Assembly (NCBI RefSeq): GCF_000015145.1
Contig: NC_008818.1
Coordinates: 1,500,001-1,532,000 of the forward strand
Direction of reading: 5' to 3'
Source: Hyperthermus butylicus DSM 5456
Lineage (GTDB): Archaea; Thermoproteota; Thermoprotei_A; Sulfolobales; Pyrodictiaceae
DNA length: 32,000 nucleotides
Shown: positions 1 through 32,000 of the stretch, one piece after another
Position numbering within the stretch: position 1 is the first letter of the stretch
Layout: each line of letters starts with the position of its first letter
Position numbers and translations under genes: made by a program
Notes under the pieces: model-generated
What the model was told of the DNA's origin: nothing
Database searches by the model: none
Seen by the model: only the letters and a program-made list of their open reading frames with translations

Positions 1-646
1 TAGGCTTCACCTGCACCGCTATGCCGCCTGCTGCTAGACCCGCTAGGACTGCGGCAAAGACTGCTGGCTCGCTGAATACGGGGATCATCGTGGCAGTATA
101 GACTACTACTTCGAGTATGTGCCAGGGCCTTAGCCTTGACGGGGGACGTAGAAGGGGCCTAGGCGCCGAGGCAAGGTAGGAGATGGCGGCGGCAACGAGG
201 GCGGCGGCAAGGTAGGCTGAGCCCTCCGCGCCAGGGTGAGAGGCTAGTATCGCTGCGTAAGGCTGCACCATCGCCAGCGCATGTGCCGCGAGGGATGCGT
301 GTAGCGCTGCGAGCCCGGAGAAGGCTATGGCTAGGAGGAGGCTCTTCGGAGGCTTGTAGGGGGGCTGGAGTCCGGGCCCCGGAGCAGCTAACGTCAATAG
401 GGCTATGCCGGCGAGCGCCGCCACTGTCTCGGGCCTGGACTCCACGGCTGCCGCAGTCAGCGCTACCGACAGTGCTGTGAGCAGCGAGAGCCATAGCCTC
501 CCCACAGCTGCTGCCGCCGCTGCCACAGCCATGCCTGCTAGCAGCCAGGGCGCGGGGAGAACAGTGTAGGCTAGCACGAGAAGGGCTAGCGCAGCTGTGG
601 GGACGGCGAATCCATGGGCTATGCGGGCGATGCTATCAGCCTCCAA
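1..646 (-). CDS. integral membrane protein, partial (runs off the left edge); third gene of the MoxR-DUF58 operon
   Basis: This ORF is absent from the supplied track because it is truncated by the window edge. Hand translation of the minus strand, in the frame containing codon 598-596, is open from about 646 down to nt 1 (more than 190 codons). It contains helix-like hydrophobic stretches: LALLVLAYTVLPAPWLLAGMAVAAAAAAV, LLLAIAFSGLAALHASLAAHALAMV, AYLAAALVAAAISYLA and AVFAAVLAGLAAGGIAV. The start is uncertain (TTG 646, GTG 577 or ATG 532). No family was recognised, and long open frames can arise by chance in high-GC DNA. Confidence 0.4.
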   Translation of the reverse strand, partial: MEADSIARIAHGFAVPTAALALLVLAYTVLPAPWLLAGMAVAAAAAAVGRLWLSLLTALSVALTAAAVESRPETVAALAGIALLTLAAPGPGLQPPYKPPKSLLLAIAFSGLAALHASLAAHALAMVQPYAAILASHPGAEGSAYLAAALVAAAISYLASAPRPLLRPPSRLRPWHILEVVVYTATMIPVFSEPAVFAAVLAGLAAGGIAVQVKP

Positions 647-1893
647 GCCTCCCTCACGAACTGCCCGCCGGGGGCCAGGTATAGTCTTGCCCCTGCCCCG
701 CCAAGAACGCTGGAGGCCCTGCCTGCAAGCCTTACCGCAGCCGTGCGGGCCAGCCTGGAGGCCTCTGCGTCGCCCACCGGAAGAACCACTACGACCACCG
801 CGTTTAGCCCCGCGAGACACGAAGCCATCTCCTCGAGCCTGGGCTGGACCAGGGCGTGGGGTCCGGTGAGTACTAGGAGCAGCATGCCCCTGGGGAGCAG
901 GGTTCTAGCCTCCTTGACGGCTCCGCAGAGCCCCCAACCGCTATGGGTTAGGGTCTCGATGGGGTCTAGGCTTGAGAGCTGCGTGAGGAGCTGGTGGAGC
1001 CTCTCCCCAGCCCTGCCTGGCTGCACTGTTAGCCAGACATCGCCGCGGAGCAGCGTGTAGCCGAAGACGCCGCCTAGGCTGGCGATGCTGCGGGCGAGCG
1101 AGGCTGCAAGCCTTGCAATATGATCTCCCGGAGTGTCCCCGGGCTCTCCCGCCCAGCTGTAGCGGGAGAGGTCCACTAGCATGTGGAGCCTCGGCTGCAG
1201 CTCGGAGAGGTCCTCGCGGACCATTAGCCTCCCGACCCTCGCCGTGGCGGTCCACACGATTCTCCTCGGGTCGTCGCCTGGCTGGTACTCCCTCACCTCG
1301 TAGAACTCAAGGCCCACACCATGCACGAGCCTCCTATAGGCCTCGAGGAACCCGTGCACCGGGCTCGGGGCACACGGCTCGGAGAGGCTTGCCACTGGCA
1401 CCGTCTTGATGCTTGCTGGGGTCCTAACCGTGCGACGGTAGACAAAGAAGCCCAGTGGGTCCACGACATCCACGGTCAGCTCGCTGAAGATGTGTAGCCC
1501 TGGAAGGGGCTTCACAGTGTAGGTGTAGGCTGCAGATGCGCCTGGCAGCAGCGAGACACGAAATACTGGGCTCTCCTCAACCCTAACCCTTGCCGGGATA
1601 GCATCGGTCACCACCGCCTCGGCGCGGAGTCTCGACGCGTTGTGTACACGGATAGTCACCTTGACCGGTGCGCCCTCATAGGCTGTCTCTGGCTCCACAC
1701 TCCTCTCAAACATTAGGCCTAGCGCTGCCCTGGAGAGGGTGTAGGCGTAGCCGAGGCTCCAAGCTAGGATCCCCGAGAGGAGGACCGCAAGGCTGCCCGT
1801 TAGCCACGGGTAGACCCCGGCATAGCTGGCTATGAGGAGGGCTGTTATCGACGCGGCAGCCAGGAGCGCCTTTGGCGTCGGCTCTACGGGCAA
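619..1893 (-). CDS. DUF58 family protein (MoxR-associated), two N-terminal TM helices
   Basis: This 424-aa ORF starts 17 nt after the stop of the MoxR gene. It has N-terminal helices ALLAAASITALLIASYAGVYPWL and AVLLSGILAWSLGYAY. The DUF58-like core reads YQPGDDPRRIVWTATARVGRLMVRED. MoxR-DUF58 is a well-known conserved gene pair. Confidence 0.75.
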   Translation of the reverse strand: MPVEPTPKALLAAASITALLIASYAGVYPWLTGSLAVLLSGILAWSLGYAYTLSRAALGLMFERSVEPETAYEGAPVKVTIRVHNASRLRAEAVVTDAIPARVRVEESPVFRVSLLPGASAAYTYTVKPLPGLHIFSELTVDVVDPLGFFVYRRTVRTPASIKTVPVASLSEPCAPSPVHGFLEAYRRLVHGVGLEFYEVREYQPGDDPRRIVWTATARVGRLMVREDLSELQPRLHMLVDLSRYSWAGEPGDTPGDHIARLAASLARSIASLGGVFGYTLLRGDVWLTVQPGRAGERLHQLLTQLSSLDPIETLTHSGWGLCGAVKEARTLLPRGMLLLVLTGPHALVQPRLEEMASCLAGLNAVVVVVLPVGDAEASRLARTAAVRLAGRASSVLGGAGARLYLAPGGQFVREAWRLIASPA

Positions 1894-1910
1894 GAACCCT
1901 CTGGCCCTCC

Positions 1911-2858
1911 CTACGGGGGCTCCACACGCTCCAGCACCGAGTCTATGATGTCGTCCACAGTTACGCCTGCAAGGCGGGCCTCAGGCCGCAACACTATGCG
2001 GTGGAGTAGGGCTGGCCTAGCAGCACGCTTGACATGCTCCGGCGTTACGTGGTCGCGGCCCTCTATGAGTGCCAGAGCGCGGGACAGCTGCATCATCGCT
2101 ATAGCTGCTCTCGGGGAGCCGCCGAGGAGTACGTGGGGACTCCTACGGGTCTCCTCGACTATCGAGGCGATGTAGAGCTTCACATTGTAGTCAACGTAGA
2201 CGTTCCATACAGCCTTCCGCAGGAAGAGGAGATCGTCGCGGCTAGCGACGGGCCGTACGGGCCATTCCTCCTCTATGACGCGTACACGCTCCATTATCTC
2301 TACGAGCTCCTCCCTCGAAGGGTAGCCGACGGGTATCTTCGCGAGAAACCTGTCTACCTGCGCCTCGCTAAGCGGGTAGACACCCTCCGACTCGACAGGG
2401 TTCATTGTAGCTATGACGGTGAATGTGTCGGGTAGCCGGAACGTCTTACCCCACACAGTGACCTGGCGCTCCTGCATAGCTTCCAGCAGCGCGCTCTGCG
2501 TCTTGGGGCTCGCACGGTTAATCTCATCCACCAACACTATGTCGGCGAATATGGGTCCCCTGACAAACTCGAACCTCCCATCGCGGTAGACGAATGTGCC
2601 TATTATGTCTGAGGGTAGGAGGTCGGGGGTGCACTGAACCCTGCTGAACTCCACGTTGAAGGCTGAGGCCACGGCACGGGAGAGCAGTGTCTTGGCCACA
2701 CCCGGCACACCTTCGAGCAGCACGTGGCCCCCAGCAGCTATTGCCGCGACCATCAGGTCTACGACGTTGCGTTTCCCGACGACAGCCTTGCTAACCTCCT
2801 CCACGACACGCTGTATAATCATGCGCGCCCTATCGAGCACGACACTGGACTCACTCAC
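1911..2858 (-). CDS. MoxR-family AAA+ ATPase
   Basis: The ORF is 315 aa. Walker A is LLEGVPGVAKT. Walker B plus the MoxR signature reads IVLVDEINRASPKTQSALLEAMQERQVTV. Length and C-terminal lid region are typical of MoxR/RavA-like ATPases. Confidence 0.9.
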   Translation of the reverse strand: MSESSVVLDRARMIIQRVVEEVSKAVVGKRNVVDLMVAAIAAGGHVLLEGVPGVAKTLLSRAVASAFNVEFSRVQCTPDLLPSDIIGTFVYRDGRFEFVRGPIFADIVLVDEINRASPKTQSALLEAMQERQVTVWGKTFRLPDTFTVIATMNPVESEGVYPLSEAQVDRFLAKIPVGYPSREELVEIMERVRVIEEEWPVRPVASRDDLLFLRKAVWNVYVDYNVKLYIASIVEETRRSPHVLLGGSPRAAIAMMQLSRALALIEGRDHVTPEHVKRAARPALLHRIVLRPEARLAGVTVDDIIDSVLERVEPP

Positions 2859-2984
2859 AGCTCCATGCCCTCACAGGATCTGGCACAGTGCGGGGAGGAT
2901 ATACGCTTACCACAACACTAGATCCACGAGGCATGGGGTGTGAGGAGGCCTGCATCGGGGAACCCCGCGTGGGGATGCCCGGCT

Positions 2985-3917
2985 TCACCTGCGGCCGACC
3001 CCTAGCAGTTCTCCCAGCACCTCACGGTAGACCGGTAGCTGCCAGCAGTATCCTGCAGCGCACACCTTCCTGTCCTGGAGGGGCTTGGCTTCGCCGCTGT
3101 AGACAACGTCGTGGGCCTCGAGCAGTTCTAGGAGACGCGGAGACGCTGCATCAGGTCCCTCTTCCACAGCCCTAGCAAGCTCCTCTTGGAGTCCACGGGC
3201 CTCCAAAAGCCTTGCAACTCTCCGCAGCCTAGCCGCAATAGCGCCCCGCCAGAACTCAACATTCCACAGGTACCGATGTGCCAGCAGCACGAGCTCTCCA
3301 GGGTTGCCCTGAGTCAGCTCCCAGAAGCCGTGAGCGTTGAAGCCTTGAGGAGCCCCGAGTCTCCGGGCTAGCTCTGCATAGGATGTAGCGTCTATGCCCT
3401 CGACAAGCACGGGCTCAGCCACCCCACGTAGCATACGTGCGCCTAGAGCCCGGCCAGCCAAGAAGAAGGCTACAGAGACGGCACCACGGGCTACCAGGCG
3501 TTCAGCGAGCCCAGCTAAACCCTCTGCAAAGCCTCTGAGGCTCTCCCCGCCAAGCACACGGTCGACATGATCCACGACAACCACTATCCTGAGCCCCTGG
3601 GCTGGAAACCCACCAACAACCACGGGCAGTGCTAGAACCATGCCACGCCCCACTGGGACGTTAGGCGATACGGCTGCGCGGAATCTTGCAACCAGCAGGG
3701 GGGTCCCAGAAACAGCCAGGTCCTCCCTCTCACCCTCAAACCCATCCACATAGGCCACAGCATACCCCGAGACGTGCGCGAGGCTGCTGATAAACCAGCG
3801 GAGAAGACTCGACACGCCAACACCGCGGGGGCCATAAACGTAGTAGACCCCGCCACCGGCGGCAAGGCTGAGCAGCTCGCGCAGCTCGGCGGAGCGGCCC
3901 AGCATTCCGGCCTGCAC
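2985..3917 (-). CDS. Arch_ATPase (PF01637-like) NTPase homologue with degenerate Walker A and B motifs
   Basis: The ORF is 310 aa. Its layout matches archaeal ATPase family proteins: GRSAELRELLSL, then a P-loop position, then a C-terminal winged-helix-like tail (LLELLEAHDVVYSG...YCWQLPVYREVL). The P-loop reads GPRGVGVSSLL where the family normally has GxRRxGKT. The Walker B position reads VVVVDHVD rather than hhhhDE. Confidence 0.55.
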   Translation of the reverse strand: MQAGMLGRSAELRELLSLAAGGGVYYVYGPRGVGVSSLLRWFISSLAHVSGYAVAYVDGFEGEREDLAVSGTPLLVARFRAAVSPNVPVGRGMVLALPVVVGGFPAQGLRIVVVVDHVDRVLGGESLRGFAEGLAGLAERLVARGAVSVAFFLAGRALGARMLRGVAEPVLVEGIDATSYAELARRLGAPQGFNAHGFWELTQGNPGELVLLAHRYLWNVEFWRGAIAARLRRVARLLEARGLQEELARAVEEGPDAASPRLLELLEAHDVVYSGEAKPLQDRKVCAAGYCWQLPVYREVLGELLGVGRR

Positions 3918-3939
3918 GGCTACACTGGCCCCTACAGCG

Positions 3940-5407
3940 CTACGTGGGCAGTGCTAGGTCTACTAGTGGCCTGAGCTGGTTGTAGAGCTTTTCCAGCCGA
4001 TCCCTCGGGATGAAGGCTGAGGCTAGTTCTGCTGCCTCGCGCCGGGAGACTATGCGGAGCCGGCCATAGGCTATGTATGAAGCGGCAAATAGTATGAGTG
4101 CAGGGACAGCGGGGACCGAGGCGAGCCTCGCAGCTGCGGCCAGCAAGGCTGGCATAGCCACAGCTACCAGAAGCTTTCTGGGCTCAACCCTTAGCTCCAG
4201 CTGCCTAGCCACATACACCGCCGCTAGCCCCGTGTATGCTTCGAGAGTGTATGCTATAGCTGCTCCCAGGCCTCCATAGAGGCTTGCAAGTGGCGCGTAG
4301 AGGATTATCCTTGGCAGGTTCTGAGCAAACCCCATGCCTGCCACGGTATGGTACCGGTTTCCTGCATAAGCCAGGCTTGACACCGCAGTATAGAACACCA
4401 TTGCCGGCGCCGAGGCTGCCAGGATGCTTAATGCTGTAGAGGCTTCACGGTAGCTCTTCCCGAGCAGGCCCAGGACGAAGCCAGGATATGCTACTATGTA
4501 GGCTGAAACAGGCATAGACAGCGCGAGCGCTATGCGGAGCGACGCTGATGCCAGCTCGCCTCTACCATGCTCGACACCGCTTAGTACCGGGAGGAGCATC
4601 GAAGCAATACTCGTACCTATCGCTGCTGCAAACCCCGCTATCATCACAGCGATATAGTAGTGGCCCGTCTCCACGCTCGTCGAGGAACCGTAGACGGCTA
4701 GTACGCCGAGCCACTGACCGGCAAGAACCATTACGCCGGGGAGCCAGGAGGCCAGCCCTGCCGTAAGCACCTCCCTCAGCGCCACCGGGTCCACGGCAAG
4801 GCTTATACCAACCATCCTAGCCACGTAAGCCGCCGACACGATTAATATGACGAGGCTCATAGCGGCAAACCCAGCCACCGCGCCAGCCCACCCGAACCCT
4901 AGAACTACTAGGCCTACACCCACAGCTATGCGGGCAGCATTACCAGCAAGGAACGCTAAAAGCTGTAGATCGGTCCGTAGCAAAGCCACGAGCATTGATA
5001 CGAAGAGGTTTGTAGAGGAGAGCGCTACGAGCAGGCCAGCTGCAGCAAGCATTGCCGCGCTATAGCCTCCAAAGCCGCCGCAGCAAGCGGCATAGAGGAC
5101 TAGTATGGCGCCTAGGGAGGGATAGATCGCTGCCAACGGGATTACCGTGCTCCAGAAGTAGCGGGAAGCACAGCCGCGGAAACCGGCAGCCATCAACATA
5201 CCTCTGCAGGCCGGCACCAGCGCCGAAACTGAGTACGCCAGCTACCAGCATGGAGAAACCTACAACAGCTGAGGCTGTACCAACAGCACCGGGGTCAGCA
5301 ATTATGGATACGAGCAACCAGAAGATGAAGCCCGCAAAGCTGTTCACGAGACTAGCAGCGTAGAGGAATATCCCGCTGCGAAACACTGTTGCGAGCCCTT
5401 GCACCAT
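3940..5407 (-). pseudogene. polysaccharide/oligosaccharide flippase (MOP/Wzx-like), frame-disrupted
   Basis: Two overlapping minus-strand ORFs (5060-5407, 115 aa; 3940-5217, 425 aa) together give a polytopic membrane protein of about 480 aa. The N-terminus MVQGLATVFRSGIFLYAASLVNSFAGFIFWLLV and the overall TM pattern resemble Wzx/MOP flippases. The sensible reading frame switches somewhere between about 5165 and 5215. This could be a real frameshift or a sequencing indel. Confidence 0.6.
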
Positions 5408-5538
5408 TAGCCGACAGCCTCACCCTCCATAGCCAGCCTAAGAGGGCCATGCAGCCCCCCTTAAAAGAAGATAAAACTACGCCGCCATGGATGAGCCATG
5501 CGGAATATCCTAGACCGTAACTCTACATAGAGCATGGA

Positions 5539-6318
5539 CTACATACGTAGCAGCTCTGCGAGCAACGAAGCTGCCAGGACAGCAGTGAGTATGGCAGCTA
5601 TCCTCTCCGGCTTTGCCCGGTTAAGGAGCCTAGCCGCAACCGGCAACGAGGCTAGCACACCCAGCACTAGCATGGCTGTGTAAGCTGGCTCTGTATAACC
5701 AGCCAGGGTGTAGGGTGCTGCGACAGCCATGAATGCTGGCCGTTTCGCCGCTGGAACTAGTGCTATGGCGCTCCGCAAGTCGATGCCTGCAGCCAGCTGG
5801 GCTGCAACCATTATTATACATAGCCTCCACCCAAGATTGCCTTATCCACGCCAGCAAGAACCCCAAGAGCTGCAGCCATGGCTACTGCTTCTCTCCGACC
5901 CTGCAGGATTCGTACGGGCTGACTTGCCGTGGCGGGCTAGGAGCAAGAGTGGCGGTACGAGCGTGGCGAGGGCCAAGGCGTATGCCATGTGTGCTTCGCG
6001 GATGCTGAGCCGGACTGCCAGGGTTGATGCTGCTAGCGCCGCTGCCGTGGATGAGGCCGCCAGGACTACTATGACTCTCTTGGCATTGTCTATTGCTTCT
6101 GGTGCTATGTTGCCAGCCCGTCTATGCGCCATGAGCGCCGGGATTATCGTTAGGATCTGGACTGCTGCCGCTGCCGCCGCTACAGTACGTGGATCCCGGC
6201 CAAAGACTACGACCAGAATTAGGCTCGCAGCTAGCCCGAAGCCGAGCCCGAGCCCGTAGTCTGCCAGGCCTGCAGCAATGCCTGCCACCAGCCACACTGC
6301 AGCCTCGACAGCCTCCAC
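5539..6318 (-). pseudogene. TauE/SafE (DUF81)-type anion permease, two frameshifts
   Basis: The N-terminal ORF 5842-6318 (VAGIAAGLADYGLGLGFGLAASLILVVVFG) and the C-terminal ORF 5539-5811 are in the same frame, separated by TAA at 5842-5844. The expected second-half glycine motif (AMAAALGVLAGVDKAILGGGYV) is readable only in another frame, between about 5815 and 5930. Two opposite frame shifts are therefore needed to rebuild one protein of about 250 aa. Confidence 0.55.
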
Positions 6319-6330
6319 GACGTGTCAGCC

Positions 6331-6388
6331 CATTAATTACATATAATTAAAAAGCCGGGCCATACCTCCCCCTAATAATATTTAATTA
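6331..6388. promoter_or_regulatory. AT-rich divergent promoter region with TATA-like boxes
   Basis: The sequence cattaattacatataattaaaaag (6331-6354) lies 13-36 nt upstream of the minus-strand start at 6318. The sequence taataatatttaattaat (6373-6390) lies just upstream of the plus-strand RHH gene. This is the only strongly AT-rich stretch in an otherwise high-GC neighbourhood. Confidence 0.4.
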
Positions 6389-6670
6389 ATGCGCTCTTAC
6401 CAGCTCCTGCCCTCTAACCGGGGCCCAACCGGTATGACCGACCAGCCTCGAAGAACGAAGTACACCACTGTCTCGATACCCGTGACGCTCTACGAGAGGA
6501 TTAAGAGGCTGATAGAGGGAACAGGGTTCACCAGCGTCTCACAGTTCGTGACCTACGTGCTGCGAGAGGTCGTGGCTGAGATGGAGGAGGAGAAGCTCCG
6601 GAGCGAGGCTGTAAGCGAGGAGGAGAAGAAACGCATCATAGAGAAGCTCAAGGCCCTAGGTTACCTCTAG
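6389..6670 (+). CDS. ribbon-helix-helix (CopG/Arc-like) protein with conserved C-terminal LKxLGY(L/I) tail
   Basis: The RHH-like N-terminus is TKYTTVSIPVTLYERIKRLIEGTGFTSVSQFVTYVLREVV. An acidic linker follows, then the tail EEEKKRIIEKLKALGYL. A paralogue lies at 10237-10458. The real start may be ATG 6434 (MTDQPRR...), given the position of the TATA-like box. Confidence 0.6.
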   Translation: MRSYQLLPSNRGPTGMTDQPRRTKYTTVSIPVTLYERIKRLIEGTGFTSVSQFVTYVLREVVAEMEEEKLRSEAVSEEEKKRIIEKLKALGYL

Positions 6671-6690
6671 CCGGTGGAGGTGCATGAATA

Positions 6691-7860
6691 ATGGTCTCCC
6701 GTCCTCACGGCGGCAGGCTGGTCGACCGCACGGTCTCTGATAAGAGGAGGGAGAGGCTAAGGGAGGAGGCGAGAGAGCTACCCGCTATCCGGCTTACAGC
6801 CGGGCTAGCAGCTGATGTTGCCAATATAGCGCATGGCGTGTATAGCCCGCTGGAGGGCTTCATGCTGCAGGAGGACTACCTGTCAGTGCTGGACGAGATG
6901 AGGCTAAGCAATGACCTCCCCTGGACCATACCGATCATCCTCGATGTCGACCCAGGAGAGATAGCGGGGGTCAGGGAGGGCGACGATATAGCATTAGTGT
7001 ATAACGGCAAGCCGATAGCGTTGATGAGGGTTGAGGAGATATACGGGTGGGACCGGAAGGAGTATGCTGCCAAGGTGTTCAAGACCACTGACCCCGCACA
7101 CCCAGGCGTCGCAAAGACCATGAAGAGGAAGGAGCTCCTCATAGGCGGCCCGATAGACCTCATCGAGGACCCGCCAGAGCCGTTTGAGAGGTACCGGCTC
7201 TGGCCCAAGGAGACACGGGTTCTCTTCAAGGCACGGGGCTGGAAGACCATAGCAGCGTTCCAGACGCGTAACGTGCCACACCTAGGCCACGAGTACGTGC
7301 AGAAGGCAGCACTCACATTCACCGACGGCCTGTTCGTAAACCCCCTGGTGGGCTGGAAGAAGCCCGGCGACTACCGCGACGAGGTTATAGTCGAGGCTTA
7401 CCAGGCGCTGATAAAACACTACTTCCCCGTGGAGAGCGTGGTCTTCAGCGTCCTGAGGATGGAGATGCGCTACGCCGGGCCACGCGAAGCAATACACCAC
7501 GCCATCGTCAGGAAGAACTTTGGAGCAACACACTTCATAGTTGGAAGGGACCACGCAGGCGTGGGCAACTACTACGGGCCATACGAGGCCTGGGAGCTGT
7601 TCCGGGAGTTCCCCGACCTCGGAATAACGCCGCTCTTCGTCCGGGAGGCCTTCTACTGCCGGAAGTGCGGCCAGATGGTTAACGAGAAGATATGCCCTCA
7701 CCCCGAGGAGTACCGGGTGAGGATTAGCGGGACGAAGCTCCGGAGGATGCTGCTGGAGGGGCAGAGGCCGCCAGAGTACATGATGAGGCCCGAGGTTGTA
7801 GACGTTGTTCTAAAGCATCCCAACCCGTTCATAGAAGGGGACGAAGCATTCCAAGAATAA
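6691..7860 (+). CDS. sat: sulfate adenylyltransferase (ATP sulfurylase)
   Basis: The ORF is 389 aa. Signature motifs are FQTRNVPHLGHEY (QTRNP-H-x-x-H region) and GATHFIVGRDHAGVG. The Cys/His cluster CRKCGQMVNEKICPH matches the zinc-binding type that, as I recall, was described for the Thermus thermophilus enzyme. Confidence 0.92.
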   Translation: MVSRPHGGRLVDRTVSDKRRERLREEARELPAIRLTAGLAADVANIAHGVYSPLEGFMLQEDYLSVLDEMRLSNDLPWTIPIILDVDPGEIAGVREGDDIALVYNGKPIALMRVEEIYGWDRKEYAAKVFKTTDPAHPGVAKTMKRKELLIGGPIDLIEDPPEPFERYRLWPKETRVLFKARGWKTIAAFQTRNVPHLGHEYVQKAALTFTDGLFVNPLVGWKKPGDYRDEVIVEAYQALIKHYFPVESVVFSVLRMEMRYAGPREAIHHAIVRKNFGATHFIVGRDHAGVGNYYGPYEAWELFREFPDLGITPLFVREAFYCRKCGQMVNEKICPHPEEYRVRISGTKLRRMLLEGQRPPEYMMRPEVVDVVLKHPNPFIEGDEAFQE

Positions 7861-7912
7861 TCCTCCAGGATGAGGGCCCGCGACACCACGAGAGCCCTCA
7901 CCAAACCCCTAC

Positions 7913-8358
7913 CTACCCTGTTCCGAGGAGCTCCCGCGACGATATTGTTTCAATGCGCCGACCCAGCAGCTCCACCACGGTCTTCTCCATACTTCTCACA
8001 CGCTTCCTGAGCTCGCCATCATCGGTCACTAGTACAGCGTCAAGCATACCGGCAGCCACCACGTAGGATGCATCGTAGAACGTTATGCCGAGTTCGTATG
8101 CCACCCTAAGCGTCTCAAGGCTACTTGCCTTCACGAACCGCATGCGCTCAGAAACCCTTAAGACGGCTTGCAGAAGCTTTAGTGCATCCCCAGCACTTAT
8201 CCGTCTAGTAGCTTAGCCTCCTTCCAGACAGCATTGCCCACCTCGTATAGTGTTAGGTCGAGCAGATAACCTCCCTCAAGAACTGCCAGGGGGTCAACGC
8301 TGCCGCGGATAATGTTTAGCAGCGCCGAGGCGTCAAAGAGTAGCCTATCTCTCCTCAC
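7913..8358 (-). pseudogene. vapC: PIN-domain toxin VapC, frameshifted
   Basis: Hand translation gives an N-terminal fragment from GTG 8358 to TAA 8197-8199: MRRDRLLFDASALLNIIRGSVDPLAVLEGGYLLDLTLYEVGNAVWKEAKLLDG*. The rest is in another frame, open from 8212: RRISAGDALKLLQAVLRVSERMRFVKASSLETLRVAYELGITFYDASYVVAAGMLDAVLVTDDGELRK. The shift lies within 8197-8212. All four PIN acidic positions are retained (FDAS, YEVG, FYDAS, VTDD). The start overlaps the vapB stop. Confidence 0.7.
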
Positions 8359-8602
8359 GGCTCTCCCTCACAAGCCTCACAATCTCCTCGGGAGGTATCC
8401 CCTCCAGGATCCGCCTGGCCTCTCCCAACAGTCTGCGCAACTCGGCATCCTCTCTACGCTTAACCTCCTCCTCAAGCGCCTTGCGTACAACCTCGCTGAT
8501 GTTTATCCCGTATCTCTTAGCCTTCTCATAGAGCTCACGGCTAATCCGGGCTGAGACCACAACAGAACCCATCAGCAATCCCCAACCGTAATACATTCGC
8601 AC
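8345..8602 (-). CDS. vapB: VapB-type antitoxin (RHH/AbrB-like)
   Basis: The sequence VVVSARISRELYEKAKRYGINISEVVRKALEEEVKRRE is typical of small archaeal antitoxins. The gene lies immediately upstream of the PIN gene and overlaps it. The likely true start is ATG 8572 (MGSVVVSARIS). Confidence 0.65.
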   Translation of the reverse strand: MRMYYGWGLLMGSVVVSARISRELYEKAKRYGINISEVVRKALEEEVKRREDAELRRLLGEARRILEGIPPEEIVRLVRESREER

Positions 8603-8764
8603 GTAGCACGCTATAAGCAGTACAGACCGGCAGAGGGCAACGCAGCAAGAGAAGGGAGGCCCAAGCTTCCCTTCTCCTCCAGGTACGCGTAGAGCCGGTT
8701 ACTGCGACAGGCAATGCTATAATTGGCTTTGAGCCCTTCTGGCAGATGACGGGGGCGCTGAATT

Positions 8765-10123
8765 TTGGCTAGGAAGGTCTTCATACTAGGCCTGGACTCT
8801 ATGCCTCCCAAGGTGCTCTACGAGGGTATGGACGGCGGGGGGTTCCAGTACCTCCGGCGAATAGTGGAGGAGTCTAGCCGCTACATACTCGAAACATGCC
8901 ACCCACCGATAACCGTGCCAGCCTGGATGGTCATGTTTACGGGTAAAACGCCCGGAGAGCTCGGGATCTACGGGTTCCGCCACAGGAAGCCCGGAGAGTT
9001 CGGCTACTACATAGTAAACAGCAGCTACATCAAATACCCGACAATCTGGGATGAAGCCGGTAGGAGGGGGCTACGCGTAGGAGTCTACGGAGTACCACCA
9101 ACCTACCCGCCGAGACCGGTGCACGGCTTCCTCGTAACCGACTTCACCACGCCGGGCCCCGAGAAGCCCTACACCTTCCCCCCATGGCTGCGCAGAGAGC
9201 TGGAGCACGTCGCCGGGCCAACAGTATTCGACATAGTCTACCGTAGCCATGACAAGCAAAGGGTCGCCAGGGACCTCTTCCACATGCTTGAAAACCATCA
9301 ACGCCAAGTAGAGTACCTCGCCACAAGGAAGCAGTGGGACCTCTTCATATACGTGGAGATAGCTGTGGATAGGGCGCACCACGCGTTCTGGAAGTACTTC
9401 GACAAGAGCCACCCACGCTACACCGAGCACCCCGAGTATAGCAGGGTCATACCCGAGCTCTACAGGAGAATCGACGAGTGGTTTGAAAAACTCCACAAGA
9501 ACCTGCCAAGGGACACAGTGATAGTCATAGCTAGCGACCACGGGATAAAACCGATGAAGGGCGCATTCACGATAAACCAGTGGCTCATGGAGCAAGGCTA
9601 CCTAAAACTAAAGGTAGACCCTGGCAAGCTAAAGCCAGGCACCGACCTCGAGGAAGACATGATCGACTGGGAGCACACGATAGCGTGGGCCTGGGGAGGC
9701 TACTACAGCCGAGTATTCATAAACCTGAAGGGGAGAGAAAAACGCGGCACCGTAGAGCCAAAATACTACGAGGAAACCGTGAAGCAACTCAAGCGGGACA
9801 TCGAGAAGATAACAGGACCCAATGGGGAGCAGTGGAGGAATATGGCCCACCAGCCAGAGGAGCTATACCCCATAGTACGGGGCGACGCGCCAGACCTCAT
9901 GGTGTACCTCGACAACCTAGACTGGAGGCCAGCAGGAACACTAGGCTGGCAAACAATGTACCTCCCGGAGAACGACCGAGGCCCAGACGACGCCGTACAC
10001 GACTGGCACGGAGTACTAGCAATCTACGACCCCGAAGGCACAATAGACAGAGGCGACAAGGGGGTAATTGGCATCGAGAAAGTATACAATCTCCTACGGG
10101 AAACGCTCATCTCCAAAGACTAG
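8765..10123 (+). CDS. alkaline phosphatase superfamily protein, type I phosphodiesterase/nucleotide pyrophosphatase-like
   Basis: The ORF is 452 aa with a TTG start. The nucleophile region is HPPITVPAWMVMFTGKTPGELGIYGF, and the metal-ligand motif is VIVIASDHG. A decayed paralogue lies at 13454-14760. Confidence 0.75.
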   Translation: MARKVFILGLDSMPPKVLYEGMDGGGFQYLRRIVEESSRYILETCHPPITVPAWMVMFTGKTPGELGIYGFRHRKPGEFGYYIVNSSYIKYPTIWDEAGRRGLRVGVYGVPPTYPPRPVHGFLVTDFTTPGPEKPYTFPPWLRRELEHVAGPTVFDIVYRSHDKQRVARDLFHMLENHQRQVEYLATRKQWDLFIYVEIAVDRAHHAFWKYFDKSHPRYTEHPEYSRVIPELYRRIDEWFEKLHKNLPRDTVIVIASDHGIKPMKGAFTINQWLMEQGYLKLKVDPGKLKPGTDLEEDMIDWEHTIAWAWGGYYSRVFINLKGREKRGTVEPKYYEETVKQLKRDIEKITGPNGEQWRNMAHQPEELYPIVRGDAPDLMVYLDNLDWRPAGTLGWQTMYLPENDRGPDDAVHDWHGVLAIYDPEGTIDRGDKGVIGIEKVYNLLRETLISKD

Positions 10124-10236
10124 CCCAAGCCTTTACAGTACTACACATCACTACCATCCATGAACGCGACATCACAATACGGCAAAGTGTGGGCGAGAAT
10201 AAGTAACCCTAGCCTCGTTCAGCTGGTAAGCCTGGT

Positions 10237-10458
10237 GTGGAAGGCTTGACAGAATACATCGAGGTACGTATACCGAGAGACCTATACGAGAAAGCAAAGA
10301 AGTTCGTAGAAGAGCAGGGCGGCTTCCAGAGCGTCGAGGAGCTTGTAGAGTTTCTCCTAAGGGAAGCGCTACTAATAGAGGAAGCCGGAGAACAAAAGAT
10401 AAGTAAAGAAGATGAGGAAAAAGTGAAAGAAAGACTTAAACAACTGGGCTACATATAG
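10237..10458 (+). CDS. ribbon-helix-helix protein, paralogue of 6389-6670, same LKxLGY(L/I) tail
   Basis: The 73-aa sequence is MEGLTEYIEVRIPRDLYEKAKKFVEEQGGFQSVEELVEFLLREALL...EDEEKVKERLKQLGYI, with a GTG start. GC is lower than in the 6389 copy, roughly 45% against 56% by eye. Confidence 0.6.
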   Translation: MEGLTEYIEVRIPRDLYEKAKKFVEEQGGFQSVEELVEFLLREALLIEEAGEQKISKEDEEKVKERLKQLGYI

Positions 10459-10689
10459 ACCCGTACCCTCAAGCAGAAAACGTTAGCCAGATTTATTTCT
10501 AACACATCCATCACTAAACAAGAGACAAAATATGGGCTTGCCGAACATCTTATCGTTACAGACAAAAAAAGGGGCAAACCAGACAGCTAACCATTAACAA
10601 TTAACAATATTTCTCCAGACCTTGCCCTGCCCTTGCCGGGTAAATCAATCAACACGTAATCACCGAGATAGAATGCGGGGCTAACTAGC

Positions 10690-11889
10690 ATGCACATACT
10701 TGTTGCACATCACCTTTGGCGTTTTGGCGGAGAAACAAGATTCAACCTCGATTTAGCAAGTGCTCTATGCAGACTCGGATATAGGGTTAGCATAGTATCT
10801 GTATCAAAACCTATCAAAGCTATTGAGAATGAACTAGCGGCTCTAGACTGTATAGAGAATAAGTACTACATAATACCGATAAGTCTACAGTTATTTGCTT
10901 TATATCAAAGGCTTATGCTTTATCGTGCGGTACGTAAGGCTTTGAAAAACACAAAAATAGACTTGCTATGGATTGACTCAAATACTTACAAGCCGCTAAT
11001 AAACAGCAGATCTAGCTCCTACAGGATAGTCGAGTATATACACTTTCCGCTCGAACTACTAAACCAGCGTACAATAAACCAGCTTCCAGATATTCTGCGC
11101 AAAGAAGTTACATCATATTTTTCAAAATACCTTGAATCAAGAAAATGGAAATTGTACCTAAAATTATTAAGCTTAGTTCAAAAAAGAGTTCAACGAGACA
11201 ATCCATTTACATCGGCCGATTTAGTCCTAGCAAACTCAAGGTATACAGGCGAGCTTGTTTACCATCTATGGGGAGAGAAGCCCTACATATTATACCCACC
11301 TGTCACAATAGAGGATTTTAAACACAAAGCACACAAAGGCTACGAAGAAAGAGACGCTAGCATCATCATGATTGGCAGGATCTCGAAAGAAAAGCGCTAC
11401 GAGATAGTCATAAAGGCAATTACCCATACTGATACTAAGCCTCGCCTACGCATAGTAGGCTCACTAGCGCCATCAGCGAAAAGCTACCTACAAAAGCTAA
11501 AGAAGCTAGCCAGAAACAACAACATAACCCTTGAAATCCACACAAACGTATCCAGAGAAAAACTAGTGCAGCTTGCAACGCAAAGCCGCATCTTTGTGCA
11601 TGCAACCATTGGCGAACACTTCGGCATAGCGGTAGTAGAAGCTATGGCGGCAGGCCTGCCCGTAATAGTTCATATGAGTGGCGGACCCTTCCACGATATT
11701 ATTGAGAAAGGAAAGTACGGCTACTATTACAAGACTGTTGAAGAGCTTGCACACCACATCGATAAATTGTTATCAAGTAAAAGAGAATGGAATCACTATC
11801 ACAAGCTCTCCCTAGAACGTGCATCAAACTTCTCATTCGCTAACTTCGTCAAGAGATTAGAAGTTTTACTGAGCTTCATACAAACTTGA
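10690..11889 (+). CDS. GT-B glycosyltransferase, family 4/1-like
   Basis: The ORF is 399 aa. The N-terminus MHILVAHHLWRFGGETRFNLDLASALCRLGYRVSIVS matches the GT4-type start. The C-terminal E-x7-E motif is EHFGIAVVEAMAAGLPVIV. Confidence 0.8.
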   Translation: MHILVAHHLWRFGGETRFNLDLASALCRLGYRVSIVSVSKPIKAIENELAALDCIENKYYIIPISLQLFALYQRLMLYRAVRKALKNTKIDLLWIDSNTYKPLINSRSSSYRIVEYIHFPLELLNQRTINQLPDILRKEVTSYFSKYLESRKWKLYLKLLSLVQKRVQRDNPFTSADLVLANSRYTGELVYHLWGEKPYILYPPVTIEDFKHKAHKGYEERDASIIMIGRISKEKRYEIVIKAITHTDTKPRLRIVGSLAPSAKSYLQKLKKLARNNNITLEIHTNVSREKLVQLATQSRIFVHATIGEHFGIAVVEAMAAGLPVIVHMSGGPFHDIIEKGKYGYYYKTVEELAHHIDKLLSSKREWNHYHKLSLERASNFSFANFVKRLEVLLSFIQT

Positions 11890-11985
11890 ATATGCTGAAA
11901 CTATTTCAATGATTAATGCTTTTGAACATACAATCTAAAATTTAAAAATCTTGGTAATTCGATTGTAAAGCTTTAGGGAAGATAG

Positions 11986-13266
11986 GTGATGTACACCGGT
12001 GTTGTAGGCTTTTCTTCATATTTCCCTCCAAATGTAAGATCATGTTCTGAACTGTTGTATCTTCGAAGGAAAGCTGGCAGAATGCTTGGTTGGTCAACAT
12101 ATATTCTGGCAAGCCTCAAAAAATATGGTTCACGCTTTGATATACTCTACTCGATTATACCATCACTCTGTCAACACAATAGATATACCATACGTAGCGA
12201 ATTCGGAGTTAATGTTGATATTGTTGAGTTCCCTGTACGCCGAATCGTGAAGAATATCTATGATTACAAAGACTATAATGCAATAGTATCATTCATATCA
12301 AATATTAATAAGGAGGAACTCATAATCTATACACATAATCTATTTTCACTTAATTTTGCATATGAGTTATTGATTTTCTTCTCTAAACTAAAGAAAATAA
12401 ACAAAAATATAACTATAGTCGCACATCAACATTCACAGCCACCATTCAAGTACTATAGCGAGTCCCTTGGTAAGCTAAAGGGTAGCGCAATAGGTGTTGC
12501 CGGTGAATTTCTGTTTAAGCTTTTACACAAGTATATAGACGGCTACGTAGTATCAAACAAAAAGACGTTTCATTATCTCGTTGATGAGATGAACATAGAC
12601 CCCAGTACAGTACTATATCAACACGTTGGCGTTGACTATGAGAATGTCAACCCAGCCAAATATCGTGCCTACATGCATATAGTCGAAGAAAAGGTATGGA
12701 AAAACTGTGATTACAGATTGGTGCTTGTATCAAAGGTTACACGTAACTATGGAGGCTATGTGAAAGGCGTAGATCTAGTGCCCCATGTTGTCAGTATGCT
12801 TAGAAAATTAGGGTATAGAGCATGCATAGCTGTTATAGGCGAAATACTCGACAAAGAGCTTGCGTTAAAACTTAAATCAACAAATGGTATAATTTTAACG
12901 GATCACCTACCCCGCGATGAAGTTTTTAAAATAGTTGCATCATCTGACCTATATATCTTGCCAGCAAGGAGCAATTACTATTATGGTGGTATTGGTGTCG
13001 CTGTCATCGAGGCACTCGCCTTAAACATTCCCGTAGTATCGCCTACACTTGAGCATGTACCTGACGAGCGCGTAGTGAAGTACCTCGGGGTAAAAGCAAA
13101 ATGGGTGGATACAGCTGGCATATCTAGATTCGTACGAGATATCGTGCATGCGTTAGACAATATTACACAGTTCAGGCCGAGGCAGTACTCGATAAGGTTT
13201 TACGACATACGTATAATGGTTAATAACCTCGAAAAATTATTTACATCATTGACAAGGAAAATCTAG
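11986..13266 (+). CDS. GT-B glycosyltransferase-like protein (divergent)
   Basis: The ORF is 426 aa and very AT-rich. The C-terminal region LYILPARSNYYYGGIGVAVIEALALNIPVVSP resembles the GT1/GT4 sugar-nucleotide binding motif, but the first Glu of E-x7-E is replaced by Gly. The start is uncertain. Confidence 0.6.
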   Translation: MMYTGVVGFSSYFPPNVRSCSELLYLRRKAGRMLGWSTYILASLKKYGSRFDILYSIIPSLCQHNRYTIRSEFGVNVDIVEFPVRRIVKNIYDYKDYNAIVSFISNINKEELIIYTHNLFSLNFAYELLIFFSKLKKINKNITIVAHQHSQPPFKYYSESLGKLKGSAIGVAGEFLFKLLHKYIDGYVVSNKKTFHYLVDEMNIDPSTVLYQHVGVDYENVNPAKYRAYMHIVEEKVWKNCDYRLVLVSKVTRNYGGYVKGVDLVPHVVSMLRKLGYRACIAVIGEILDKELALKLKSTNGIILTDHLPRDEVFKIVASSDLYILPARSNYYYGGIGVAVIEALALNIPVVSPTLEHVPDERVVKYLGVKAKWVDTAGISRFVRDIVHALDNITQFRPRQYSIRFYDIRIMVNNLEKLFTSLTRKI

Positions 13267-13453
13267 TGAATCACCATTGTTATACACATCATTGTATATT
13301 ACTTCTTATGTAAGTTCTATATTACCCTAGAGCCGACTTTCTTATTACCTTAACTATTTCATATTTTGTAATTGTAATTCGCTGTTTTGCACACAATGCC
13401 CATTCTTTCACACAGTCTGGAATCTGTATCGTGTGGTAGGGGGAGCCCGAGTG

Positions 13454-14760
13454 CTAGTAATATGAGAGCAGCATAGTCCAGGGTTCACGTATAGCCTTTG
13501 CAGCCTCCATTAGGATAGGGTCATCCTTTGGTGTTACAGCTATGTGGATGTTCATGGGATGATTGCCAGTGCTGCCGAAACTTTGTCTATTGGTGGAGCG
13601 TAGAGGTTGAACTTGCGAAACTATAGCCTTTCCTTGGTACGACGACGAGGTGCTGTGCACGGCCACTATATGGGCCATAGAATATTCCGCCACGTCCTCT
13701 TACTATGCTATGTATGAACTTATGACTGCTCTCTTCCTCGAATTTCCTGAGAGCATGAATAACCCGGTTTATAGTCCTCTCTACATCGTGCACTACTCTT
13801 GTGTTTATATAGATCCCATAGTTTGATTCTTGCACCACAATGACAGGGCTATTATCTTCATCTACTACGGGTCTCTCCACATGCAATACAAATCTCCGTA
13901 GTGCTCCAATCCTGGCAACAAGGGCCCTACCAATACTCGTTATCATCTTTCCTGTCACACTGTTCTTCATGAATATGTTCACTACCCTAGCATCGGGGCT
14001 CTTTCTATACGCTGTTTTCCTATCATGCCTTCTCTTATGGGCTTGAACTCAGGCTTTACAAGGCCGTAATCGTATAGTATGTGAGGCACTTAAACACGGT
14101 AGTACGTTCTACCATTGCCATGGTCACTTACAACTAGTACAAGACCATCGTCAAGAAAGAGAGGCGAGAGTATCTCTCCTACAAGTTCGTCGAGTAGCTC
14201 TAATATCCTGCGCATACATTCATCGTGCGGGCCATAGGCCTCCTCAGCATGCCCATGAAGTACTGCATCCACGAATCCAAGCATTATAAATACGTAAGCT
14301 TTATCGCCTAGGAGGCCTCTACGCGACGCTTTGAGGAGTGTTTCAAGGACAGTCATATCGTGGAATACAAACTCGCAGATACCACTTCTCGAATCATTAT
14401 TCTCTGCCGCAGTATCGCGTTGCATTTTCATAAATCTCATCAAGTCATGCTGGGCTAGCATGGCTTCTTGGCGATAACCAGTCGGCTATTAATGCTCCCG
14501 AAACGGCATGCGTGGCCGCAAGGATGATGGTTAGGTTGACCACTCCCATCTCATGTTTTCCGGGGCTTACTCCGCTTGTAATACCTGTCCACATGGATGT
14601 GGTATAAGGTTGGAATTATATCATATGGATCTGAGGGTGCCACATGACTCTAGCTCGGCGAATGATTTAAGGCCGCCATGTCCTCTAAGGCTCCGGTAGA
14701 CGTTGAGGAATAGCCCATCAATGCTGAATAGAAGTGCTCTATACTTGTTCGTGCCAATTA
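13454..14760 (-). pseudogene. decayed type I phosphodiesterase/alkaline phosphatase family gene (paralogue of 8765-10123)
   Basis: Hand translation recovers collinear fragments in shifting frames. These are KYRALLFSIDGLFLNVYRSL (about 14745), SMWTGITSGVSPGKHEMG (about 14560), LVLVVSDHGNG (ORF 14090-14461, ending in an in-frame TAA at 14090), YGIYINTR...RTINRVIHALRKF (ORF 13587-13982) and GNHPMNIHIAVTPKD (ORF 13454-13693). Each matches the corresponding region of the intact 452-aa paralogue. There are at least 4-5 frameshifts or stops. Confidence 0.6.
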
Positions 14761-14857
14761 CGCGCACCACCCTTCATCAAGTGTCTACTGCTGCCAGGAG
14801 CGTGCTTTGCATGTACTGTGATGTTAAAAATGGCTTGGTGTATTCATAGGCGAGTGT

Positions 14858-15697
14858 TTAGCTTGTCGTGGTTGCCATTGCTTCTTCTACTTGTTTTCTT
14901 TGTTGTGCTTTCTTTTTGCCTAGCTTGATGGCTATGTGGAGTGGTATGTAGAGGCTTAGGCCTATTATGAGCATGCCTAGGCCGCTGGGGTCGGGGGAGA
15001 TTATTGCGCCTACGATCATTGTGCCTAGGAGTATGTACTTCATTGTGGTGGGGGTGAAGTGGTCTGGGCTTATTATGCCGTAGGCTAGGAGGAGGTATAT
15101 GACGATGGGTGTTTCGAAGAGTAATCCGAATGCTATTGCGAGCTTGATTACGAAGTCTACTACCGTGCTTATCCTTATTGTTAGTAGGAATTTGTAGCCT
15201 GACGGTACGAGTGGTGGGTAGAGCTTGAGCATCATCGTGTATATGAATGGCGCCACTATGTATATTGCGAAGAATACTCCGAAGAGGAATGCTGCTACGA
15301 AGAGGAACATGAAGCGTTTTGCGAAGCGCTTCTCGTGGGGGTAGAGTGCTGGCTCTACGTAGGCCCATATCTCCCGTGCAGCTATCGGTGTTGAGCCCAT
15401 AACTCCGAGGAGGAGGATACCCTCAACCATTATCTGTATCGATTCGAACTCTGTGCTGGGGAGTATCGTGACGTTATAGGTGTGCCCATCAAACGTGGTT
15501 ATCTGCTTTGGAACAGTGTGAGCCACAATCAGGCTTGGAAGCTTCGCGGCCAAGGGAACGTAGAGTAGGCCACCCTTACCCGCCGGAATAACCGAGAGCA
15601 CAAGTGCAGATATGATAAACGCTATGATTATTCTACGTAGCCTAATGGCGAGCTCTGTTAGGTGCTCCCAGATGCTAGCCTCCCTATCCTCAGCCAA
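14858..15697 (-). CDS. tatC: twin-arginine translocase subunit TatC
   Basis: The ORF is 279 aa. The N-terminal signature is IWEHLTELAIRLRRIIIAFIISALV, followed by a six-TM pattern. The gene lies directly downstream of tatA. Confidence 0.85.
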   Translation of the reverse strand: MAEDREASIWEHLTELAIRLRRIIIAFIISALVLSVIPAGKGGLLYVPLAAKLPSLIVAHTVPKQITTFDGHTYNVTILPSTEFESIQIMVEGILLLGVMGSTPIAAREIWAYVEPALYPHEKRFAKRFMFLFVAAFLFGVFFAIYIVAPFIYTMMLKLYPPLVPSGYKFLLTIRISTVVDFVIKLAIAFGLLFETPIVIYLLLAYGIISPDHFTPTTMKYILLGTMIVGAIISPDPSGLGMLIIGLSLYIPLHIAIKLGKKKAQQRKQVEEAMATTTS

Positions 15698-15813
15698 GGG
15701 GCGCTGCCCCCTCCCTCCACGCGGCGGCCGTGTGTCTGGCCCATAGCCTAGGGGCTCCGGGGTGCTGGTGGCTGCTCCGTTTTTCTTATACTGCTATCTT
15801 GGCTTGGGGCGGC

Positions 15814-16149
15814 CTACTTTTTCTCCGAGACCTTTATCTCGTCGAGGAGACCCTTCTTCTTTGCCTCGTTTATTATCTCGGTTATGAGGTCGTCCTTGCT
15901 CTTCTCCTTAGTCTCTATACCGAGCTTCTCGGCTAGCTTCTTAATCGTCTCCTCGTCGACGCCCTCCAGTTCCCTCCTCGTCTTCTCTGTCTTTCTTTCC
16001 TCCTCTAGGAGGCCTTGGGAGGCCTTCCTAAACTCGTAGAGTGCTTGTCCCAGGCCGCGGGCTAGCTGTGGCAGCTTGGTGGGCCCGAATATGAGCAGTA
16101 TTATTACGAGGATTATTACCCACTCCATGCCCTGAAGGAACTCGAACAC
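15814..16149 (-). CDS. tatA: twin-arginine translocase subunit TatA/E
   Basis: The ORF is 111 aa with a GTG start preceded by GGAGG. A TM helix plus hinge and amphipathic helix read WVIILVIILLIFGPTKLPQLARGLGQALYEFRKA, matching the TatA consensus FG-x2-KLP...F+. The C-terminal tail is rich in Lys and Glu. Confidence 0.8.
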   Translation of the reverse strand: MFEFLQGMEWVIILVIILLIFGPTKLPQLARGLGQALYEFRKASQGLLEEERKTEKTRRELEGVDEETIKKLAEKLGIETKEKSKDDLITEIINEAKKKGLLDEIKVSEKK

Positions 16150-16288
16150 TGCTCAACGCCTCCCCGACTGGTTCTCCCTCTACGCCTCGTTTCCGGGTTT
16201 CTCCGTGACGAGTTGTGTTGGTTCTGGGTGGATATATGTGTTGTATCGTAGGGTATCGGCTTGCTCTTGTGTTGAGGCTTGGCTCTCC

Positions 16289-17002
16289 TCATATCTCTGC
16301 GAGGGGCTTTGAGAGCAACGTAGCTATCACCGTGAAGGCTACAGCTACTCCTGCGAGTAGTGCTGTGTCGCCTAGTGTTGCTAGGCCTGCAGCGGCGTAG
16401 CCTAGGGGCTGGACTGCCTGTTGCAGGTATGGTGTTAGGAGGCCTGCAAGCACTACTATGGAGAGTAGGCTCCGGGACTCACTGTACACTATCATGAAGG
16501 AGGTTAGTGCTGCAGCGGCGGAAAAGTATAGGCTCACCACCATAACCATGGCTATGTATGCTGGTGATACTAGCTGGCTCCAGGAGGCTAGGAACGCTGT
16601 TGACAACGCGTAGGCTAGGGAGAGGCTGGCTACAAGCATGTAGATGTAGGCGAGTTTGGCCAGGAACAGCTCCTCCGGCGGGATAGCGGATGCGCGGAGC
16701 CCGTCGAGCGTGCCCTTCTCGGCCTCACGCAGCACAGCAAGGAACCCAGCGGCAAGGGATACAATGAGCATTGTGAGGATTTGGCCTGCTGCGAGCACCG
16801 CCGCTGCATCCTCGTACTCCGCTATAGGTGCTGCTGGCCCGGAAACCATGTAGGATGAAGCTAGGCCCGCCACACCAGCGACGATGAGCAGCGCTGCTGG
16901 CTCCTGCCAGCGCCTCATAGTGGATAGGAGATCCTTACGCAGCAGCGCGGCAAAGGCTAGCGGCAAGGCTGGCAAAACCCCGCGACGGTGGGGTGGGGGC
17001 AC
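16289..17002 (-). CDS. ccmB: heme exporter permease CcmB-like (ABC-2 type)
   Basis: This is a 237-aa protein with about 6 TM helices. The N-terminus FAALLRKDLLSTMRRWQEPAALLIV resembles the start of CcmB. It sits within the ccm operon beside ccmE, ccmC and ccmA. The call leans on gene context. Confidence 0.6.
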   Translation of the reverse strand: MPPPHRRGVLPALPLAFAALLRKDLLSTMRRWQEPAALLIVAGVAGLASSYMVSGPAAPIAEYEDAAAVLAAGQILTMLIVSLAAGFLAVLREAEKGTLDGLRASAIPPEELFLAKLAYIYMLVASLSLAYALSTAFLASWSQLVSPAYIAMVMVVSLYFSAAAALTSFMIVYSESRSLLSIVVLAGLLTPYLQQAVQPLGYAAAGLATLGDTALLAGVAVAFTVIATLLSKPLAEI

Positions 17003-17011
17003 GAAGAAGGC

Positions 17012-17440
17012 TTAGTCCTTTATCGCTGGCTGACTGTAGCCGCTGTGGCAGCCCTCGAGGATGTCTATTACGCGTAGGGTCCCGGTTGCCGGGTCGTAGA
17101 CGCCCTCTACCACGACGCTGTCTGGGTCCCAGCGCAGGTACTGTATCGGGCCATACTTCTTCTCGATATACTCGGCATCGGCCACTGCTAAGAGTTTACT
17201 ACCATCGCGGCCCTCTAGTACGAGGTATAGCTTGCGGCTAGCCTGGTCATAGTGGAGGCTTGCAAGCCTACCCTTGACCGTTACCTTGGCCTCCCTAACG
17301 AGTTTAACCACGTCCGAGACATCCATGTAGCTGCTACCCTTTACCGCATAGTAGCCTATCACCGCGAAGGCGGCGAAGAGTACTATTGCTGCGAGTATAG
17401 GCTTAGCCTTGCCAGCCGCCACTATTCCCAGCCCCACCAC
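17012..17440 (-). CDS. ccmE: cytochrome c maturation heme chaperone CcmE, CxxxY variant
   Basis: The ORF is 142 aa, with an N-terminal anchor helix and an OB-fold-like body (VTVKGRLASLHYDQASRKLYLVLEG). The C-terminal heme-attachment motif is EGCHSGY (nt 17036-17050), where bacterial CcmE has HxxxY. Confidence 0.8.
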   Translation of the reverse strand: MVGLGIVAAGKAKPILAAIVLFAAFAVIGYYAVKGSSYMDVSDVVKLVREAKVTVKGRLASLHYDQASRKLYLVLEGRDGSKLLAVADAEYIEKKYGPIQYLRWDPDSVVVEGVYDPATGTLRVIDILEGCHSGYSQPAIKD

Positions 17441-18677
17441 TTACCAGTCTCCGGGCTACAATATAGGCTAGCCCCGAAACAAGCAGCCCATAGAGTAGCG
17501 TGTCGACTATAACGCAGCCCGGCCGGAGCACGGAGAGCGCCGATGCGACAGTGGCCGAGAGGCCCCCTAGCCTCACCACGTGGCCCTGGAGCGCTACCTT
17601 GCCGTCAACCAGGTACTTGTCGATGGGCCCGGTGTAGGTTATGTTGACGAAGCCCCCGCTAAGCCTCACGGTGAGCACTACACCGTTCCCTGAGGGGAAG
17701 ACACCGTATACCCTTGTAACGGTGCCGCCGAGGTAGCCGGTGGCCATGTAGACTGCTGTAGCCACTATTATCAAGCCGGCCGCAATGCCTGCTAGCCTGA
17801 GCCTCCTGGCATACTCTACGCCGGCTCCAGCAGCCCGCACATAGGCCTGCACCGATAGCAAGCCTATAGCGAGGACCAGCAGTATCTTCGAGTAGAATAT
17901 CGCCCGAACCGCTGGATCCTGCATGAAATCCTGGAGGAGCGCTTGTGTGGGATGCAGGCTCGACTCCGCTATACGGGGCGCAGCATAGCTAATCGGCACC
18001 ATTGCATAGGCGGCAACGGCGTAGACCGAGGAAACCACTGGGGCCCTGTCGGGGTCGGTTATGCTGGCCCGGAGCGCAAAGTAGACCAGGTAGACTAGGA
18101 AGAGTAGGAGGACGCCCGTCTCGCGGGGATCCCAGTTCCACGCCTTCCCCCAGGACTCGGCTGCCCAGAAGCTGCCCGAGACAAGCGTGTAGGCGGCGTA
18201 AAGCGTTGCAACGATCAGGAACCCAACAACATACCTATCATAGACTTGGCGCCGGCGGAGCAGGTAGAGTATAGCCGAGACAAACGCGCCAGTGTAGAGT
18301 ACATAGCTGACCATAGCTGTCGGCACATGGATGTAGATGTTGAGGTAGGCAGCAGGGCTTCCCAGAGGCACAAAGGCAGGATAGGACCCCTCCAGTACTG
18401 CATAAGCCGACACCAAAGCGTCAACAATTAGCAGCGTAGCGAGAAACCCCACGAGCCTACCAACACTACCAGCCAAGGCCCGGGAGTCACCCCGCAACAG
18501 CACAGCTGTAGCGTCCTCCCAATCCAGGTGCAAGGCCCACCGAGAACCAGGTAATAAAGCCACCCACGCAAAAATCCGGAGGCGATAGAGCCCCTGGACA
18601 GCATAGCCACATACCACTAGGCGATGTCCGTCCTGCAGCTCAGCCCTAGACACAGTTCTACAGGAATGCCCCGCCAA
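17403..18677 (-). CDS. ccmC: heme lyase/exporter subunit CcmC with about 130-aa C-terminal extension
   Basis: The WWD motif is WGKAWNWDPRETGVLLLFLVY, and the conserved His region is LNIYIHVPTAM. The N-terminal 67 aa or so of the track ORF look non-genuine, and a TTG at 18476 (MAGSVGRLVGFLATLLIV) is a plausible start. The C-terminal extension begins near aa 290. Confidence 0.8.
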   Translation of the reverse strand: MAGHSCRTVSRAELQDGHRLVVCGYAVQGLYRLRIFAWVALLPGSRWALHLDWEDATAVLLRGDSRALAGSVGRLVGFLATLLIVDALVSAYAVLEGSYPAFVPLGSPAAYLNIYIHVPTAMVSYVLYTGAFVSAILYLLRRRQVYDRYVVGFLIVATLYAAYTLVSGSFWAAESWGKAWNWDPRETGVLLLFLVYLVYFALRASITDPDRAPVVSSVYAVAAYAMVPISYAAPRIAESSLHPTQALLQDFMQDPAVRAIFYSKILLVLAIGLLSVQAYVRAAGAGVEYARRLRLAGIAAGLIIVATAVYMATGYLGGTVTRVYGVFPSGNGVVLTVRLSGGFVNITYTGPIDKYLVDGKVALQGHVVRLGGLSATVASALSVLRPGCVIVDTLLYGLLVSGLAYIVARRLVSGGAGNSGGWQG

Positions 18678-18723
18678 GCGTCGACGGCTCGTAACACTGT
18701 GCTGCCCTGGCAGAGCTGTGCCC

Positions 18724-19374
18724 CTACCGTTTCCCCATCTCCAATAGCTTACCCTCTCTTATCTCGTAGACCTTGTCGGCTATTCCTAGGAGTTCTGGCT
18801 CTCCTTTGGGCGTCGCCGCTATTATCGCTGTGCCGCTGTCTGCTAGACCCCGCAGCATGACCGTTAGTGTCTTGGCAGCGTCGGGGTCTAGGCCGGTTAG
18901 GGGCTCGTCTATGAGGAGTAGTCTTGGTTTGTGGGCCAGGGCTCGGGCTATGTCCCCGCGGCGGCGCCAGCCGAAGCTCAGCCAGCCCGCTAGCTGGCTG
19001 AGCCTCGCCCTTAGCCCTAGCTTTTCCACGATGGGATCGGATGCGGACACGTAGCTTGACGCGTTGTTTAGCCTAGCGTATAACTCGATGTTCTCAGCTA
19101 CGGTTAGCTCGTCGTAGAGGAAGCTGTGGTGCATAACCACGCCTCTGCAGCGCTTCGCCTCGAGGCTCCAGGGCGGGTGACCGCAGACCCTTACCTCTCC
19201 CCTGCTTGGGCGGAGAAGGCCAGCAAGTATCCTTAGCAGCGTGGTCTTCCCGGAGCCGTTGGGGCCTACAATGACTACCAGCTCGCCCTCCTCTACTTTG
19301 AGTTCTACCCCGCGTAGAACCCATTCACCTGGACGGTAGGCCTTCCAGAGGTTCCTCGCGTAGGCTATGGTCAA
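18724..19374 (-). CDS. ccmA: heme export ABC ATPase CcmA
   Basis: The ORF is 216 aa. Walker A is GPNGSGKTT. The CcmA-like signature is LSFGWRRRGDIARAL, and Walker B is LLLIDEPLTGLD. The TTG start overlaps the ccmF stop (TTGA at 19371-19374). Confidence 0.75.
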   Translation of the reverse strand: MTIAYARNLWKAYRPGEWVLRGVELKVEEGELVVIVGPNGSGKTTLLRILAGLLRPSRGEVRVCGHPPWSLEAKRCRGVVMHHSFLYDELTVAENIELYARLNNASSYVSASDPIVEKLGLRARLSQLAGWLSFGWRRRGDIARALAHKPRLLLIDEPLTGLDPDAAKTLTVMLRGLADSGTAIIAATPKGEPELLGIADKVYEIREGKLLEMGKR

Positions 19375-22300
19375 GCCCTGCCAGCCCTCCTCGATGCGAG
19401 CACGCCTACGGCTGCGAGGTATAGTGCTGAGACCGCCATTACCACTGGGCCTATCCAGACGAGCCTCACGCCGGGCACGAGCTTAACCTGTAGGCGTAGA
19501 CCATCCCTTACCAGTGTAGAGTTTGCAGGGTCGAACTTCGAGGCCAGAATGTAGACGTCTAGGAGGCTGTTCTCCAGGAACGCCCTTGCCTGTTGCTTCT
19601 CGAGGCCGGATACGAAGTCTGCGTTGTAGCCTCCAACCATTACTGCTGCCAGGGCTAGTCGATCCGGCACGGTGAGGTTCTTGAATGCCTCGTGGAGATA
19701 GTAGATTAGCAGCTCGTGATACGCCACGGCCTTGCCGTAGATTATGCTATCCACTACAGGCGGGTTAATGACTATGTATAGCTCGTCGAGCCCCAGGCCG
19801 GGATGCATAACCTTTGGTACAAGCCCATGGATACCTTGTACCTCTCCATAGGCTTCGAATCGTATCCTCAGCTTGACCTCCCTAAGGTCATCGCCCCTTC
19901 CCACCAGCAGCTTGACATCCAGCCAGGCTGTTTCGGGTACAAGCCTCGGCGCCGCCACGTAGGCCCTGCAACTATCAGCGAATAGTGCACCGGAGGCTAG
20001 ACAGTCCCTGGTGAACGCTAGCTCGAGCACTCTATCCGGCTCCCTCAGCAGCTCGTAGAGACCTGTCTCGTTAAGTAGGCGCATCAGCTCCCGGTACCTC
20101 TCGTCCTGGGAGACCACAGCGTAGACTACGAGGGGGCGTGGTAGCTCAGCCGGTATGGCTATAGAGGTGTTGCCCCATACCACGAGCCTACCAGCATCAA
20201 TGCCTATCACCGAGTCCTCGCCGGTTATCCTCCCATCTTCCACCCTTAGGGGGGCACCCTTCCCCGCTGATAGCATCGCCTGCGAGGTTAGCGTAGCATT
20301 CACCACCTCTACAGTAATGTTGCCCAGGACTATCCTTGTAGGCTCATTGAATTCTAGTGCTAAAAGCTCGTGTACCCCCAGGAGGGGCGGCATGAAGGCT
20401 GACACGTTCCTCTGAAGCTCGAGGACCATTCTTGCAGCGCTCAGCCTCAGGTAGACCATGAGCCTGCCTGTCTCCTCGTCCAGGACCGGGGCTGGTGTGA
20501 GCGTTACATTCGTCAGCATGATGCGTACCGGCTCGTTGTAGGCTATAACCATTGTAGCATTCTGTGTGAAGCTGATAAACCTCACGGTAGCGTTAGCCTC
20601 GACGGTAAAGTTGCCCAGGTATACTAGCTCGTCGCGCATCGTTAGGTTGAGAAGGAGGCGCAGCGTCCTGTTCTCGTATAGGCTCCTACCGACCTCATAG
20701 TCACGTATAATGGATGCCATATCGTTTGCCAGAGTGTAGAGGGCCACTTGGCCATAGTAGTAGCTGCTGCTTCTCCCAACGTACTGCGTATAGATGTCCA
20801 CTCGGGAACTGCTTATTCCGTAGCTGTAGTCCTCAAAGACTAGCTTGACTCCGCCCGGGAGCTCGAGCACCTCGCCCGGCTTCAGCGTGTAGTCCCGAAG
20901 GTACACCGTATTGAAGGCGTATGTGCCGCTGAGCAGGATGCCCAGCACGGTGAGTGAGAGGCCTAGGTGTAGGAGTGAGAGCCCGGAGAGACGGTCGCCG
21001 AGCAGTGTTGGGGATCTACGGCGGACCTGCAAGGCTATGTACGTAGCTGTGGAGGCCGCTGCAGTGACGGCCCAGGGGAGCCCAAATGCCATCAGTATAC
21101 TGGTTTCCTGAGGGCTAAGCGGGGCTAACACAATGTAGCCACGATACGCGGCTACTGCTAGCACACTAGCTATGACTGCTGTGGTTGCTGTGAGTGCTGC
21201 GTAGCCCCTCCAGCCCAGCCACTTGCCGGTAAACACTGCCGGTATTGCAGCGAGCATCGCTATGAGTAGCGGGTAGAGCACCGGGTGGTAGAATTCTACG
21301 CCCTCCTTCATCTGCGGCACCGTGACTTCGTGGCCGGCTAGCGTGTAGAGAGCCGGGATGAAAAGCGACGCGTAGACAAACACCGAGGCTGCCAGAAGCG
21401 CCGCAAAGGCCACGGCGAGGCCTACACGGTACGTGTCGAGGCTGCGAATCGCCCTCGACAGCTCCTTGCCCGCCAACTCTACGCTGGTGTAGAGCCTCCA
21501 GACAGCGTAAGCGAACGCTGCCGCGCCCAGGGAGAGGAGGCTCGCTGCACCAATAGTGGAAGCCGCGAAGCTGTGTAAGGGGCTAAGACCGCTCCTCGTA
21601 ACGTACATCGCGGTGAATATGCTTGAGAGAAGCCAGGCAGCATTGAACCCGCTAAGGCTGGGGGCTACTGCGAGCATGTGGGCTAGCAGGGTAGCTACGA
21701 GCCAGACCATTAGCTCGCTGGTCTCAACCGGGTCCCAGGCCCAGTAGCCTCCCCAGCCGAAGGTCTCGTAGCTCCAATACCCTCCTATCAGTATGCCAAG
21801 GGTTAGCAGTGCCCAGCCAACCTCGTAGAGTATGTAGCCCTCCCTCCTGACGCCAGCCAGGAACGCTATAGAGGAGACAGCTAGCAGGGCGTAGCCCCCA
21901 AACGTTGTGAGCGGATGGGGGTAGAGCCAGGGGCTCTTAAGCAGCGGATTTAGCCCGGCACCGCTAGCCGGGGGCTCCGGCAGCACCGTGAACGCATCGT
22001 TGAGGAATGCTGCAAGGAGACCGACGGTAACAACGACGGCTACTCCACCAGCTAGCCACCTCACCTCGTGACGGCGTAGGAGGTAGAGCCCCGCAAGGCT
22101 AGCGACAACGCTGAAGAGGTAAAGACTCCCGCCGCCCCCAGCCCATGCAGAGGCAAGCCTCATCCACAGGGGTAGGCCGGGGCTGGTATTCCAGAAGACC
22201 TCGTGCAGAGTGAAGTCCAGCCTTATGAATGGTATCCAGTAGACTAGCCAGCCAACAGCAGCCAACACGAGGCCGAGCTTGAGTATCCTCTCTACACGCC

Positions 22301-22400
22301 TACCAAGGGCTAGCGATGCTATGGCGCTATAGGCTACCAGTGCAAGCGCTGCTGCAGGCAGTATCGCTGTGTAGTGGAGTCCAAACAGCGAGAACGCCAA
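19371..22400 (-). CDS. ccmF: cytochrome c heme lyase CcmF, enlarged (1009 aa)
   Basis: The WWD motif is FGWGGYWAWDPVETSELMVWL. A polytopic N-terminal domain covers about 500 aa. A soluble insert of about 470 aa follows, and the protein ends with a TM helix (VWIGPVVMAVSALYLAAVGVL). The start is TTG, preceded by GAGGTGAT. Confidence 0.85.
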   Translation of the reverse strand: MAFSLFGLHYTAILPAAALALVAYSAIASLALGRRVERILKLGLVLAAVGWLVYWIPFIRLDFTLHEVFWNTSPGLPLWMRLASAWAGGGGSLYLFSVVASLAGLYLLRRHEVRWLAGGVAVVVTVGLLAAFLNDAFTVLPEPPASGAGLNPLLKSPWLYPHPLTTFGGYALLAVSSIAFLAGVRREGYILYEVGWALLTLGILIGGYWSYETFGWGGYWAWDPVETSELMVWLVATLLAHMLAVAPSLSGFNAAWLLSSIFTAMYVTRSGLSPLHSFAASTIGAASLLSLGAAAFAYAVWRLYTSVELAGKELSRAIRSLDTYRVGLAVAFAALLAASVFVYASLFIPALYTLAGHEVTVPQMKEGVEFYHPVLYPLLIAMLAAIPAVFTGKWLGWRGYAALTATTAVIASVLAVAAYRGYIVLAPLSPQETSILMAFGLPWAVTAAASTATYIALQVRRRSPTLLGDRLSGLSLLHLGLSLTVLGILLSGTYAFNTVYLRDYTLKPGEVLELPGGVKLVFEDYSYGISSSRVDIYTQYVGRSSSYYYGQVALYTLANDMASIIRDYEVGRSLYENRTLRLLLNLTMRDELVYLGNFTVEANATVRFISFTQNATMVIAYNEPVRIMLTNVTLTPAPVLDEETGRLMVYLRLSAARMVLELQRNVSAFMPPLLGVHELLALEFNEPTRIVLGNITVEVVNATLTSQAMLSAGKGAPLRVEDGRITGEDSVIGIDAGRLVVWGNTSIAIPAELPRPLVVYAVVSQDERYRELMRLLNETGLYELLREPDRVLELAFTRDCLASGALFADSCRAYVAAPRLVPETAWLDVKLLVGRGDDLREVKLRIRFEAYGEVQGIHGLVPKVMHPGLGLDELYIVINPPVVDSIIYGKAVAYHELLIYYLHEAFKNLTVPDRLALAAVMVGGYNADFVSGLEKQQARAFLENSLLDVYILASKFDPANSTLVRDGLRLQVKLVPGVRLVWIGPVVMAVSALYLAAVGVLASRRAGRA

Positions 22401-22417
22401 GGCAACACATCACCTCT

Positions 22418-23989
22418 CTAGACCAGCTGTAGGCTGTACATGAGTAGGTAGAGCCCCGAGGCTAGGAGGACTGCTCCACCAATCCTGCTTAGTAGGCTGC
22501 TCCTGGCGAGGAGCCTGTCTACAACACCCGCGCCCAGCCTGGATACGGTGTAGAGGGCTAGGGCTAGGGGCACGCTAACGCCGAGGGCGAAGCTTGATGC
22601 GACAAGCAGCGCTGACACAGTGCTCCCAGCACTAGCGATGAGTAGAAGTGCACCCACAACGAGGGGAAGGTTGCACTGCACAGCAAGGAACCCATAAGCG
22701 GCACAGAAGCCTATGAGGCCGCCCCTCCTAGCCGATATGATCCCCTCCAGCTCAACCGGGACCCCAAGCAGCCCCCCGAAACCAGCAGCAATAACAGCCG
22801 ACGCTATAACTGGTATTAGCACCTCCTGCAGCCTCGACACAGCGGCGCCGAACAGGACGAAGAGGGCACCTATCCCGAGCACCCCCACAAAGCTCGCGAG
22901 ACCACAGAGCCCACAGCTGCTAGCCGACATGACGCGGCCCCGAGAGCTGACGACAGCTGCCTGCGTAACCAGTAGCGGGAGAACACAAGGCGAGAATGCG
23001 GCCACAAAACCAGCTGCAAAGGCTGCTAGTGCACCTACAAGCCCTACTAGCTGCTGACTCCCGCTAGCCGTTACACTGATGACTGTAGCCTCGCCAGGCC
23101 CGGGCTCCACAGCCATAGCTTCAAGCGTGTCGTTGAAGAGTCTAGGCGGCTCCCTGCCGAGCAGCATAGCAGAGATGTACTCTAGCAGGTACGTAGCCCT
23201 ATCAACCTCGTAGGATGTGAGGTCCTGTACATACTTCCTCATGCCAGCTACAGCCTCGTGGAGCAAGTTGTAGCCACCGTAGAGCTCGCTTAGCGTCCGA
23301 TTAGACCTCAACGCTTCGACAAGCCTCTCGGCAAGCATGTCGCCTGCCACAGCCCTACGCGACTCAAGCCAAACCCTCAACGATTCAGTGTCGATACCTT
23401 CTATGTGGCCGTGGCATACTGCGCATCTAGAGTTGAAGACCTGGAGGCCCTCAGAGGCAAGCCTCTCCGGGTTAGAGGCCACAGCAAGCCCGGCAGCTGA
23501 AAGGGCCCAGGATAGCATAGCCTCGGTTATGTTTCCGCCCCAAAAGCCCCCCACATGCCTTGCAACCGGTTTACCGTCAACGAAGACTATGAAGGTCGGA
23601 GTCTCGGAGACGCCATAGCGGCGAAAAGCGGGGTCGCTTTCACCACTGTACATTATGTGGTAGAACTCTACGGGGAGCTGGCTACTAGCCTCCTCCAGCC
23701 GGGCCCAGTACGGGTACATCTTCCTGCACACCGGGCAGCTGGGAGCCTCAAACATTACAGCCACTGGCTTCTCCGTCTCCTCTAGGAGCTTCTCGAGAGC
23801 AGCAAGGTTCGGTATACTGTTCCCCGAAACCTTGAGGTAGACCTTGGAATCTCCCTCCATGTACACAAGCAGCGAGAACACTACAACAGCAGATATGGTC
23901 ACCAAGACTACGAGTAGCGCGCCGCTACGCTTCCGCCTCTGGAACCCCTCAAGGTCTAGCCTCATGCTCCTACGCCGCAGCCCCGACAA
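22418..23989 (-). CDS. fusion protein: signal anchor + thioredoxin (CPVC) + cytochrome c (CAVCH) + CcdA/DsbD-type membrane thiol-disulfide transporter
   Basis: The ORF is 523 aa. The thioredoxin motif is MFEAPSCPVCRKMYPYW (CPVC at nt 23726-23737). The class-I heme c site is LQVFNSRCAVCHGH (CAVCH at nt 23411-23425). The CcdA membrane cysteines are AAFSPCVLPLLV and FLAVQCNLPLVV, and an additional CGLC lies at nt 22904-22915. This is the first gene of the ccm operon. Confidence 0.75.
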   Translation of the reverse strand: MSGLRRRSMRLDLEGFQRRKRSGALLVVLVTISAVVVFSLLVYMEGDSKVYLKVSGNSIPNLAALEKLLEETEKPVAVMFEAPSCPVCRKMYPYWARLEEASSQLPVEFYHIMYSGESDPAFRRYGVSETPTFIVFVDGKPVARHVGGFWGGNITEAMLSWALSAAGLAVASNPERLASEGLQVFNSRCAVCHGHIEGIDTESLRVWLESRRAVAGDMLAERLVEALRSNRTLSELYGGYNLLHEAVAGMRKYVQDLTSYEVDRATYLLEYISAMLLGREPPRLFNDTLEAMAVEPGPGEATVISVTASGSQQLVGLVGALAAFAAGFVAAFSPCVLPLLVTQAAVVSSRGRVMSASSCGLCGLASFVGVLGIGALFVLFGAAVSRLQEVLIPVIASAVIAAGFGGLLGVPVELEGIISARRGGLIGFCAAYGFLAVQCNLPLVVGALLLIASAGSTVSALLVASSFALGVSVPLALALYTVSRLGAGVVDRLLARSSLLSRIGGAVLLASGLYLLMYSLQLV

Positions 23990-24117
23990 GACCCCTCAGC
24001 CACACCCCAGTACGGCCCGCAACCAGGCCCCCTTGCCAGGCGAAGCACACAGCAGCCACCCCAGTACAAAATTATACCTTTCAAGAAAATATTCGGGTGT
24101 AACAGCCGGGAGGCCCG

Positions 24118-24136
24118 AGAGCCCCATGTAGGGGCT
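24118..24136 (-). terminator. 7-bp perfect inverted repeat (GAGCCCC-ATGTA-GGGGCTC) just downstream of the HTH_10 gene
   Basis: The repeat was read directly from the sequence. It lies 7 nt after the stop codon at 24143, in the gap before the ccm operon. Archaeal termination usually relies on oligo-T tracts rather than hairpins, so the function is uncertain. Confidence 0.2.
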
Positions 24137-24142
24137 CGCCGT

Positions 24143-24997
24143 CTAGGAGCCCCCAGCCGCAACTACAGCTGCGGCCTTCCCAGGCTCGGAGACACTTGTC
24201 TCCTCGTCCTTACAAGCCTTCTTGTTGCTGGTAAGCTTCTCCTCGATGAACCTCCGGTGCGCCTCACGGTTTAGTATTATGCCGACAAGGTAGTGTGGAA
24301 GCTCGTGCCGGACAAATGCCTCCACAACCTTGGCCTCAGCCTTCCGGAGTAGTTCAGCCAGCGTAGAAACCGAGACGCCGAGCTTTGCAGCTAGACTCTT
24401 AAGACTAATCCTTCGTGGGAAGCTATAGTAGCCCATCAGGTAGGCGTAGATAAGTGCTAGCTCCTGCTTCTCGGTCAGCATGTAGTCGTACTCGTCGATA
24501 CGATGCATGAATACTATCCTGTACCCGCTAGACCGGAGGTAATCTAGCCCCTTCCCCCGCGCCACTATGAACTCGCAGAGAATACCATAGGGCGCAATTA
24601 TAACGGACTTAGCCATAACACCTATGGGAGCTGATACCAGTAGACAGCTCTTACCATTCCGTAGGCACGCACACTTAGACACATCGACGAGGATCCTGTA
24701 TACGTTGTTAAACTTGCTGGAATAGACGCGCTGGAAGGCAAGCCCATCCATTCGCTTCAGCTGTCTCTCAAACTCTTCCATCGATCCGTTCCCGCCGCTA
24801 GCCCGAACCCAGAGCTCCGTAACGCCCCGCTCCCAGTCAATGTTAACCCTCAAGACGCGCGCAGCGAGACCACTAACAAGCCTAAGCGGGCCGCTATCAG
24901 TATCGCTGCTCTTCTTAGCAGCACTGCTAACCGCCATGTACAGCGGACATTCAAGGTTGTCGCGGAGGCAGAACACTACTAGTGGCACATTCGACAT
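24143..24997 (-). CDS. HTH_10 (bacterio-opsin-activator-type) DNA-binding regulator
   Basis: The ORF is 284 aa. The C-terminal HTH reads LTEKQELALIYAYLMGYYSFPRRISLKSLAAKLGVSVSTLAELLRKAEAKVVEAF, which matches the HTH_10 pattern LT-x-+Q...GY(F/Y)-x-PR...LA..LG(I/V)S..T..E.LR+AE.K. Confidence 0.7.
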   Translation of the reverse strand: MSNVPLVVFCLRDNLECPLYMAVSSAAKKSSDTDSGPLRLVSGLAARVLRVNIDWERGVTELWVRASGGNGSMEEFERQLKRMDGLAFQRVYSSKFNNVYRILVDVSKCACLRNGKSCLLVSAPIGVMAKSVIIAPYGILCEFIVARGKGLDYLRSSGYRIVFMHRIDEYDYMLTEKQELALIYAYLMGYYSFPRRISLKSLAAKLGVSVSTLAELLRKAEAKVVEAFVRHELPHYLVGIILNREAHRRFIEEKLTSNKKACKDEETSVSEPGKAAAVVAAGGS

Positions 24998-25085
24998 GCT
25001 AACACCCAGAGGCGCCAGAGCCCAAGGTAACTACCCTGCTACCAGCCCAAACCTATACCAACGATATAGTATGCAAAATGTTTTG

Positions 25086-25099
25086 CCGAAAATTTTCGG
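25086..25099. promoter_or_regulatory. perfect 14-bp palindrome CCGAAAATTTTCGG, candidate operator
   Basis: The palindrome was read directly from the sequence. It lies about 90 nt upstream of the HTH_10 gene start (24997), in the divergent intergenic region shared with the CBS/Cas6-like genes. Confidence 0.35.
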
Positions 25100-25355
25100 G
25101 ACGTATGTACGGTATACCCAGCTTCTACCCACACAACGCCCAGCCACGCTGCCAAAAACGGCACCTAACAACCCTCCCCCTCACGGCGAGAAAACCGTGG
25201 AACCCATCCAAGGCTGGGTACCCATAACCCCCTATTACATCAAGGTTACCAACAATGATCTACGGCAGAGACAGCATTAGTGCCATGAGGTCTTCGCGAT
25301 TTCCCCTTGAGTTCTCGCCGTATAGGAGGCATGAGAGCCGTTATAGTTTACTGAG

Positions 25356-25365
25356 TTATTTAAAT
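25356..25365 (+). promoter_or_regulatory. TATA-like box TTATTTAAAT upstream of the CBS gene
   Basis: This AT-rich box lies about 25-30 nt upstream of the first possible start of the CBS ORF (TTG 25387). That spacing is consistent with an archaeal TATA to TSS distance. Confidence 0.3.
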
Positions 25366-25386
25366 TCCGAAATGTGGAGTGAATAG

Positions 25387-25929
25387 TTGGACCTTGGCCT
25401 GGCTGTGAACAGCAAGAACATACAATTCCTGTTGCCTATTATCGTGAATTACTTGGCTTACTTGTTTGGGCCATGTGCTTGGCTGTGGTGGGTTTTTGTT
25501 GGGGGTGTGTTGTGGGTTTGTGCTTGGGGTGGAGTTTTGCCCCTTGTTACTGCTCGGGATTTGATTAGGGATTCTCGTCTGGTGTATGCTTTTCTGGATG
25601 GAACAATTACTGATGCTGTTAAGCGTAAGACCGAGCCTAGTGTTGGTAGTGTACCGGTTGTTGGTCATGATATGAGACTTCTTGGTATTTTTACCGAGAG
25701 GGATCCTGTGGGGCTTATTGCTAGTGATGAGAGTCTCGATCGGAGTCTTGGAGAGGTTATGATGTGGGGTCTTGGTGTGGCTCATCCTGATGATTCGCTT
25801 CCGAGTACTGCATATAAAATGGTACGGCACGGGGCTAGGCATACCCCAGTTGTTGATGAGGATGATAGGCTCCTTTGCGTGGTGAGTATTCGTCGGGTAC
25901 CGCAGTACATGCTTGCTGGAAGTGAATAG
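25387..25929 (+). CDS. CBS-pair domain protein
   Basis: Two CBS-like repeats are present: VPVVGHDMRLLGIFTERD and TPVVDEDDRLLCVVSIRR. The first 50 codons or so (G/T-rich, WLWWVFVGGVLWVCAWGG) may not be translated. Alternative starts are GTG 25507 and TTG 25537. Confidence 0.7.
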   Translation: MDLGLAVNSKNIQFLLPIIVNYLAYLFGPCAWLWWVFVGGVLWVCAWGGVLPLVTARDLIRDSRLVYAFLDGTITDAVKRKTEPSVGSVPVVGHDMRLLGIFTERDPVGLIASDESLDRSLGEVMMWGLGVAHPDDSLPSTAYKMVRHGARHTPVVDEDDRLLCVVSIRRVPQYMLAGSE

Positions 25930-25950
25930 CCTTAGGGGGTTGTTGGGGTC

Positions 25951-26877
25951 TTGGCTGTGCCAAGGATCACAGTGTACGTTGTTGATGTAGTGTTTAGGCC
26001 TTTGAGGAGTGTCCAGCTCAGGGGTGCCTGGAGTGGGGTTTTCTCGGGGAAGGTTGTGTATGATGCGTTGAGCCTTTCTGGCCTGGTGCTTGATCGTGGC
26101 GGGTTTTTCCGTGTAACTCCGGTTTACCGTGCCAGTGTCAGCCTTGACGCTCCGAGTAACGCTCCGGCGCCAGTTGCTGGAACGCTGTTCTCTGGGGAAC
26201 GGTACCGGTTCCGTGCCGTATTCTGGGGTTGGACCGGGTTTGTAGAGGCTAGGGATGCCGTTAATGCCCTGGTTAGCGGGCTGGGCGGGCTAGACTATGT
26301 CGAGGTACTTGAAGCTAGAGCCAGGACCATTGATGTCGAGTTGCCAGAGCCTCACATCGAGAATCACGGTGAGCGGCCGGTTGCCGGCGAGTTCGAGGTG
26401 CTTCACGAGGCTACATTCTACCGATTCCACGGCGCGCTAGTCTCGTACCCTAGCCCCTGGAGACTCATAGCGAGCGTTGCCCGGCGCATCTCAATGGCCT
26501 CAGGGATAGACTACCGCCCACTTGTCAGGCTCCTCCAGCCCTGCCTGGAGGTGGCTGTGGATAAGACTAAGAGGATGAGGATAAAGCTCACCCACGGCGA
26601 GGAAGTACCAGTCTTCAAGGGCCCCGTGGTCTACCATGTTGTCTGCAGCGAGCACCTCTACAGGCTAACCCAGCAAATGCTAGAGCTAGCCAAGCTCTTC
26701 GGCGTAGGCGGGAGCCCCGGCCTAGGCATCGGAGTAGTCTACAACGTTAGGAAGGTGCCATCACGCCATAAGTTACCGCCGGGCGTACTAAAGGATACCT
26801 ATGCCCTTGAACCCGAAGAGGGGGAGAAACTTGTAAAGCATGGAAGCGCAAATGGTGATGATACCAAAGAAACGTAG
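25951..26877 (+). CDS. Cas6-like RAMP protein (putative, orphan)
   Basis: The ORF is 308 aa with a TTG start, 22 nt after the CBS gene. The C-terminal glycine-rich loop FGVGGSPGLGIGVV fits the RAMP/Cas6 signature GhGxxxxxGhG exactly. Upstream segments resemble Cas6 blocks: FFRVTPVY, GERYRFRAVFWG, FEVLHEATFYRFHGALVSYPSPWRLIASVARR and VPVFKGPVVYHVV. There is no His in the first 134 residues. The call rests on pattern recognition only. Confidence 0.5.
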   Translation: MAVPRITVYVVDVVFRPLRSVQLRGAWSGVFSGKVVYDALSLSGLVLDRGGFFRVTPVYRASVSLDAPSNAPAPVAGTLFSGERYRFRAVFWGWTGFVEARDAVNALVSGLGGLDYVEVLEARARTIDVELPEPHIENHGERPVAGEFEVLHEATFYRFHGALVSYPSPWRLIASVARRISMASGIDYRPLVRLLQPCLEVAVDKTKRMRIKLTHGEEVPVFKGPVVYHVVCSEHLYRLTQQMLELAKLFGVGGSPGLGIGVVYNVRKVPSRHKLPPGVLKDTYALEPEEGEKLVKHGSANGDDTKET

Positions 26878-26981
26878 TAGTAAACTGTATTGTGAAGCAA
26901 CCCTTCTCAATGGTACCATGGTATTAACTGAAGTGTATGAAACTTGGAAATTCACATGAACACCGTACCCATATCTCTACG

Positions 26982-28517
26982 CTATTCCTTTCTCTTCAGC
27001 CAGCGGTCTAGCCCAGTTGTCTTTGGCTGCTCTTTTGCTCTGCGGAGTACTTTTTCGATGAAGCGGTCTCTTACGGGCTCGTAGACCTCCCTGTAGAAGC
27101 GCTGTGGGTCCCGGAGGACGCTTCTCGGGAACTGTTTGAGGTACTCTAGTGCTGCCCGCCATGCCTCCTGGAAGCCTATTCCTGCTTCCTCGAACTTCCT
27201 GGCTACGTGGCGGTCGAAGTCCTCGGGGCGCTGCTCAACACCTCCTATCACGTACCAGCCCCTAGAGGATACCTGGGCCTTTTCGCCGCCGACCTCTTCC
27301 CAGCGCAGCTCGTCCTCTGGAACAGTTGCTGCCCGTGTACTGTAGCGCCTGGCCTCTGCTGCTAGTCTCGGCCTCCTAGCTGGGCCATAGTACTTGGCCC
27401 ATGCGTAGAATATGGCGCGGTTGAGGCCCCAGCTCTTCGCTTTCTCGAGGTCGCCCGTTAGCAGGTAGTATCGGGCAGCCTGGAGCAGCGCCATTACCGG
27501 AAAGCGGCCCGGCTCCCTCGGCTCACCGGGAGCTGTTGGCGCAGCTGCCGCTGCTGGTATTGCCGCCTCCAGCATTGATGGTAGGCCTATCTTGGCTGCT
27601 CTTGCCTCCATTAATGCTCTCTTCTTCACCTTGCCTATCCTTCGGAGAGCCTCTCTAGCATAGTCGTCGGCTTCGCCCTCCACATAGCTTCTCCACGCGT
27701 CTGGGTTGTGGTGGGGCCTAGCTGGGAGGCTCCAGTCGGGATTGAAGCTATCCAGCTCCTTGGGCGATAAGGCTACTGCTACCCTGTCGAGGCGTCGGTG
27801 TAGGCTGAGGGGCGCGGTGAACACACGCTTTGCTGCTACGAGGTTTTCCACCTTGACAAGCCCGCCACAGCCATGTACGGCGCGTAGTATTTCGGGTTCC
27901 AGCTCCTCAAGCACTAGCTCAGCTGCTGCAAACGCCACGTCGAGGGGATGCGCTTCCCCTAGAATGTCGCGGAACGCTCTCTCGTGGATCCTTATGTGCA
28001 TTCCTGCACCACTCCAGAGCATGTAGACGCTGCTGCAGACGCCGTGTTCCCGGCAGAGCTGCTCATATATCATCCTGGCGATTTCTACCACGCAGCGCCA
28101 CGCATCACCGATTCTCTGCTCGTCAATAATATCCACGTCTATGAACGGCGTAGCATAGGCCACGTTTTCCTCGTATCCTTCCTCCACATCGCTACGGGCC
28201 TCAAGCCTACGATACACCTCTATGGTCCCATAGAAGCTCCTGGCACCAATACTCTGGAACCTCCTAACAATCTCCAGCACGTCCCGGGGCTCACGTACAA
28301 CCAGTGGTCTCGGTCCAAGCCATCTAGCCCACTTCTTTCCCGGACCTTCAACTGCAGCCCAGCGGCCACGGAGGAAATCCGCCATCTCCCTCTGAACTTC
28401 ATGTCTGGAGTAGTATGCTAGGGGGCTAATAGTCAAGGCCGAGGAAACCCCATGAAGTAGTATTACGCATAGCTGCCAGATTATTGCCTGGCAGGGTCTT
28501 CGGCCCAACCACTGCAA
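26982..28517 (-). CDS. archaeo-eukaryotic primase (AEP) superfamily protein, PriS-like, with about 180-aa C-terminal helical extension
   Basis: Motif I is ATPFIDVDIID (DxD). Motif II is YMLWSGAGMHIRI, against the canonical SGxRGxH. Motif III region is VENLVAAKRVFTAPLSLH, against the canonical D..VT.D.KRL.R.P.SLH. The N-terminal PLAYYSRHEV resembles the start of PriS. The start is uncertain (TTG 28517 or TTG 28436). Confidence 0.65.
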   Translation of the reverse strand: MQWLGRRPCQAIIWQLCVILLHGVSSALTISPLAYYSRHEVQREMADFLRGRWAAVEGPGKKWARWLGPRPLVVREPRDVLEIVRRFQSIGARSFYGTIEVYRRLEARSDVEEGYEENVAYATPFIDVDIIDEQRIGDAWRCVVEIARMIYEQLCREHGVCSSVYMLWSGAGMHIRIHERAFRDILGEAHPLDVAFAAAELVLEELEPEILRAVHGCGGLVKVENLVAAKRVFTAPLSLHRRLDRVAVALSPKELDSFNPDWSLPARPHHNPDAWRSYVEGEADDYAREALRRIGKVKKRALMEARAAKIGLPSMLEAAIPAAAAAPTAPGEPREPGRFPVMALLQAARYYLLTGDLEKAKSWGLNRAIFYAWAKYYGPARRPRLAAEARRYSTRAATVPEDELRWEEVGGEKAQVSSRGWYVIGGVEQRPEDFDRHVARKFEEAGIGFQEAWRAALEYLKQFPRSVLRDPQRFYREVYEPVRDRFIEKVLRRAKEQPKTTGLDRWLKRKE

Positions 28518-28526
28518 AGCTAGAAT

Positions 28527-28585
28527 ATAGCTTCCCAGTAATCCACGGTTGCATAGCTACATAATGCCCTGTAACAGCTATAGCT
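28527..28585. repeat. three ATAGCT hexamers at 26-27 nt spacing upstream of the primase gene
   Basis: ATAGCT occurs at 28527-28532, 28553-28558 and 28580-28585. The last copy lies inside the 10-bp palindrome AGCTATAGCT (28576-28585). All were read directly from the sequence. Confidence 0.25.
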
Positions 28586-28731
28586 AACACGTGGATGTGA
28601 GCCAGCGAAAATCTGTACCAGAGCTGGAAGACTCGAATACCAGGTTCTGCCGCATGGCGGGCTCGGCGACTCTACCCATCCACATAACTCCGCAGGGGTT
28701 CGGCGCCGCCCAAGCAGCTAGGCTGTTGTCC

Positions 28732-29403
28732 TCACCGCCCCAGTTTACGTGGTATCCTCGTGTGGTCCCCTAGTATCCAGTATTCGCCATCGCTCCTCTT
28801 CTCAAGCTTATATACTGGTACCTTGTGTTTAATCTCCTCCAACACTATTGCTGCTGTGGTGAATGCTTGGTGCCTCGAGACCGCTGTTACGAACACGTAT
28901 ATCGTTGGGTCGCCGGGCCTGCGCGGGCCGTGGTAGTGGTATACTGCTATGTCACGTACGCCGGGAGCTGATGCATACTTCTCAGCTATTCTCATCATTT
29001 CCCTCTCAGCTAGCTCCCTCACAGCTTCATAGTAGAGCTCGTGCACTGTCGAGCCTTCAACTAGGCCCTTTACGAAGCCCGCAAACGAGACTAGTGCCCC
29101 AGCACCGGTAGCGCCTCCCCGCAGCGAGAGCACCTCGTACACCATGTTGAAGTCTAGACGCTCGTTAGGGCCGAGTAGCCTGGCTGCTACGGGGCCAGGT
29201 GGGGGGCTGAGGAGGTAGACCTCGCTAGCGCCCTCCGGCAGTTTGTCCTCGACGCGTCTGCCGAGAGCGTAGATGGCTCCCTCAACACCAACCCTCTCTA
29301 TAATGCACTCAATTGTTACACACTCCTCGGACAGTTCTAGAACGTGGTGGAAGGGGTTGCCCTCCCGGAACCCTAGCACGTGAAGCCTGCGGCCCACCAG
29401 CAC
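28732..29403 (-). CDS. moaE: MoaD-like beta-grasp domain fused to molybdopterin synthase catalytic subunit MoaE
   Basis: The C-terminal 130 aa or so carry the MoaE blocks GALVSFAGFVKG, VYHYHGPRRPGDPTIYVFVTAVSRHQAFTT and EEIKHKVPVYKLEK. The N-terminal 70 aa or so resemble MoaD/ThiS (LHVLGF...VTIECIIERV...LPEGASEVYLLSPPPGP). This segment reads SPPPGP (nt 29191-29208) where MoaD has PPVxGG. Confidence 0.8.
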   Translation of the reverse strand: MLVGRRLHVLGFREGNPFHHVLELSEECVTIECIIERVGVEGAIYALGRRVEDKLPEGASEVYLLSPPPGPVAARLLGPNERLDFNMVYEVLSLRGGATGAGALVSFAGFVKGLVEGSTVHELYYEAVRELAEREMMRIAEKYASAPGVRDIAVYHYHGPRRPGDPTIYVFVTAVSRHQAFTTAAIVLEEIKHKVPVYKLEKRSDGEYWILGDHTRIPRKLGR

Positions 29404-29456
29404 AGCACCCAGGATAGAGGAAGGATGGGCGGGGTTATGCGGGCTTGCCTGGAGAG

Positions 29457-30266
29457 CTACAGGCGAATGCCATGCTTCACTTTTACCTCTAGCAGGCCGC
29501 GCAGCTTTACACCATAGTCTGGGGGCAGCTTGTGGCCGTGCTCCGCGTAGAGCTTGAGCACATAGCCCTCGTAGCTCCGGTAGCTGGCTAGCATCTCTCG
29601 GAGCTCCCAGGGCTCCGGAGCCTCCTCCAACACAACCACACGGTGGGCTGGCGATTCGAAACTATAGCTTTCAGCTAGTCCCAGCCTGTCGACATGGCTG
29701 AGGGTTCTTGCTAGCAGCGCTGCCTCCTCTACACCCGAAGCATGGGCTGGCGGACGGCCAACATCCACTAGGGCTGCCCGGTAGCACAGCTTGTCGCTGC
29801 GATGATAGCCTCCAGGCGTAGCACAGGAGCCGTAGACCTCCACAAACAACACCCTCCCACGGCTAGCAGCACCATAGTCGGCACCAGCCTCCCGCAGCGC
29901 ATTCAGCATCCAGGCTGGCGCCCTCCTTCCACTACCAGTATAGACCCTCCCATCGACAACTACCGCGAGATAACCGTCAAGCTTAACCTCTACTATAGCC
30001 TCGCCGGAAACCCGTAGCCTGCCACGCCTCACAAGGCTCCAGTAAATGGGGAGTGTCAGCACTGGATGCAGACGCGCCATGTCCCCGGCCCCTAAAACAT
30101 CGGACACGCAAGACGGGGTATCTGGTTTACTAGCTTGTCTAGCCTGCTCTCCTCTTAGCCCAATCATCTGCCCTAGACTGGCACCTTCTCTAAAATACTC
30201 GTCCCGGCAGGACGGATCCTGAAGCCATACTCCATCCCACGGAGCGACCCAGCTCAGCCTAAACAT
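29457..30266 (-). CDS. ATP-dependent ligase-like nucleotidyltransferase (minimal, no OB domain)
   Basis: The covalent nucleotidyltransferase motifs are all present: I VEVKLDGY, III LFVEVYG, IIIa YRAALVDV, IV EGYVLKL and V LLEVKVKH. The protein ends 5 residues after motif V. The real start may be internal (for example MARLHPV, ATG 30080). Confidence 0.65.
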   Translation of the reverse strand: MFRLSWVAPWDGVWLQDPSCRDEYFREGASLGQMIGLRGEQARQASKPDTPSCVSDVLGAGDMARLHPVLTLPIYWSLVRRGRLRVSGEAIVEVKLDGYLAVVVDGRVYTGSGRRAPAWMLNALREAGADYGAASRGRVLFVEVYGSCATPGGYHRSDKLCYRAALVDVGRPPAHASGVEEAALLARTLSHVDRLGLAESYSFESPAHRVVVLEEAPEPWELREMLASYRSYEGYVLKLYAEHGHKLPPDYGVKLRGLLEVKVKHGIRL

Positions 30267-30379
30267 CCTCGTCGATTGATACTTTGTAGACGTAATACTC
30301 TCGCCAACGTGGCAGACTCAATAGCCTACCTATTATGGCCGCCGAGTGTAATGCCCAGCACTGATAGCATTGGATGCAT

Positions 30380-31102
30380 TCAAGCACAGCGGAATGGTAT
30401 AGTGCCGCTAAACATTATCCTCAATTTGTCGCCAGCTCTTTCAGCGCTAAATCTGAGCCCACGCACCGCAACCCCAGCCTCTAGGGCGATGCATAGGCTA
30501 CGGGCTAGCAGGGGGTCTGCACGGCCATTCGGAGCTATAGCCTCCACGTCGCCCCTCAGTGCAAGAATTGCCAGCTCAGCCTCAAAGCCTTGGAGCCGTA
30601 GCATCCGGAGAGTCTCGACATGTTTTAGCCCGCGTTTGCTAGGAGCGTCAGGCCAGAGGGCTATGGGGCCAACAGCATAGTTTGTAGCTTTTACCTCTAC
30701 GATCCTAACGGAGTTGCCGACGGATACTATGAAGTCGAACCTGGAGCCGAGAATCTGCCTTTCCCTCTCATAGCTGGCACCACCATAGATTAGCGGTATA
30801 ACTTTCTCGAACAGCTTGTTCGGCAGCCTTGTGTCCTCGAGTACTAGCATGTCATTATCGTAGAAGGCTACGAGGTCGCAGCTCGTCCTTCGGCCTGGCC
30901 TCCAAGCTCGCTTGTAGAGCACACGCGTCCCAGGACGTAATGCCGGGATCCTACCCGGATCATGTATGTGGCATGTGAACTCTCTTCCCGCAGCTTCTAG
31001 CACAGCTGTAAACCTGTTGGGCCTGGCTAGCAGGGTGGCCTCCTCTACACCGCTAATCTCCAGAACCAGCCTGCTCGTTGATGAGGCGTTGGAGCTTCTC
31101 AT
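30380..31102 (-). CDS. sfsA: SfsA family protein (OB fold + PD-(D/E)xK-like domain)
   Basis: The ORF is 240 aa. SfsA blocks are LLARPNRFTAVLEAAGREFTCHIHDPGRI, SRFDFIV...IVEVKATN (a D...ExK pattern) and WPDAPSKRGLKHVETL. It overlaps the panB 3' end by 50 nt. Confidence 0.85.
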   Translation of the reverse strand: MRSSNASSTSRLVLEISGVEEATLLARPNRFTAVLEAAGREFTCHIHDPGRIPALRPGTRVLYKRAWRPGRRTSCDLVAFYDNDMLVLEDTRLPNKLFEKVIPLIYGGASYERERQILGSRFDFIVSVGNSVRIVEVKATNYAVGPIALWPDAPSKRGLKHVETLRMLRLQGFEAELAILALRGDVEAIAPNGRADPLLARSLCIALEAGVAVRGLRFSAERAGDKLRIMFSGTIPFRCA

Positions 31103-31985
31103 ACTCGCCCCTCTTCATCCCCCAGTACATGCCTTCGCCGGGGAACCTGCCATTGCGTACATCCGAGGCATACTCGCTGACGGCTCTCCGAATAATTGCG
31201 GCAAGGTCAACATATTTCTTGGCGAACGGTGGCGGGGTCGGGGTTAGGCCGAGGAGATCATGGATTACCAGTACCTGGCCGTCACAGTAGGGACCACTAC
31301 CGATACATATAGTTGGTATTGAGAGTTTCCTCGTTATCTCCCTCGCTACTTCCCACGCCGTAAACTCTATGACTACAGCAAAGGCGCCAGCCTCCTCTGC
31401 ACCTATAGCCTCCCGGATAACCTCCATGGCTTCGCTGGCCGTTTTGCCTGCCAGGCGGTAGCCACCGAGCAGCTTGTAGCGTTGCGGGGTAAGCCCCACA
31501 TGGGCCACGACTGGTATACCCGCCCTCACCAATGCTCTTATGGTGTCGCTGTAGCTGGCCCCGCCCTCTATCTTCACTGCATCAGCCCCGGCTGCAATTA
31601 GCCTGCCAGCATTCAGTACCGCGTCCCGGGTTGAGGCCTCGTAGCTCATAAACGGCATATCGGCGACGATTAGGGCTCGGGGCTGGGCTCTTGCAACAGC
31701 TGCTGTATGCCTCTCCATGTCCTCAAGGGTGACCTGGTGAGTAGAAGGGAGACCTAGAACAACCATGCCGAGAGAGTCTCCCACAAGAATCATATCTACG
31801 CCGGCTTCGTCGACGAGCTTTGCTGTTATGTAGTCGTAAGCCGTAACCATTACTATGCGCTCTCCGCGCTGCTTAGCACGAACTATATCTCGCACGGTAA
31901 CCTTCTCCCGGCCAGCCATCGCTCTAGCAACCTCACAGCTCTCCACATAGCTTCGTTGAATGGTGCCCTTAGCCCGAGCCTCCAA
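31053..31985 (-). CDS. panB: 3-methyl-2-oxobutanoate hydroxymethyltransferase (ketopantoate hydroxymethyltransferase)
   Basis: PanB blocks are RIVMVTAYDY, DMILVGDSLGMVVLG, ADMPFMSY and AVKIEGG. The likely true start is internal (MAGREKVTVRD, about 31920). Confidence 0.9.
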   Translation of the reverse strand: MEARAKGTIQRSYVESCEVARAMAGREKVTVRDIVRAKQRGERIVMVTAYDYITAKLVDEAGVDMILVGDSLGMVVLGLPSTHQVTLEDMERHTAAVARAQPRALIVADMPFMSYEASTRDAVLNAGRLIAAGADAVKIEGGASYSDTIRALVRAGIPVVAHVGLTPQRYKLLGGYRLAGKTASEAMEVIREAIGAEEAGAFAVVIEFTAWEVAREITRKLSIPTICIGSGPYCDGQVLVIHDLLGLTPTPPPFAKKYVDLAAIIRRAVSEYASDVRNGRFPGEGMYWGMKRGEYEKLQRLINEQAGSGD

Positions 31986-32000
31986 GCCTCACGGGCTACC

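Follow-up and report, generated by a model that had tools for sequence, protein, structure and literature searches.

A Putative Cytochrome c-Like Module within a Thioredoxin–CcdA Fusion Protein of the Cytochrome c Maturation Operon of Hyperthermus butylicus

Results

The Fusion Gene and Its Operon

The stretch of DNA analysed here (hereafter the window) corresponds to 32,000 nucleotides of the genome of the hyperthermophilic archaeon Hyperthermus butylicus DSM 5456 (NC_008818.1, positions 1,500,001 to 1,532,000). Translation of its minus strand yields an unbroken open reading frame with a TTG start (nt 22418..23989), the 523-residue product of which has exactly the sequence annotated for H. 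butylicus as ABM81337.1 (WP_011822655.1; UniProt A2BMX6). This product is a thioredoxin/cytochrome-c-like/CcdA fusion featuring, in order, a membrane anchor with its N-terminus inside, an extracytoplasmic thioredoxin domain (CPVC), an all-helical module of ~115 residues (CAVCH) and a six-TM CcdA domain. An earlier note, made from the sequence alone, had proposed both this order and the extracytoplasmic location of the thioredoxin domain and of the middle segment; the order is borne out by domain profiles, topology and the AF2 model, the location by hydropathy and positive-inside analysis, and the motif coordinates of the note (CPVC, CAVCH and an extra CGLC) were all exact on recomputation. In the full-length AF2 model (mean pLDDT 84.6), three confident domains are separated by low-confidence linkers. 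The same one-ORF architecture is found in more than 40 homologues, which, along with the continuity of the ORF in the window, rules out a split gene or a frameshift artefact.

The signal-anchor helix (TM0, residues 24–42; nt 23864..23920, minus strand, as are all features below) was delineated by hydropathy and positive-inside analysis; it follows a cytoplasmic N-terminus with eight Lys/Arg, and a helix extending from residue 13 to residue 52 spans this region in the AF2 model. Between the module and TM1 of CcdA lies an acidic, Pro-rich linker (residues 286–311; nt 23057..23134) of low AF2 confidence (pLDDT <50 at residues 286–294 and 307–310), the columns of which are poorly conserved.

As the earlier note had recognised, the fusion gene stands at the head of a ccm operon, the other genes of which follow on the same strand. 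First comes ccmF (1009 aa; nt 19371..22400), which starts 18 nt past the end of the fusion gene and is identified by Pfam Cytochrom_C_asm and CcmF_C and by NCBIfam nrfE/CcmF; its product carries a WWD-type motif (WAWDPVE) and a C-terminal extension of ~490 aa without Pfam match. It is followed by ccmA, encoding an ABC ATPase (nt 18724..19374; Pfam ABC_tran, and NCBIfam TIGR01189 with an E-value of 7e-35, below the cut-off of that model), by ccmC (424 aa; nt 17403..18677; Pfam Cytochrom_C_asm, E 1e-27; NCBIfam ccmC, E 3e-23) and by an archaeal-type ccmE (142 aa; nt 17012..17440), the product of which ends in EGCHSGYSQP, with CxxxY in place of HxxxY; ccmE is located downstream of ccmC in relatives too. 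Finally, a ccmB-like gene for an ABC-2 permease (nt 16289..17002) matches Pfam ABC2_membrane_4 weakly (E 7e-4) and is conserved in related ccm loci. No Pfam or NCBIfam match to CcmH was obtained among the scanned ORFs of the operon. By its gene content, the H. butylicus operon is an archaeal variant of System I (System I*), defined by a CcmE with CxxxY replacing the haem-binding His, the lack of CcmH and the presence of CcmF and CcmC (PMC3601427), all of which are observed here.

The Thioredoxin and CcdA Domains

The thioredoxin domain (residues ~58–162; nt 23504..23818) exceeds the Pfam cut-offs of both PF13098 (40.2 bits vs. 27) and PF00085 (37.8 bits vs. 23.5), and its active site CPVC occupies residues 85–88 (nt 23726–23737). 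The best PDB thioredoxin is 3hz4 (E 9e-11), while Foldseek comparisons of the full-length model reach target-normalised TM scores of up to 0.87 to classical thioredoxins. C85, P86, C88 and P131 (in the cis-Pro loop ETPTF) are invariant in the 35 aligned family members. Judging from both sequence and model, this domain of the fusion is a classical Trx-like member of the thioredoxin superfamily, with a predicted redox activity.

The CcdA domain (residues 312–523; nt 22421..23056) was recognised from a family profile, conserved cysteines and hydropathy. The profile matches Thermus CcdA (5vkv) with an E-value of 9.7e-10, its positions 298–496 aligning to chain positions 3–199, i.e., the whole TM domain; taken alone, the window sequence stays below the Pfam cut-offs (DsbD_TM, 13.9 bits vs. 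27.1, E 0.033; DsbD_2, 16.7 vs. 24.9). Six hydrophobic segments, helical in the AF2 model, are joined by Arg-rich cytoplasmic loops. The redox cysteines are C335 (FSPCVLP; nt 22985–22987) and C439 (QCNLP; nt 22673–22675), and S333, P334, C335 and P338, as well as Q438, C439 and P442, are invariant in the aligned family. The domain thus combines the features of the CcdA class: P-C-type Cys motifs in TM1 and TM4, six TM helices and both ends outside. The extra CGLC (residues 359–362; nt 22904–22915), at the cytoplasmic end of TM2, is clade-specific, an extra CxxC being present in 57 members and missing from 31. The earlier description of a six-TM CcdA with two conserved membrane cysteines plus an additional CGLC is therefore upheld, with 5vkv as support at the family-profile level.

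Conservation and Distribution of the Module

The cytochrome-c-like module (residues ~168–285; nt 23135..23488) consists of six helices and was delineated by conservation, HHalign and sub-threshold Pfam matches. Its landmarks are CAVCH (residues 189–193; nt 23411–23425), an invariant W207 (nt 23369–23371), an invariant M250 (nt 23240–23242), which is a putative axial ligand, and the C-terminal helix LTSYEVDRATYLLEY. Conservation was assessed on 69 unique module sequences from Desulfurococcales, sharing 21–100% identity with the window. C189, C192, H193 and M250 are kept in all 68 modules covering these columns, with the Met 57 residues past the motif, and W207 in 69 out of 69, while the other positions drift; the conservation of CxxCH in orthologues, on which the earlier note had made its proposal depend, is thus complete. 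The pair of residues inside CxxCH varies among 19 dipeptides, most of them of small residues, while the thioredoxin site is a constant CPxC, and such free variation within an invariant CxxCH is the pattern of a haem site.

In a protein of this composition, the expected frequency of CxxCH by chance is 0.0015, and a chance motif was ruled out. A thioredoxin active site misread as a haem motif, the false-positive class of Kletzin et al., was ruled out as well, the CPVC of the thioredoxin being a separate motif located 100 residues upstream. On the evidence of its conservation, the CAVCH module is not a chance motif. It also behaves as a discrete unit, present in 44 of 56 homologues (long forms) and cleanly deleted in the other 12 (short forms); CxxCH occurs in all 44 long forms, with a variable residue before the first Cys, and one Aeropyrum MAG retains CGDCH while having lost the Trp and the Met. 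Long forms occur in every deep clade, with the short forms nested, which points to an ancestral module retained under selection. Among 1.84 billion representative proteins, the module was never free-standing and only occurred embedded in the Trx–CcdA fusion. Similarly, no independent cytochrome c–CcdA fusion was found outside the family among 142 other proteins retrieved by the profile search.

Regarding genomic linkage, CcmF starts at most 400 nt downstream in 19 of the 22 long-form loci, in addition to the window. Three ccm operons are headed by a short form, and no separately encoded module was found in the loci available from short-form genomes; conversely, two long forms (Ignicoccus type) are not ccm-linked. 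The association between module presence and ccm linkage is marginal (Fisher p 0.046), and a strict rule equating the two was rejected. Since three ccm-linked relatives do without the module, the pathway does not depend on it in all cases.

Relationship of the Module to Cytochromes c

Taken as a single sequence, the module best matches PF13442 (E 0.005; 17.6 bits vs. a cut-off of 27; 26 of 68 profile positions), and all cytochrome matches that the middle segment obtained in Pfam and NCBIfam were below threshold. When 32 member modules are considered, Pfam matches were obtained for Cytochrome_CBB3 (29), Cytochrom_C (26), Cytochrom_C1 (13) and CcmH (0), the best cytochrome match having an E-value of 2.3e-5; none of the cytochrome models reaches its gathering score in the 32 modules, and the matches cover ~25 residues, corresponding to the helix and CxxCH. 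At the profile level, the module retrieves almost exclusively class I cytochromes from the PDB, and the non-family proteins that it matches among 1.84 billion are, when checked by Pfam, multi-domain class I cytochromes (6/6 above threshold). The PDB matches also include 2l4d, a Sco–cytochrome c fusion.

HHalign of the module profile against 14 genuine Cytochrome_CBB3 domains, a set drawn from matches to the N-terminal part of the module, gave a probability of 96.6% (E 5e-10), and it is on this one comparison that whole-domain homology to cytochromes rests. In the resulting register, M250 falls on the axial Met of the “GMP” motif and the last helix on the LSxxEIxxIxAYL helix. The C-terminal half of the module alone scores 16.0 vs. 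8.2 ± 1.8, above all 200 column shuffles, which is weakly significant (P 0.028). The AF2 model of the module is confident (pLDDT 90.5), compact and all-helical, but Foldseek matched it to no solved cytochrome c in the PDB.

The earlier note had spoken of a “textbook class-I” haem site. This holds for the N-terminal helix and for CxxCH, but not for the rest, given the short sub-threshold Pfam matches and the Foldseek result; the comparison with PF00034 and PF13442 that it had proposed for the middle segment gives matches below the Pfam thresholds. The same note would have given way to a middle segment lacking any profile or structural similarity to cytochrome c, to an unconserved CxxCH or to a frameshift or stop splitting the gene: none of the three fully applies, and no such frameshift or stop occurs in the window or in the homologues. 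Two hallmarks of class I cytochromes, the conserved CxxCH and the conserved distal Met, are present, with haem ligation being predicted. The class I fold, in which the N- and C-terminal helices wrap the haem, was not recognised by structure comparison. The module is thus most likely a divergent relative of class I (cbb3/c551-type) cytochromes c, predicted to be monohaem with His/Met ligation. Apparently too divergent for both current Pfam thresholds and Foldseek, it would make a test case for the detection of remote haem domains.

Discussion

A Thiol-Reducing Arm with Its Own Haem?

Cytochrome c maturation requires that the cysteines of the apocytochrome and the haem iron both be reduced at the outer face of the membrane. 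According to our preferred reading, which we hold to be moderately likely, the fusion would gather in one polypeptide the components that reduce thiols for cytochrome c maturation in archaeal System I*, along with a divergent cytochrome c module. From the computed domain identities, topology, operon position and conservation, we infer haem attachment, axial ligation and the direction and partners of electron flow as follows. The C335/C439 pair of CcdA would convey cytoplasmic reducing equivalents across the membrane, and the tethered thioredoxin (CPVC) would take electrons from CcdA, as the gamma domain of DsbD does, so as to reduce the CxxCH disulfides of incoming apocytochromes beside the co-encoded haem lyase CcmF. 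The same Ccm system would attach one covalent haem to C189/C192 of the module, axially ligated by H193 and M250; the module lies on the extracytoplasmic side, i.e., where System I attaches haem. This haem would provide a one-electron centre within reach of both the dithiol relay and CcmF, and the role that we prefer for it would be an exchange of electrons, either with the dithiols of Trx/CcdA or with haem handled by CcmE/CcmF; an exchange with the thioredoxin would be, by analogy, a cis version of the transfer from NapB to CcmG in Shewanella. A maturation factor preparing cytochromes for haem attachment would then, as the sequences suggest, probably carry a covalent haem itself. The earlier note had suggested that such a haem could relay electrons or sense the redox state, both of which are putative roles. 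Counting against this reading are the sub-threshold Pfam matches limited to the helix and CxxCH, the choice of the HHalign reference set and its weak C-terminal signal, the three ccm operons headed by a short form and the Aeropyrum MAG without Trp and Met; moreover, Methanosarcina, in which CcmG and CcdA are separate, can dispense with them when conditions are reducing (PMC9084895).

An extension of this reading, which we deem unlikely, would turn the fusion into a dual-reductant device bringing to CcmF both reduced thiols (from CcdA/Trx) and, from its own c-haem, the electron that keeps the haem iron ferrous. The neighbouring dithiols or the b-haem of CcmF would poise the module haem or exchange electrons with it. 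This would explain a System I* without CcmH and would make the pathway depend on an obligatory self-made cytochrome, in a self-priming loop.

CcmH, a small helical bundle with an RCxxC motif (LRCxxC in members of PF03918), works with CcmF. A module devoid of haem, the CxxC of which would be the third dithiol in a cascade from CcdA through Trx and the module to the apocytochrome, could be a functional stand-in for CcmH; this is the main alternative, to which we grant an outside but real chance. It is consistent with the compact, all-helical module lacking a structural match to cytochromes, with a fusion gene adjoining ccmF, as bacterial ccmH does, with the order CcdA, Trx and third dithiol, which parallels DsbD to CcmG to CcmH, and with the Aeropyrum variant, in which the Cys pair (with the His) outlives the Met and the Trp. 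Moreover, archaea lack CcmH, CcmD and CcmI (PMC9084895, PMC3601427), their replacement, if any, being unclear (PMC9084895), and for the Pyrodictium delaneyi orthologue the label “functional homolog of CcmH” has already been put forward as a guess (PMC5556600). Yet, a dithiol relay needs neither the His nor the distal Met kept in every module, and a redox-tuned CxxC, such as the CPxC of this very protein, is conserved, whereas the XX pair is hypervariable. Furthermore, Pfam CcmH matches none of the 32 modules even at E <= 1, as opposed to 29 for cytochrome models, and in the HHalign register the module Met falls where class I cytochromes have their axial Met.

It is quite unlikely, in our view, that the module binds haem merely as a tethered pseudo-substrate or docking domain, anchoring Trx–CcdA at CcmF/CcmE with no role in electron transfer. 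The tight adjacency to ccmF, the long flexible linkers flanking the extracytoplasmic part and the loss of the module in some lineages that keep the ccm operon would all fit, as would the lack in archaea of CcmH and CcmI, which hold apocytochromes at CcmF in bacteria (PMC9084895), but a purely structural role offers no obvious reason for the strict retention of Met and Trp across deep divergence. As a plausible soft-metal ligand set, Cys2-His-Met could in principle bind a non-haem metal (e.g., Cu or Zn), or CxxCH...M could stabilise a hyperthermophile-specific spacer between Trx and CcdA, and the fold is not recognisably cytochrome-like by Foldseek, while Kletzin et al. classed membrane-anchored thioredoxin-family CxxCH proteins as false positives (PMC4429474); nevertheless, class I cytochromes make up the great majority of the proteins resembling the motif region in sequence, and the gene is embedded in a haem-attachment operon, which makes this last alternative highly improbable. 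To our knowledge, the module motif matches no Sco, CuA or PCuAC ligand spacing, which further counts against a metal site.

The earlier note knew of no characterised example of such a fusion, and the literature that we searched agrees. Published surveys annotate the orthologues as thioredoxin/CcdA proteins only; the genome paper of Pyrodictium mentions its orthologue as a CcdA-superfamily protein, leaving CxxCH unremarked (PMC5556600), and Table S2 of Kletzin et al. (PMC4429474) holds no entry in the Hbut_14xx–16xx range. Motif-based censuses of archaeal cytochromes that drop thioredoxin-family CxxCH proteins have thus probably overlooked the whole family. If haem binding is true, the fusion would be the first Ccm component to be itself a c-type cytochrome, as well as a concrete candidate for the function missing in archaea.

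Comparison with Known Systems

The DsbD superfamily comprises three classes: DsbD (alpha-beta-gamma), CcdA (beta only) and ScsB (PMC3322552). Like its members, the fusion has a membrane domain in which two redox Cys in P-C motifs (TM1 and TM4) would link a cytoplasmic reductant to an extracytoplasmic Trx fold; like DsbD and ScsB with their gamma domain, it has a fused Trx domain, and a role in cytochrome c maturation would be shared. In contrast, it falls outside DsbD proper (as defined in PMC3322552), having six TM helices instead of eight, an N-terminal Trx behind its own anchor instead of a C-terminal gamma domain and no Ig-like alpha domain, and it differs from all three classes by the CxxCH cytochrome-like domain lying between Trx and the membrane domain.

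This domain shares with class I cytochromes (Cytochrome_CBB3/c551/c6; PF13442, PF00034) an extracytoplasmic location, an N-terminal helix with CxxCH at its end, the two Cys enclosing small residues, an invariant Met ~57 residues further on and a C-terminal helix of the form M-x3-aromatic ... L-[ST]-x-x-E-[IV] ... Y-L, but ahead of the Met it is longer by ~16 residues and has two to three additional helices. With bacterial CcmH, it has in common being small, helical and extracytoplasmic, with a basic residue adjoining its CxxC and a gene beside ccmF, and the lack of a recognisable CcmH in archaea makes a substitute plausible; unlike CcmH, it shows no sequence similarity to that family, and has an invariant His, a distal Met and a hypervariable XX pair.

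Bacteria and Methanosarcina encode the same two activities along with their ccm genes as CcmG/ResA and a separate CcdA (PMC9084895), whereas here they are part of one polypeptide, the Trx is classical (3hz4, PF00085) rather than of the Redoxin/TlpA type and a cytochrome-like domain is interposed. Finally, in dsbD mutants of Shewanella oneidensis, the c-type cytochrome NapB passes electrons to CcmG (PMC8782879). In both cases, a c-type cytochrome that first needs Ccm maturation would feed Ccm thiol reduction at a Trx-like component; NapB, however, is a dihaem protein in its own right that serves as a back-up in trans, while the H. butylicus protein would offer a natural cis version of this bypass, through a putative monohaem domain fused between Trx and its normal donor, CcdA.

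The Fusion Protein and Its Predicted Topology

The gene at 22418–23989 (minus strand) is one continuous, unbroken ORF of 523 aa, as claimed in the earlier note, which had described a thioredoxin–haem c–CcdA triple fusion and whose motif coordinates all proved exact. Its product is 100% identical to ABM81337.1/WP_011822655.1/UniProt A2BMX6, named “thioredoxin fold domain-containing protein” by NCBI and “cytochrome c biogenesis protein” by UniProt. The thioredoxin domain (residues 65–149) exceeds the curated Pfam cut-offs; its best solved relative is the Methanosarcina thioredoxin 3hz4 (E 9e-11), and in the full-length AlphaFold model it superposes on classical thioredoxins (target-normalised TM-score ≤0.87). 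The C-terminal 210 residues match DsbD_TM weakly as a single sequence (E 0.03), and a profile of 35 family members matches Thermus CcdA (5vkv) at E 9.7e-10 across the entire membrane domain, with the motifs SPC335 and QC439NLP invariant in the family alignment.

Hydropathy and charge predict a cytoplasmic N-terminus (8 K/R), an anchor helix (residues 24–42), ~270 net-acidic residues outside, then six transmembrane helices linked by Arg-rich cytoplasmic loops. This topology agrees with the extracytoplasmic position proposed in the earlier note and places both the thioredoxin domain and the middle module on the membrane face where System I attaches haem. At its cytoplasmic end, CcdA TM2 carries an extra CxxC (CGLC, 22904–22915, minus strand; C359–C362), directly after the SSRGR loop; since it occurs in 57 family members, both long forms (with the module) and short forms (without it) of Pyrodictiaceae-type clades, and is missing in 31 more distant members, this CxxC is specific to certain clades and not tied to the module; it may serve on the cytoplasmic side as a further point of electron entry or as a metal site.

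A Conserved Cytochrome-Like Module

The 56 database homologues divide into 44 long forms (477–587 aa, plus two truncated entries), each with one CxxCH at the same place, and 12 short forms (386–423 aa) lacking the whole ~115-residue segment; judged from these alignments, the middle module forms a self-contained, conserved unit. Once the homologues were pooled with 35 loci of GTDB species representatives and the matches of an exhaustive profile search, 69 unique modules were obtained, 21%–100% identical to that of the window (median 43%). C189, C192, H193 and M250 are kept in all 68 modules covering those columns, which bears out the expected conservation of CxxCH in orthologues; W207 is kept in 69/69, L269 is nearly invariant and the remaining positions drift. 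The dipeptide between the CxxCH cysteines takes 19 forms, its first residue being mostly A, S, G or T, whereas the thioredoxin active site of the same proteins is constant as CPxC. Variable small residues, an invariant His and an equally invariant distal Met make, at the level of sequence, the pattern of a haem c site and not of a redox-tuned dithiol.

Single-sequence Pfam cytochrome matches are sub-threshold and limited to the N-terminal helix and CxxCH, but they recur (Cytochrome_CBB3 in 29/32 modules, Cytochrom_C in 26, Cytochrom_C1 in 13), and none of the 32 modules matches Pfam CcmH. A PDB search with the module profile returns class I cytochromes (CcoP, bc1 cytochrome c, c6, mitochondrial c) and little else, over ~20 residues. 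Across 1.84 billion representative proteins, full-length matches are limited to the thioredoxin–CcdA fusion family; non-family matches repeatedly cover profile positions ~10–40, all six of those scanned by Pfam being genuine multi-domain class I cytochromes, and a CcdA or family-type thioredoxin domain is missing from all 142 other proteins returned. HHalign against 14 genuine Cytochrome_CBB3 domains, cut from three of those cytochromes, gives a probability of 96.6% (E 5e-10). The alignment starts at the N-terminal helix, continues across CxxCH and, apart from a ~16-residue insertion in the module ahead of the Met, pairs M250 with the axial “GMP” methionine and DLTSYEVDRATYLLEY with the “LSxxEIxxIxAYL” C-terminal helix. 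Because the reference set had been chosen through N-terminal similarity, the alignment was rerun on the part beyond CxxCH+2 only: the register is the same and the score of 16.0 (P 0.028) lies above every one of 200 column-shuffled controls (8.2 ± 1.8, maximum 14.1), giving real but modest independent C-terminal support for the cytochrome relationship.

The ccm Operon and Its Neighbours

The downstream genes share the strand of the fusion gene (minus): ccmF (19371–22400, with a WAWDPVE motif), ccmA (18724–19374), ccmC (17403–18677), ccmE (17012–17440), a ccmB-like permease gene (16289–17002), tatA (15814–16149) and tatC (14858–15697). The CcmE ORF (142 aa) ends in EGCHSGY. A CxxxY C-terminus is the signature of archaeal CcmE, and System I* has a Cys-type CcmE and lacks CcmH (PMC3601427), so that by this signature the operon is a variant System I*; CcmD, CcmH and CcmI are missing from all genomes of archaea (Gupta et al., PMC9084895).

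CcmF has 1009 aa, of which Pfam CcmF matches cover none beyond residue ~514; the remaining ~490 (~515–1009), unmatched in Pfam, contain many N-x-S/T sequons, end in a hydrophobic helix and are kept in relatives (tblastn alignments across residues 1–1007). This extension is another candidate for CcmH/CcmI-like apocytochrome handling in System I*. CcmC (424 aa; NCBIfam model, 184 positions) matches Pfam Cytochrom_C_asm at residues 88–237 only, its N- and C-terminal extensions falling outside. The Tat genes (14858–16149, minus strand) come directly after the ccm genes, and TatA/TatC homologues also lie near the family gene in loci L024 and L029; genes for Tat export sit beside a system for Sec-dependent haem attachment.

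The gene lying just upstream of the fusion gene (24143–24997, minus strand) encodes a 284-aa regulator of the HTH_10 (bacterio-opsin-activator) type, whose N-terminal part has no Pfam match; its position beside these ccm operons is conserved. Homologues lie directly upstream in seven Pyrodictiaceae loci (46–53% identity), and five other Desulfurococcales loci (L003, L019, L024, L031, L033) have more distant ones (30–36%) no farther than a few kb away; the regulator may be dedicated to cytochrome maturation. Farther on, a Cas6-like ORF (PF10040, E 1.4e-5) occupies 25951–26877 (plus strand). No CRISPR array is detectable in the window, where Tandem Repeats Finder reports a single 24-bp, 2-copy repeat (25484–25531), and the preceding ~650 bp (25300–25950) have a GC content of 0.49 versus 0.55 and only low-complexity, overlapping ORFs.

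Distribution and History of the Family

Record titles place the family solely in hyperthermophiles of the Desulfurococcales type (Hyperthermus, Pyrodictium, Pyrodictiaceae MAGs, Ignicoccus, Thermodiscus, Acidilobaceae and Aeropyrum MAGs), with only distant, module-less relatives in Bathyarchaeia and Nitrososphaerota MAGs. Enough downstream sequence is available for 22 long-form loci: ccmF starts ≤400 nt past the stop codon in 19 of them, ccmA and ccmC lie no more than 3 kb away in the Thermodiscus locus (L019), and two Ignicoccus-type loci, unlinked to ccm, lie among housekeeping genes. Three short forms (L026, L028, L032) head ccm operons having no separately encoded module, and three others are placed elsewhere, e.g., beside a PAPS-reductase/ferredoxin gene. 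Module presence and ccm linkage are only marginally associated (Fisher p 0.046). Short-form paralogues (L001:9001–10263 and L029) are module-less thioredoxin–CcdA proteins with a CPHC active site, forming their own clade without ccm linkage; the L001 gene is convergent with one encoding a PAPS-reductase/4Fe-4S ferredoxin fusion, and this arrangement suggests another pathway of extracytoplasmic reduction.

In a neighbour-joining tree (shared thioredoxin and CcdA columns, no bootstrap), long forms occur in every deep clade and short forms are nested at ≥4 positions. As a single HMM also detects all long-form modules except the degenerate L038 insert, the simplest history would be an ancestral module with repeated loss. 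The L038 gene (Aeropyrum sp. MAG WAKF01000030.1, 9995–11335, 446 aa), still directly upstream of ccmF, has an insert of ~75 residues that keeps CGDCH and lacks the otherwise invariant Trp and Met; in the sister Aeropyrum MAG (L032), the insert is fully lost.

Proposed Role and Comparison with Known Systems

The observation behind the earlier note is confirmed, and its interpretation is supported in part. In the best-supported reading, the protein acts as the thiol-reducing arm of System I* and has a built-in, divergent, monohaem His/Met-ligated cytochrome c: the CcdA domain would feed electrons to the tethered thioredoxin domain, and the neighbouring Ccm proteins would mature the built-in domain. 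As the role of the putative haem we favour electron exchange, either with the dithiols next to it or with the haem that CcmE/CcmF handle, because thioether formation needs both reduced thiols and reduced haem iron, and because a cytochrome-to-CcmG path has already been shown in trans. The strongest rival reading, a CcmH-like third dithiol free of haem, is attractive since archaea lack CcmH and the fold of the module is not cytochrome-like, but it leaves the invariant His and Met, as well as the hypervariable dipeptide, unexplained. A pseudo-substrate docking domain or a non-haem metal site is less likely.

Membrane-anchored thioredoxin-family CxxCH proteins were treated as frequent false positives in a 2015 census of archaeal cytochromes c, whose complete cluster table has no CcdA entry, no entry in the locus-tag range expected for the fusion protein (~Hbut_152x, extrapolated from accession order) and a single, unrelated thioredoxin cluster (no. 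54) (PMC4429474). The paper on the Pyrodictium delaneyi genome, which lists five CXXCH proteins, noticed the orthologous gene but missed its haem motif (PMC5556600). No thioredoxin–cytochrome–CcdA fusion was found described in the searchable literature, where a cytochrome-like domain embedded in a DsbD/CcdA-family reductant conduit apparently went unremarked. None of the recognised DsbD superfamily classes (DsbD, CcdA and ScsB) has a haem domain (PMC3322552). A functional precedent for a cytochrome-to-thioredoxin electron path comes from Shewanella dsbD mutants, in which CcmG receives electrons from the c-type cytochrome NapB, a route called “unprecedented” by its authors; there the partners act in trans (PMC8782879). 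Here, a DsbD/CcdA-type conduit with its own cytochrome-like domain is conserved across a hyperthermophilic archaeal family.

Follow-up and report, generated by a model that had tools for sequence, protein, structure and literature searches.

Hyperthermus butylicus encodes a Cas6-like protein of 308 residues in a window (the whole stretch of DNA that was analysed, 32,000 nt) in which no CRISPR array and no other cas gene was seen. A gene for a CBS-pair protein lies directly upstream on the same strand. A sequence-only reading of the window had taken the two genes for an orphan unit, in which a repurposed or non-canonical RNA-processing RAMP protein works with an adenosyl-ligand sensor, and had named a stand-alone Cas6 serving distant arrays as the conservative alternative. 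Which of the two does the locus represent? We consider it likely, with a probability of roughly 85%, that 25951-26877 is the single cas6 of H. butylicus, encoding a stand-alone endoribonuclease of the crenarchaeal His-less type for both distant arrays of the genome. A stand-alone Cas6 that serves distant arrays is an arrangement already described in crenarchaea, and hence an ordinary finding.

Family, copy number and fold of the Cas6 protein

The gene and the parts of its product are:

25951..26877, plus strand: cas6, 308 aa, probable stand-alone Cas6 endoribonuclease of the PF10040 family, sole Cas6 gene detected in the genome
25963..26340, plus strand: N-terminal RRM/ferredoxin-like domain, residues 5-130 (E5-17, H28-42, E53-55, E85-91, H100-111, E117-130 in the model)
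26377..26757, plus strand: C-terminal RRM/ferredoxin-like domain, residues 143-269 (the PF10040 match covers 161-263)
26701..26733, plus strand: glycine-rich loop GVGGSPGLGIG, the diagnostic Cas6/RAMP loop, residues 251-261, with no basic residue
26758..26874, plus strand: disordered C-terminal tail, residues 270-308 (pLDDT <50 at 282-307)

The open reading frame begins with TTG, is intact and keeps all clade-invariant residues (alignment A1). Two PADLOC Cas6 models matched its product, PDLC01650 at 1.2e-8 and another at 5e-5, and PF10040 was found in all 41 of the 41 wider relatives (best 2.8e-15), while the protein itself scored 26.2 bits, barely above the cut-off of 25. The nearest relatives come from its own archaeal family and share 40-55% identity, and H. 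butylicus appears in a row of the RAMP alignment in the supplements of PMC3150331. Genome searches with PF10040, and six-frame searches with an HMM of the clade, each returned the cas6 of the window as the single match. PF01881 and TIGR01877 had zero matches in the whole H. butylicus genome; PF10040 alone detects cas6. An Rfam scan of 24900-27100 with E up to 1 found nothing.

The AF2 (AlphaFold) model of the protein (pLDDT 82.9, pTM 0.80) is composed of two tandem RRM/ferredoxin-like beta-alpha-beta-beta-alpha-beta units. The best 35 Foldseek matches of this model were all Cas6, with probability 1.00, the first being 6FJW at 2.2e-11. VIA-align of residues 5-271 gave full-length matches to solved Cas6 structures, with Z of 18.3-13 across 18 Cas6 entries, led by the Sulfolobus Cas6 4ILL (Z 18.3; 237 residues aligned, rmsd 3.6) and TtCas6A (Z 18.2; 214 residues aligned, rmsd 3.2). 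The profile of 41 relatives matched 6FJW at 4e-19, 4ILL at 1.6e-7, 3ZFV at 2.3e-7 and 4C8Y at 5e-7, and its alignment reaches the C-terminal domains of all four. The RAMP/Cas6 glycine-rich loop that had been recognised from the letters is present: FGVGGSPGLGIGVV begins at residue 250, and in the model the loop follows the last helix (234-250) and precedes the last strand (263-269), a position that fits. Of the 41 relatives, 40-41 share its G253, G259 and G261. Profile matches, fold and loop position establish the 308-aa product as a true Cas6, and the identity suggested by the sequence-only reading is borne out by PF10040, PADLOC, Foldseek and VIA-align alike. Relative to the orthologues in alignment A1, the N-terminal domain carries a 7-residue insertion at ~60-67, and the C-terminal tail runs ~25 residues further, an extension unique to the H. 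butylicus protein.

In structure, Sso2004 (4ILL/4ILM/4ILR) and Sso1437 (3ZFV) of Sulfolobus solfataricus match best (Z 18.3 and 17.3; profile 1.6e-7 and 2.3e-7). They too are crenarchaeal stand-alone Cas6 proteins with two RRM domains, a C-terminal glycine-rich loop and an N-terminal domain without catalytic His, and the repeats they act on, ~24-25 nt long, have essentially no structure and end in AUUG(A/C)AAG, as the predicted substrate would here. However, sequence identity to the Sso enzymes is only ~15%, and their loop reads GIGRSRGIGFG, in contrast to GVGGSPGLGIG in H. butylicus. Cas6A of Thermus thermophilus (TTHA0078; 4C8Y/4C8Z/4C97) has the same fold (Z 18.2; profile 5e-7), but it is bacterial, has a catalytic His (a structure entry title names the H37A mutant) and recognises a hairpin repeat. 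Of the solved structures, the Cas6 of Streptococcus thermophilus (6FJW) gave the best sequence match to the 41-member profile (4e-19); it is also bacterial, and its loop retains a Lys (GLGMKTSLGMG).

Active-site residues in the H. butylicus clade

Two traits of the protein had been taken as signs of an unusual function. No His is found in the first 134 residues, as the sequence-only reading had noted; the first is residue 135, and the N-terminal catalytic His of canonical Cas6, Cas6e and Cas6f is absent. The loop is indeed without the usual basic residue, having no K or R, whereas GVGKSRGIGFG is found in most wider relatives. Positions 254 and 256, which align to SsoCas6 R267 and R269, are G/A and P in the clade but, in the wider family, mostly K and R, and the basic-free loop is common to all close orthologues, array-adjacent ones included. 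Crenarchaeal Cas6 enzymes are mostly without a catalytic His (PMC3652601), and the missing N-terminal His is normal for them, not a residue that defines them. Because crenarchaeal Cas6 enzymes are generally His-less and the loop trait is clade-wide, neither trait is a pointer to repurposing, and the proposal of a repurposed or non-canonical RNA processor lost this footing.

In SsoCas6 the basic residues K51, R231 and R269 contribute at least 10-fold to catalysis (PMC3652601). The profile alignment to 3ZFV places G51, E217 and P256 at these positions, so that basic equivalents are absent, while the wider PF10040 relatives have K/R at 217 in 35/41 and at 256 in 30/41. For another key residue of SsoCas6, K28 in helix alpha-1, the same alignment begins downstream of the K34 region; the candidate counterpart K34 (helix 28-42) is K/R throughout the clade (15 of 15) and in 28 of the 41 wider relatives. 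The clade-invariant residues are K/R34, R54, H152, R158, H160, R171, R178 and H215. R54, H152, H160 and H215 set the clade apart from the Sso enzymes, and the clade may have rebuilt its active site around them, possibly in a His-dependent form. A small clade of Pyrodictiaceae and relatives has thus dropped three basic residues of the Sulfolobus Cas6 and fixed an Arg/His set of its own, which makes it a natural test case, of modest biochemical interest, for how variable Cas6 active sites are known to be.

Replacement of the three catalytic basic residues of SsoCas6 and the marginal PF10040 score are the two observations on the protein that speak against reading it as the Cas6 of the distant arrays.

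Distant arrays, effector modules and orthologous loci

Two CRISPR arrays were found in the genome, at 632.5-635.9 kb and 702.4-705.6 kb, ~820 kb from cas6. They hold 49 and 47 repeats, which are identical between the arrays, and their leaders are inverted copies that lie upstream of the arrays. The repeat, GAACAACUCAAAAGAGAAUUGCAAG, is 25 nt long and identical to the published one of H. butylicus (PMC3597662). All 96 repeats end in ATTGCAAG; a cognate repeat with an 8-nt 3' tag region occurs in the genome. The 32,000-nt window contains no copy of this repeat at up to 3 mismatches, and genome-wide matches to Cas1, DevR/Cas7 and RAMP models all lie 800-900 kb from the window, which agrees with the earlier remark that no array or other cas gene is present there. 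Throughout the genome, no repeat-like site with up to 5 mismatches was found outside the arrays.

The genome also encodes a full type I-A set (Cas3'', Cas3', Cas8a, Cas5a, Cas7, Csa5, Csa3, Cas4, Csa1 and Cas1) and a full type III-B set (Csx1, Cmr4, Cmr5, Cmr1, Cmr6, Cas10 and Cmr3), and a Cas6 looked for inside these modules was encoded by neither. Three further reading frames were tried as a second Cas6 and rejected. The 273-aa frame between cmr3 and array 2, Leu/Ala/Lys/Glu-rich by eye, has no Pfam or PADLOC match and no glycine-rich loop; in the I-A region, a 151-aa frame is PIN-like and a 188-aa frame has no match. A regular expression for RAMP-type glycine-rich loops matched, near the cas modules, only Cmr1 and one 63-aa reading frame (705855-706043) beside array 2. 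The conservative alternative is therefore the one that held: the window carries the sole Cas6 gene detected, and the genome scan gave two arrays, modules without cas6 and no second Cas6.

Adjacency of cas6 to arrays is common but not required, and crenarchaeal I-A systems often have cas6 as a separate transcription unit, one Cas6 serving the I-A and III-B complexes (PMC4390879). Sulfolobus islandicus REY15A likewise has a single cas6, outside the effector operons, for both I-A and III-B crRNAs (PMC4390879). The H. butylicus gene goes further than REY15A and archaeal I-A cassettes in that it lies ~820 kb from both arrays, rather than being just a separate unit near the cassette. The protein would bind the 25-nt repeat in long transcripts of both arrays and would cut 8 nt before the repeat 3' end, just past a weak CUC/GAG mini-stem. 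This cleavage would release crRNAs with the 5' tag AUUGCAAG. Since Cas6 acts in trans on RNA, crRNAs made by the single copy could be handed over to the type I-A and the type III-B Cmr complexes alike.

Gene context in relatives supports a stand-alone Cas6 serving distant arrays, as the orthologues often lie beside arrays of the H. butylicus repeat family. A cas6 orthologue was found in 13 of 28 family genomes, and at five of 11 orthologous loci it directly adjoins arrays or cas genes. It lies 350 nt from a 53-repeat array in G007, is flanked by two arrays and adjoins a Cmr module in G010 (Pyrofollis japonicus), and adjoins csa3 and an array in G022, cas5a/cas3 in G017 and cas4-cas1-csa1 in G005; in G023 and G006 an array is within 3-11 kb. 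The sequence AACTCAA(A/C)AGAGAATTG(T/C)AAG is common to the H. butylicus repeat and the repeats at the G007, G010, G022 and G006 loci. Among nine family genomes that are at least 98-99% complete, all six with the cas6 orthologue carry this repeat family and all three without it lack the repeat, counts that come from related, non-independent genomes, in a sample where metagenome-assembled genomes are often without assembled arrays.

These results supply the probable enzyme for crRNA processing that the I-A and III-B systems of H. butylicus had been missing, which is mainly a tidying of annotation. They also indicate that a Cas6 and its arrays can be 820 kb apart, and that an "orphan" cas6 should be judged by the whole genome and not by the local window.

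In H. butylicus itself cas6 adjoins no array or cas gene, the nearest being ~820 kb away, and at that separation genomic linkage lends no support.

The CBS-pair neighbour and alternative explanations

Upstream of cas6 the following features were delimited:

25356..25365, plus strand: TATA-like element TTATTTAAAT, ~26 nt upstream of 25387, read from the sequence
25387..25536, plus strand: non-conserved 5' extension of the CBS ORF, G+T fraction 0.65-0.79, with no relative matching residues 1-45
25537..25929, plus strand: CBS-pair gene with its probable revised start, 130 aa, conserved family-wide, apparently an unrelated neighbour of cas6

As called, the CBS ORF covers 25387-25929 on the plus strand (180 aa from a TTG), and the gap to cas6 is 21 nt, which confirms the closeness of the two same-strand genes described earlier. 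The CBS-pair identity was also right: Pfam CBS matched at 3.9e-14 in two stretches, corresponding to two tandem CBS motifs. Orthologues occur in 28/28 family genomes at 42-54% identity, including the 15 in which the cas6 query found nothing. Distances of 0.2-1.9 Mb separate the two genes in four large relatives (G006, G007, G010 and G014), and no CBS homologue was found in the 1.5-15 kb flanks of 11 orthologous cas6 loci or on three look-up contigs. Conversely, no ORF of the window lies within 1.5 kb of the CBS orthologues in 11 relatives. The two-gene unit thus failed the test of conserved synteny, being syntenic in none of the relatives that were compared. Judged by this distribution, the CBS gene is a conserved housekeeping-type gene and a chance neighbour of cas6 in H. 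butylicus alone, not a functional partner.

The G/T-ending codon bias that was thought to be shared by the two genes applies to one of them only. G+T at third codon positions (GT3) is 0.81 in the CBS gene, the highest among 1257 ORFs of the genome (T3 0.50), and an ordinary 0.53 (69th percentile) in cas6 as a whole, of which only the first ~120 codons are G/T-biased. These early codons are biased because a regional plus-strand G+T patch at ~25300-26300 ends inside cas6, and the patch is therefore not a shared signature of the two genes. The GC content at 25001-26000 is locally lower, at 0.49.

A functional module, with an adenosyl-ligand sensor that controls or acts with a repurposed RNA-binding RAMP protein, could draw on the common strand, on a 21-nt gap without an oligo-T tract, which makes co-transcription plausible, and on the one G+T-rich patch that both genes overlap. 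Yet the CBS gene is present in 28 and cas6 in 13 of the 28 family genomes, the genes are far apart in relatives, the patch stops inside cas6, and the oddities of the protein are clade-wide or general to crenarchaeal Cas6; we regard such a module as very unlikely. The two genes may share a transcript in H. butylicus, but it would be surprising if a co-transcribed CBS protein tied crRNA processing to the adenosine-nucleotide or SAM state, which would be a regulatory link, specific to the lineage, from a metabolite sensor to a Cas6. The lower GC, the skewed composition and an ORF on the other side of cas6 that has no Pfam match would suit a remnant, recently transferred or in decay, with no relation to the CRISPR systems of the genome, such as one left by a mobile element that brought both genes. 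Against it stand an intact ORF with every clade-invariant residue, closest relatives within the same archaeal family, vertical-looking CBS orthologues in every family genome, and repeats in H. butylicus that belong to the repeat family accompanying the cas6 clade, and this explanation is extremely improbable.

The protein might instead be a Cas6-fold RNA binder whose nuclease activity has been lost or greatly weakened, one that chaperones crRNAs or acts on other RNAs while another enzyme cuts the pre-crRNA. Reeks et al. argued that Cas6 enzymes are as much RNA chaperones as catalysts (PMC3652601), and both the G/E/P replacement of K51/R231/R269 and the basic-free loop of the whole clade would fit. 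The genome has no further Cas6 candidate, though, and no repeat-like substrate outside the arrays was found within 5 mismatches; the arrays are large, both effector modules are intact, clade members remain beside arrays, and the invariant Arg/His/Lys set could rebuild an active site. We therefore hold a weakened nuclease to be unlikely, and prefer a stand-alone Cas6 that processes the transcripts of both arrays.

The comparison with relatives also corrects the start of the CBS gene. Its orthologues cover residues ~48-180 only, and their start codons line up with the TTG at 25537, before which lies GGGGTGGAG. The ORF as called is probably over-extended, with the true start at 25537 and a product of 130 aa. 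The region 25387..25536 is then probably a 5' leader and not coding sequence, the 50-residue hydrophobic N-terminus of the ORF being translated G/T-rich DNA. TTATTTAAAT is a candidate promoter for the CBS transcript, and possibly for that of cas6. An internal ATATAAAA near 25815 is another candidate promoter.

Identity of the 308-aa protein

The window covers positions 1500001-1532000 of the Hyperthermus butylicus genome, which is a single contig of 1,667,163 bp with 53.7% GC. Two adjoining plus-strand ORFs occupy the interval, and they are separated by 21 nt:

25387-25929, plus strand, CBS-pair ORF, 180 aa from TTG
25951-26877, plus strand, cas6 ORF, 308 aa from TTG

The raw observation first made here from the sequence stands. 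The glycine-rich motif FGVGGSPGLGIGVV starts at residue 250 of the 308-aa protein, whose first His is residue 135, and two CBS motifs are present in the CBS ORF (Pfam CBS 3.9e-14).

Judged by profile comparisons and a predicted structure, the 308-aa protein is a Cas6. It passes the Pfam gathering cut-off for PF10040 CRISPR_Cas6 (26.2 bits vs 25) and is matched by PADLOC Cas6 models at 1.2e-8 and 5e-5. Among 5.8 billion proteins, a word-indexed search found just 14 relatives, at 40-53% identity, and PF10040 was precomputed for 12 of them; the nearest named homologue was from Pyrofollis japonicus. An exhaustive profile search gave 77 representatives, and all 41 aligned sequences, including the window protein, matched PF10040. 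Compared by sequence only with solved Cas6 structures, the 41-member profile matched 6FJW (4e-19), 4ILL (1.6e-7), 3ZFV (2.3e-7) and 4C8Y (5e-7). The AlphaFold model, built from a 15-sequence alignment, was confident (pLDDT 82.9, pTM 0.80). It predicted two beta-alpha-beta-beta-alpha-beta domains and placed the glycine-rich loop after the final helix and before the final strand. With this model as query, the top 35 Foldseek matches in the PDB were all Cas6, and VIA-align covered residues 5-271 against both Sulfolobus Sso2004 Cas6 (Z 18.3, 237 residues aligned, rmsd 3.6) and Thermus Cas6A (Z 18.2). Profiles, PADLOC and structural comparison thus bear out the Cas6/RAMP assignment of the sequence-only reading.

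The resident CRISPR-Cas systems and the genome's only cas6

The genome carries two arrays, each beside a complete cas gene set:

genome 632.5-635.9 kb, plus strand, array 1, 49 repeats (k-mer scan)
beside array 1, type I-A set: Cas3'', Cas3', Cas8a, Cas5a, Cas7, Csa5, Csa3, Cas4, Csa1, Cas1
genome 702.4-705.6 kb, minus strand, array 2, 47 repeats (k-mer scan)
beside array 2, type III-B set: Csx1, Cmr4, Cmr5, Cmr1, Cmr6, Cas10, Cmr3

Neither the I-A nor the III-B set contains a Cas6. The window gene was the only genomic match to PF10040, and searches of the genome with PF01881 and TIGR01877 returned zero matches. An HMM of the close clade, run over all six-frame ORFs, recovered the window gene alone (2e-123; runner-up 0.07). 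The window gene, located about 820 kb from each array, is the sole candidate processing enzyme for both. Unassigned ORFs in the I-A and III-B regions were considered as a second Cas6 and rejected, as none resembles Cas6.

The repeat, GAACAACTCAAAAGAGAATTGCAAG, is identical in both arrays and is the exact H. butylicus repeat employed as an oligonucleotide in PMC3597662. Its 3' end is ATTGCAAG, which is the 8-nt tag region of crenarchaeal repeats, and it forms only a weak CUC/GAG mini-stem (-1.5 kcal/mol); both properties make it the kind of substrate that Sulfolobus Cas6 handles. Most likely, the Cas6 would process the pre-crRNAs of both arrays in trans, with cleavage inferred at 8 nt from the 3' end of the repeat, and pass the products to the I-A and III-B complexes. 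The arrangement proposed for H. butylicus agrees with that of Sulfolobus, where cas6 often forms a transcription unit of its own and one Cas6 works for both type I-A and type III-B (PMC4390879). The evidence favours the conservative alternative raised at the outset, a stand-alone Cas6 serving distant arrays. We consider it probable (roughly 0.85) that this is a genuine, ordinary stand-alone cas6, unusually far from its arrays and with an unrelated CBS neighbour.

About 67 kb separates the two arrays; their directions of transcription diverge, and their leaders are mutually inverted copies (genome 632300-632556 and 705553-705800). Between cmr3 and array 2, a Leu/Ala/Lys/Glu-rich ORF of 273 aa (genome 700864-701685; L036:18864-19685, plus strand) had no match in Pfam or PADLOC; it is possibly a Cmr accessory subunit that has yet to be characterised. 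A 405-aa ORF adjoining the array 2 leader (genome 706029-707246; L037:4029-5246, minus strand) matched PADLOC mad2 (mads_2, 2e-25) and is adjoined by a PIN_6 and zinc-ribbon ORF.

Gene context in relatives and the putative Cas6 active site

Of the 28 genomes in the family, 13 carry a cas6 orthologue, and 11 orthologous loci were probed with H. butylicus Cas proteins and an array finder. The contexts in these genomes (G numbers) were as follows:

G007: 53-repeat array 350 nt away
G010 (Pyrofollis japonicus): flanked by two arrays, adjoining a Cmr module
G022: adjoins csa3 and an array
G017: adjoins cas5a and cas3
G005: adjoins cas4-cas1-csa1
G006, G023: array within 3-11 kb
G014, G018, G002, G003 and one metagenome contig: stand-alone

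The cas6 clade is thus tied to CRISPR in relatives, and the stand-alone loci show that its detachment is recurrent. The H. butylicus repeat and those near the orthologues in G007, G010, G022 and G006 have AACTCAA(A/C)AGAGAATTG(T/C)AAG in common. Nine family genomes have a completeness rating of at least 98-99%. In all six of these with an orthologue this repeat family is present, at 6 to 120 copies, and all three without one have zero copies, which is supporting evidence and not a statistical test, because the genomes are kin.

The sequence-only reading had joined cas6 to the CBS gene as a two-gene unit, and this was refuted by the absence of synteny, the outcome which that reading had itself named as fatal to the idea. 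All 28 family genomes have a CBS orthologue (42-54% identity), among them the 15 where the query found no cas6. The two genes are widely separated in four large genomes: they lie at 7 and 220 kb of one contig in G014, and at 285 and 534 kb in G007, 645 and 1436 kb in G010, and 2200 and 270 kb in G006. No CBS homologue was present in the flanks of the 11 cas6 loci or in three look-up contigs, and no window gene adjoins the CBS orthologues in the other genomes examined. The CBS gene is an unrelated neighbour, not a partner.

Repurposing had also been proposed, from the lack of an early His and of a basic residue in the loop. Both features are real. An N-terminal His is normally absent from crenarchaeal Cas6; SsoCas6, which has none in its active site, depends on K25, K28, K51, R231 and R269 (PMC3652601). 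In the profile alignment to 3ZFV, the window protein has G51, E217 and P256 where SsoCas6 has K51, R231 and R269. The loop is mostly GVGK(S/N)R(G/S/A)IGFG in wider PF10040 relatives and G(V/L/A)G(G/A)SPG(L/I)G(L/I/F/M)G, with no K/R, in the close clade (26701-26733 in the window). This clade as a whole lacks counterparts of SsoCas6 K51, R231 and R269; R54, H152, R158, H160, R171, R178 and H215 are invariant within it instead, and position 34 is K or R. Members with the basic-free loop still adjoin arrays, so the pattern is read not as repurposing but as remodelling of the active site in a Cas6 lineage that remains functional. A weakened, chaperone-like enzyme is an improbable alternative.

The HTH_10 regulator of the window (24143-24997) has homologues of ~40% identity in G003 (L045:3120-3779) and G002 (L046:9992-10645), in each case some 6 kb away from the cas6 orthologue. 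In G002, the intervening gene calls are NirDL-like and radical-SAM/SPASM, reminiscent of alternative haem synthesis; in the window, the regulator has the cytochrome c maturation operon on one side and CBS/cas6 on the other. A once shared gene order may be partly preserved here.

The G+T-rich patch and the CBS start

The shared G/T-ending codon bias held for the CBS ORF and for approximately the first 120 codons of cas6, but not for cas6 as a whole. The CBS ORF ranks first in third-position G+T (0.81, with T3 0.50; overall mean 0.49, SD 0.07) among the 1257 non-overlapping genome ORFs with 150 aa or more, whereas whole cas6 is ordinary (0.53, 69th percentile), its bias being limited to the early blocks. 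The plus-strand G+T excess spans ~25300-26300 (0.57-0.79 in 100-nt bins) and ends inside cas6 near codon 120. Comparable G+T-rich patches occur at genome 322.1, 688.8-689.7 (csx1), 1187.3 and 1665.7 kb, and A+C-rich ones at 124, 736.8 and 1336.2 kb. The bias thus reflects the composition of the region and is no mark of a two-gene unit; strand-specific C-to-T and A-to-G change would be consistent with the pattern.

The CBS ORF is over-extended, because orthologues cover just residues ~48-180 and their start codons align exactly with TTG 25537 (MPLVTARDLIRD...), which is preceded by GGGGTGGAG. Its supposed 50-residue hydrophobic N-terminus is an in-frame reading of G/T-rich DNA, unmatched in relatives. 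A perfect palindrome, CCGAAAATTTTCGG, lies at 25086-25099 in the divergent region between the HTH_10 and CBS genes. The G/T-rich leader that precedes the revised CBS start has G runs (GGG, GGTGGG, GGGGG, GGG, GGGG) at 25440-25545, which could form a putative plus-strand G-quadruplex.
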